A stretch of DNA of 63,515 bases, counting the filler, from Platydemus manokwari (Eukaryota), in assembly GCA_037951405.1 (NCBI GenBank). It is 6 parts of 6 records of this genome, joined end to end, with 100 filler letters (N's around TTAATTAATTAA, not from the genome) between each part and the next. Parts side by side here need not be neighbours in the genome. Positions count along the whole stretch, not along the records: positions 1 to 11,839 come from JBBMOY010438888.1; 5 more parts are not named here. The stretch is one strand, 5' to 3'. The notes under the pieces are model-generated. The model did not search any database. It saw nothing but the letters and a program-made list of their open reading frames with translations, and was not told the origin of the DNA. Numbering within the stretch: position 1 is the first letter of the stretch; the number at the start of each line of letters is the position of its first letter. Positions 1-63,515 of this stretch are shown here, in pieces. A program made the translations under genes and the position numbers.

Positions 1-389
1 AAAAAGGATTTAATAATGCATTTAAACTAAACATTTCTTCATAAAACATTGAAATTGTTTAGATTTACAGACGATTGGGTGTTTTGTTTATATTTCCAAT
101 TTACACATTGACTTTATTGGTTAAATAAATAATATTTTCGATCGGACAAGACTTTCGTTCCAATCTGATATGTAATATGATTATAAAATATTTAAAATCT
201 TCAATGTCTTTTCTAGTTTTAGTATGATTATCCATTTCTATGGACCTAAAACAAGCAACAGAAAATGCTTTTTTGTAGGAAAACTATAAAGTAGGAAAAC
301 TATATTGAGATGAAGTTATTGTTTTGTTCTTTTTGTCTGACTGGAACTGATTTGATCATACATAGCTCACAGTCCACTTAGTCTACCAT

Positions 390-433
390 CGAGGATCCAA
401 TGGGTTCCGGGCGACCTTGGTTGAAAACCATTG
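390..433. mobile_element. Right end of a related hAT MITE
   Basis: GGTTGAAAACCATTG at 419-433 matches the TIR family of 29348-29718; left TIR not found. Confidence 0.45.
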
Positions 434-2524
434 TTTAGTGGCATGTTTTGCTATTGATTAATATTTATAACCATATATTAATATTAATATTTTAATAATA
501 GAATTTGGTGGATCTATCGTTTTTATTTTTTTATTTATAGATGCACACACGCACATCATTAACGATTTACAAGGAAAATTAGATCCTTAAAATATTATAT
601 AAATCGATAAAAACCGAAATTCGCCCAAGTCAGTCAGTTAATCAAACCATGTATTTTATTATGAAATGAAGATATTTCAATATTTATATCACTATATCTG
701 GCATTAAACATATATGTAATGTTATATAATTCATTTAGCAGACACTACAAATATAAAATTCATAAAAATTCATTATTGAAGCTCTTTTTGATTGGTTGGA
801 TTTTATTTGTATTCACTTGATAAAATATGAGACAATCCTTATGAGATAATTGATGAATTAATAATGATTTTAGATGTGTTGTTGTAGTAGTCGTGATGAT
901 GGGTGATGAGAGGTTTTGGTAAGGATGGATCTGTAATTAACTGTTATGTTAATTTTTCTGGATAGATCTTTATTGGCTGTGCAATCAAACATTGATTGAT
1001 ATATTGGAGAAACAGTTGAAAATTATTGGAAATAATTGCTTTAATTTCGTCAAAATTCAATCCCCATATTGGTGATTTAATGGCATGCCTATTTTCTATA
1101 ATTGCGTTCTACAATAATAATGTCTTATAAATAGGACAAATACACTGTTAAAGTGAAGTCGTATATATCGATTAATTGGTGTGTTTGTGGTATTTAAATA
1201 TTCCTATATGCTATAATTGTGTTTTCTGTGAACAAAAGGAAATGTGGACAATAAAATGAACTCTTATATATGAGGAATTGAAAAATAGAACTTAATATAA
1301 AATATTTAAAAATGAATATCATTTAGATATTATTATTATTATGACAACTAGTTATTGTGATCTTTTCAAGCCATATATGATATTGTGATGTACTGTATAT
1401 CATGACAGCCCATGTTATTGATTGAGAAAAATAATTGAGAATGTTGATCGATTAGATGATGTTTGTGGACAGAAAAATTACTCATTTCTATTCATTTCAC
1501 CAATCATCTTCATTTGATAAATTATCATAGTTTTATTGAATATAAGATATAGGAATCGTTATAATTATTTTTGAGATTATTTCGGCTCATCCATAAATCA
1601 AGCATAGACTGTGATATGGATGCGATTGTTCCTCGGTTCATTGAATCTTTATCATTCTTATTTGTGGAAATTTCCATGCATCATATAATTGAATATGGAT
1701 AACTCAAATCCTAAACCACTCCAATATAAGTTCATAATTTGTTTCATTAATAATAATAGTTAAAATCGAATATATTATAACATGCGCCATTTAGAATTTA
1801 TCCTCTAAAATCGGATTCATTTTTAATTTTTAATAAATTTATGGATATAGTTCGAATGATTAAGATGTGGTTAATAAATCATCCCTTACAAATTAACGGC
1901 TCTTCAATACTCGAAGCGTGGCTGGTGATTTTAATTTAAAATTATGCTACCACATTCTACTTGTGACATACCTTAGATTTTATGTGCGCACAGGAATAAT
2001 TATTTTACATGATAAAACTTAATAAATCCCATTCCATTACCCTCCGGGATTGCAGATTTTTCTGTGAAATGAAATATATATATGTGTGTGTGTGTATGTG
2101 TGTGTGTGTGTTAATAAAGAAAAGATGTGATTTGTTAGAATGAGATAATTTTGTATTTTCCACCAATCTTATATTTAAAATAATCTAATGATTCTTGTAT
2201 CTCGTTAGATGTACTTTTAATTTTTCGGCTTATTAATGCATACATAAAAACATTTTAAGATTAGTTTGGAGTCGTTTTATTTTTCAAGACTCCCCACTCT
2301 TTCATATCTATTATTGATAATTCTTGTATTGATTAAAATCATGCATGTATGGTAGCGATTTTTTAAATCCTGTAGTTAACAACAAATTTTACCCTGGTAG
2401 CCTGTCCATTACGCTTGTTATTGTATTATGTTGCTTATTTTAGATTGAATAATTATATCGATGACTATTTTAGGAATATTAATGATAGATATTGTTTTTG
2501 TTATATTATGGTTAAATCATTCAG

Positions 2525-5358
2525 TTATGTTCACCCGATCCATTACTGTTAATGATCAATGTGTCGATCAATGTCGTGAATTGGCTAACAGTAACAAATC
2601 AACTGACGGAAGTAGCAATACTGATCATAAAGACAGAAAACAGATCAATTTAAAACAATCGATTTATGAATTGGAAAAACAACTCAATGAAAAACGACGT
2701 CTGAACAATTTGATGGGTTTCGTTCGCGATTCCAATAGTTACAATACCAGTTCATGTTATATTAAGAAAGCACCTTTCCAATGGATTAAAAAGGGATTAA
2801 TTGGTCAAGGTATTTGACATCATGAATGATATATATATGATGATCATGATTCAATATAATATAAAGGACATGCTGGAAAAGTATATAAGGTTTGTAATCT
2901 GGATACCATGGAAATAATGGCAATGAAAGAAATTGTTATCAATGAACCGTTCTCTCAAGATCTAATCGAATGTGATTTGCTATGCAAATTGTCAAATCCA
3001 TCACTGTTGAAATATTATGGTGCGGATATCAGTCTGAGTCACATGCGTATTTTTACCGAATATTGTGAGAGTGGATCCTTGTCACAAGTATCAATTTTAG
3101 ATATTCCAGAAATCAATTTAAGGCAGTGGACTAAGCAAGTTTTAGAAGCCATCGTCCATTTACATAATCATGTAAATATTATTTTAATATTAATTATAAT
3201 AATTATTATAATTATGATTCATGTTAGCTTTATATGAAAGTTTCAATGATTGAACCAATAATAATATTAGCAGGTAGTGCACCAATAATCGGTGTTGTAG
3301 TTTTTTCTATTCATCAGTAGTATTTATTAATATCTTGAATAGCACACCGAATCCGCAATTTAATATTTCTTTCATTGGTTGATTCGAATATCTGGTCATT
3401 TCACACACCATTTACTGTCATTCACTGCTCACTAATAGACATGTGTTGAAATTGCATTTCGATTTTATATCGTCAAGCATATCCAATACAATTATTATTA
3501 TTATTATTATTTTCAATATTGATTTCGTTTTATTATTTGTTTTCGAAACATTTTACTTCTATTAAATCAATCCAGAATATTGTTCATCGCGATGTAAAGC
3601 CGGATAATATATTCTTGAAAAACATAGAAGATACCAATGAATGTCATGCAAAACTCGGCGATTTCGGAGTTGCTAAATGTCTTGATAATCAGGAAGGACT
3701 ACGAGATATAAAGGGTACTGTGATGTACATGGCTCCTGAGGTATGTTTTTAATAATAATGATTGTTATTATTGTTATCATAACACCGATCAAATCAAGAG
3801 ACATATATATAATGTACAATAACGCAGTGGGCTACAGCCAATGTTCTGCACCCAGGGGATCCTCGAGGGTAGACTATGGGTGTCTTGATCTACCTGTGTA
3901 CAGCATGTTTTCAGTTAGACAAAAAACAGAACAAAAATTGTATCTCCAATAGTTTTTCTGCACGATAACATGGTTTTCCTTTAAAAAACCATTTTAAGTT
4001 ACTTGTTTTACGTTCATAGAAATGTATAACCGCACTAACGTTATAAAGGCTGTTGTCATTCATGCTATTATTAACGAGAATGTTCTTCACCTATAGAGAT
4101 GTCCATTAAGAATTTCAACATATTTACAAGTGTTACTCATGTATAATTTTAAGGATAAGATGAATGATATGGAGTTACTTGACGAGTTGCATGTTTGTAA
4201 ATAGTTCCATACGTATAAAAATAGCAGAAAAACATTATTCTGACATAGTAACAATAGCTTACAATAAAATATATTTTTAATCCACTTCATCAAATTGATA
4301 CCAAATATTTATCATTGGATACCAATTAACCAATACCATCACTAATATTAGAACGTACTAATTTGCTATATATTTACAAAATATTATGTTTTTTTTATTT
4401 TTAATTATTTATTTATTATACTTACAAGTACATGATTTTATATTAGCATCAATAAATAGTCCCATCTTATCAATGCAACTTGTTCTTGGTGGGCTTGTTC
4501 ACCTCATGATTCCCATTTGACCTTAAATAATTCTTAATCACCTTTATTACACCACATTTTTCAAAGTATCGCTTATCTTTATCTATAATATTGACATGAT
4601 AATAATTTGACCTTTCAGTATTATGTAAGAAAGTACGTCATTTAAATCTGACTTACCTTTTTTGTTTTAATCAATCCATTATGATATACTAGATTCCCAG
4701 TATTCATAATAGAAAACGGATGGATTTCACTTATCGAATTACTACTCGTGATAGTTTCTCGTCATTTTATGGTTGATTTTCCTCAATATTTAGCAATTAT
4801 AATTTATTTTATAATAAAATATATTATAGATTATGGTTTATAATATATGTCTGTGTGTTAGACTCTGATATTTGGTGGAAATATTTATCGTATTAAAATA
4901 AATTTGATAACATTTTTGCCTTTTATATCACTGTTTTATAAATGTGTGTGCGTGTGTTTAAAAAATCGATTCCAATTTATAATTATTTCAGGTTGTTGTT
5001 GTGGACAGTGAACGAAATAAATCGAAACCTGGTTACAATCATAAAGTGGACATTTGGTCGCTAGGATGCTTGGTTCTGTATATGATTACCGGAAAACATC
5101 CGTGGGATGAGAATCATCAATTGACAATTTATTATAATGTGATTATTTTATAGAGCGAGAGTGAATGATAATTTTTATTAATGATTTTTCCAGTTGGGAT
5201 TAAAGAAATTACCCTTCATTCCTGATGTTGGTTCAACTGCCAGAATGACAAAAGAAGCCAGAGATTTTATTATTGATTGTCTGAACGTCGATCCCGATGA
5301 GAGGCCGAAAAGCATGGATTTGTTGACTCACAATTTTGTAAAATTACGCAATCTCTAG
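2525..5358 (+). CDS. MAP3K4: MAP kinase kinase kinase 4 (MEKK4/MAP3K4)-like kinase, 3' exons ~2525-2809, 2867-3171, 3576-3740, 4992-5138, 5194-5358; further 5' exons probably lie in ~590-2300 but were not resolved
   Basis: GT-AG splicing gives a continuous frame: ...KKAPFQWIKKGLIGQG|HAGKVYKVCNLDTMEIMAMKEI...IFTEYCESGSL...HLHNH|NIVHRDVKPDNIFL...KLGDFG...GTVMYMAPE|...KVDIWSLGCLVLYMITGKHPW...|...CLNVDPDERP...HNFVKLRNL*. All kinase subdomains are present. The pre-kinase segment (ELEKQLNEKRRLNNLMGFV...FQW...IGQG, MAMKEI) matches MEKK4 as I recall it. Confidence 0.85.
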
Positions 5359-5666
5359 GCAACTGATCCTTTCATATGGGCCTTGTCTATTTTGTTTTTA
5401 GATTTTATCATTTTATTATATTTTAGCCCTTTATTTATCGATATTTGCAATTTGTATAGATTTTTAAGTTGAAATTTTTGTTGTAAATATGGATTATTTT
5501 TCTAACGATTTGATGATTTTTCTTTTCACTCTTCCTCATTTTAGCTAAATGTGTAAATAAATTTCGATAATAAAATATTTCTGAAGATCTTCGATTTTGG
5601 TTATTTGATTTCAATGTTCGATTTTATTGTAAATCGTCATTCATCCATAATTCGAAAAATTTCAAT

Positions 5667-5720
5667 CACACGCACACACATATATATATATATGTGTGTG
5701 TGTGTGTGAGAGAGAGAGAG
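5667..5720. repeat. Compound microsatellite (CA)n(TA)n(TG)n(AG)n
   Basis: Directly visible; a similar (TA)n(TG)n tract lies at 2074-2110. Confidence 0.9.
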
Positions 5721-8700
5721 CATTTTAGATTGAATTAAAATTTTCAAAGATTAAATTGTGTATAAAATCAAATTAATTAAAATAAATTAATATTAAATTA
5801 ATTAAATAAAATCAAATTAATGATTGTATTTAAATATAATTTGATGTCGTGACTTTTTAGTTTGTTTTTGATGAGTGTTTTATAAAATGGTAGTGGCTTA
5901 CATATTAATTGATATACTATTTTATATATTTTAAATTAAGTTATCAATATAATCGAAAATATTATCAGAAATTCTGATGTGTTCAGTAATACGTGTGAAT
6001 TTTCTCATATTTTATTATTCCATTCAGTAAAATAAATCTGACCAATTACAAGTCATTAAAAAAACTATGAATTGTGTATTTGTTATATCTACTTCTAACT
6101 TCTCTTTCCGTTAATTTTTGAAGTCATTCAGCCATGCTTCGGTTTCAGCCAATGTCTCGCTGTTTTGAAAATTCTATAATTCCATAATACTTCTATATCT
6201 ACTGCGTCACGAACTAACACATAACATTATCTTCATCTAATATCCGCATCACATTATATCTATTCATTTTATTTATCAATCACCCTGAAGAGATAGCCGC
6301 GTTATGTTTGGACATTTTATCATAATCATTAGTAAATTCCTCTTTTCAATTAACGAATACATTGTTGGGAATGAATTTCCATCCTTAAAACTCCATGCAA
6401 CAACTAAAAGCTCTGAAAAATTCATCCAAATTACTTTTAAATATTATTTCCATTAAAAATAATTCATAATAATTTATCAGTATATTCTACATAGCAAAGC
6501 TTTTCAAGAGGTCCATTTTTCGACAGTCGTCCATTTTTTCAAAAAAGTCGCTAAGTGCAAACAATTTGTGTATTGTAGCACAATATAAATAAAACTACGA
6601 GATTATTTTTCTACAAGATCAAATTTTGTTTTCAAATAAATAGATCGAACTCATCTGTTAGGTTAATTGACAGCACCATGCGAGATGTTCAACACGCAAT
6701 GGTGTTGTAAAAAATGTCACTTTAAAATATCCAATAATTTTTAAAAAATTCTTATTCGAAATAATCTATAAGAAAATTAATCTAATTCGTGGTTTTCTCT
6801 TCTTTCTCATTTTCTCAGTTTAAATCGAATAAATCGAATTTTAACAAAATTTTAGCCATGGCGGTTAATATTTTAAAGAATCATTCAATAAGACATTTGA
6901 TTGGATGTAGGAATATTTAATTAAATTTTCAATAAATTTTCGATATGCTAACAGCTAATCAATTATGAAGTAAATACTCGTTGTTATTTTTTGCAATAGC
7001 GGAACAGTATCGATTAAATTCACTTAATTATCAAAATTTTCTTTAAAGAGAAACCAATGTATTCATTAAATTATCATAGATTGTTTAATATTTTAGTTTT
7101 GTTTCTTTCGTTTAGCTCACTTGTCGCTACTATAAAATCATCTTCTCTCTGCGTTCATGTATGGTTTTATAGTAAATATCCTGGATTTTTATCTTTTTCT
7201 TAGGAATGGATTATTAAAATTTACTCTTATTATGAATCTAACAATAAGTGCTAAAATATTAGTAGAAAACATTTAACGTGACCCTTAATGTTGACTGTAT
7301 CTTGTTCCTTTGATTTTCAGAGAGTTATGTATTTCCAGTCTCGGTAAACATAACCACGTTTACTGTACCCGAAGTATGTTCAATTTTTTGAGATGATATA
7401 TATATATATATATATATATGCGTTTAAGAGTTGCAGAAATAGAGTTGTTTTGCGATTTTCGAGTATTTTGTCAGGCTTCCTCAGAAATAATTATAACATT
7501 TTGCTCCTATCATCCTTAATTATCCATGCTTCCTAACATCTGTAGCCGGTAGGTATTTAGTTTCCACTTCTAATCTTGTAGCACGATTGGAAATCCTTGG
7601 TTTGTTTTACTAATATTTAGTTTTTTTCGCTAGAAAACTGATATTTCTGCATAAGAATCACTAATTGCGTATCCCTGTCTATTTGGAGAAATATTTTGCA
7701 ATTTCTTTGATAGTTCTCTTCTTTCATAAGTCATTAAAAATTCTTATATTCTTTTCTCAAAGCTTTGGTTTTTCTTCAGGTTTTTGTATTATGGATAATA
7801 GATTCTGGATTTTGTTGTCTAGCAGCTTACGTATTTGCCGGTGTCTCAGAAACCCATTTGTCAATATCTCCATTTGATATCGAGGTGATTTTAGTTAAAA
7901 AAAAATTCAACAAACATAAAAATATCTTTCTATTCTAAAGAATTATATTTTACTAACGTATCGAATTAATTTTATCGTCCAAAAATTATTCTACCTCGAG
8001 TTTCTAATCACTCATTGCTGAATGTATTATTGGGTTAGTGCGCAATTTAGAGAGAGATAACGCAGGCCAGCTTATTTATAATTCTTGGGGAAATTTAACG
8101 ATAATTTTGTGTAATTTTAATCTTTTCGGGCAAATCAAAATACAACAATGGAGGAAATAAATTATTGTTTGGAATAATCAACAATATGCAGTAAATATTG
8201 AATCCTCAAATTGGAGATTATTCATATTATATATATATACAGATATATTTAAGGTAACTTGGATAATTCAACTGCTCATGTATGGTACTTTGTAGATTCC
8301 TCTTTGTGTTTTTTTGAAAGATAAAGCTATCACTGCTTAACCCGACCACAAACTCAAAGCTTGCTTAATTATTGAGGTTGGTGATCAACGGTTCATCCTT
8401 AATTACATGTTTGAGGATTTATAATAAATTGAAATTTGAAAAACTTTTCTATCAAATTTTTATATTTATTTGTGCGAATAATTGTAATTAAAATATAATT
8501 TGGTGTCGTGATTTCTCAGTTCGTTTACAATGCCCGCTTTATAAAATACTACTTACAATCTGAACAACCAATCGACTATTTTATCATATACCTTGTGATC
8601 CAATTTAACCGTTACACTTGAAACATTTTATATTATACCGGCTGTTGTGAATTAAACTAACATCGATTACCCTTTAGTGCCAATGTATAAAACTGATATG

Positions 8701-9664
8701 GATTTTACATACAATCAGCACAGTTTAACTACAACGAAAAATTATTGTCAAATCTAATGGTTCATCTAATTTATAACAAAATGGCAACTGTATTCGAAAA
8801 ATAGTTTTGATTGGTTGAAATATTGTACCAATAAGAATCAGTGAAAATGATACTCCAAATCACTAATTCCATTTTCTCACTCAAATTCCAATCATTTCAA
8901 TCGATTTTGATATTCAGACAGAATAACGCCACTAAATTAGAGTTGGTAAAGTCCTGTGATTAACACAAGCAGTATTAATCAATAAAAAAATTAATTTCGA
9001 AATATTAATAAAAATATTATTATTACAAACGATGTAATCGTTATTGAAAAGTGTGTGTGAATCACATTGATCTTTAGAAAATTCCAATTCCTATTCACTG
9101 ACCTCCAAATGAACTCAAAATAATAACGGTCAAGGATAAAGTAGTATTTTATGGAAGAATTTTAAAATCTTTAATTAAAAGTGACAATCTATTTCGTTAT
9201 AGTATTAGTTTTTAATAAAAGAAAAACCATAAAAGATTGAAAAAACAAATTTTTGCAAAATTTAAATCAACTAATTTGTATGTATTTCACAAAAATAAAA
9301 TGTTGGCTACTTCAAGGTCAAAATGTGACATTTTTAAACAAGAAAATCGAAATAAAAAATAAAGGGGAAAAATATAGTTTCTCAAAAGCTCAAATTCAAA
9401 CCATCAAGCTAATACAGATTTTAATCAAGATTATTAAATCATTAATTTATTTTGTTTCGTATAAAATATGAAAATCTGAATGACGTCATTGTTAGAATTG
9501 AATTATTGGTGAAATCCAAAAAAATTATTATAAAATTCTAATTCTGATTTGCTTGCAGTTCCAACCCATTTGAACTTTTCATTGGGCCTCACAAATTACG
9601 AAATGAGATTTCCAGATATAATCAATTTTGTCTTGTAATTTGTTTCTTTGAAACCATATCGATA

Positions 9665-10627
9665 ATGTTATCATTTCATTTATGTTTTATCCTTTATTAT
9701 TTTGTGAGATCTGAAATGAATATTTTCATCAAGACAACTACATGGGTTGGTGATCCCATTAGAGTGATGAATGATGTTGGAGTTATCGAATGTGGTTGTT
9801 TATGCGTCAATATGAAATGTTTTGGATTTGTGTTCGATATTAATCAATGCTTTATTTATCCACGATTTGATCATTGCGATGATATTTTAGAAATCAATAT
9901 TATAAATATATATGTGATCGATACAGAGATGAAACAAGTACGATTGCTTTTCATATTCCTTCTTGACATATATAGCTGTAATTTCTGATTCATGTTTGAT
10001 GCTTTCACTGAATGAATTTTATTTTAGCTGAACGTCTTACAACAGTCGGTTCGATTTAATATCCTAAGAAATGTAAAATCAATTTATTATAATCCATATG
10101 CATCCGGCTTATTATCGATTAATAGTAACCCGACTCAACCAATCATCAATTCGCATAATGGATATACGTCTGTCATGAGTGGAACATATAAAAATGGAAG
10201 AGCGTTGGCATTTTATAAAGAAGAATGCGCGAATCACTTTTTGAGAAACAATTACAAAACATGGGATAAAAACATATTTAATAATATAGCCAAATGGCTA
10301 ACCAATGATGCTTGTGTGAATCTGACCACCTGTTTGATCCCTGTCAATGAATACAGAAACAATTTACACCGCCGGAATTTGGTGGTGGTATATCCTCAGA
10401 ATATAAACATCGATTCCAGTGAACCGATTTTAAATGAGAAAATACAATCGGGAAATTGGGGCATGATTTTTTCTGGCACTTATTGGACTTTTAGTTCACC
10501 GGGGCAAAAATATCTGTTGAATAAATTCGGTATTTGTTCCACTAAATTTTATGGGAAAATCGATTCGTCTACAGATTTGAATTGGTGCAAAAATATTTCT
10601 GATATAAAAATTCTGACATGCAGATAA
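9665..10627 (+). CDS. Secreted protein, ~290 aa: signal peptide + PAN/apple-like domain + TCAF/FAM115 N-terminal-like domain (exons 9665-9937, 10028-10627)
   Basis: Hydrophobic N-terminus; PAN-type Cys pattern ECGCLCVNMKCFGFVFDINQCFIY; a phase-0 GT-AG intron 9938-10027 joins the two ORFs in frame; C-terminal motifs SGTYKNGRALAF, IFNNIAKWL, SGNWGMIFSGTYW, LLNKFGI. Clear paralogue at 62144-63098. Confidence 0.8.
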
Positions 10628-11839
10628 TATGATTCCATCGATCACTGGGTTCTTTACGTTTGAAAGATTCTACTTCCAAGCAAATATTTATCCCCAAAAT
10701 ACAGCATCAAGCTTGTTATTTGTTTTTATTGTATTTGCTATTCGAAATATTAACAAGATAATATTTAGAAAATCACAACGGCTTATCGAGGACAATACTT
10801 GTTTTCATTTACAGTGAGCCCCAATCTTTATCGGATATTATAATTAATTAATTAATTAGCTGAATTTAGAATTATTTTATTTCATCAAGCTCCAGCTATT
10901 AATTAATGATGAATAAAAGTTTTCAGACGAATATCGGGGGTTTAAAAAATTTCAATAACTACTGATGGAACTTAATTGATTTTAATAGATTTTGATCAAC
11001 AAGATATTCCCGATGAATCAAACTGTTAATAATGTATGAGCACTTACAGGTTGATAATTGATGCTTCTGTCAAAAATCTGACAACTAACAGAGATTTAAA
11101 TGTGTATTATTAATAAAAATAAGTAACTATAAACAATATAATAGATATATTAAATATAATGACCATTAACGTGTAATGCGTAACGCTAACTGAATGCCGT
11201 AAAATGAGCTCAAGAATGAAAAAATCGATGGAAAGAACTAAGTGGTGCCCTTCTTCGATGTAAAACTAAGAAAATTTTTTATTTTATTAGCCAATAAATT
11301 CAATTAGGCTTTGTTGGATGGATTTATTTGATTTTCCACGACGAACCTTCTGCCGGAGATCGGAGCGAATAAACTAGCAACGATAATAATAATGTCTGCT
11401 ATATTTCAATATAAAGTCGAATTGAATTCGAAACAATAACGGAATGATTTTGCTTGGGAATGCTTGTTGGATTGAAAATCCTGGATGAACGCTGTAAGAA
11501 ATCTGTAAGGGAATTTTGCGCGATTTGATTGCCAAATCAGTGGGTTTAATTTACATTTTTGATTGTGAGGTTTTGTGAGATTTATTAATCATTTAATATT
11601 TTCTATTAGTAATTTCCCACGTTGCCATGGTGATTTGCATTTTAAATTTTAATTAATCAAGGTGAATAATTCATTATAATTATTGTCACCCAAAATATGA
11701 TTTTATTTTTACATTTATAATTATTTATAATCATGTGTATCATTTATATATAATTACTGTACATATTAGGCTGAGTCAAAAGTTATTCATGTTTTTTAGT
11801 TGTTTAAAGTTTTTGTTTTACCAAATCATTTAAACATAA

Positions 11840-11939
11840 NNNNNNNNNNNNNNNNNNNNNNNNNNNNNNNNNNNNNNNNNNNNTTAATTAATTAANNNNN
11901 NNNNNNNNNNNNNNNNNNNNNNNNNNNNNNNNNNNNNNN
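11840..11939. other. Artificial contig spacer (N44-TTAATTAATTAA-N44)
   Basis: 100-nt spacer with a six-frame-stop palindrome, identical at five places in the window. Confidence 0.97.
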
Positions 11940-12439
11940 GCCTTATTACTAATTTATATATTAATAAGAAATATATTTACCATTAATTTAAATTCATAAA
12001 ATTATTATTCATTAAAAATTAATTATCAGTTTATTATTAATTATTATATTATTTTTTATTGTGTTTATTATAGCTGATTACTTTATATATTTCATAATTA
12101 TAATCATTATTATTAATATGTAATGATCGATTAATTATATATACATATATATATATATATCATGAAATATTAATAACTATAAATATTTTTAATAAATTAT
12201 TAATAAATTTATTTTATAAAATTAATTAACATGTGATTAACACCAAACACGGTTTAACAGTTACTAAAAATAGCCTATCGACTAAAAGCTTTATTTGATG
12301 GTCAATTGGTTAATTAGATGATTTTATCAATGAGCTTGAATAATACGAAACCAAAGCTCACGTTTTATATTTAAATGATGGGCTAATATTGTTTATCGTG
12401 TTTTTAAATATTGATTTGACAGTTTTGATGACATCATAA

Positions 12440-12720
12440 TGAGATATGTTGTTGATTAGATAGCTCTGTCCTATGCTCATACCCATAAAAATCGATAAAT
12501 TTGTGTTGTATACCTAAAAGCCAAATACCTACAGAAAGGTCTTCATTTGAAATGTTTTGTTGAAATATCTTTATTCAGTAAATTAACGTTAGCTTATTTA
12601 GGTATGGTATAACTTGATCCAAAATAAGTTGAACATTATGAGATTTAAATTTATACTGAAACCCGATAATAGATAAGTTGAGTTCCATTTTATTTTTTTC
12701 TGATAATATATAATTGGTAC
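12440..12720 (-). pseudogene. Possible degraded GT31 (beta-1,3-galactosyltransferase-like) fragment
   Basis: Minus strand reads ...ISNEDLSVGIWLLGIQHKFID, resembling the GT31 C-terminal (N/S)EDVSxGxWL motif. In-frame stops on both sides; no DxD motif found. Confidence 0.3.
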
Positions 12721-15600
12721 ATCTCACTCTGGAAACTTTAATGCGGATTATGAAATGAATATATGATTATATTATAAATCAATAATCAAATAAATAAATT
12801 GATCTTTATAAAATATTATTGTTATTCCAATAAATAATATCAAAATTCAAATAGAATGACAGTACAGTTAAATAAAATAAACAAGATTTTAAGCAAATAA
12901 CAAGGTGGGAATTCTGTTTTAGTTATTCAACTATTAATGGGTTTTATTATGATATAATTTTATTGATTTTTAGTCTCTTATAAAGTTTGCTTGTAATAGT
13001 ACTCAGACGCTTTTATCGTTTATTAGATCTAATGCATCTTAATCACTACTATAACATCGTTATTTGATTTTAAGATTTAAGTATTTAATTAGGTCCTAGT
13101 TGAATTTGTATTCAAGATAGAACATATGTTGGGTTTTGGGGCTTATAAACTAAATCCAACAATTGAGTTCAATTAAAAAAAATCTAATGTAAAATCAAAT
13201 TAATCCTCTCGACTTTCAGTCTATTTGAATTATTTAACAAATTACCATAAAATTATATTTAACAAAATAATATTATTCAATAAATCAAAAGCCACAGACG
13301 CATTAAATAAAAAAATCCGCTATTGAAAAACAAATATACAACTTTAAAAATACGTCATAATTCAACGATAGTTTTAATTAACTAAACGGATCAAAGCTCC
13401 TTAGATTATAATATTTTCAAGCAAAAACGATTAACTCAAAAAAAATTATGGTATTGAGTGGCTGGTTCGAATTTCACGAATCTACCAATGGAATAAATAA
13501 TATTTTAACAATCTAGATTTAAAAATATGATCAAACAAATTTTAATTTTCGCACTTTAGAATTATTCTCGTTTAAATTCTAAGTCCACTATAGCCACAAA
13601 TTTGCTAATTTTCTTTTATGTAATCTTCTGAGCTTGTTAGTTCGTCTCCTCGACAGTCGTATTGCTAACGGCAGTTTAAAGCGTAAATTTCAAGTTTAAG
13701 CTTTTATCGTCTAAATTTTTGTGAGCGAAAAATTCTAATTTTCGAAGTCTATTTATACCATTTTAGAAATGGAAATTCTACTTAAGAAATTTAAAATATT
13801 TTTATTTTCCCACTTCAAAATTAAAATAATTTTTATTTTCCAAAAATTTATTCCATTTATTTTAGAAAATTTGTTTTATTAATTATATTATTTTAGAAAT
13901 TCCATGAATGTTTAGAACTTATAAAGAATTAATTTTGAAATTTCTATAGTAAATTTGCTCATTTAAACAAATTTCATTTTTTATAAGAAATTTTTATTTT
14001 CTTCATTAGGCGCTCTGTTTATTATTTTGTGTTGTCCCATTTTATTTTAATTTATCTTTATTTTTAACAAAAGTGTTAATTATTTTTAAAATATTATTAA
14101 TTATTACATGTACACCGATATTACTGATATACATTGAAAATCAATGAAGGGCTTGGGAATATACATTTGCTAAAGTAAATATTAGAGACAATCAAGATAA
14201 AAAATAAATCAAAAAGTTAAAATCAATTTATACATGGCCGTGCTTGAACTATTCATCAATGTTCATTCGTCATTAAAGTTCTCACCACCTCGATGATCCC
14301 ATTGCTGCTTTGTTGTGGATTATGGGCTTTGTTTTATTCTCTCCTCCTTCTTTCTCCGGTTGACCCTTGCAAGCTTATTTCTACGACAGACGATGTCATT
14401 CCAGATCCCCTCATCGTCCATGTCAATTCGATCTTGTATGCTGGTACTTCACAACAAACATATATATATATATGGTTAGGAATACGGAACCTGCGCTTCG
14501 TCCTTGATAAGAGTCGGATATTGGTAGAGTTCATTCATCCATATCTCAACTATCGCAGAATTTATAATATGGTGTATCTTTAGCTTCTTGAATCAAATCT
14601 AAATTTCTTTTCATTGAATTTTGAAAACTATTTAGTTGTTATAAAAATGTTTAACGCAATGAATATGAAGTCCTTTCACCATTTTAAAAAGAGTATTGCA
14701 CTACAGTAATTTTTGTATTGTGATATATCACTGATTCCGTCTTTTCGCAAATTGAGATCTGTGTATAATATGGAGACTATCACGGGACTAAATATGATTT
14801 TATTAACGGTTTGCCTTCTGAGAAGCGAAGTGCTATTGTCTCAATTAAATCCCTGAGTTCTATCTTCTGTAGCATTAGTCACAATAAAAATAAACGATAA
14901 CTAAAAACAAAGCTTTGTGATAATAAAATCTTATTACTTTCGTTTTAATTCATATTCTCGATTTGATTAATCTTTACAGAGTTTAAGATTGAATGTATTT
15001 GATTATTTGGGTTTCAATTGTTTGTGATTTATTCGACGGGTTCGATTTGACAAAATTAGAATTTATATGGTTTGTTTCGGAGCAAATTATTGTGAATATT
15101 TAGCTTTGTTCTCCCATTAATCTTGTTATATGTAAGGTTGTAACTATAAGGTTGTAAAATGACTTTCATGTAACAGTGGCAATTCAGAAATAACATAGGC
15201 GTTTTAATTTTAAGTGTTAGGCCTGGTAGTACTAAGTTTTTAATCTGATTCAACTATAGCTTAGAATACTCGTTAAGTAAAAATAATAAATACATTCATC
15301 TTATATGATTTCAAATTAGAACTCTGCTCCGATTTGAAACTGTGATATCACACATAAATTTATGTATTATATTTTCTTTTTGTGGTAAAAAGCTAATACG
15401 ACCTGCAGAAAAGTGGCCATGAAGCTAGAGTAGCAACGATAACACTTATTTCTAAAATGGATCCTTATAATACATCTATATCTCATATCTCATATATATT
15501 ATGTAATTGCATTTTGATTCCAAATCAGGATATCCCTCATAATAAAATAAACAAATCTATGAAGCACCTTAATTAACCAAAGAATTTATTTAAACACAAA

Positions 15601-18154
15601 TTAAAAATCGTTAATTAAAATATTTGAATACGAATAGAAATATTCTGTGAAAATCTGAGAATTCCTAATTGTGTGCCACATTTCAATGGCGTATTCCAGC
15701 CAACAGAGTTCAGTAAATCGTTCATTTTGCGTAACACAGAAATGTTTGCGTAGTAATCCAAAAATCGATTGTTGAAATGTTCGCGCTTCTTGTTCGAATA
15801 TCGGATCTAAACATGGAAAATCAATAAATTTGAGATTATCAGATTCCATATGCCTATGATGTACAAAAGATCCAACAACTAATGAAGATCAGAATACGCA
15901 CACCAGGAAAAAATTACACGATAACACCTCAAAGCATATCAAAGCATCACCTTTATCACCAAAAAGAGGCATTCTGATAAATTTAATCGGTCTGTGAATC
16001 GATCGATTTAATCGCTTTTCGATAATTTCATCATCTTCGTAATCAGAAATGCTTTCGCTCATATTTGATGGCACATCGACAGGCTCCTCAGCCGTCATTA
16101 CGATTTCTTCATCTTCTGACCCATTTTCAGATTTTGGTCCTTCTAACTGAACAACACTAGAAGAATTATTGTGCAATTTCTCTGAAACAATACCAAATCA
16201 TTAAAATATCAATAATCATTCTTATTATATCAATAACAATGATTATAATTGGTAATATAATAATATAAATATCAATCGCTTATCAATTATTATGTCGATG
16301 AATAATAATATAAATGATTTGACAATATCAATATTATTATTTATTATAATGATCAATACTACTGGTATTAATTATTAATTTAATCAGCACTATTACAGTC
16401 AGTACAACTGAAATTATTTATAATTAAAATCAATACAATTGATATTATTTATCATCATGATCAATACCATTGATATTATTAATTATTACAATCAATACCA
16501 TTGATATTATTAATAATTAAAATCAATACAATTGATAATATTTATCATCATGATCAATACCATTGATATTATTTATAATTGCAATCAATACCATTGATAT
16601 TATCAATTATTACAATCAATTCCATTGATAGCATTTACTATCACGGCCAATACCATTGATAACAATTACTTTCACAATCAATCTCACTGATATTATCTAT
16701 TATTACGATAAATACCGCTAACATTAATTATTAATCCAATCAACAGTGGCGATGTTATAACAATATCAATAAGTGGCAATATCTGTATAACGATCAATAC
16801 CATTGATATTATTTATTATTACAATCAATACCATTGAAAATATTTATCATTGCAATCAATATAATTGATAATATTTAATATATTCAATATCAACAGTTAT
16901 TATTCATTAAATCAATCAATAAATTATTATTATCTAAACCACTTATTAAATTACCAATAATAATACTTCACACATCACTGAACAATACATCAATCAATAA
17001 ATACCACAACCAAATTAACCCAAAATCTATATCCCATTACTTTACACAAAACAATACCTCTTTGTTGCTGGAATTTTTTCTTTAATTTTGCGTTGTGTTT
17101 CAACGATTGTTTGTTTTTGACATCTTTCAACCAGGAATGTAATGCATTTTGTTCATCGGTTCTGAAGCGATACCCAATCAAACATTGATTGATACAATCA
17201 ATATATTCCGAGATCTGATCTTTGCTAACATCTCGTTTCTGGCACATATTTTCAACGAACACCATTTGAGCCACATAATCATGGAATTCTATTGATAAAC
17301 GTTTAATAAATATCCAACATGTCCAGATCGAACCAACCGTGAAAATCGGACTGATTCATCATGTTTCGAGGTTCATCTAATGGCAAATGTGAGGGGTTGC
17401 ACGATATCCACGGTTTCAACCGATGAGCCAAATCAAGAAGTCTCAACAACCGATAGTTAACTATGTGATCATCGACAACAAGAACGACATGACAGACAGA
17501 AAGAAGGTATGAAATGATCTAGATATATTGATTTTTAAACATTAAATTATAAACTGGTCATATTGATCTGTATTATAATCTAAGACACGTAATCTAATCA
17601 CCTCGATAGTCAAAATGTCCGGAGAATATGACATTTTAATTTTTCCTTCATTTTCTGTATCGTCGTTGGAATAAACTTTAATCTTTTTTTCTTTTTCCAT
17701 TGATACACCCAAATGGTTGATATTCAAAATATGCTAAAACAGACTTAAATACATAACATAAATTATAGTTGTAACTTGTGTGTCTAACAGTATCACACGA
17801 TCAGCGGTTACATGTATATCAGTACCCAATGTTTTCGGAGAAAAATTTAACAAGTCCGAAGAGGTTGAAGTATCGAATGGTTTGTTGGTTTTGAAATCAT
17901 CGAAATTATTGGCCAACATATTTAAAATAAAAGATTTGCCTACTGTCTGGAGATATTTATTTTAGACAAATGAAAATATTATTTACTTGTTTCCCAATAA
18001 CACCTACAACAATGAAACCAGTATTTTGAGTTAAGCGATTTTTTATGTAATCTTGATTCACTATTTCAAAATCCTTGGATATAAATTTACACGGTTCTTC
18101 AAATGTATCATAATGTGCAAGTGTTACTGCATCACAATCTCGTAAACCTTCCAT
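15601..18154 (-). CDS. SMG9: SMG9 nonsense-mediated decay factor; exons 18154-17987, 17946-17776, 17733-17602, 17518-17338, 17288-17058, 16181-~15950, ~15878-15601
   Basis: Spliced frame gives P-loop IVVGVIGKQ|TVGKSFILNMLAN, DRVILLDTQ, ISYLLSVCHVVLVV, HRLKP, MVFVENM and C-terminal FTELCWLEYAIEMWHTIRNSQIFTEY, matching the SMG9 motif order. Four introns of 40-83 nt plus one of 876 nt; the last junction is less certain. Confidence 0.88.
16429..16885. repeat. 31-bp minisatellite with palindromic core ATCAAT-acc-ATTGAT inside the long SMG9 intron
   Basis: Unit starts at 16429, 16460, 16491, 16522, 16553, 16584, 16615, 16646, 16677, 16708, 16739, then 16793, 16824, 16855. Confidence 0.9.
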
Positions 18155-19559
18155 TACGTTGATATATAAACTGCAATTGTTTTTTAAATTTTTTTAAATA
18201 AAAGAAGAAATATTAAAACACAGATAATTGAATTATAAATTATGAAATATGTTAGTTAAACCATAAAATAAATTTAATAATGCATTATTTTCTATAAGAA
18301 TTTAATTTACTATTATTATTAAAAAAATTATGTTATTTATCAATATTGTTTTGATTTAATTTATAATTTTAGGATTTTATGATTAATATCAATGTTGATA
18401 AACAACAAATTTTATAAAAGCCTTATTCATAACATGATACATTAAGCATATGAAATGAAACTACGTATCTTATTAAAAATTTATCAATATTTTAATATAA
18501 TACTTAACAATATAAATAATTTTAACTATTAACTTTAGTTTAATTTTTGAAATTTTCAGTTTAAATTATCGTGTAATTTCAGTCATTAACTTTCGATTTT
18601 TCATATAACGACCTGCAAATAGTTGATAACTATAAATATCATATTTACATATTCAATTGGAAATTATTACCCTAAACCAACAAAGTACAAGCTGTTGGTT
18701 TATATTTATATATGACAGTGGCAAGACTGGGTATATATGTGATTAACATGATTTTTAAGAATTTTATTTATGTGACTGTTCGCAACCCCAATGTGATTAT
18801 AATTGTAATTATTATCATGATCATATTTAATTATGCTTATTCCCAACATTGTATTTAAATAACATATATAACTATTATACAACTATGGGTTACTGATAAT
18901 ACTGATGCTCAAACAAAAACCATAATAAATTTGATAGTGGATAACTTATTACTATCTAGAATCAATTACATGTGGTAATAAAAAGATCCAAACAAATTAA
19001 ATGAAAAGGTGTGATGATTTTTGTATTAGGTAATCTGGTCTTGTGATCCAGTTAAATGGAATAACAGTTACAAAATAAAATTTAAAGTTTCAATAAATAC
19101 ATAACATCGTTCCGAATAAGAATAAATCATTGACAATATCCATTATTCTTTGAAATTATCGAATAAATATTGTCAATTTGTTACTTTCGGGGCTTTCAGA
19201 TTTTATTGTTTTATTCGTCTTATTTCAATTGCACATCATTTTTGTCTTAAAGAGCTCTTAATGAGCTCTTGATTTAGGCTATGAGTATAATCTATCTTAA
19301 ATTGTCTCAAATTCACCTGGTGTAACCTTACAGTGTAAAGACAATAGTTATGGAAATATATTTTACTAATGTCTCAGTTTATGTACCTTACTTAAATTCC
19401 TAATTATGCTGACACCAATGATAATGATAAATGATTTATAATCCCTACCTAATCAAAAACTAATGCTTACTACTACAAATGTTAATTAATAAATAATAAT
19501 TACACAAACTGGTTAACAAATAAAATTATAACTTGATTTTAAAATTTTACTATACATCA

Positions 19560-19870
19560 ACCTATTGGTGGACCTTAACAACTTCTTGGAATAAAGTGAC
19601 GGTTTATAACCATGCACATTTGTATCAAAACCAATTACCGAATAAATTTGAGACACAGCTCGATAATAAGAGGTAAAATATGTTTATAATAAACCTCAGT
19701 AGTTTACACAAATGTATCTTACTGTAGGATCTTCCAGTAAAATACTGAGCATATAGGAAATCCTGGTTTTCGAAGCTGAATCGTCTTTTCTCGTTCTGTT
19801 CTTGAATGCAGAATAATGTGTCCTGTACCCAATTGCAATAACTTGTAACTGTGTCTTCAATAATATGCAA
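19560..19870 (-). mobile_element. Highly degraded Ty3/gypsy RT relic
   Basis: Minus-strand LEDPTVRYICVNY*GL resembles the gypsy RT motif KxDGTxRxCVDYRxLN; many stops. Confidence 0.3.
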
Positions 19871-21512
19871 ATACTATTTTAAACTGATTTCAGTCAAGTG
19901 TTCCATGAATTATCAAGACATGAAAAAACACACTGTTTAAATAAAAATTGATGCAATAAAGATTAACGCACATGTCATGTGTATTGTCATGCGTAAAAAT
20001 ACAAATGTTATAAAAACTGCTACGCAAGGGTGCACAAAGTTTGAGTCTGAATTCCTAATTTTATCAACACCCAAAAAATTTATTTCATGGAGGAAGAGAA
20101 TATAGTGACTCTTCCATCGTTATTAAATATACTAAATTCATATTGAGTATCTTATTTATATGCAGGGAATATTAATCCCGCATAAATAAGAGAGTAATAG
20201 TTTTTTAATTGATAATAATATAGTTGTGTTAAACTGTCTTGAATTTGTGATTCGATTTATTCTCTAATAGTTCCTATGCTTAATGTGAAGATTAAGAGAA
20301 GTATTTCTGCGATGCTTCATTACCAATTAAACTTGTAAATTATGTAATCTGATGTAAGTATAGAATTTCTAATGAAGAGGTAATTTAACGTCAAATCAAA
20401 TATTTGTATGGGATCTAAACTGTTAAACGCCCGGTACTTTATTTCTTACTGGTAGCTCCTTAATTAAATAATGAAATGTTGATCCTTTACCAAACAGGTG
20501 AAATTTTGTTTCTCAGACCCAGAAAATAATAAAATTATTGATATTTTAAGTGTTTTTGTTTTTTGGTATGTTTTACTCATTGCTGGGGTTTCAATAATCT
20601 CAATCGAAGACGAAGTTATCATAAATTTAGATGAAATCTAAAAGTAGACTAAACTAATGTTATATCATTGTATTTAACCATTACAGCAATAGACATATGC
20701 TTTGTAGATAGAATTGTAATTGTGAAGATGTTATGTAAATAATTATCATGTTTTACCGGCACTGTGTTCTATCAAATAGTTATCAAGAGGATAATAATAA
20801 TTATTATTATTAAAGTTTATTTAGCGAACAAAAATCTACAAAATTTTGAAGAATTACTAAGTTAAGCAACGTGTCACGCAAGTCAGTTATTGTAAATATC
20901 CACTTGATTGATATGGAATCCAAATGTAAGAATGACGAATTTGCAATGAAATAAACAAGTGCAATAGTTTATAAAAATATTTGACTTAAAAATCAATAAT
21001 GTTATTTATTGAAATCATAATGTGCGTTGTTTCATACAATTAATGATAAATTTATCGATTTACTTCAAAATGGTTTCTCGTCTAGTGATGAGATTTTGCA
21101 TAAATTAAATTTACGATTGTGATAATTACTGTGGGAATAGTTTGTCAATATAAAATTTTATTTATAAATTATTTTATGTGTTTTGTGTTAAAAAAGTGGT
21201 GATTATAAAAAGACTTGAAAATTTATCCACTTACTTATCATATCTTATTATTCTCTCATTTCTTTCTGAAATTTTGTTTTGTTACTATTTTTATTCTCTA
21301 AGAAATTCGTGTTATAGTTATTTTCACCACATCATATTGTTGGGATTTTTGCCCAACAATTATTTCACACTGAAAAAACTATGCCAAACATTGTATAAAT
21401 TTTTATAACTAAGCATGGTAATACGTACGAAATGTGCATTAATTCTTATATAATCTTTTATCTTAATAATTCTCGGAAAATTTGAGTGAAAACCGGCTTA
21501 AAATAGTATAAT

Positions 21513-21612
21513 NNNNNNNNNNNNNNNNNNNNNNNNNNNNNNNNNNNNNNNNNNNNTTAATTAATTAANNNNNNNNNNNNNNNNNNNNNNNNNNNNNNNN
21601 NNNNNNNNNNNN
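21513..21612. other. Artificial contig spacer
   Basis: N44-TTAATTAATTAA-N44. Confidence 0.97.
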
Positions 21613-21619
21613 GTTTTGC

Positions 21620-22690
21620 TTCTGCGAGTCCCACAAATGTGTGAGTTCATCCAATTGAGTGCGTTGTTGATGTCATTCACGTCTATTTCGGTTTTTGCTG
21701 ATTGACATAGAGTGCACCACTGTCAGTCTGATTACATCATGCTTGCTCGTGAGGAAATGGTAGGCATGGATGATTTATTGCATTATATAATCTTCTGTCA
21801 TATTGGAGGCATATAGGTAATTTGTACTGCAATATTTTGGTACACCCAGTATCATAATGTCGAATTCGTTGAGTTTTATATAGGTGATATAATAATTTCT
21901 CAGGAAGAAAGTGCATTTCGCATAGATAAAGCAGAATTGAATTTGTGAGCATTTCCATCGTAGTTTTCAGATCGTTGAATAGATTTTCTGTGGTATTGTG
22001 TAACTTCAGAGAAAAGTTCACACCCAAATATCGATAATGGTTTTCCATAGTGTTTATTGGAATTGGTTCATTGTTCACTTCTAAGTTATCTAACATAGAA
22101 CCTTTTCTTTCATTGTGTAGGTATACGCATTTTGATGGTTTGAACTTGAATCCGAGTGAGGTCGCTAGTTCGAAAGCCTCGTTGATCATTGATTGTATAC
22201 TATTGGCGTCCCTACTGATCAGCGCAAGGTCATCAGCATATGCCAGGCAAGAGATTTTATTATTAGCCAATAATTATCCACCCAATCGGTTTGGATTCAT
22301 CTTTACAACAATTGGGTTCATTGAAATTTTGAATAACAACATTGATATTGGGCAACCTTGACGAATCCCACGTTTCATTTCAACCGGACACGTCTCACAA
22401 TCTCCACATTTGAACGTAGTCTAGCTATTGTTGTACAGGTATTTGACCATTTTTATAACATCTTCATCTAGGCCCATATATTCCAATATCTCCGTCGTTG
22501 CTGTGATATTTATCGAAAGAAAGACCTCAATGTCCATGAATGAGATGTGAATGTCATCTCTTCCTTTTCTTGAATAGTTTTCTAATAGAGCTCGAAGAAT
22601 AGTTGTGCTCTACGCACCCATCAGTTGGCCCCAGACTCTTTTGCAATGGATGAATTAGGTCTCATCGATGTTCTCATCGATCCAACTCGA
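21620..22690 (-). mobile_element. Degenerate non-LTR retrotransposon reverse transcriptase (R2/NeSL-like)
   Basis: Minus-strand motifs DGCVEH, VEMKRGIRQGCPISMLLF, CLAYADDLALI, GFKFKPSKC and YRYLGV, broken by frameshifts and stops; truncated at the contig edge. Confidence 0.85.
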
Positions 22691-23541
22691 TTTATAGCTT
22701 TAACTGAAATTCCTACCACAATTATATATGGAAAGTTTTCGGTATAACTAAATTTTAAACTTCTCAACTTTATTAATTGACTGACAAAATTCATGATTCA
22801 TTTCAGTTTGACAACTTTTGTGAAGCTAAACTTTTACTCTAAATCGTACCTCTTCATTTGAAAAGATGGCAATAAAAAGGTTACTCGAGATATTAGTAAT
22901 AAGACTTTTAATAAAGGAGCATTAATTTACAAAAATTAGGTTATTATATATCATCTTATTTCTGATGATGTATTCAGATCATTGGAGATTAATTGGTAAG
23001 TAACAACTAATAATCGCGCAAATCACAATCATATTAACGAATCTCCCTTTCACAAGTAATTTGACATAAGTTATAAGTATATCGAAATTTTTCAAAACCT
23101 AGGTAAAATTCGAAAGTTTTGTTTAAAATTTTGAAACATCTTCATTAATTTGTTTTGATATTATTAAAATAAATAGTTGGATATGCAATCCCAACAAGTT
23201 AAAAAGGACGTATTTCAACATCCATACGATTACAAAATACATTAACAAGAACATGATTCAAAAAAACATTTATTTGTATAGCAATTAAATGAATTTAAAA
23301 ATAAATTTTTAAATTTTACTATGATTAATTCTAAAACGTTTATTAAATGTTTAAAAAATTAATTTGTAATGACCTTAAATAATTCTATAATTATAACAGT
23401 AATTGAACTTACATATTAAATGTAGTAAAATACATATTTTTCCAAAAAATTCTTGATAAAATATCACATACTAAATATAATAAAAATCTTTAAATTTTTC
23501 AAAAATTTTATCACATTTAAATGAAGTTATAAAATTTTCAT

Positions 23542-24087
23542 TTATTTGAAAATAATTAAGTAAAACAAACCTATTGATAAACCTTTTCCTAAAATTTCCA
23601 ATAAAATAAATTCACTTAATTCCGGATCGATCACGCATTTTAATTTATTCATTTCAGTTTTAATATTTACATCGAAGGCAGAAATTAAAGTAAAAGTGGA
23701 CTTTTCGTTTTTCAATTTCCATTTCAATAACTTCAAATAATTTACGAAGTTTTTTCTTGCCAGAGATTTTATATCCAATAAAAACAAAATGGAACATTTA
23801 CTATAATTGATGAATTTTAATGTATTATAATGGCAGTCGTAATTGTTGAAGGTATCAGAATCTTTATCACACCAGATTTTTTTGTTTAATAATGTTTTTT
23901 TTAATTCTTCAACAAATCCACAAAAAAATACATTGAATGACATACGAATATTAAAATCGTGCAAAACAACTAACGGGTAACTATAACCGTAAGATATTGT
24001 ATATAATGTAGGTGACTTCACATCTTTTAAATTTTCAGGAGTTTCTCCTATAACAATTGACATTTCATTAAAACTATTTTCATTCAT
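23542..24087 (-). CDS. Hypothetical 181-aa protein with TIR-like alpha/beta pattern
   Basis: Long ORF in very AT-rich DNA, preceded by a short GT-AG 5' intron (~24096-24134). FVEELKKTL-KIWCDKD-FINYSKCSILFLL-KSL follows TIR alphaA/betaB/alphaB/betaC spacing. May splice onward at ~23583. Confidence 0.45.
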   Translation of the reverse strand: MNENSFNEMSIVIGETPENLKDVKSPTLYTISYGYSYPLVVLHDFNIRMSFNVFFCGFVEELKKTLLNKKIWCDKDSDTFNNYDCHYNTLKFINYSKCSILFLLDIKSLARKNFVNYLKLLKWKLKNEKSTFTLISAFDVNIKTEMNKLKCVIDPELSEFILLEILGKGLSIGLFYLIIFK

Positions 24088-27000
24088 ATTGATTTCTAAA
24101 CATAAAAAAAATAAATATCTTCTGAAAAATTTACCAGGTACTTTGAAATACTTATATCATCAAAAACTATTTAATAAGATAATTGATTGTGTCTCTATAG
24201 AGTCAATATTTCAAACAAATAAAAATGAATAATGATAGTTCTAATAGTTCTAATGATAGTTTTAATAATGATAGTTCGAAAATAAGTCAGTATTTTTTCT
24301 CAAATTTTCTCAAGAAATTTTAATTATTACATAGATATCATTGAAGCTTTATTTATAATAATTATTTTCAAAATCAAATTATTTCTTGAACTTTTATTTA
24401 ATTTCACATTTATTTTTAGATTTGTCAATTTTTTTAATTTATGTTTTAGACAAGTTTTGCAATTGAAAATATTTCATTTATTGAGAATATTACTTAATAA
24501 TGAAATATTTCGTATTGTCTATTCGTGGAGACTGACTTTTCATTTTTATTCGAATATAATGAATATATAATGAATCTGTATATTTTAATTAACTTCTGAT
24601 CGGGTGCAAAGATCTATAAAGTTGTGATTTTAAAATTTTTGGAATTTATTTATACGTGGATTTTGCTTATTTTATTAATGGTTTAGTAGTTTGTCATCTT
24701 GTTTTTTAGTGGTTTGGGAAAAATCAATGTCAACGTGTCAACTAATACATTGCAGTCTTTTCTCGTTTATAGCATTTATTACGAGGAAAGCCATTTAACT
24801 CGCTCATTCTGTCTGTTTATTTACAAACATTAAATAGAATAATTACGATAAAGGTCCTTGTATTTATAATATAATTTTTGATGATGAATATTAATTATTG
24901 AAGATTAATGTCCATGTTATCAGTAAGAGCATGATTTAATATGTAATAATTTATATTTTTAATATATAATTTTATCCCCGAATAAATCTTTGAATTTCAA
25001 ATCTTCTATTTAATGTTATAATTGTACAGATGTTATAATTATGACTAACAATTTAAAAATCAAAATAATTCTTTTTAATTAAATATATTTGGTCATATAT
25101 GTATTTGTTTTATTTTAATTGTCGATAGTTTGAATAAACTAGTTTTTATTATTCATAAATAAATTTTTGGCATCATTTTAATTATCAGAGTGATTATTAA
25201 TTTTATAATTAATTTAAAATAAAATCATCTCTCTATTTGTTAACCGAAGAAATTAGAATCTGTTTAAATAATGTGCCATTCATTAACCTGGAATTAATTT
25301 TAATTCCGGTAACTGTCTGACAAAAGTAGCATCTAATCGATTGTGTTTGTTTGGCAAAGTACGCGCAATTTCAGAAGAAATGGCAGATCGAGAAATATCG
25401 CTATGGTTTTATTGATAAGCATTCAAAATGAGATTGTCATTCTGATAATCAAGTGAGGGTAATGGCAATTGAATTTGCTATTTTATTTACTTAAGCAATA
25501 TCAAGTGAAATGATAGATTGGCATCTGCAGAAATTCTTGAAATCATTAAAGTCCATTTATGAAATTCACAGTCAGTACAGAGACTAGTGAAAATAGCGAT
25601 GTTGTGCATCGGTACTAATCAATGAACTTGTTGTTTGTCTTTTTAAAGGGCAGTTCGATTAAAAATTTTAATTTGCAAATTTTCTTTCCAACTTTGTATT
25701 CGGTAAAAAAATATTGGTTTATTCATTCACGTCTTTCCTTTGCAAAAGATTTTTTCATTTGAAATATATTAAAATAAAATTTATTTGAAATTTGTTTTAA
25801 AATAAATATTTGAGATTGCCAAAATAAGGAAATATTATTGCTTAATAATTTATAAATTTACTCTTTTTTGTTTTCGTGGAAAAATGATAATTGGTTGGTT
25901 AAAACAAAGTGTCGGCATAATTGACGAAAATATACTAAATAGAAAGTATATTAATTTAGTAAATATAAGAACTTTAAGATTAAATGGAATAAACAAGATT
26001 CAGAAACGTATTATAATATCATTGGAATTACTTGATATATTATGTTTAAATTTTTCATTTTTAATATATATATTGAAGTACAAAATATTTGTTTGGTAAT
26101 TCATCAAGTATTAGCATGGTTTCGATATTTATAGATTAAAATTCTAAATTTTATCAAAACAATAAATTTATATCAATTGTGTAAATTTCAAAAACAATTA
26201 GATAATAATAATATTATTAGATTAAATAAAGGTTTGAATTTAATTTGCTTTCCAACTCTGATTGTTAAAAATCTTTATAATGCCCATAAAAAGTATTTAA
26301 TAAGCAATTTAAAATCAAATAATACTTCACATTAATTTACATCGTGTAATACTAGTTGTTAAGAGAAATATGTAGCCCGATCATGAACTGTAAACAAATG
26401 AAAACAACCGCGGTGCTTCTATCTGTCGATATTTCGAAAGAATCTCATTTGACAAAGATATGATAAATATCAAAATCCAAAGAACTAGAAAATTCGTTCA
26501 AATCTACTTGGAGGTGTCGGAGGTGAGAATATTGTTTAATACTTGTACTTCAACGAAAAGAAATTGAGGATAATAAAAGCAGCAAAATCTAGATTTATTT
26601 CATCATATAGTCAAACCTGTATCTAATAAGGACAGCTCCACAATTGTAGTTAATGTCATGAAAGCTAATGGGTTTCTTCATCACATTCAAGAAAAAATCC
26701 CTTGTGATCCAATCATATCTATTAAATCTATAAACTAGAAGTTGTCTTAGCTCAATATTTAAACAAGCAAAACTCCTTAGAAATTTCGACGAATAAAGGT
26801 GCGTATATATTGATATAATCTTTGGTAAACATATAAAAATAATTATTCGGCTTCCAACTGGTAGTGTAACGTTTTGATTTGATCTTTAATTCTCAATTTT
26901 AAATTGAATTTATCGATTTTCTTTCATCGAGATTGGTCAATCCTTATGTATGAGTTACTGTGTCGTTATGCCCATTTATCGAATTAGCGTCTACCATCTA

Positions 27001-27855
27001 AGATCTCTCTGTTCGGCTGGTTGCTATACCTGTTTGGTTGTGTAGGCTTGTTTATCCTTTAAGTGAAAAAACAATTGTTTCAAAGTGAAAATCATTTTTC
27101 TTTTGTGTGATTTCATCTCTACTCAACAATAATATCTTTAATTTGTCTCTCAAATTACCGTGTTGCCTTCTTTGGTTTTGAGATACTGAATACCAGAATC
27201 GAATCTGGCAATCGTATCTTCATTTGAATTTATTAAATTACAACCATACTTTCTAATCAGTTTCTTCAGTATATTGTATGTTATTCATTTTATTGATAAA
27301 AATTCGTATTTTATGCGGTCTTTATTTGAGCTTTGTTGTGTTCATATTAATAAATCGATAATAATCTTTTCTACCAGTTTGTAATTTGTTTGTGTTTATC
27401 TCAATATTTTTAACTTTTAAACTGATTATCGCTAATATCACAACAAAATACCGGAATTCACTGAACCCTGAAACTTAAGATAATAGTAACAATAATTCAA
27501 CAGGAAAAGGACTAAAGATCGATGATAAGTGAAATTGTAAATATGCAGATAATGTTAAAATCTATTTATAAATATGCTCTACTGGTGCTTGAAGAACATT
27601 AAATATTAATCAAGTGAAATTCTAATCTGACTCGGTAAAGTTTTATTGAACAAATTTCTCTTATTTTCTAGGATACAGGCAGTGGCAATGTTTTTGAAGG
27701 CATAGACTTAATAATTTCAATACATAAATAATTGCTTAACTTCATCAAACCATTCGTTGTTTATATTTAATGCAATCGAAAAGTTAAACAAATAGACATT
27801 TTTTAATTTTAATAAGACTTAATAAAGCTTTAGTATAATTGCCCATCTTATTAAT

Positions 27856-28031
27856 TTAATCGGAGGTCATCAGTCTGTAGAATTCTGTAAAAGATCATGA
27901 CAATTAATCAATTTTAGCAATGAAATTCACCATCGAAATCAACTGTCCCTGAACCATCAGTATCAATATCATGAATAATTGTATCTAATTCCTCATCTGT
28001 CAACTCCTCGTGAAGACCTTTTAAAATCCAT
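27856..28031 (-). CDS. Last two exons (28031-27931, 27884-27856) of a troponin-C/Sm20-like EF-hand calcium-binding protein
   Basis: Spliced product [33 protein letters not shown]|EFYRLMTSD* with canonical EF loop [12 protein letters not shown] and a 46-nt GT-AG intron. Closely resembles the C-terminus of schistosome Sm20 and molluscan TnC as I recall them. Upstream exons not found. Confidence 0.85.
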
Positions 28032-29347
28032 CTGAAAATTGATAACAAATGAATTCATTAGAATTAATCAGAATTTATATTCAAATATCAAAATACTGCC
28101 AATCAAAATAGGAATATAATTAGAAAGATTGTGCTTATCAAGTGCAGTACCAAATCAAAATAAACATAATCATCATATTTATAGATCATGTCAAAAACTA
28201 TTTCATAGTCAAAGGAGAAAAAATTTATTTTCATGGATAAAATTAATTTATTGATTTTATTTTTATGAGAATTGTTATTAATAGTGTGGACTCTTTATTT
28301 GTATTTTGGAAATAATTAAATTCTTTTATCAATGAAATGTATTTAGATTCGCTTTTATTTTCCTTCAAATTGTCTTTATATCTTAAAAAAATTGTTAGAT
28401 TTATCCTAAAATATTGTTTAATTGCTTTCTTGTGGTTAAAAATTTCCCCAGTTCTTGAAATAAACACATAAATGTCAAAAATTATAATCGATTTATATCG
28501 TAAAATTTTTATAAGAAAAATTTACAGCTGAAAATTTAATTTGAAATTCAAAATATATCAGATTTTAAACTTTCATCCAGCTTAACAACAAACCTATCGG
28601 GGCTTTCGAAATGGTTTTGTGAGTATGCTGATTAATCTTTTGTTTCCTTTTTGATTTATCGGAATTACGTGGGTCATTGAATTGACCATTACAAATTCGT
28701 TGATTTGTGGATTCGAACACGCGGATATTTCTCTCATCCAGAATAACACACACACTTGGCAATGGATATCTCGATTTTTGCATTTTGGTTCCATATCAGC
28801 ATGATCTACTCATTGACTAAATGACTAAACTTCTAAAAGAGAATTAAATTTCTAAATTTATCAATAAATATTTGAAGACAAAATAAAATCTTCGAAAACA
28901 TAAACAGTGTAAGCGAATAGCGGCTTGATGAATAGGAGTTAATTATATAGAAAATGATGGGGAACCATCAGAATTAAATCTAATTGGTCAAAAATAATGC
29001 AAAATAAGAAAAATGTTATTTTATATTCCAAATTTTGGTGAAAATTTTCACCAACATGAAATTTCTGGAAGAACCTTTGAAAGAAGAATCGATATTAGAA
29101 TTTGGAAATCACGTCTGATTATTGTTATACAAATAAACTGTCAAAAGAAAAACAAAAAATGGAAGCAATAGAATGGAATGATTAAAATATAATCCAATAA
29201 ATGAGAATATTGAATATTAAATAAGAATATTCGACCAATAAAAGAGGTTTAAAAAGAAGAACAATGTGAAAGAGATTTTTCTTTCAAGAATTATTATATT
29301 GATTTAAAATAATTGAATTTATTCAAACAAAAATCAACAATTCACAC

Positions 29348-29718
29348 CAGTGGTTCTCAACCCTGGGTCGACAAACATTTTTACAGGGGTCACCGAATTA
29401 AGGTAGGTGTACCAATCATTATATGTGAAAAATCGTGTTTTATGATGTTGTTAAATAGTTTTGATGCTGATTAAACTACTTCTGTTCACAATTACCTTAA
29501 CTACTGCAGTTAAGTATTTTAAAGGTAATTTTATTATTTGATAATCTTATTATTATAGGTAATTTATTACTTGTTGTAAATCAATGAAATGTTGCAAATT
29601 GGTTTTATTAAATATGGTAAGTTATGACTTATTTTAAGTAATATTGATTTTCTTTGTAGTCGCCAAGATCTTAAAAATGGGAAAATAGGTCATCATCGAA
29701 AAAGGTTGAGAACCACTA
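29348..29718. mobile_element. Non-autonomous hAT (Charlie/Buster-type) MITE, 371 bp
   Basis: TIRs CAGTGGTTCTCAACC (29348-29362) and GGTTGAGAACCACTA (29704-29718); 8-bp TSD ATTCACAC / ATTTACAC with one mismatch. Confidence 0.88.
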
Positions 29719-31110
29719 ATTTACACACTTGTTAAGAGTTTTTATAATTGTATTGACCTATGATAATTCGTAAATTATATAAATCATGATAATTTATCGA
29801 AAATACAATTAAAATAAACGATAAATTATAGCATGTAAATATACTTTGTGTAAAATTGCCTATTAATGGAGTATAAGATTCGTAAAGCTAAAAACGAGTT
29901 ACAGCATCATTAACAGTAATCGAAAGATGCCATATTAGTGCTTTAATCAATAAGTACGACTCCACTTTCATATTTACTAGTAAATTATCAAGAAAGATGA
30001 TTGGAAATAAATGAATTTGTGATTAATTCCTAAAAACAAATGAAGCATTTTACTGCAAACGATTCCATGATTCGGAAATAGAAAAATTTTAAAAAGCCTT
30101 GGATTAAGTGTTTGATAGCCTTTTGTCAAAGCAATGGATGACACTCGGTACAATTGTTGACAATAGGATTCGTTAATTGAATTAATCATTGTAAATAAAA
30201 TAATATTATCAAGGTCATCTAACAAAGACAAGGTTACAATGATTAAAATAATCGTAAATTGTTTAAATAAAATTCATTAACATTGAAGGTACCTGTAAAT
30301 TATGAAAATGATAATTTTCAAAACAAATAATTTGTTATTGTTCCTAAAGACCTAAGACATTTAATTAAAAAAACCTACGCAAGCATTTTATCGTACTGAG
30401 GATCAGGAATAATAAATGAACCAGATTGAAATAACAGTTATGTTTTGTTATAAATTTATAATATTAATTAAACAATTGTAAACCGAGCCTATTTTATAAA
30501 ACTTACAATGAAAACAAATAGAAAAGTCAAAACACAAAAGTATATTTAATTTAATTAATTAAATAAATAAAATTGATTATTTAAATATAAATTTCGATTA
30601 TAAATGTTTTAAATTTAAATTCATTTAAAAATGCTCACAATAATAATTTTCAATCTGTCGTGATTTGCATGATATGCGGTGTGTTGTCACACCAGACAAT
30701 AACAATAAGACACACAACGACTTAGCACACTAATTTCCACAGAATCAGTGCAATTGAAGAAATAAATAAAATAAAAAATTATTTTATCAATTTCTTATTT
30801 CAAATTTTTTTGTCACTGAATTAATTGAATGAGACGAAATTATGTAAAATAAACATTTTTAGACGAAACCAGCTTTAATTAAGAAAAAAATGATAATTTT
30901 TCTTAACTTAAATGTCATAAAAACCTTATTTTCGTTTGAGAGGTGATATTTTCTTAAAAATCGTTTGATGTATTTTTAAAAAAATAAAATTTTAAAAATT
31001 AATTAATTTATTTTAATATAATTTTTTTAACATATAATTTAGAATCTAATGGAAGAATACTTGTTATACTTATTTTAGTATTAATCCTGAAACGATAGGA
31101 AATTAAAATA

Positions 31111-31210
31111 NNNNNNNNNNNNNNNNNNNNNNNNNNNNNNNNNNNNNNNNNNNNTTAATTAATTAANNNNNNNNNNNNNNNNNNNNNNNNNNNNNNNNNN
31201 NNNNNNNNNN
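31111..31210. other. Artificial contig spacer
   Basis: N44-TTAATTAATTAA-N44. Confidence 0.97.
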
Positions 31211-31519
31211 ATATTTATTAATTCAAAAGATTGTACAAATATATAGTATTTAAACAAATACATATATACATATATTACAATAAGAAACATGATAAAACAA
31301 TTACAGTTAATAAATTTAATCAAAGGAAAATATCAGATATCACTTATCGTGCACAGAATAAATTTATTCATAGATAATTTACGCGGTATAATAAATTTAA
31401 TCGAATAGAATTTTACTCTCCCTACATGAATTTAAGCTTGCAAGACCTATATTCATTGCAATTCATTCCAACAAATAATTGTAGAGAATTTCTATGATTG
31501 ACTCATCGATATCTATATA

Positions 31520-31680
31520 AGATAACAGTCGTATGACATGCGCAGTTTACAATTTAGAAGATCATGATAAAAGTTGATACCAAGAGCACAATAACACTAC
31601 GATTACATTCCAGCAAATGGAAGATCATTTTGTGCCCGAGATCTGAGAATTTCATATATGGCTAGTATTTTACTGGAAAA
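31520..31680 (-). pseudogene. Possible Pif1-family helicase relic (Helitron-like)
   Basis: Minus strand KILAIYEILRSRAQNDLPFAGM*..VIVL resembles the Pif1 motif LRxxxxNxxPFGGxxVIxxGD; disrupted. Confidence 0.3.
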
Positions 31681-32068
31681 TCCTAAAATGAGATAATGTC
31701 TTTATACATATATTACCATATTTATAATCGCATATTCTCCCTATTTATCGAATTGTGCTCAAATATCTTGAGATAGTTGGTTTGACTCCTCTCGAAAGTA
31801 ACTAAAAAAAGTAATCCTCTGGAATTGTGGGCAAAAATATCCACGCTTTTGGCATAAACTACTGCATGCAAATCGAATAAAACTGCACTTTTATATTTTA
31901 TAATTGTGATGAAATAATAAAGGTTTTATAAAAATAATTGTTGTCTTAGTTGATTGACAAGTGAAATAAGGTATCACTTCAGTTCGATAAAGATTTGTCT
32001 GGATAAATACCAAAGCAAACTACAAGCCTTATAATAAGATACATTTTACAATACATAATTATAATATT

Positions 32069-32069
32069 A

Positions 32070-32120
<51 letters not shown>
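32069..32120. repeat. (TAA)n microsatellite
   Basis: Directly visible. Confidence 0.95.
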
Positions 32121-32959
32121 CACAAATATAAATCCGCATTAATTAAAATGTAGGCGAAATTACATTAATAGTAAACAGAAGAAATTTTTAAATAATTATT
32201 AATTCATGTTGCCATGGTATTAATACGCGTAACAAGAAAAATTCAAATTTCCATGACAACAGTGGATATTTCCAAGGATATCAGAAATAAAATGAAAATA
32301 AGTCATTCACCCACATCTCAAATTGCTATAAATACTGAAGCAAAATTCAGTATTTTCGCCACAAACTTAACTCTTTCTAAGCCTGATTTTCAATACAAGC
32401 TCCAGTGCGATTTCGAATACCTATTCAATACTCTGCGAACCTTATATCTCAATTTTATATTCATCGAAATTATATGCCAACTTTGCAATGGTAAATTTTA
32501 ATTGTTCACTTAACAAACTGATATCATTCTTCGAAAGTGGATTTGTTGTCAGCAATTAACACGCCTCGCAAAGTCGTAATTGAACCTGTGAGTATTAAAA
32601 TCAAAATTTCTTTAGTTTGTATACCACAGAGGGGCGCCACTTAGTTCCGTCCAACGGTTTTTCATTACTGATAAAACTCTTCGGGCACGACAAGCTTCTA
32701 TCCTTCTAAAATCTAATACCATCGCACATTTGATAATTTTAGTGTAATAAAGTATTTTGAAATAATCTTATTATTTTCAGTATCCATATTATAATACACG
32801 CTACCTAATTAATCTGTGAAATTTCCGATATTCGTGGAAACATCAATCTCTCACTCACAGTCTAACACCGAATAATATATTAAATTATCGATTGAAAAAT
32901 CCTTGATTTGTTATTGGTCTGTCACCAAAGAACCCAAACCACCCGGTTTCCATCAGATT

Positions 32960-33240
32960 ATCATCATCAATAATTCACCACCTTTTGGTAAAGATAGAAA
33001 AGGTTCCATGTTTATAGTGACTGATAAAGAAACAATTAAATCATATAAGGAGTAATAAAATTAAATGTCATAACACATTTGGGAAGCAATAACAGACTTG
33101 TAGTTAAGGTTGAACATAAAATTTTGATAAATATATTGTCCAACGTTATTTACTTCGATTTCATGCGAGTGATAGAGTACTCGAGGGGAAAGGAGAACAA
33201 AATTATTAGGTTTGAAACTAAACGTGGATTAAGAAAGCTT
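32960..33240 (+). mobile_element. Degraded Ty3/gypsy RNase H fragment
   Basis: SPPFGKDRKGSMFIVTD...RLVVKVEHKILINIL...FDFMRVIEYSRGKENKI follows the gypsy RNase H motifs (FIxxTDAS, TDHK, IEYRxGKEN). Confidence 0.55.
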
Positions 33241-34399
33241 CAGAGATTGTTGTAAGATGTGGACAGTGTCAATAGATTTTTCAAATAAATCAAATTACAC
33301 TGACTCCACAAGTAGCATTTATTTATTATAATATTTCGACAGCAGTCATTGATCGTGATTAAATAAGTTGCCTTTGGATATGAAGATACTAATCTTCTTA
33401 TGAGTGGTCAAAATTTGAACTACTAGAGGTTGAGAACTGACATCGAAACTTTGGATTCTTAGCCAGGCATCACGTTCACTGTCTACAGTAGTATGCAAAA
33501 GTTGGGAGAACTAGTCGAGACAAAAGATATTAAGCGTAGAAATTCATTTATTACAATCTAGAAAGATAAAAAGTTATTCACAAACTTGGTGATACATAGT
33601 ATATTGTAAGGTCGTATTAAGCGATCAATAAATTTCTAACCACCACTGCATAGAACTTAACCCAGTGAAAATATCCCTTATTATAATATTACAGTCATTC
33701 TACTTTTTATTTGTAGAAAACTACGGATTTTATTTTGAACGAAATGATATTACTGACAATATTATTCAGTGTTTATCTTTTGTAAAGAAAATTCTTAAAT
33801 TCTATCATTCATTGGTAGAATCAATTCTTGGAGACTAAAATGTATTTTTCCACTTCAAGATTCCTCAATCCTTCATCATTTAATAAACAAATCTATGTGT
33901 TTATATTTTCAATACTTATAAATTTTTAGAATTCTATCAAAAGTAACATAGTAAATTCAAATAGACCTACAAGGTTCCAAGAACTGACATTCTGAACAGA
34001 TAAGTCAATTTTTATGTTGGAGAATGGGTAGGGTAGTCTAAAATACTCAGCATACTCATTAAAGACTCGATTCTTATAATAGCAGAATTATTAAACTAAA
34101 TGTTTTGGTGAAACTTAAATGATTCTTCAAAGGGCTTCAAAACAAAGTATAAATCTGTGCTCTTGAAGAAATATTATATTCATATTAGAGTTTTAAATTA
34201 TTATTTAATTATGTTATAGCTCTGATGCTGATTATCACGAAATATGTTGCTTGTCACAGAGTTCTGCACAGAATCTTTATTAACTACTGATTGTTATCAA
34301 AAAGATTTATTTAGGAAAGATAGAAGTAGTAAACAATTGAAATCAATAAAAATGTGGCCAGTGGAATAACTTCTTAAAGGCACAACAAAGCAAAATCGA

Positions 34400-35260
34400 A
34401 AACCCTGTAAGTAGTTGAAATAGAAATAGGGATCATAAGATATTATAAGAGAGCTTGGAATTTATCGTTAGTCATTGTATGGAAGAAAAATGAACCGATA
34501 CAAATGTAATTGGAAAGAATAAATGAGCTATCTAAAAAATACCCTTCTAGTCATAGATTACCTGAAGAATTCGAAACATTTCTAACCAAGACAATTTCAG
34601 ACAAGATAATTGCTAGGTTGAGCGACTTTCGAATGCATGTGGTTTCATAGCAATCAGATCGAGAATTGATCATTTTCCTTTTTGGAAAATTCTTTTGGAA
34701 TTACTCAGAACTTACTGCAACAATTAATGAAAGGCTTGCTTTTTTAAATCTGTTGCAGTCTATTTTGAGTGGTTTTGTAATCAACATGGAAACAGATTTA
34801 TTCTGAAGATAAATCCAGACAAATACAGTTTCTCTAAGAATGAAATAAATTCCCCGGGCCATCCGCTCATCACAGATGTGGTGTTAAAACAAAATCTGGT
34901 AGAGTTGTACAAATCGTATGAGCTTTGAGGATTCAAAATTCCAGAAACAGAAGTTTCCAATCTTGTTTTCTGTGTCAGCGTGACTTATGGCATAATGTTC
35001 TCTCATTTTATTATTTTATTAAATCAAGTGAGGAGAATATTTGGAATTGATGATGTTGCACATTAAGCCTATGATTATCAGATTTGAATTATAAGATTCT
35101 ATTTGACTTGATATGAGTTGGATTCAGAATGCTTTACTCACGATGTGTTACGAAATTTTCAAATTCTTTGTCACGAATTCGTCCCTAAATGGGTTCAAAT
35201 ACGTTATGATGCCAGGGTTGGGTAAAGATCCTAAACGTGATCTATAAAAGACTTAACTGA
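34400..35260 (+). mobile_element. Degraded Ty3/gypsy RT-RNase H fragment
   Basis: EIGIIRYYKRAWNLSLVIVWKKNEPIQM*LERINELSKKYP, LKINPDKYSFSKNEINSPGH, FVTNSSLNGFKYVMM; many stops and frameshifts. Confidence 0.65.
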
Positions 35261-36399
35261 TAGTAACTTGTGCTCAGCAAACTTCCAATATTCTTATGTC
35301 AAAATGGTGTATTGCTACTGTTACGATGTCTCTTTTAATAATAGATAAAATTGTTGTATTTCCCTCGATAAATTTTCAGGAATTACAAGATTTTTATTAG
35401 ATTTTGGTTAAAATGATTTTTTCAAATGATTTGAATGGTTGTTGAGTTTTTCTTGAAATAGTTGAGCACCAATTATATTATGTATTGGTTATTGCGTTGC
35501 TTATGTTTGCTGTTTTGCTATTATTTATTTTATCATTTAATTTTTTGGGTACAGTTATCTTCATTGCTTCACTCACATTTTCTGTTGAACATAACAGAAC
35601 ATTTGACTAAAGATTCGATGATCGTCAAATAGAATATCACATTATATAATGAATGACATGAATAAAAATAACACCAAAAATGTGTCAGTGTTACTAAATT
35701 AGTGTTGCACAATAAATAATGATTTCAACTTTCGATTTAAGGGGGGTTTTAATCGTTTGATTTATTTTACTGATTTTTTAAATTATTCGGTTGTGGATTG
35801 AATCCGAAATAAGAATCTCACTTGATTATTGATAAATGATTACTGATAAATTTATTATTATGTATTTGAGATTCTCTAGGATTGATAATAGATTTTATTT
35901 CTGGAATGATTTTGTGTCTGAGATCGATTTTTGGGGTGATTGGGATTTGGGATAAATTACATGATAATTTTAAAATACTCAAAATCGGTTGTCGTTTTGT
36001 TTGTCATTTGGTACTGGGTGTATTTAAAATGAAGAGATTTTCTATTGGCTACTAACATGTTAGAAAGTTGCGACAGATTTTGGTGCCTGAATTTTGGATT
36101 GGGAATTTATTGTGAGTTTTGGTGGGGATCCCGAGTAATTATATAATTATGTAATCATAATAGAACAAATCCCTATTAAGAATATAATTTATTGTTCTTA
36201 ATTTCTTCATATTAATATCATTTTTATTTATATTATTTCATACACGTGAGTCTGCTAGGTGCAGCCTTTTGTTTCGGATTTTAATACATCGGAATTTCGA
36301 CATGTGGCGTAGGAAAGAAGAAAATCTCAATTTTCTTACTTCTATGAGTAAGATGAAGTCGACCTCAAAGGACTTGATGATTACTGCACATAAATTCAG

Positions 36400-36560
36400 C
36401 GAACTAGTAACCTCGAAGGCAATTTCTTAGCAATACGAAAAACTATTCTCAACGTCATTCTGGACTCTTGGATAAATCGCTTTGGAAATCCCTGGAATAC
36501 CTTGACACAGTATTTCATCTGTAGAGCGATACATCTGTGAATATGATTAATAAGACGAAT
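36400..36560 (+). mobile_element. hAT transposase C-terminal dimerisation-domain relic
   Basis: FWTLG*IALEIPGIP*HSISSVERYIC resembles FW...IAxxILxIPxSSxSVERxFS. Confidence 0.4.
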
Positions 36561-38138
36561 TAAATAAAAAGGAAAATATTTTAAATGCAGCTGAGACCAT
36601 GTGATATTTTATTAAAAAATTTATAAATGACCAAGTATTTTCCCAAAGGCTTTCTACAGATTATCTGGTGTGCAGAAGTTGCTAGTCAAATTACGATAAA
36701 CTTCTACAAGGATTCCATAACTTACCAGAAAGAAGAGCTCCTAAAAGTTTTTATATTCATATAATGACACACCAATACCACTTAATTTACAAATCATGCG
36801 AACTACAATCGATATGCACTTTGAATATATTTGTATTTGCGGTAAATAAGATAGGGTGAACAGCATTCTAAACAATAGCCTCTCAATAAGAGGTATGATT
36901 GATGTACATAAGAAAAATTCTCTTTGTTTTTTAGAGATCTATGCTAATATTGATTCAAAATGAGAGATAACACAATCTGAACTGAATCAGTATCGAATAA
37001 TTATTTGTACCCTTCCTAAACAATATATTTTCCACCAATCGAAATATTCTTCTTATTTTTCCTGTAAAATAATGAAAGTTTCTTCGAACGATCTTCTTAA
37101 AATATTTAATTCCTATTGATTTTTTAGCACACATTTTAAATATCGGATTATTAGTAAAGCATTCAAAAGCTATCATCCAATTAAAGTTAAAATAAAAGTA
37201 ATGCATTGATTTTCCCCAATTATCAATTAAATTGCTCAACTGACCTTTGACATGACAAAATCCCAATTATCGATTTATTTTACATAACTAATTTTTGTGT
37301 GTATGCAAGGATTTCTGTGGACTGCTGTTACTTGTATTGGAAAAGATGATGTGAACAATTTTTGCAAAATATTTGGAAATATGAAAAAAAAAATGAGGGT
37401 TTACTTTTAAGGTTATTATCAATCAAGAGAACAATGAAAGATTAGAACACCAGGCACATTCAATGAAGTACGTCACAGTGAAGTATGTCACAAGTAAATC
37501 AATAATATTAAATAGTTGAGAACATGTGATATCTTTAAATTTTATGCTTTCAAGTACACGTGTAGAAACACGCTTTGGATATATTAATGGGAACTCGTTA
37601 TTATTCAAGGTCCGTAACTTTAAACAAAAATTATATATAACTGTTTTATATTTAAAAAAAAAGTATTGATTTCAAAAAATGAAATTTTTCATTACAATCT
37701 AATGATGATTACACTTTAATTTATTAAATGAAATCAATAAAAATTCGATTATTTTTTATGAAAATAAATCAATTTATCAATTAATAAGTGAAATAGTTTT
37801 AAATTTTTCATTTATATTAAAAAAATTTTTCACTACTAGTAATTAAATATCCAAATTTTTCAGGAAAACTTTTGAAATACATTAGAAAAAATAAAATCAA
37901 TAAAATAAATAAAAATTCACACCAGAGAACGTGAGAATGGTCATTTATTTTATTAGAAAAATATATTCTAAGTAAAGTAACGTGAAAATAATTTTTGTTT
38001 AAATTCGACAATAATTTGTAATCTGTAGCTCATATAAAATTATCTTCATTCTATTATTTGTAAATCTGTCAATAAAATTTGGATTTTAGTCAGAAGGAAC
38101 AATTTATTCGTTATTTGCTCGAGTCAATCTAGTTTAGA

Positions 38139-39392
38139 ATGTCGCATTTTCCACAATACACCATTAATTCGACTAGTAATGAGACCAATCAATTTAATAT
38201 GCAAGGCTTTGATGCCAATATGCTTAAAAATCTCATCGAAAACAACAACGTTCTCACTCAGAATATAAATCCCCAAGATGTTACTTACATGCAGCAAACT
38301 AAAATGCCGAATCAATATATAATCCAGTTGCCAAATAACAATGTTGCGATTCAGCAACCGTATATGCAAATGATGCAGTTCCCATATGGGAATATTTATT
38401 ACGTTAATCAACCGACACAGTTTGCAACTAATGACAACGGGGTGCAGTACAATGCTACACCGATTTTACCGATCCAACTAGCTCCTGGAGTTATGCAAGT
38501 TGATGTTAACGATCTCAACAAAATCAATCAACAAAACACTGCACCTAATTCTTCCAGGTCTAGAAAACGGTCGTATAGTAATCAACCTAAATTGGAACCT
38601 GATATTCAAAGTAATCCAAACGAAGAAGTCCTTCGCGACACCAGAAATCGACCTCTTTTGTATAGTTGCTCCGATTGTTCGAGAAAGTTCTCCATGCAGT
38701 CTCGACTGACACAGCACAAGAAGTGTCATTCCGGCATTCGGCCGTACGCTTGTAGCAGTTGCAGTTTTGCCTTTACTCAGAAAAGCTATCTCGTTCGACA
38801 TGCTGCCGTTCATAAAGAAGAACGTCCATACGTATGTGAACTGTGTCAGAAGACGTATAAACATTACGGCTCGTTAGCAAATCATAGAAAAACTCACAAA
38901 AACGGTGCTAAAGCTGCTGAAAGAACAACAAATAATATTAATAATTCCAACAACATTGACAACAATGTATCGAACGAAGCAATCGTTAATTGCAAGACCG
39001 AAGAGATTGTTGACATGAATAACAATTCGTCAACGAAATCGTATGTTCCGGTTAGTAACGGTGAATTCGTGTTCCAAACTCAACCTGAAATGCAGTCACA
39101 ATCGACCGATCAAAACCAATCATATACTAATCAATTCACCACTGATATTTCAACAGATCTATTTTCCAATTCATTCCAGAATCAGCTATCTGGCAATCTC
39201 TCAACAGACATCAATCCCAGCTTTATCAGTCAATTGAATTTTCACAACAATAATTTCTATTCTCTCATCGATTCCAGCACCAACGAATCTGTGAAACTGG
39301 AATTATCCAATCACGATCAAGTGACGTCAGATCTTAACAATAATTCGTCGATCTCAATAGAATCTTCTTCTCAGCCATTAAATCTTACTTAA
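38139..39392 (+). CDS. C2H2 zinc-finger transcription factor, 417 aa, three tandem fingers, Q/N-rich flanks, single coding exon
   Basis: YSCSDCSRKFSMQSRLTQHKKCH-SGIRP-YACSSCSFAFTQKSYLVRHAAVH-KEERP-YVCELCQKTYKHYGSLANHRKTH; basic NLS-like RSRKRS; uninterrupted 1254-nt ORF. Confidence 0.93.
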   Translation: MSHFPQYTINSTSNETNQFNMQGFDANMLKNLIENNNVLTQNINPQDVTYMQQTKMPNQYIIQLPNNNVAIQQPYMQMMQFPYGNIYYVNQPTQFATNDNGVQYNATPILPIQLAPGVMQVDVNDLNKINQQNTAPNSSRSRKRSYSNQPKLEPDIQSNPNEEVLRDTRNRPLLYSCSDCSRKFSMQSRLTQHKKCHSGIRPYACSSCSFAFTQKSYLVRHAAVHKEERPYVCELCQKTYKHYGSLANHRKTHKNGAKAAERTTNNINNSNNIDNNVSNEAIVNCKTEEIVDMNNNSSTKSYVPVSNGEFVFQTQPEMQSQSTDQNQSYTNQFTTDISTDLFSNSFQNQLSGNLSTDINPSFISQLNFHNNNFYSLIDSSTNESVKLELSNHDQVTSDLNNNSSISIESSSQPLNLT

Positions 39393-42293
39393 TAATGCCA
39401 CAACCGTCATCAAAATCACCTCAAAAATGTTTGTTTTCTATCCACGAACAGTAATAAATCTTAGAGAAAATCTACTACTTATTTATTAATAATCGTTTGA
39501 TACATCTCAATACAAACTTATTTTTAAAGCCTATCCTGTGTGATGTGTGTTTTAAGGGTGCTCCTTCGTTTGTTTTTTATTGTGCCTTACATTATTATAA
39601 TGATTTATTATTGCACTTTTTATGTTCCATTATGTTTGATAAGGTGTGTCACCGCATCACGCAGACTATTTTTATGACACGCTTCTTCATAGAGATTCAT
39701 TATTTTAAAAAAAAAACTTCGCCGCAATCATAAGTGAAACGATTGCTCACGATTTTATTATTAATTGACGACTTTTTCTATGGACTTGTTGATTTGGATC
39801 GATTTTTGTTTTTATGATTTTAAATCGCAAGCTTTATCGAGATATATATCACTAACACCACATCAAGTAGCCGTCGGGCCTTTATTTATGTTAGTCATAT
39901 CAGTTTTGTTTTTTTTTATTGTGAGATTTCGTCGTTTATGATTTGCTATTCGCTCAAGTTCATGCTGACGTCACCATAGGTAATCGATATATTTAGATAT
40001 ATAGAGATATACACTATTTGAAGAATGTTTTAACAATTTCGTCGTTTTCAATGATTATTCATGGATTCTATAGCCGATTAAACTAGACTATTGATTACAT
40101 TTCAACGTAGGAATGCTAATTACATAATCAGTGTACTGTTTAACGCCATTTGTTTAATGTCAATGCTGTTTTCCGATTGTCGATATATCGTCATTGATTG
40201 TATTGATTGATGAGTTCTATTTAAGTTAAATCTCATCGTCGCTCAGTGGCACAGAAAGATATTATTGTTTTGTTTGTCAGTTCTCGGTGTGAACAGTGTT
40301 CTTCCATATGGAATAGAAAATCGATATGGTGATGGCATAATTCGATTTGTCATGAATTCGTCATGTAAAATACTTATTTGTATTATGTAATTATCGATAT
40401 TGATTGTGTGCATGTGTGTACGAACAATTATTGATTACGTTTTTAAATTATCATTAGAAGTATTTTATTATTTATTTCGATCAGCTTCCAGTGATTTTTC
40501 GCACTTTCTGAGTTCTATTTACTGGCCTGTCCTACCACTGGAGGGATATCGCGGTTATTTATACTCTTATTTTTGTACATGTTTTTTAATTCGGTCTAAT
40601 AAATGTTCATGTGCATTTGTGTGTGTGTGTGTCTTATCTGACCAGAGTGTTAGGGGTGTTGATGAAATCACATGAACACCTGCAATAATGTGTGGCTGAG
40701 ATTTATTGAGATCGAATCTTTGTATTCACTCACATTGTCGTTGATTAGATATAACAGCATTTGTTTTCATACGTTATGACGGTGACTTGTTTTGATTATC
40801 GTCCAATGATATATTTTTATAATTGTTGAGTTTGTTGATACAGATAGAATGACAATCGATCAACAATTTGTCGGACAGATTATCGGTAAAATTAATCAAT
40901 AAGCTTTGGTAAATATTTAAGTTCAACTTGGCATCTGTGCGAGTTAATTATCTAGCTAGTTACAGATATGCTACATCAGAATGGTGGAGCCCTTAACATT
41001 GGACTCACATCGAAATTATTCTGTGTTGGTGTTGTGCCAAAATGAATCAAATTAAAACTTTCGATTTTGTTAAAATTTATTGATTTACGGTCGATAGGGT
41101 TTGTCTTCATAAAATATTTTTTCAAAACCCAAAATTATGGAGTAAATGTTGATGACATTAGCATTCTGAATCAGAATTATCTCATAGATAAATAGAAGAT
41201 AAAAATTCATTGTTTCTGGTGTTCATTCAACCGTGTCACTCTTATCATTGATTGGAAGCGTTAACGTTAATCACTAAATAATATTGATTGTGATTATTAT
41301 ATTATATATGCATTGCTACAAATCTATTTCATTCTCAAAATATGCATTTACGATTTTATACTAATAATCGAGAGGGATGTTGTTTAAATTTAATAATAAT
41401 AATGTTTAGAAAATCGATTAATATATATCAATCGATAATAAATAAAAATTATTGATAGAATTCTGGAAACCGATGATCCATTGCATTTTAAGCCATTCCA
41501 ACTCACACCAATCGAAATAATATCTGTAATTGATAAAATAAAATTTCGAGCGTCATCATTGTAATTATTCATCAGTAGATGACAAATAATTGATTGTTCT
41601 CTCTCAGCCTATCAATTTGATTTATTGTGATTTGCTTTTCTATTATTATAAGTCGACATATTCAGATATTTTAAATAAATATAATAAAATTTTCCTTTAT
41701 AAGTAAATGAAAAATTTACCGGGATGTGTATTCTCGATAAAAATTTGGCAGTAACTTTAACGATTTTACACAAATAAGGTTCAGATCAATAGCGAGGTTA
41801 ATATTTATTGAATGAAAGATCAAGATATGGCAAATCAATTTAAAATAACGAATCGAAATAATAACTCTAGATAAACATTATGCTTATAAATCCAGGAGAT
41901 ATAAGAGTCAATGTTGTAGAAAAAAATAAATATTGGTCATTGGAGGCAGAATTATGTCTTACTCAAGTAGTGTTCATTTTAAGGGACAAATCATACATGT
42001 TGATGGAGTTCTTATTACAGTAATCTACAGACTAAGATCATTTAGGATCAATTCCATATGGGTATCTTTTATTTTATCACAAATGCTTTCATTAGCCTTT
42101 CATATATTCACTGGTTTCACGATTTGTAATATTTGACATGGACTCCGCAATGCATCTTTGTGATGTTTGCTCTGTATGTATATGCATGTGAAATACCACT
42201 TATGGGATAGTATTGATTATAAAGCTTCTTATGGATTTATCAATTTATTAAGTGTGCCAGAAAATAATAAATGTAAGGGGATCGAGTATATGA

Positions 42294-42337
42294 AATAATA
42301 ATAATAACAATAACAATAATAATAATAATAATAATAA
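42294..42337. repeat. (TAA)n microsatellite at contig end
   Basis: Directly visible; the contig terminates in it. Confidence 0.9.
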
Positions 42338-42437
42338 NNNNNNNNNNNNNNNNNNNNNNNNNNNNNNNNNNNNNNNNNNNNTTAATTAATTAANNNNNNN
42401 NNNNNNNNNNNNNNNNNNNNNNNNNNNNNNNNNNNNN
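42338..42437. other. Artificial contig spacer
   Basis: N44-TTAATTAATTAA-N44. Confidence 0.97.
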
Positions 42438-43719
42438 AACAAACATAATAAATTATGATAATTTTTGTATTATTCATTTACTGAGATAAAATTTCAAATA
42501 ATTATTCATGATAATGATAAAAAATTTACAAAGGAAAATTTAAATAAATAAATTGTATTAAATTAAATTTGAATTAATTAAATAAGATAGTCAAAGCTGG
42601 TCAGTATCAAAATAGTATGTAGTGGGATCAGCTTAGCTAATAAAAATTATTATTTTTGAAATATATTTTAATGGTAGTTAGGTTAGACTATTTCCGTAGC
42701 ATGGTAAGCACTAAAATATGTAAGTAGTAAAAGCATCATAATAGAATACTAAAAGTTATCCGATAGCATATACTGATGTTAATAAAGGCGTTAGCAGATT
42801 CAAATGAAATATATATAGGGAGAAATTATATTTATTTCAAATAATCCAAATTAAATTTTATTAATAATTTCTTTAAATTGAAAGAGTGGTCTAGATTGTT
42901 CTCACTTTGTCACTTTTGATAATATAAAGTCGCACTCTTTGATATGCTATAAATTTCTTTTGAAATTTTAATAATGTTTCTAAACCATTTAATATATTTA
43001 ATATAATTAATATATTACTTATCTTTGATTAAATTATTATTATTAATCAAAATTGTTGATGTTGTCTCATTGAGATTCAATATTTGATGAAAATTGCAGT
43101 TCGGTTTTTAACGTTCGGGATTGATTTACATGAAGCTTAGTTGGAATCTTTAGCTTTAACTTACCAGGAATAATTTTTAGAAATGCATTACTTTTTAGGA
43201 TCTTTTGTTTTTTTCGAGGGTGGTCGATGATTTTAGCTCCATAAATTAATTTCAGATTTTGAATTACTTCACGCACTGGTAGTTTATTTGTTTTCAGTAA
43301 CTATAAAAAAAAGTTTTTTCACTCTTATGTGCCACGATGTTGAAACGCTGACGTAGCCTAGGAAACCGATTTTTCTGAAAGCTTGACAGGTGATTATTAT
43401 ATTTTATTAATTTTTTTACAACCTTTTATATTCATAACATAATTCTATTAAGTGATTTAAAGTTTGAAGATATAGTCGTCACTGATTATTTCCTTTTTTG
43501 ACAAAAAATTGCATAATACAGTCATATGATTGTAAATGTTACAGCATGAATGCAGTTATTTATGTTTTCGAATATTTTTTTAGATGATATTGGATAAATT
43601 TAAAGGAATTACTTTACATTAGAACACATTTGTTAGATTAATGTTAACTTAACGCACACAGATTAGAGATCTCTACACATTAAAAATTCAATTACATAAT
43701 CATATGTCACAAAGTCAGT

Positions 43720-44230
43720 AATTTTATCCGTGATGTATTTCAACATGTCCTTAGCATATCTAGATTCTTCAATTCATTTATCTGTATTGAGATTAATTCC
43801 AATTTTCAGCCTTCAGGGTGTTAGTAGTTGCTCTGTCGATTACGCAATTACCAAGAGATCTTGATGGTCTATTTTTGAAAAATATTTTATCGAACGTTTT
43901 TGTTAAATAAATATTTTAAATGGGAGATGATCTTCTTAAGATAATAATCAATCATGGCTTGATCTCTAATAACGGCTGTTTAACTGTTTCAGTCATATCA
44001 TCAACCATTAAATGATTAATTGAGAAAATCGATATTAAACTAAAATATAATTATAATCCACTGATTTTAAATCGATCTTCCTAACCACTAACATTTCTAG
44101 ACTTCTCTGTAAAGAGATTAGTCAAAATTCGACGTCTTATATTTGTTTCTCTTTGATATTTTATCGATATTTCGTTTTAAAAAATATTAAGGACTTAGAG
44201 AATGGATTTCCAGGGACCAGAATCTACTCG
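43720..44230 (-). mobile_element. Degraded Ty3/gypsy RT relic
   Basis: Minus strand RVDSGPWKSIL, RKIDLKS and HQDLLVIA*STEQL...GINLNTDK in the expected RT order. Confidence 0.45.
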
Positions 44231-45556
44231 CACGCCTTAAAAAAAATATATAAATTCAATGCAATATTCTAGAAATTGTAAAAATACAGATTACTATCAC
44301 TTAAGCACCTCACGAAATATCTTGACCTACTTGTACATTTTATACTCGCACTTTCAAATGGTTTCGTCAAGCTCAACATCAAGCTCAAGCAAAAACTCAA
44401 ATTACCAAAACATTTTGCAATTCAAAATCTTCGAAAGATTCTCTGTTGTGGAATAGTTATCTATCGATCAAGCAAGCAGCCGACTGATTTGTTTAAGTCA
44501 TTAACAATATTAACAATGAAATAATATGTGAAAAATGCAACTATCATTCTGTGCAAACAGCATTTATATCATTTAATATTGATATCTAATATCTGTGTTC
44601 ATTACGTGAGGTTTTTTAAAAATTTGTGAAATTACCATTTTTAGTAAAAATTTTCTTCCTGGAAGGCGAGAAGAGCTTAGTTAGAGAGAAATAAGTAAGG
44701 ACATAAAATTCAAAACAATAAAAGTTAATGAAGAATATCAAAAAATGAAGAAATTAGCTATAATAAAAAGCAGCTCTGTAAAAGCAGTAACGAACGTTTT
44801 GCTGCTCTTAAGAGGAAAACTTTTAAATTAAGAAAATCGTTAGTAGTAGATTATGGATTAAGACTTTGATTCACCAATACAAGTCATTCAACGAGTTGAA
44901 ACCATATATTTAAGTAAAATATACAAATGAAAAGTTAGATTTTCAGTTGCAACTCGTTGAAGAAAATAAGAAAAAGAAATAAACCATATTAGCAGAATTT
45001 ATTTGAGAAATATCTTTTAATATGTCAAAAGATATTGTTATAGCAACACTGCCTAGACACGGTAATTTGTCAAAGCATTATTATAGTTAAGTTAAAAGCA
45101 CTTTCCGTCATAATATTTATTTTAAAAACTACAATCAACCGCCAATCAATTATTTAAACAAACACCACGTGTTTATTTATTTAATCACGTTACTATAATA
45201 TATTTATATTTCTCAATAGTGCATCAAATATGATCAATAACTCAAGAATATCTTCATAAAAACCAGCTGCACATCTATATTGCTTTTATAAATCATTGAA
45301 GTCTTTGACCAATCAGAAAATTTTTTTCTGTCAATAAGTTTTCCATTTACTGTTGCTAATTTGAAGAAATTGAAACACACTCTATTTGAATACATGAAAT
45401 TTGATGTGTCATTGCTTTTGTATTTTTGTTTAATTTAAAATATTGCTTAATTTGCACGATAACGGTTGGAGCAGGTAAGAAAATATTGAAGTAGAAAAAC
45501 AAAAAATAAATAAATAAATAGAACTCTACAGTATCTCTGAAAATTTCTATCAGCCA

Positions 45557-46306
45557 ATGTACATTATTATTTTGAATTTTATTCAATTTGTACATGCCAT
45601 AAGTTCGCAATGCCCGATAAATTTTAAGTCTTGCAATCAATTGTGCATCAGTGTCTCAAAAAGGAACGATAAAAGATCATTTTGCAATGCATCTAGGTTT
45701 TGTCAACAAATAGGTGGTAGATTATCAATGGACAATGAATTTCGACTATTACAACTCTGTTTAAACTATGATGGTTACGATGCTTATAGTACAGGTGTTA
45801 CCGATTTACTGAAGGAGAGAAATAAAAAAATACAGGGTGGTTAAATATTGATGGGACAAAGATGAAATTAAAGAAAACATGGCACAATGGTCAACCTAGT
45901 AGCTCAAAACATGGCGAAGACTGCATAGAAATAAATAATTATAAACTCAATGACGCCCCGTGTATATTTCCAAGGCGATATATTTGTGTGAAGGATAATA
46001 GAGCACCAATTAGCTCGCAAATATATTTCAAAAATGATATTATTTACAATAATGATGAAGAAAAAGGGTGTTATGAACGTTTTAGTGTTTTAAGTAAAAT
46101 TGAATGTGGAATCCGGTAAGTTTTAATATTTAGAATAAATATTATAATGGTAAACTTGTTCAGTTGCCTCAATAATGGCAAATGTAAATCCATTTTATTA
46201 TGAGAATGAAGGACATGAGTGCGTTCTGGCAAATTACGCCATTAGTGCGTTACCAAAACTCTGGGGAAATAGTAGATTAAAGTGGCAAGGTTTTCACATT
46301 AACTGA
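45557..46306 (+). pseudogene. Secreted C-type lectin + PAN/apple gene with two frameshifts (exons 45557-46115, 46164-46306; probable 5'UTR intron 45475-45553)
   Basis: Signal peptide; CTL motifs FCQQIGGRL, GVTDL, WHNGQPSS...EDC...LNDAPC...YICV; PAN pattern CYERF...IECGIR|CLNNGKCKSI-YYENEGHECVL. The frame breaks in an A7 run (~45824-45830) and a T4 run (~46193-46196). Confidence 0.8.
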
Positions 46307-48499
46307 GTTATTAAAAGAGTAATCTCGCTATCAATAATTTATTTTCTCAAATTTAACTTAATCTGACAAAAATATTCAGCATTTGTGTTGCGACTGTTAT
46401 CATACTACTATTATCTGGATTCATGTTTCTAACGATAACCATTTGTTTTAAGTTTTTTATTAATATTGTTTATGTATTGATATATTTAGTGCAAATAAAC
46501 CACTTGATGTATTGAATTGCCAGCCTAAGTTAAAAACAATTTTCAAGTTAGTATTGAAATATTTTTGAAATCCATGTATTAAAATGATATTTTTATTGAA
46601 GTGAAGGGTCATTGATGACATATTTACATTAAAAGATTGAAAAGTTAAAAATTAAATCCCAGTTAAAACCAATATATTAAAAATAATTTAAATAAATTCC
46701 ATATTTGCTGAATAGAACTAAACAATATTTTTATATTATAATTACTATATTATATTATCTGTTTTATAATTAATAATATCATTATCACTTCTATTTCTAT
46801 TAATAATTGTTGACTTTAATAAAAATGGTATCGTGTTTTCAAAACAAAAAATAATGCGTTATCATTTCCACTTTCTTATTTCCTCTTTTACTAGATATTT
46901 TTATTTACAGTTGGTATGGAAATAATATTTCATTATCTCTAGAATCAGCATTATGGATTCGAACTTTATTTTTAAAATAGATTTTATCTTTACTAGCATC
47001 AGTTGTTTTATTTTTTATTTATTCACTAAATATTTCATCGTTATACAAATAGTTTTTTTCTGTTATTTATTTTGGTGCACATCATTTTAAAACATTTTTA
47101 TTCTCATTAACTTATTCTATTGCTTGCTCGTTTGACTTTTAAAATTTGATCTTTAAAATTCGATTGCTAATTTTTCTTAATATAAGTCAATGTCGAAGAT
47201 GAAATCGCCCCCCTTTTGAAGAACATCAGTGTAAATAATATACATCTTAAGTCAAATAATATAGTTGTGATAACATAATACAGTTGTCAAAAGCAATTAG
47301 TATAACTATCAATCTATCCGTTATTAGTATATTATCAACCAGCAAAAAATTTCCGTTTTTCGACGTCGATGAAAACATTGATTGAATCAGAGATGTTGGT
47401 GGAGATGATTTATTATTGAAATAGATATAATAATAAAATAAAAATAATAATAATAATAAAATATCAATAAATGTTATTATAATTAATATTGATTAATTAT
47501 TGGTGAAAATATCTTGATCAATAAAATAAATTACACAAACTATCAAATCTGTGTATTGAAATAACACCTTTAGTTTCATCAAGAACATTTATACAAACTA
47601 GTATTTAATTTTTTGAAACATTGGTAATGCAGTTATTTATTTGTGATGAAATCAAGCTAATATGCCCATATTTTGTATTGCTTGTTAAAAATATCAATTA
47701 TTACTTAAATGATATCGCTAAAACGGAATTTGCGGGCACATTTATGAGAATCGTGACTAAATCAATTCTATACAGCAAAGCAAATGAATCAATTGCTAAT
47801 TTTTTATAAAAATTATCTCTGAATATAATATTAGCACACCCCTGTAATCAAATTTCATAAAATAAATCAAAAACTTTCAACAAGTAAATACATTTCCATT
47901 TTATTTCCCCAATCCCGATTAATATGATAAGCTGCGTTACACATTAAATGATAAATAAAAGAGAATATATAATTTCTTCAGACAAATTAATTTGTCAGCA
48001 CAATGTTGGTAGTTATGTCATAAATATGTATCACTAGTATTGATTGCTGTTTCACCTGATAGGTTTCGTAGGGATTTTAATTTATTTGATAAACAATCTT
48101 GTTCTGATTCAAGCCATTATAAGCCATTCAAAATATTTAAAAAAACTAACAAATAACTGAGATAATGGAATCAAAAATATTCAATGTTCGGTAATGAGTT
48201 CTTGAGTTGAAATATTGGCGTTATCGTTTATATCATTCACTCTAACTACTACAATTGGAATCTTCTATATTGTTTCTTGTTTCATTACAAGCATGAAAAT
48301 ATTGGTCATGAGATGTTGTACTATATCATTTCTAGTTTATTTAGGTTTCTTAAATATCAACTCTATTCCATCTGTAAAATTATAAATTCAATGCTAATAA
48401 TATATTATCATCTTTTATGTTGTATATTATTGTTTTGTTTATGTTTATCAATTACTCTTCTGATTTTTATTGATATTCTCGTATAGATTTTTCATTTAT

Positions 48500-48810
48500 T
48501 ATTTAATGCACGAGTATTCATTGGATAAACATTATAAAAGCAAAAACGTCTTCTTGGCATGGTAACTCTAGACCTATGCGTAATAATGGTGAAGGAACCA
48601 AATATGTGAAATATTCAACAATATCCTGTACCTTCGGCAATGAAGTTGGAATAGAAGAATACAAAAGTACTTTTAAAAACATTTTTCGGCATTCTTCCAT
48701 ATTTTTCTAGATAAATCCGCATTTGGTTTAACGCAAGTATCAATGTTTCTGATATACGTCGTTTGAAAACGAATCCTTCGACTGCGAGGTGCCCTAATAT
48801 CAGATTAAAG
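48500..48810 (-). mobile_element. Degraded LTR-retrotransposon integrase relic
   Basis: Minus strand ILGHLAVEG and KYGRMPKNVFKS resemble integrase GHxG and YGxPxxIxSD motifs. Confidence 0.3.
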
Positions 48811-51800
48811 TTATATTGCTTAAGTTTTTTATGTCCAATCCAATCATATCTATGACACAGTTCCTTAACTAGTCAAAACAAATTTAAAAATTACAATCCA
48901 ATGCTTCTAACTTATTGTAACTATATCTTGTTTCAAAATCTAACTCAAAGTGTGCGAATTCAGCACAACAATCAAATAATTTCTCCTTACTGTGGGAATA
49001 TATCAGTCTGGCTATCCTATTTTTTAATTTTTTCCAGAAAACTGTTTTATTTTATTAAACATTCTAAACATTTACAGTCTTAAAAACGAGCTAGTAATCT
49101 AAGTTTAAATAGTTGTTCCTTCCTTACAAATACCTTATTACATTCCTCTCCAACTAATTGGTTATTATGATGAAATTTAGTATAAAATATCTCTGCACTG
49201 GACCTACATTTCTAAGAAGACCAAAGGTAGTTCATTATAGTAGAATTGATACAATCACCAGATTATATATAAAGACAATTCTGCGCTACCATCACGACTT
49301 GCTACAAGTTCATTTTCAGTCCTAGCTTAAATACTTTACCACCACCTGATCTTTCAACCACATATGTTCTTATCAGTGTTTGTAATTAGTAGATTAACTT
49401 TAGTGGTCGGTCCTATTTCATCAGCTTTATCTCATATTCTTTTCTAGGACGACCGGGTGATTCATTAATCATAGGCCTAATGTGAGCATTATTATTAATA
49501 AAATGTATGTGGTCACCGATTTATAAATTACTGTTCTCATTTTACAATGTTCTCATACCAAAATCATTCGAAGGTTATGCATACAGATAACTAATACATT
49601 TAATATTTAAGCATCTTTCTTATAATTTTCTTATAATATGAGGTTAAGATTTGCTGTTTTCGATTAGATAAGAAATCTACAATACTATTATTTTTAAAGA
49701 AACAAACTTAATATTATTGATTTTCTTATCCAGCAGAATGCTAAAACCAAGTTCCTTTGTAAGCAATTCTATATGAGTTTTAAATTTAATTTTTTCAATT
49801 ATAAAAAGATTTTAGAGTTCTTCTCCATTTCCTGCTAATGTGAAAATTTAGTCATTTGCTAGATTTAAAAAAACTGTAATTGATCTTTTTCCATTATGTT
49901 CACATCTAAATTATCTAGCGAATATTATGCAGGAAGATAATGCTAATGCATTGTTCAGACAGAATATCACATTGTAAAGTTTTCAATTGTAACTTTCTAT
50001 CTATATAGCTTGACTAGGCTTTGGACTTGTAAGGTTCATTCAAAAATGCTAAAACTAATGAAAATCTACAAAAAAATAAAAAAAAATAAAAAGTATATTA
50101 AAAATCTATATGTCATATTAATATCCATATAAAGATCTTGATAAAATATACTTGTTTACACGCAATATTAAAATTATTAAAGTAAAATTTAATTTATTAA
50201 CTTCTGTATAAATCTACCAGAATAATAAAACCATATACCATACTGACCACATATTTTGATTCGATGTTTTCTTTGCTGTTCCCCGAAATATATAATATAA
50301 ATATAATATTTTCAGTTTATAACAAATTTTCTTTAATTAGCATTTAACTCAGACGAATGAGAAAAGCAAAAATATTAAATGCTATATTTTCAAGATAATT
50401 AATAAATTACATGAATTCATATAAATATTATAATAAATAACTCTGGGTTGTTATAAATCATAGAAAATTGATAGAAAAAATTTAGAAAATTTATTTTAAA
50501 TTGATTAATTAAAGCTTTTCAAATTATTAATAAATTGTTTATTAAATATTGTGTATATTATAAATTATCGGTTATGACTTTCTAATGTTAAATTATCTCA
50601 TAACTCGTGGATGACAAATTTAAGATGTGCTTTTTTCAAGAAATTCAATAAAACCAAAAATGTTTGAATAATTATAGAAAATACTTGTAAACTTAAATAT
50701 AAGGCAAATATCATTTCTGCTGTTCACCATTGATAATTTTTATTTTATTACCAATCTTGGCTTCATATTTGCCGTTGAAGATTTTTCGAAATATTTTAAA
50801 AAACATAATAAAGTAAATGAAAGCTGAGTTTTTTAACTTTTTAGATCAGAACTTGTACCGAAATATTTAACTCATCAATTTCTCATTTATGCTCATTGCA
50901 CCATATTGATTTTTATTTATATTTTTAATATATTTTCGAAAATGAATTATGTGATTAAGGTTCACTATAAATTAATCTCTTAATGACAAATGAAATGCCA
51001 AGATATAAAAATACACTGAGATAAGAAATTTTAGTAATCAATATTTTAATTCATTTTAGTTTCATGACATTGTTTTACTGAAAAATGGATAATTATAAAC
51101 TTATAAACTTGTAAAAGAGGAATATGTACTTAGTCTGTGAATTCGAATATGATAAATTGTACTCTTCTTATTTTTATCTATTATTTTCGCATATAAATGA
51201 CTTCACTGTTGAAATCTCATTATTAAAAGGATTAAAATAAAATTTGATTATTTTAAGACAAATTAGACGTGATACAAAATAATTAATTTAAATACCATAT
51301 AAAATATCACCAGCTCATTGCCTTTAGAAAGTTATACAATAGCTTTATCAAATAAAGATTTTTAATGTTTAAGAAACCCAACAAAACTAAAAAAGATTTG
51401 AATCACAGTAAAGCAAAATTTAATAATTAGAAAACCAATGTTCTTCACATCAGTGCATAAATCAATTAAATTATAATGTTTGCAATATTTTAAGCACACT
51501 TACTGTCAAACATTTAAAATCGTACATGATGCTTATAGATCAAATGAAATTTATTTAAAAATCTAGAATTAGATTAAAATTAATTTATTATCTACATATT
51601 TATTAATAATTTCTCATGTGCCAGATATTTTTATAAATTACTGCTTATAGAATGCAATTTTAAATAATTTTTAATTTCGAGATTTACATCAGCAATTAAT
51701 TTAAATATTAAATTAAAGATTTAAAGGGCTTAGCAATAATAATTTATAAGTTGTTATTCATTAAATTTATTTATATTTCGTGTTCTGGATAGATAAAGTT

Positions 51801-52719
51801 TAAATATTGTCGTTATTGAATATGAAATCGTATGATAAAATTTTAATAATAAATTACAAGTTTTAATTGGTTGGCAATAATTTTTCAGAAATTAGTTATA
51901 ATTCAATTTTATTAAATTTTCAAATTGTCGATAGATCAAGTCAAAATATTTTTATTTTTTATTTTCATTAGAATTAGATTGGTTCGTTAAAATTTATCAA
52001 TATAAAATACCAACAAATGAGAATTTCATTGATTTATGCCTTTTTATTTGTTGAAATCTTTCGTGCAATTTCACTACAAAATACCCTAAAATAATCTTCT
52101 CATTTTATTTGAATGTAGCTATAATATAATGATATTATTTTGAGGTTTATCAAAAACCCAGAAAATTTTAATCAATATACCTTTTTAATTAATTGTGCAA
52201 TGGCAAGATTAAAATTCCCCCATTATTCTGCTGATGATATTTGTTATGTAAATTAAATGCATTTATTTCTCATATGATTGTATATTTCAATATATTTATG
52301 ACTTTTGTTGGATTAGTTGCTATTGGTTTAATTATATTTAATTTTCTCAAAATGCGTCCGTTTACCAATCACAAAGTGTACATGAAAGTTATTGCTACTT
52401 TAAACATGTCGACTTGTTTTTTTGCGTATTTGTATTATTTTCGAAGTTATAGTTAACCTGTTATAACGGAAGGGAAATACAAGTCACGATATATCTCTGG
52501 AAATAAATGTCACTATTAATTTTTGTAATTTATGGAAGTGATCTATGCTTAGTAATAAAATTTCCACTTCGCTATCGATTATGGTAAATAAAAATATCTT
52601 TGATAACTATATTTAGTTCAGTCTTATTTATATATATTTTTTCTTTTCCACACGTGCTTATAAAGTTTTATTATGAACATTATGAGAAATATTATTACTT
52701 TGAAATGTACAAATATTAT

Positions 52720-53260
52720 GTCTAGTGAGATAATCTACAATTAGATGATCAATGTCCATACAGATGTGAGTCACAAGAATCAGATTCGAGATGATATTGC
52801 AACGGCATTTAGAGCAAATTCTAAAGTGACAACCAACACAATGTCTAACCGAGACAGAGACAGAAGAACACACAGAAAATTTCAAATGGGACACAAAGTG
52901 CTATTTGGCGTAGACCCTCATAAGTGGAAAAAAATGGTTACCAGTATTTAGGCACCTACCGATTTATCAAAATCAAGTCAGTCAGTCCTGTGGAGATTCA
53001 ATTTCCTCATGGGATAACATCCAGACTATTAGAGTAGCGGGACCAATGGAACGGGTCTTAAGAGAAGGCGATTAACGTGGTCCAGGAAACAAACATGTTA
53101 TATATGTTTATATAATTGATTTGTAGATTAGTTAAATATTTTAAAATAAATATTGACTGAGAATGTACCTATAAGCAAAAAGATGCTAACAAAGAAAATC
53201 TATTTAAATCATTATGAAGATAAAGTATCTATCTTTTCTACATCAGTTCTATATTTTCCT
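52720..53260 (+). mobile_element. Ty3/gypsy integrase 3' end plus LTR start (copy A)
   Basis: RDDIATAFRAN...KFQMGHKVLFGVDPHK; nucleotide similarity to 53410-53970 and ~60700-61050, including AAACAAACATGTTA after the purine tract. Confidence 0.7.
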
Positions 53261-53409
53261 TTTAATTTCTTTAAATTTCTATATGTTCTATATTTATCGA
53301 TTTTATTCAAACATATTACTTTCAAACAAAATGAAATCATAATTATTTCAGAAATGAAAAAATATGTAAATCAAAATTTAGATATGAAAAAAAAATTTTA
53401 AAATTAAAT

Positions 53410-53970
53410 TAAAGACTTAGAGAAAAGCTGGGCTGAATTTTTGCCAAAGATAAAGTTCTGCATCAAAGGAGTTCTTGCCTTTTAAAATAATCTAAGCACG
53501 GAAGAAATATCCATACAATTGTGAGTCAGAAGAACCAGATTCGATATTTCAGCAGCAGCTGGAGACATATCTAAAGTGTCAACTAAAATAATGTCTAACC
53601 AATGCAAGGGTAGCAGATCAGATAGATATTTTTGGTGGGATAGAATGTGATAAATTGCGTAGATCCTCATAAAAGGAAAAGGAATGGATACCAGTTCGAA
53701 TGCCGCTCCTGATTTACGGAATTTAGGTCCATCAAACAAATGATGATTTAATTCATTCATGAGATAAAATCTAAACGATTATAGTGGTTGAAAAAATGAA
53801 GTCAACCATAAGAGGAGTTGACTACCGCCGTCAAATAAACAAACATGTTAAATTTGTTTAAATAATCGTTAGGTGGATTAAATAAATAAATTTCTCCGAA
53901 TGAACCAATAAGCAATATAATTCTAAAAAACCAAAGTAATTAAATCTTTATGAAGATACAATATGATCAA
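53410..53970 (+). mobile_element. Ty3/gypsy integrase 3' end plus LTR start (copy B)
   Basis: KSWAEFLPKIKFCI...VDPHKRK; same family as copy A and the 58130-61050 element. Confidence 0.7.
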
Positions 53971-54467
53971 TAAAATTTTAATTAAATAAAAAAAAATCAA
54001 AACTAACAATGCAAATCATAAAGTTAGAGTCAATGAAGATTGAAATGACTAAGGTGATTAGTATAACTGCTAAAAATCTTCACTGTTCATGTAAAACACT
54101 TTTATTTGACAGAATATGGAAAATAAATCAATAAATCAACGGATAATATCATAAACATATTTATTAACTCGAAATATTTTTTATTGAATTTAATTAATAA
54201 TGGAATAAAGTTGAAGTTCATCGAACTTACGTAAAGATGGTGAAATGTAGTTTCAAGAGATTAGAAGATTATTTTTATCGTAAAATGTGTAGAAATTAAA
54301 TAACGTGCCCTGTGCACCGCAATAAGTAGAAATGGAACGATTGATAACATTAACAATTCCATACAAAATTTTATTTCAGATGTTAGTAGCATGTTACACC
54401 AGTGTTTGACGCCGGGGGGTCAGATTTATTAATTTTCAAAAAGATCAATTTTTTACTCTAGTATACT

Positions 54468-54567
54468 NNNNNNNNNNNNNNNNNNNNNNNNNNNNNNNNN
54501 NNNNNNNNNNNTTAATTAATTAANNNNNNNNNNNNNNNNNNNNNNNNNNNNNNNNNNNNNNNNNNNN
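54468..54567. other. Artificial contig spacer
   Basis: N44-TTAATTAATTAA-N44. Confidence 0.97.
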
Positions 54568-57500
54568 TGAGGGTGATTATAATATTGACTAAAATATATG
54601 TATATTAATATAAAATTAAGTGTTTTTATTCAATCACAAAATACAATATTATTTTCCGGTACACCTAATATTTATTATATGTATGAAATATCTATTTAAA
54701 ATAACTGATAACGCATCAGTGGCTTCAAATATTTGAGGAATTGCTAAAGTAAACATGATCATCAAATTGGACAAAGCTGTTTAACTTCTCTTCGGTAATC
54801 AATTTCTATGTAGTAATAAGTCTATAAACATAAAATGAATCTATATCAGAATAGAACAATTCAAGAATATGCATTAAAAATAATTTATACAGTAGGAAAG
54901 CCGATTAAAATGTCAAGTCAAGCACAAAACATAGACAAATTTCGGGTATAGTTTGGAGGTTCAAAATTTAGAATATCGTGGGACTCAATACAGCCCTCGC
55001 ATTTAGAGCCAATATTTTTACGCGTGTTGAGTAACTTATTAATTCTAATCTTTTATTAAAAATAAGAATTTGATAGATATTGATTAAATTTGTATTCAAA
55101 TTATCTACCGCTTTCAAAGTTAGTTCTGGCTCATAAGTAGTCTCAAATGGATCCATTATAAAAGACTTCAGAAAATTTTTATTGCGCACAAAACGAAATC
55201 CAATGTCTATTTGAAATATTTAGAAGCTAAAGTAAACTAATTTATTCGAAAATCAGCTAGGAGGAACTAGAATGATTTTAAACATAGTATAAGCTAGTAC
55301 ATTGATATGGAGATAGTTGACTTTCAAATGATATTCATTCAAAATGTTTCTATCAAGATATTATCTCATATTAACATCAGCAAACCATTCAAACTTTTCA
55401 ACTTTTTAGTAATTTCAGCAAATGAACCATCTACACTAGTAAAATATACTTGATCGATTTGTGTGTACAATTTTTCAAATTTGAGGTTCTTATATATTGT
55501 ATTTCAATGCCTTTATCAATTTTAAAAGATGAAAGAATATTTAGATGATTACAAAATTTTATTTTATTTCTTCTGCAAACAAGAGTCATTTTTAGATTTA
55601 AAAATTGAAGACAAATTAATGTGAAATCTATTTAACAATTTGGCGTATCTTTAAATTTAACAATAAAAGATTTTAATAATTTTTAATTATTCGACGCCTT
55701 ACAAACTTTCCTTAGTTTTCAAAATATGTATGCATCTATGTATATATTTATCTATTTCATATTGTTAAAGTATTGTTGGAAACAGTTGAGTAACATAAAG
55801 ATCATCCTACTTTATTGGGGCTGTTCAATTTTTTGTATTTCTAATATACCTTATCTCATCACAACATAAATATATCATTCGTTAACTCCTTATCTCGTCT
55901 GTTATGACTGACGTCTTTCTTTATAACCGTGATCTTGCTTTTCATTCTTACATTTTGTTCCTTTACTTTTAATTATTATAATGCGAGCTGTTCTGAGCTA
56001 CAATAATTAATTTATTTCACATTTTTATCGTTATGTCGAAATCAATTTTATTCTTTTCCTTTATTTCCAATTATTATCCTAATTTTAAATTATTAATAAA
56101 ATCCTAGCGTCCATAACTCACTGATAAAATTTGAAGCAACTGTTCATGGTCAAGAAATTCTTGCATATTTTAATTATGTGCAAAAATATTGCGCAATCAT
56201 ATCTTTCCAAACTGCTTAGGAAAGAAATCCAAATAAAGAAATGGGGGCATAAAAAGGTTAAATAACATATAAAATTGAAAAATGTCTAGTTTCAAGCATT
56301 AAAGGTTTTGAAATAAAACGGGCGTTTGATAATTTTAAAAGAAAAAATGAAAAAATACATTATATGAAAAATATGAAGAAAAATTAAACATTGAATTATA
56401 AACAGTATACATCGGAATTAACTGTATATCGACATAATAAATTGAAGTCGCATTAACTCAAATTAGTACAGGTAAAATGAATCAACCACTTAGTCATATT
56501 AGCAACAACTTTGTCACATTAGACATCAATGAAATTCATTTAAAAGATACGAATCGAATATATCGATTATCGCGAGAAAAATAATCCGTAATAAATAAAT
56601 AATAATTTTTTATATTAAATATAGCCCTTTCTTGAATTCATTTTTTTCAAAATTTATTTTCTAAAATATAATTTCATTTCAATCTCAATTCTAAATTAAT
56701 GTCTTGGAATCTTCATTTTTCATTTATATAACAGAAAATATCGAACAATTGCTAAATATAGCAAATTTTGATTTATAGCATTTTTATTTTGGATTTATAA
56801 TGTTATGATATTTTTGATAACGATATAAAACTTCGAAGATTTTTTAATAATAATGGTCGCAATTAAAATTTATAAATATAATTAATATAAGAATTATAAA
56901 AATTATTTGGTAACAGCACATTTGAAACCGAAATCACTTTTCAAATTATTATAAGATAAATTGATTTATTGTAATTGTCTATAATTAACATAAATTCACT
57001 TTATATTAAAACTCCTTTTGTGATATCAGCCGTGTCATGTAAATTGAAATTTGCTTGTAAATATGAAAACATGTTCTTAATTCCTAAACTCTTTATGCAT
57101 AAAGTTGACGAACTGCAGTGAAAATCATCAGCAATGAGCATAGTGGTACCATTCACTTTTTCTTTTAAAATCTCTTTAATGCAATAAATAATAATTTATT
57201 GACACACTTCCTTTCGAAATTATCAAATAAAAAAATCAAAGAATGATGAAAACAAGATAATTATCGACTTATTCAAAATTTCATGAAAATATCAGACTAG
57301 TATATAATTGAAAAATTACATAATCGATTAGTGTGTAAGAAAAAGATGGCGCATTCTTACGGAGACCTAAGAATGCCTAAAACATAGATTTATATACACA
57401 GACAAGACTAGCACATGCTTTTAAATATATCAATATATAGAAAGAATTAGTTCATTAATCGGTGCAAAAAATAAAATTAGCAAATCCTAGGTGGAATACC

Positions 57501-57769
57501 TTCAAAATCTCTTTTAATGTCATTTTTAATTTTTTCTATTTATAATCATTTTATATTTTAGAAGTAATGATTAAATTATATTATGAATTATTATAGTTAT
57601 TATTATAGTTATTCTTATGTTGCTATTTTGTTGCTATTATGTTGCGACTGTTTTTCATTGTTTAGTATTTTTAATTTTTTACAGCTATACCCTCTTACGA
57701 TGAGTTAACAGTGTTGAATAGAAAAAAGTTTTATCCACTACTTATCATCATTATACATTAACCTTATAA

Positions 57770-57850
57770 TGAGTAAATTTAACGCTGACAAACGTAATCG
57801 TTAGTAATTCTTTTCGAGTGATACAATATTTACTTTTAGTTACTTATATT
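57770..57850 (-). mobile_element. Short gypsy RNase H relic
   Basis: KYCITRKELLTITFVSVKFTHY matches YxxTxKELLAIxxxxxxFxHY. Confidence 0.5.
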
Positions 57851-58129
57851 ATAAATATTATAATGGCTGATTATATTCTAGGTATCATGGTCAGAGTTTG
57901 ATTTAGTGTATTGGCCCAATTCATTGTCCAAGAGAAGACAATTATGAATTTTACGGATAAATAGGAATATAAATCGTATAAATAAATCTTATTGGATTGA
58001 ATTCTTTACAAAATGGTTTATTTTAACTCTACTTTAAAATATAATCAATAAATGAACTAAATTCCACAATTTTAAAATTAATTTCACGTCTATAGACTAT
58101 CAGGGTCAGAAAATCAAAATATAATAAGT

Positions 58130-61050
58130 GACGTGATTAAATAAAGAAACACGTTAAATTTGTTAAGATAATTGATTGGGGGAGTTGTTTAGTTTTTAAA
58201 TAAATATTATGCCTGCAAGTATCTATGATTTATATGCAATAACAAGAAATCAGAAAAAGAAACAGCTATTAGAGAGTCAACCGAAACATGCACAAGAAGA
58301 GCTCAGTTTCAATATTCGTAAGACACTCTTGCAGTAAAGCCAAACATAGATATCATAGAAGTTGAAGGTGATGCAAGTATTCAAAAATCTATTCAATTCG
58401 TAAAGACAGCTATGCCCAAGCTAAAAACTGGAAGACGCAACCATTGAAATAACTATTTTAAAAAAGCAGCGAGTCACGTTATTATAAACCACCACATACT
58501 ATAATAACCAGAAAAGAAGTTCGCTTCAGGTAAAAAGAGGTCAGTTTATTCGATGAAATACATGAAAAATAAGCTTTTCAATAAATTTCAAGGCATGCTA
58601 GACCCAAAAGAAGAAAGCTGGCGTGAATTGTTTCTGCTGCGGACATTACAGAAACCAGTGATTTGCGGACAAAAAGGCTATCATTACAGATCATGTCATT
58701 TAATACGAGGTACCAGACACAGAGTAGAAGGTAGAATTTTATGCAGGACGAAATCGAAGAGCAATTCGATCCAATTGAAGATCCAGTAATGCACGAGGTA
58801 GAAGAAACCTAATAGAGTTGAATCAGAGGACAATAAGAGTATTTTAAATGGAAACACTTGTGAAGAGATGTTTAGGAAGGATAACGCTAAGGTGTGGATT
58901 AAAGTGTTGATCAACGGAGCTGAAATATGGATGTTGTGGGATACTGAGCCCTCTATCACAGTAATGAGTGAGACTATTGGAAGGTAGTATGAAGCCCGAA
59001 ATTGCATTATAGTTTGATTACGTTAGGTGAAGTGCTTTTAACGAATGCCGAATGCCTTCTGAGTTTTTCAGATGTGATTGTAGAGTGGAAAGAAAAGAGA
59101 AGGAAAATTAGAGTTATGATAATAAAAAAAATTTGTCCAGATTTTATTGGATGTGTCAACACGATGAACTAGTTCGGGATTCAGCTGCAAGAGGTGGACA
59201 CAATTGATTCATCTCAATTTAACTACAAATATACAAATGAGGAAAAATTGAAACATGCAAGGGAAACGATCAAAACAAGCAGAATTGGAAGACTCATCAA
59301 AGAATACGGAAAAATATTCACGGCTTCGAAATTGGATCTATGCATAACCAATTTAGTTGTTCACGATATAAAAATTACCGGAAATTTTATTTTTCTGCTT
59401 TTTCGCAGAATTTCAAAGGGCAGCCCATTCCCTTAAAAGCGAAAATTTATTATGTGAAAAAAAACCCGCTCGAAGTAGGAGTAATAATACCATGCACGAA
59501 TGCTTTGAATTTAACTGTTCATAATTGGAAAAAAGTACGGATCTATCTGGATATGTGTGGATTAACAAGACTAAATGGAGTTACAGAAAAATTTTATTTC
59601 CCCATGCCTGACTATTTGGCGGATTCTAAATATTTCTCCTCGAAAGATTAAGGACAGTCTTATTACCAAGTCGAACTACGTCCGGGATCCCTAGATTGAG
59701 CAGATTTTAGCAAAAGAACCGGTCAATATTGTTTCAACAGACTCTCGTTTATACTTTCTACAGCACCAGCAACATTTCAAAAGCTCATGCACAAAAGCTA
59801 ATTATGGATTGATCTTTAAAGGCGTTGTGGTATATTTGCATGATGTGTTAATACACAGAAAACTTAGAAAGAACATAGCGATCTACTAAAAGCCGTGTTT
59901 CGATGAATCAAGAAATATAAAGTTTTGGCTGCTATCATACCGAAAGGTTTTTCCACTCTATTTGTCAAGACTCTACCACATTGGCTCAAAGAAAACCTTC
60001 CTTTATTTGGATGACAGATTTTATTCGCCAGACATTTTCAACATCATCAAAGTGATATTAAAAGAATGTATTATATGTGCAAAGAAAAAGAAATCCAAAA
60101 CTAAGGGGTCTCTGTTTTCTCGGTAGACTCTGAGTTTTAAGAGCAAATCGTGGCGAACATTGCTTAAATGGACACCATACACAGTAGCAAGACGTATCTA
60201 GTAGTGATTATTGGCATATTCAATAAGTTAGTGAGCTTTAATACTTCAAGTAAGAAAGCTAAAGAGCATTCTATTTTATAAGGGGAAACAATTTAGAGGC
60301 ANNNNNNNNNNNNNNNNNNNNNNNNNNNNNNNNNNNNNNNNNNNNNNNNNNNNNNNNNNNNNNNNNNNNNNNNNNNNNNNNNNNNNNNNNNNNNNNNNNN
60401 NAAGTTAGTGAGCTTTAATACTTCAAGTAAGAAAGCTAAAGAGCATTCTATTTTATAAGGGGAAACAATTTAGAGGCAATGTTTTGAGAGAGGCGTGTTC
60501 AAATTTGGATATCTAACAAGGTTTCAGCTCACCATACTAACATCAACCGAACAGGCTAGGAGGAGGTCATCAGCACGGTACGAGATATGATAATGGCTAC
60601 TTTAAAAGGTAAGAGCCCTGTGAAAGATTGGATTGAATTGTTGCCAAGGATAGAGTAATGCATCAACGCTAAACATCAATCAACAAAGAAGTTCTCGCCT
60701 TTCGAGATAATCTACGGGCGGAAGAACAACGGAGCTCGAGATGACATTGCAGCAGCAGCTAGAGAAAATTATAAAGTAGCAGCCTACATAATGTTTCACC
60801 GAGACAGGAGAAGAAGAAAACATGCGCTTTTCAGATAGGAGAGACTTTGCGAGTTTGCGTGGATTCTCATAAGATGAAGAAGAATGAAGAAGAAAGAAAG
60901 ATCAGCACGAAGGCATTTATCAATTTCAAGTTCGGCAGATAAGTGGAGATTCAATTCCATCATGTGATAAAATCTAAATGATTAGAATAGCTTAAACAGT
61001 CAAGCTCCCCTAAGGGGAGGCTAGTTAGGCGATAAAAAGAAACATGTTGT
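58130..61050 (+). mobile_element. Internally deleted, degenerate Ty3/gypsy element (gag zinc knuckle, protease, RT, integrase, PPT)
   Basis: ICGQKGYHYRSC (knuckle); WMLWDTEPSITVMS (protease DTG decayed); RLNGVTEKFYFPMP, YYQVEL, TAPATFQKLM, VVYLHDVLI (RT YxDD decayed); DWIELLPRIE..SPFEIIYGR (integrase); purine tract AAGGGGAGG ~61012-61020. LTR-like start at ~58138 shared with copies A and B. Confidence 0.88.
60302..60401. other. 100-N scaffold gap flanked by a 77-bp exact duplication (60225-60301 = 60402-60478)
   Basis: Identical sequence AAGTTAGTG...TTTAGAGGCA on both sides. Confidence 0.95.
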
Positions 61051-62143
61051 ATTTTAAATCTTAAAAGAGGCAGGATATGGGAATGAACCAAAGGTATTAA
61101 AATATCGTTTAGAAAATACGGCAACGAAAGTAAAAAACTGGTAAATGCATATTAGAGTAATTAAATTTGAAATTAACAAATGTCGAGTATATTTTGAATA
61201 TTGTTGTGTTCATTACAATCCTCGTATTTAAAACCACCTTTTTAATCTCGTTGAGGAAGTTATTATCCCCATTGCAATGCTCAAATTTTCTACTCAAAAT
61301 AAACGAAAAAATCTTGTTTAAAGTTGATAAGAGAGCTTTTTGTCGCCAGTTATTCATACTTTGATACTGGTCATCTTTACCAGGTTTTGAAATGAGGGTT
61401 ACTCTAAACCCTCGCCATTTGTCTGGAAATTTACGTTTCTTGAATGGCGAGTTAGAAGAATACCAAATTGCGAAGAATTCGATTTCAAATAAATTTGCTT
61501 CAATAATTGTATTTGAATTTAATGTCGTTTTGGCACGTTATTTTGAAACTTTTTGAACTTAGAATATACTAAAATTACTGAATACAATTTAATTTCATAA
61601 TTTCAATAATTTTCAATGTCATTTTTGTAGCACAACAAAATGAGCTGAATTTATTTCAAACAAATAGGCTTGCTGATTATAGAGTTGAACAAATTAATTC
61701 ATATGCTGAATATATTATGCCACTTTAACGAGAGATTTCAGAAATATTTGCTCATAACATTTACTTTAGTCTTTCTATGAAATGTTTGCGAAAATGAATA
61801 AGTGGTTCATTTGATTGATTGATTGAAACAAGATAATATTTCAATAAATGCTATACGAAAATATATTTTGGAATTAAATTTGATATTAATGAACACATAT
61901 TTCTGAGATTTATTTTTATTCTCTGCTGTAATAAACAATTAACAGATATAATTAAATAATTTTATTTATTAATCTATCAAAAAACAACTTTGCTTACAAT
62001 TCGCACAACATATAAATGACATGATACATATTAATAATTTTTAATCAATGTCGCTACAAACAAAAAATTATATTTTTACGTACAGAATGAAATAAACATT
62101 TAAATTTTTCTGAACAAATTCAATTCTTCTTGTCCGACAACTT

Positions 62144-63098
62144 TCAAACACATTTTAAATTTGAATTGCAAGACATTCTTTGACACCAATTGAAATCAGT
62201 ATTCTTATCCATACGAGCAATCGTATTTGTTGCACAAAATCCAAATTTCCTCATTAAATTTAGTTGAGTAGGATTCTTTTTGTGCCAATAATTACCAGCG
62301 AACATGATGCTCCAACTTCCAGATTCCAATTTCGCCAACAATCGTTGATCATTTATGTTTGCATTTCGATGGTCCACGTCGTACATCAAAACAAGGTTGT
62401 CCCGATGGAAATTGTTTTGGTATTTCGTGATAACAATGTGACAAGTACTCAAATTTGCACAGGTATCGCGTCAACCACTTGGCGACATTATGATTGAGAT
62501 TTTTGTAAATATAAATATATTTTTTATCGAAGATGTGAGTCATAATGTCATATCTAAAGAATGCTATAGCTCGTCCTTTTTTGTAAATCCCACTCATTAT
62601 AACCGTATGTTTTTCTTGTGAAATTAGAATTGGTTCAATTTGATTTATTTCGATAGCAGCAAAAGTCGAAAATGTATAATAATCATGAATTTTCTTGACA
62701 TTCCTCAGAATATTAAAACGATTTGATGATTGTAAGATCATCAGCTAAATTATAAATTTAATTTTAATAATAATAAAAATGACTATATAATAAACAAGTA
62801 TCTATGTTACCTTATTCCATTCTCTATCGATAACATAGATATCTATTATATTTGGTTCTAAAATGTCATCGCAATGATCAAATATTTCGTATATCAAACA
62901 TCGATTTTCAATAAACACAAATCCAAAACAATTTTTTGTCATGCAAATCACGGCACAATTAAGCATATCTATATCCACGAAGGACTCAGTGAAATCACCA
63001 ACCCATGTCAACTTCTTGAGAAATATATTTGTTTCACATTTTACCGAATAAAATATCAAGACACATGACAGAATGTACAAACTTATTATTCCGGTCAT
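62144..63098 (-). pseudogene. Paralogue of 9665-10627 (signal peptide + PAN/apple + TCAF-N-like); exons 63098-62811 and 62744-62144, frameshift at ~62468
   Basis: Shared blocks NIFxKxxTWVGD, CFGFVF, FDHCDDILExNII, RFNILRNVK, MSGxYKxGRAxAF, AKWLT, SGxWxxxFxGxYW, KFGxC, TDxNWC; intron at the identical position; ACG-C-GAT breaks the frame between KWLT and DTCANLSTC. Confidence 0.8.
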
Positions 63099-63515
63099 CT
63101 TTAAATTTAAGAGTAAATAATTAAAAAATAATGCTTAAAGAGAGAAATTTAACAAGATTTATGAATATTATTGACAAATAGAAATATATATCGTATAAAT
63201 AAATCTTATTGGATTGAATTAATTAGAAAAAGGTTTATTTTAAAATAAAATCAATAAATAAAACCAATTCCAAAATTTTAAATTTAATTTCACGTCTCCT
63301 AGATATTTTATTTGTCTCTTATTTTCGTTATTAAAGTTAAATAAATAATTAATATAAAAATTTCGTAATAATATTTTTGACTAATGAATATGAAAAAGAC
63401 ATAAATATTGTTTCTGAACACCGAACGGCTACAGGAAGTAGAACATATTTGTCAAGATATATTATGAAATGAAACAATAAAAAGAAGCCGCACAAAGAAA
63501 GATAAAACCAAATTT

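What the first reader, a model, noticed from the sequence alone, without database searches (positions are those of the whole stretch)
9665..10627. Secreted PAN/apple + TCAF-N-like protein: candidate undescribed family
Seen: an intact two-exon gene with signal peptide, PAN-type Cys module and a ~200-aa C-terminal domain, plus a paralogue on another contig. Inference: the C-terminal domain (RFNILRNVKSI...PIINSHNGYTSVMSGTYKNGRALAFYKEE...IFNNIAKWL...SGNWGMIFSGTYW...LLNKFGI) aligns by eye with the N-terminal repeat of TCAF/FAM115 proteins (recalled motifs: AASxYGRGRxVVxSHE, FLLNAVxWL, GGGLLIGGQAW). In TCAFs that repeat precedes an M60 metallopeptidase. Here it stands alone, gains extra cysteines and is fused to an extracellular binding module. 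I know of no described family with this architecture; it could be a lineage-specific mucus, defence or adhesion protein.
Basis: partly seen in the sequence, partly recalled or inferred. Interest (0 to 1): 0.75.

Follow-up and report, generated by a model that had tools for sequence, protein, structure and literature searches.

The report
Secreted PAN plus TCAF-N/IMPa-N protein
An intact two-exon gene encodes a small secreted protein that joins a PAN/apple binding module to a single copy of the accessory domain that normally sits in front of M60 mucin-cutting peptidases (TCAF, IMPa), here without any peptidase, so it is most likely a non-enzymatic extracellular binding protein of an unannotated family.

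Summary
Exon 1 (9665-9937) and exon 2 (10028-10627) are joined by a 90-nt GT..AG phase-0 intron and give a 290-aa product. A 291-aa database protein (P0004) runs without a gap across the same junction. Four other loci carry an intron or acceptor at the same codon.

Exon 1 is a signal-peptide-like leader plus a PAN/apple module. A six-sequence profile hits only PAN/apple structures at E below 0.5 (MIC4, HGF N domain, at 3e-5).

Exon 2 is one approximately 199-aa domain.
- An exhaustive profile search of 1.84 billion proteins reached Branchiostoma TCAF2-like (5.9e-5) and other M60-linked repeats.
- hhalign against those repeats gave 97.3% probability (E 2.4e-11, 162 columns).
- An AlphaFold model (pLDDT 94.6) matches only the IMPa N-terminal domain (Z 13.4; next best 3.0).

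Similarity to class-I GATase folds is weak and partial, and there is no catalytic triad and no HExxH.

The family is small (about 20 representatives), unnamed and known only from environmental or unannotated sequence.

The likely function, binding of glycoproteins or glycopeptides outside the cell, is inferred and not shown. No RNA evidence was available. I rate it a new architecture built from known domains, of moderate interest.

The parts
9665..9937 (+). Exon 1 (91 codons): leader plus PAN/apple module. It ends in phase 0 before the GT donor at 9938.
   Evidence: It aligns to P0004 residues 1-92.
9665..9712 (+). Signal-peptide-like leader (residues 1-16, MLSFHLCFILYYFVRS).
   Evidence: Read from the sequence. 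It has a hydrophobic core and V-R-S at positions -3 to -1. Equivalent leaders occur in P0004, P0008, L003, L006 and L007. No predictor was run.
9734..9928 (+). PAN/apple-type module (about residues 24-88). C43, C47, C52, C62 and C71 are invariant.
   Evidence: The profile of 6 exon-1 domains hits MIC4 apple (2.9e-5), the HGF N domain (3e-5), plasminogen and FXI. PAN_1 is found in 5 of 6 members, best E 2.1e-4. The window's own copy gives no hit alone.
9938..10027 (+). Intron, 90 nt, GTACGA...TTATTTTAG, 29% G+C, containing an in-frame stop.
   Evidence: The position is conserved in L001, L002, L003, L006 and L007.
10028..10627 (+). Exon 2 (199 codons plus TAA at 10625-10627).
   Evidence: Homologues P0001 (56% identity), P0004 (49%) and P0003 (47%) end at the same C-terminal cysteine.
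10028..10606 (+). TCAF_N / IMPa_N_2-type alpha/beta domain (exon-2 residues 1-193). Motifs are GTYKNGRALAFYKEE, NIAKWLT and SGNWGMIFSGTYW. Conserved cysteines are C96, C102, C170, C187 and C198. Sequons are NLT98 and NIS189.
   Evidence: Big search. hhalign 97.3%. AF2 pLDDT 94.6. IMPa Foldseek E 4e-7 and VIA Z 13.4 over model 1-193. Cysteine and sequon counts.
10912..10917 (+). AATAAA, a possible polyadenylation signal 285 nt after the stop.
   Evidence: This is a pattern match only, and chance is likely in AT-rich DNA.

Best explanation
The locus is a functional two-exon gene for a 290-aa secreted, disulfide-bonded, non-enzymatic two-module protein. The first module is a PAN/apple domain. The second is one copy of the roughly 200-aa alpha/beta domain that occurs as N-terminal repeats in TCAF proteins and as the N-terminal domain of the Pseudomonas O-glycopeptidase IMPa (Pfam TCAF_N / IMPa_N_2). 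Here it has no M60 peptidase behind it.

Shown: the gene structure, the identity of both domains, and the lack of catalytic motifs.

Inferred: the protein enters the secretory pathway. This rests on the leader, 10 conserved cysteines and conserved N-glycosylation sequons. It then acts outside the cell as a binder or cross-linker of glycoproteins, for example mucin-like O-glycosylated, proline-rich stretches. PAN supplies one protein- or carbohydrate-binding surface. The IMPa_N_2-like domain supplies a second, by analogy with the glycopeptide-binding exosite seen in that domain of IMPa.
For: Gene model and conserved junction.

PAN.

C-terminal domain:
- Library-wide hits to TCAF2-like XP_035697568.1 (5.9e-5), the M60-like protein P0022 (2.5e-4) and the nine-repeat P0015 (6e-6).
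- hhalign 97.3%, E 2.4e-11.
- The reciprocal HMM gives 28.6 bits on the window's exon 2.
- AF2 model with pLDDT 94.6 and pTM 0.91.
- Foldseek finds only IMPa, at E 4e-7, with the next hit at 0.2.
- VIA-align gives Z 13.4, rmsd 3.7 A and 186 of 199 residues on IMPa 75-301, with the next Z at 3.0.

Not an enzyme: no HExxH. The invariant and near-invariant columns are V, W, G, I and disulfide-type cysteines, not a Cys-His-Glu triad.

The protein ends here: the stop follows the last conserved cysteine in all members, and there is no Pfam hit downstream.

Exosite: PMC10550946 states that one IMPa crystal structure has a ligand bound at an exosite in the N-terminal domain (PF18650), citing Noach and Boraston 2021.
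Against: - No RNA run holds the locus, so expression and splicing are unconfirmed.
- The signal peptide was judged by eye only.
- The window's own exon 1 gives no Pfam hit alone.
- No family member reaches a Pfam gathering score for IMPa_N_2 or GATase1_like.
- The profile of the family finds nothing in the PDB by sequence.
- 13 of the 33 rows in the alignment used for the good model were TCAF-like repeats. The family-only three-row alignment gave pLDDT 36.6. The model therefore leans on the homology it is used to support, although hhalign supports that homology independently.
- Ligand binding was not tested. Conservation of the IMPa exosite residues could not be examined because no coordinates were available.
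Confidence: 0.7

Rival explanations
1. The C-terminal domain is an active class-I glutamine-amidotransferase-like (ThuA / DJ-1 / GATase1_like) enzyme, and the protein is a secreted hydrolase.
For: Pfam GATase1_like gives E 0.005 on exon-2 residues 44-92. The TCAF-like repeat profile touches the IFT52 GIFT domain, the GH42 middle domain and STM1381. There are weak structural matches to GATase1-like chains for model residues 7-95 (3rht Z 2.3, 2vdj Z 2.3).
Against: The Pfam score is 16.9 bits against a cut-off of 27, and only the last 50 profile positions are matched. Structural similarity covers only half the domain, at Z about 2, against Z 13.4 for IMPa. There is no conserved nucleophile Cys, His or Glu among the family's conserved columns.
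Confidence: 0.05
2. The gene is silent, decaying or mis-modelled, for example a recent pseudogene or a fragment of a larger TCAF/M60-type gene whose peptidase exons lie elsewhere.
For: No RNA run was found. The contig ends 1.2 kb downstream of the gene.
Against: Both exons are open and the splice sites are canonical. All conserved cysteines and core residues are kept. The model is highly confident. Every relative, including the 291-aa P0004, stops 0-6 residues after the same last cysteine. Nothing downstream (10629-10814) or upstream matches M60. The same SP-PAN | intron | domain layout recurs in five other loci.
Confidence: 0.1
3. The protein is secreted and non-enzymatic, but its targets are microbes or other foreign surfaces (an immune pattern-recognition or agglutinin role) rather than the animal's own mucus or matrix.
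For: PAN/apple modules are common in recognition and adhesion proteins (established knowledge). The family is diversified into two deep subfamilies, at 18-26% identity to each other, that co-occur in the same samples (ERZ27256860 and SRR33002330). Such diversification is typical of recognition gene families.
Against: There is no direct evidence either way. No expression, induction or binding data exist.
Confidence: 0.15

Closest known systems
IMPa (PA0572) N-terminal domain, Pfam PF18650 IMPa_N_2 (PDB 5KDV, 5KDW, 5KDX, 7JTV)
   Same: The whole-domain fold is the same: Z 13.4, rmsd 3.7 A, 186 residues on chain residues 75-301, and Foldseek probability 1.00. The lengths are similar (199 aa here against a 200-position Pfam model). 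The related repeats of P0015 hit PF18650 at 1.4e-16.
   Different: Identity is 12-14%, and no sequence-level hit runs from this family to IMPa. IMPa is bacterial and carries the domain in front of an M60-type O-glycopeptidase. Here the domain is eukaryotic, stands alone after a PAN module, and has five family-specific cysteines.
TCAF1/TCAF2 (FAM115) N-terminal repeats, Pfam PF27016 TCAF_N
   Same: The motif order is the same (G-x-Y-G-x-G-[RK]-hhh-h... / N-h-x-x-W-L / G-G-x-h-h-h-G-x-x-W / G-I). hhalign gives 97.3% over 162 columns. Branchiostoma TCAF2-like was recovered library-wide at 5.9e-5, with both of its repeats matched.
   Different: TCAFs have two repeats followed by M60-like_N and Peptidase_M60. 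From general knowledge, they lack a signal peptide and act on TRP channels from inside the cell. This protein has one repeat, a leader, a PAN module, disulfide cysteines and no peptidase. The PF27016 model itself was not available to test.
Anneissia japonica LOC117112459 (XP_033111434.1, P0015)
   Same: It is a peptidase-free animal protein made of the same repeat. It has nine tandem units of about 208 aa, each matched by the family profile.
   Different: It is a long tandem array without PAN, and it lacks the family's cysteine pattern.
PAN/apple domains (HGF N domain, plasminogen PAN, factor XI apple, Toxoplasma MIC4)
   Same: The core pattern C-x3-C-x4-C-x-F-x(n)-C-x-Y is shared, and the family profile matches at 3e-5.
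   Different: The module here is divergent. The window's copy is below Pfam detection on its own. It lacks the outer C1-C6 pair that the second subfamily keeps.

Membership tests
PAN/apple (Pfam PAN_1 PF00024) | HMM match at or above the gathering score (21.4 bits) | tested here: not met
   The window's exon 1 has no hit even at E 10. Relatives score 15-16.5 bits, and the best of six has E 2.1e-4.
PAN/apple (Pfam PAN_1 PF00024) | Family profile recognises solved PAN/apple domains and nothing else | tested here: met
   In one search, 20 of 21 PDB matches are PAN/apple: MIC4 (2.9e-5), the HGF N domain (3e-5), plasminogen and FXI.
PAN/apple (Pfam PAN_1 PF00024) | Core cysteine pattern for the two hairpin disulfides | tested here: met
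   C43, C47, C52 and C62 are invariant in all six sequences and aligned to the HGF cysteines. Disulfide bonding itself was not tested.
TCAF_N / IMPa_N_2 domain (PF27016 / PF18650) | Pfam HMM match at the gathering score | tested here: not met
   IMPa_N_2 matches only one family member, at E 0.064. PF27016 is not in the local Pfam copy, so it was not testable.
TCAF_N / IMPa_N_2 domain (PF27016 / PF18650) | Significant profile-level homology to bona fide TCAF/M60-linked repeats over the whole domain | tested here: met
   Library-wide E-values are 5.9e-5, 2.5e-4 and 6e-6. hhalign gives 97.3%, E 2.4e-11, over 162 columns. The reciprocal HMM gives 28.6 bits.
TCAF_N / IMPa_N_2 domain (PF27016 / PF18650) | Same three-dimensional fold as the solved IMPa N-terminal domain | tested here: met
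   The predicted model has pLDDT 94.6. Foldseek gives E 4e-7. VIA gives Z 13.4 with 186 residues aligned, against a next best of 3.0. Caveat: this is a model, not an experimental structure, and the alignment used to build it included TCAF-like rows.
TCAF proteins / M60-like peptidases (whole-protein family) | M60-like_N plus a Peptidase_M60 catalytic domain with HExxH | tested here: not met
   There is no HExxH. The protein ends at the conserved C-terminal cysteine. There is no M60 hit downstream.
Class-I glutamine amidotransferase-like (GATase1_like PF07090, ThuA, GIFT) | HMM match at the gathering score (27 bits) | tested here: not met
   The score is 16.9 bits, E 0.005, on residues 44-92 only, matching profile positions 197-246 of 247.
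Class-I glutamine amidotransferase-like (GATase1_like PF07090, ThuA, GIFT) | Cys-His-Glu catalytic triad at the nucleophile elbow | tested here: not met
   No conserved His or Glu is present, and the conserved cysteines are at disulfide-type positions 96, 102, 170, 187 and 198.
Class-I glutamine amidotransferase-like (GATase1_like PF07090, ThuA, GIFT) | Whole-domain fold match | tested here: inconclusive
   Only model residues 7-95 align, at Z 2.2-2.5 (3rht, 2vdj, 5vym). The related TCAF-like repeat profile touches IFT52 GIFT at 4.9e-4. A distant or permuted relationship is possible.

The most novel reading that the evidence does not exclude
The TCAF_N/IMPa_N_2 domain is an autonomous recognition module for (glyco)peptides. 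On this reading, the family is an animal-encoded, peptidase-free 'reader' of proline-rich O-glycosylated stretches, tethered through PAN. It would organise or cross-link the animal's own mucus, or compete with microbial M60 mucinases for their docking sites. That would give the first functional handle on what TCAF N-terminal repeats bind.
Probability: 0.2. Interest if true: 0.6.

Novelty: new variant of a known kind. Interest (0 to 1): 0.4.

Why it matters
The N-terminal repeats of TCAF proteins, and the matching domain of bacterial O-glycopeptidases, have no established function beyond one crystallographic exosite in IMPa. A natural protein in which a single copy of this domain is cut loose from the peptidase offers a simple system for testing whether the domain binds ligands on its own. 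In this protein the domain is sent outside the cell, stapled with disulfides and fused to a PAN module.

The case also shows that a sizeable gene family of soil or freshwater microfauna is absent from annotated protein sets. It is visible only as exon-sized ORFs in metagenomes. If the binding role is wrong, the finding is still a clean annotation: two known domain types in a new combination.

Tried and rejected
- Single-sequence Pfam and PDB searches on both exons gave only a sub-threshold GATase1_like hit and noise.
- The first AlphaFold run, with a three-row alignment, was useless at pLDDT 36.6.
- Word-index searches found few relatives: 2, then 5, then 2.
- The family profiles A1 and A2 found nothing in the PDB by sequence.
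- The JGI metagenome scan returned one short contig carrying P0002, without exon 1.
- P0004 has no contig on record, so its organism is unknown.
- The run search found only one holder, probably the source DNA, and no RNA.
- A mixed full-length alignment (A5) misplaced the window's exon 1 and was discarded.
- P0019 and P0021 from the big search are short repeated cysteine-rich matches and were judged spurious.
- The papers of Noach et al. 2017 and Noach and Boraston 2021 are not held. The exosite statement is therefore taken second-hand from PMC10550946.
- The BFVD fold search gave one unnamed 983-aa viral protein at 3.3e-4, which was not followed up.
- No tRNA or Rfam match occurs in the piece.

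Full report
**What is in the sequence**

The piece is AT-rich eukaryotic DNA, with 22-35% G+C in 500-nt windows. On the + strand an ATG at 9665 opens a 91-codon stretch. It ends in phase 0 at 9937 in front of GTACGA. Ninety bases later, TTATTTTAG ends at 10027. A 199-codon frame then runs from 10028 to a TAA at 10625-10627. If the intron were read through, the frame would stop at 9988, so splicing is required for the 290-aa product.

By my own arithmetic, about 8% of random codons are stops at this base composition. A 199-codon open frame therefore has a chance probability near 3e-8. Every search used each exon by reference.

**Is the gene model right?**

The exhaustive profile search returned P0004, a 291-aa protein known only as a UniParc/MetaClust entry. 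Its residues 1-92 align with exon 1 and its residues 93-291 with exon 2. The alignment runs straight across the junction...VIDTELDK|LDILQESFRFNILRNV in P0004 against ...VIDTEMKQ|LNVLQQSVRFNILRNV here.

Four further kinds of evidence place an intron at the same codon:
- L001 has TTTTGGTTCAG| in front of the homologous leucine.
- L002 (P0008) reads through a 48-nt GT..AG insert that adds 16 residues exactly there.
- L003, L006 and L007 each have a separate leader-plus-PAN ORF 35-60 nt upstream of the exon-2 ORF.

The model is therefore well supported by comparison. No RNA run holds the locus, so expression is unproven.

**Exon 1**

Residues 1-16 (MLSFHLCFILYYFVRS) look like a signal peptide, as do the leaders of the five homologues. 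This is a judgement from the sequence, because no predictor was available.

The rest of exon 1 carries invariant C43, C47, C52, C62 and C71, plus F55 and Y65. Alone, the window's copy finds nothing in Pfam. However, five of the six family members give PAN_1 as their top hit, with the best at 2.1e-4. A profile of the six finds PAN/apple structures in 20 of its 21 PDB matches:
- Toxoplasma MIC4 at 2.9e-5
- the HGF N domain at 3e-5
- plasminogen
- factor XI

The PAN/apple call is supported at family level.

**Exon 2: relatives**

The word-index search found two exon-sized ORFs on short metagenome contigs, at 56% and 42% identity.

The exhaustive search with their profile found 22 proteins at E up to 1e-3 among 1.84 billion. 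About 17 of these are short unnamed ORFs of the same family. Two more, P0004 and P0008, are full length.

The family splits into a close group at 40-56% identity to the window (P0001-P0005) and a deep group at 18-26%. Members of both groups occur in the same samples.

Five cysteines are conserved: C96, C102, C170, C187 and C198. N-glycosylation sequons recur at residues 98, 129 and 189. Both features fit a secretory protein.

**Exon 2: what domain is it?**

The same search reached three informative distant proteins.

- P0018 is XP_035697568.1, 'TRPM8 channel-associated factor 2-like' of Branchiostoma floridae (E 5.9e-5). It has M60-like_N and Peptidase_M60 domains. The family profile matches both of its N-terminal repeats, at 83-161 and 340-397.
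- P0022 (E 2.5e-4) has M60-like_N and the start of Peptidase_M60. It carries a precomputed weak hit to PF27016 TCAF_N.
- P0015 (E 6e-6) is an uncharacterised 1886-aa protein of the crinoid Anneissia japonica. It has nine tandem units of about 208 aa, all matched by the family profile. It hits IMPa_N_2 at 1.4e-16 and has no peptidase domain.

Profile-profile comparison of 19 family members with 13 such repeats gave 97.3% probability, E 2.4e-11, over 162 aligned columns. The reverse HMM scores 28.6 bits on the window's exon 2.

**Exon 2: structure**

With three rows the model was poor, at pLDDT 36.6. With 33 rows (family plus TCAF-like repeats, window first) it reached pLDDT 94.6 and pTM 0.91, as an alpha/beta domain.

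Foldseek against the PDB found only the Pseudomonas O-glycopeptidase IMPa (5KDX, 5KDW, 7JTV, 5KDV). These matches had E 4e-7 to 2e-6 and probability 1.00, and the next hit was at E 0.2.

VIA-align against 48,161 representative chains gave 5KDV_A at Z 13.4, with rmsd 3.7 A and 186 aligned residues (model 1-193 on chain 75-301). The next best Z was 3.0. That region of IMPa is its N-terminal domain, Pfam PF18650 (PMC10550946).

Caveat: the alignment behind the good model contained the TCAF-like rows, so the fold match is not fully independent of the sequence homology.

**Class-I GATase-like?**

This link is only weak. GATase1_like scores 16.9 bits against a cut-off of 27, on residues 44-92 only. 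GATase-like chains align to model residues 7-95 at Z 2.2-2.5. The TCAF-like repeat profile touches IFT52 GIFT at 4.9e-4, along with the GH42 middle domain and STM1381.

A remote or rearranged relationship is possible. However, no Cys-His-Glu triad is conserved and there is no HExxH. I treat the domain as non-catalytic.

**How it probably works**

Shown: the gene encodes a leader, a PAN module and one TCAF_N/IMPa_N_2-type domain, and nothing else. The protein stops 0-6 residues after the last conserved cysteine in every member. The flanks hold no M60 match.

Inferred: the protein is secreted and disulfide-bonded. Each domain has five conserved cysteines, an odd number, which suggests one interdomain bridge. 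It would then bind extracellular glycoproteins. PAN/apple modules are protein- and carbohydrate-binding modules (established knowledge). [quoted passage not shown]

Whether the targets are the animal's own mucus or matrix, or microbes, is open.

**Comparison and novelty**

Both domain types are curated, so the fold is not new. Peptidase-free arrays of the repeat also exist (P0015).

What I could not find anywhere is the combination of signal peptide, PAN and a single TCAF_N-like domain. No member carries a name or a precomputed Pfam domain. The only full-length entries are P0004 and P0008.

This is a new variant, meaning a new architecture and a divergent subfamily of a known kind.

Noticed in passing
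window 2461-5357 (+): The upstream neighbour is a multi-exon Ser/Thr protein kinase gene. Exons at about 2908-3171, 3576-3740 and 4992-5141 hit Pkinase, with E between 3.8e-8 and 1.6e-14. The motifs HRDVKPDN, DFG, APE and DIWSLGC are present. One intron of about 1.25 kb (3741-4991) interrupts it.
   Followed up: partly
window 2070-2118, 5659-5728, 7396-7444: These are (AT)n/(TG)n/(AG)n microsatellites. They account for most repeat families reported in the piece.
   Followed up: no
window 5828-5888 and 8487-8547: Two 61-nt direct copies, 79% identical and 2.7 kb apart, lie in the ORF-free stretch between the kinase gene and the PAN gene. They may be the ends or remnants of a small mobile element.
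   Followed up: no
L002 427-474: P0008's 311-aa 'protein' contains a 48-nt GT..AG intron that happens to be in frame and stop-free. The database sequence therefore carries 16 spurious residues (VMPFHCHAVYQCLSFQ) between PAN and the C-terminal domain.
   Followed up: yes
L004 4359-9043: On the 45-kb environmental contig that carries the M60-like protein P0022, a TIR-domain ORF lies 1.2 kb upstream. A separate Peptidase_M60 ORF follows P0022, so P0022 is probably a split gene call of one TCAF-like gene.
   Followed up: no
P0015 (XP_033111434.1): This crinoid protein is made of nine tandem TCAF_N/IMPa_N_2-like units of about 208 aa and has no peptidase domain. It is a second peptidase-free use of this domain in animals.
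   Followed up: partly
BFVD A0A811A963: One unnamed 983-aa viral protein matches the model (Foldseek E 3.3e-4, probability 1.00). It may be a viral M60/enhancin-like protein with the same N-terminal domain.
   Followed up: no
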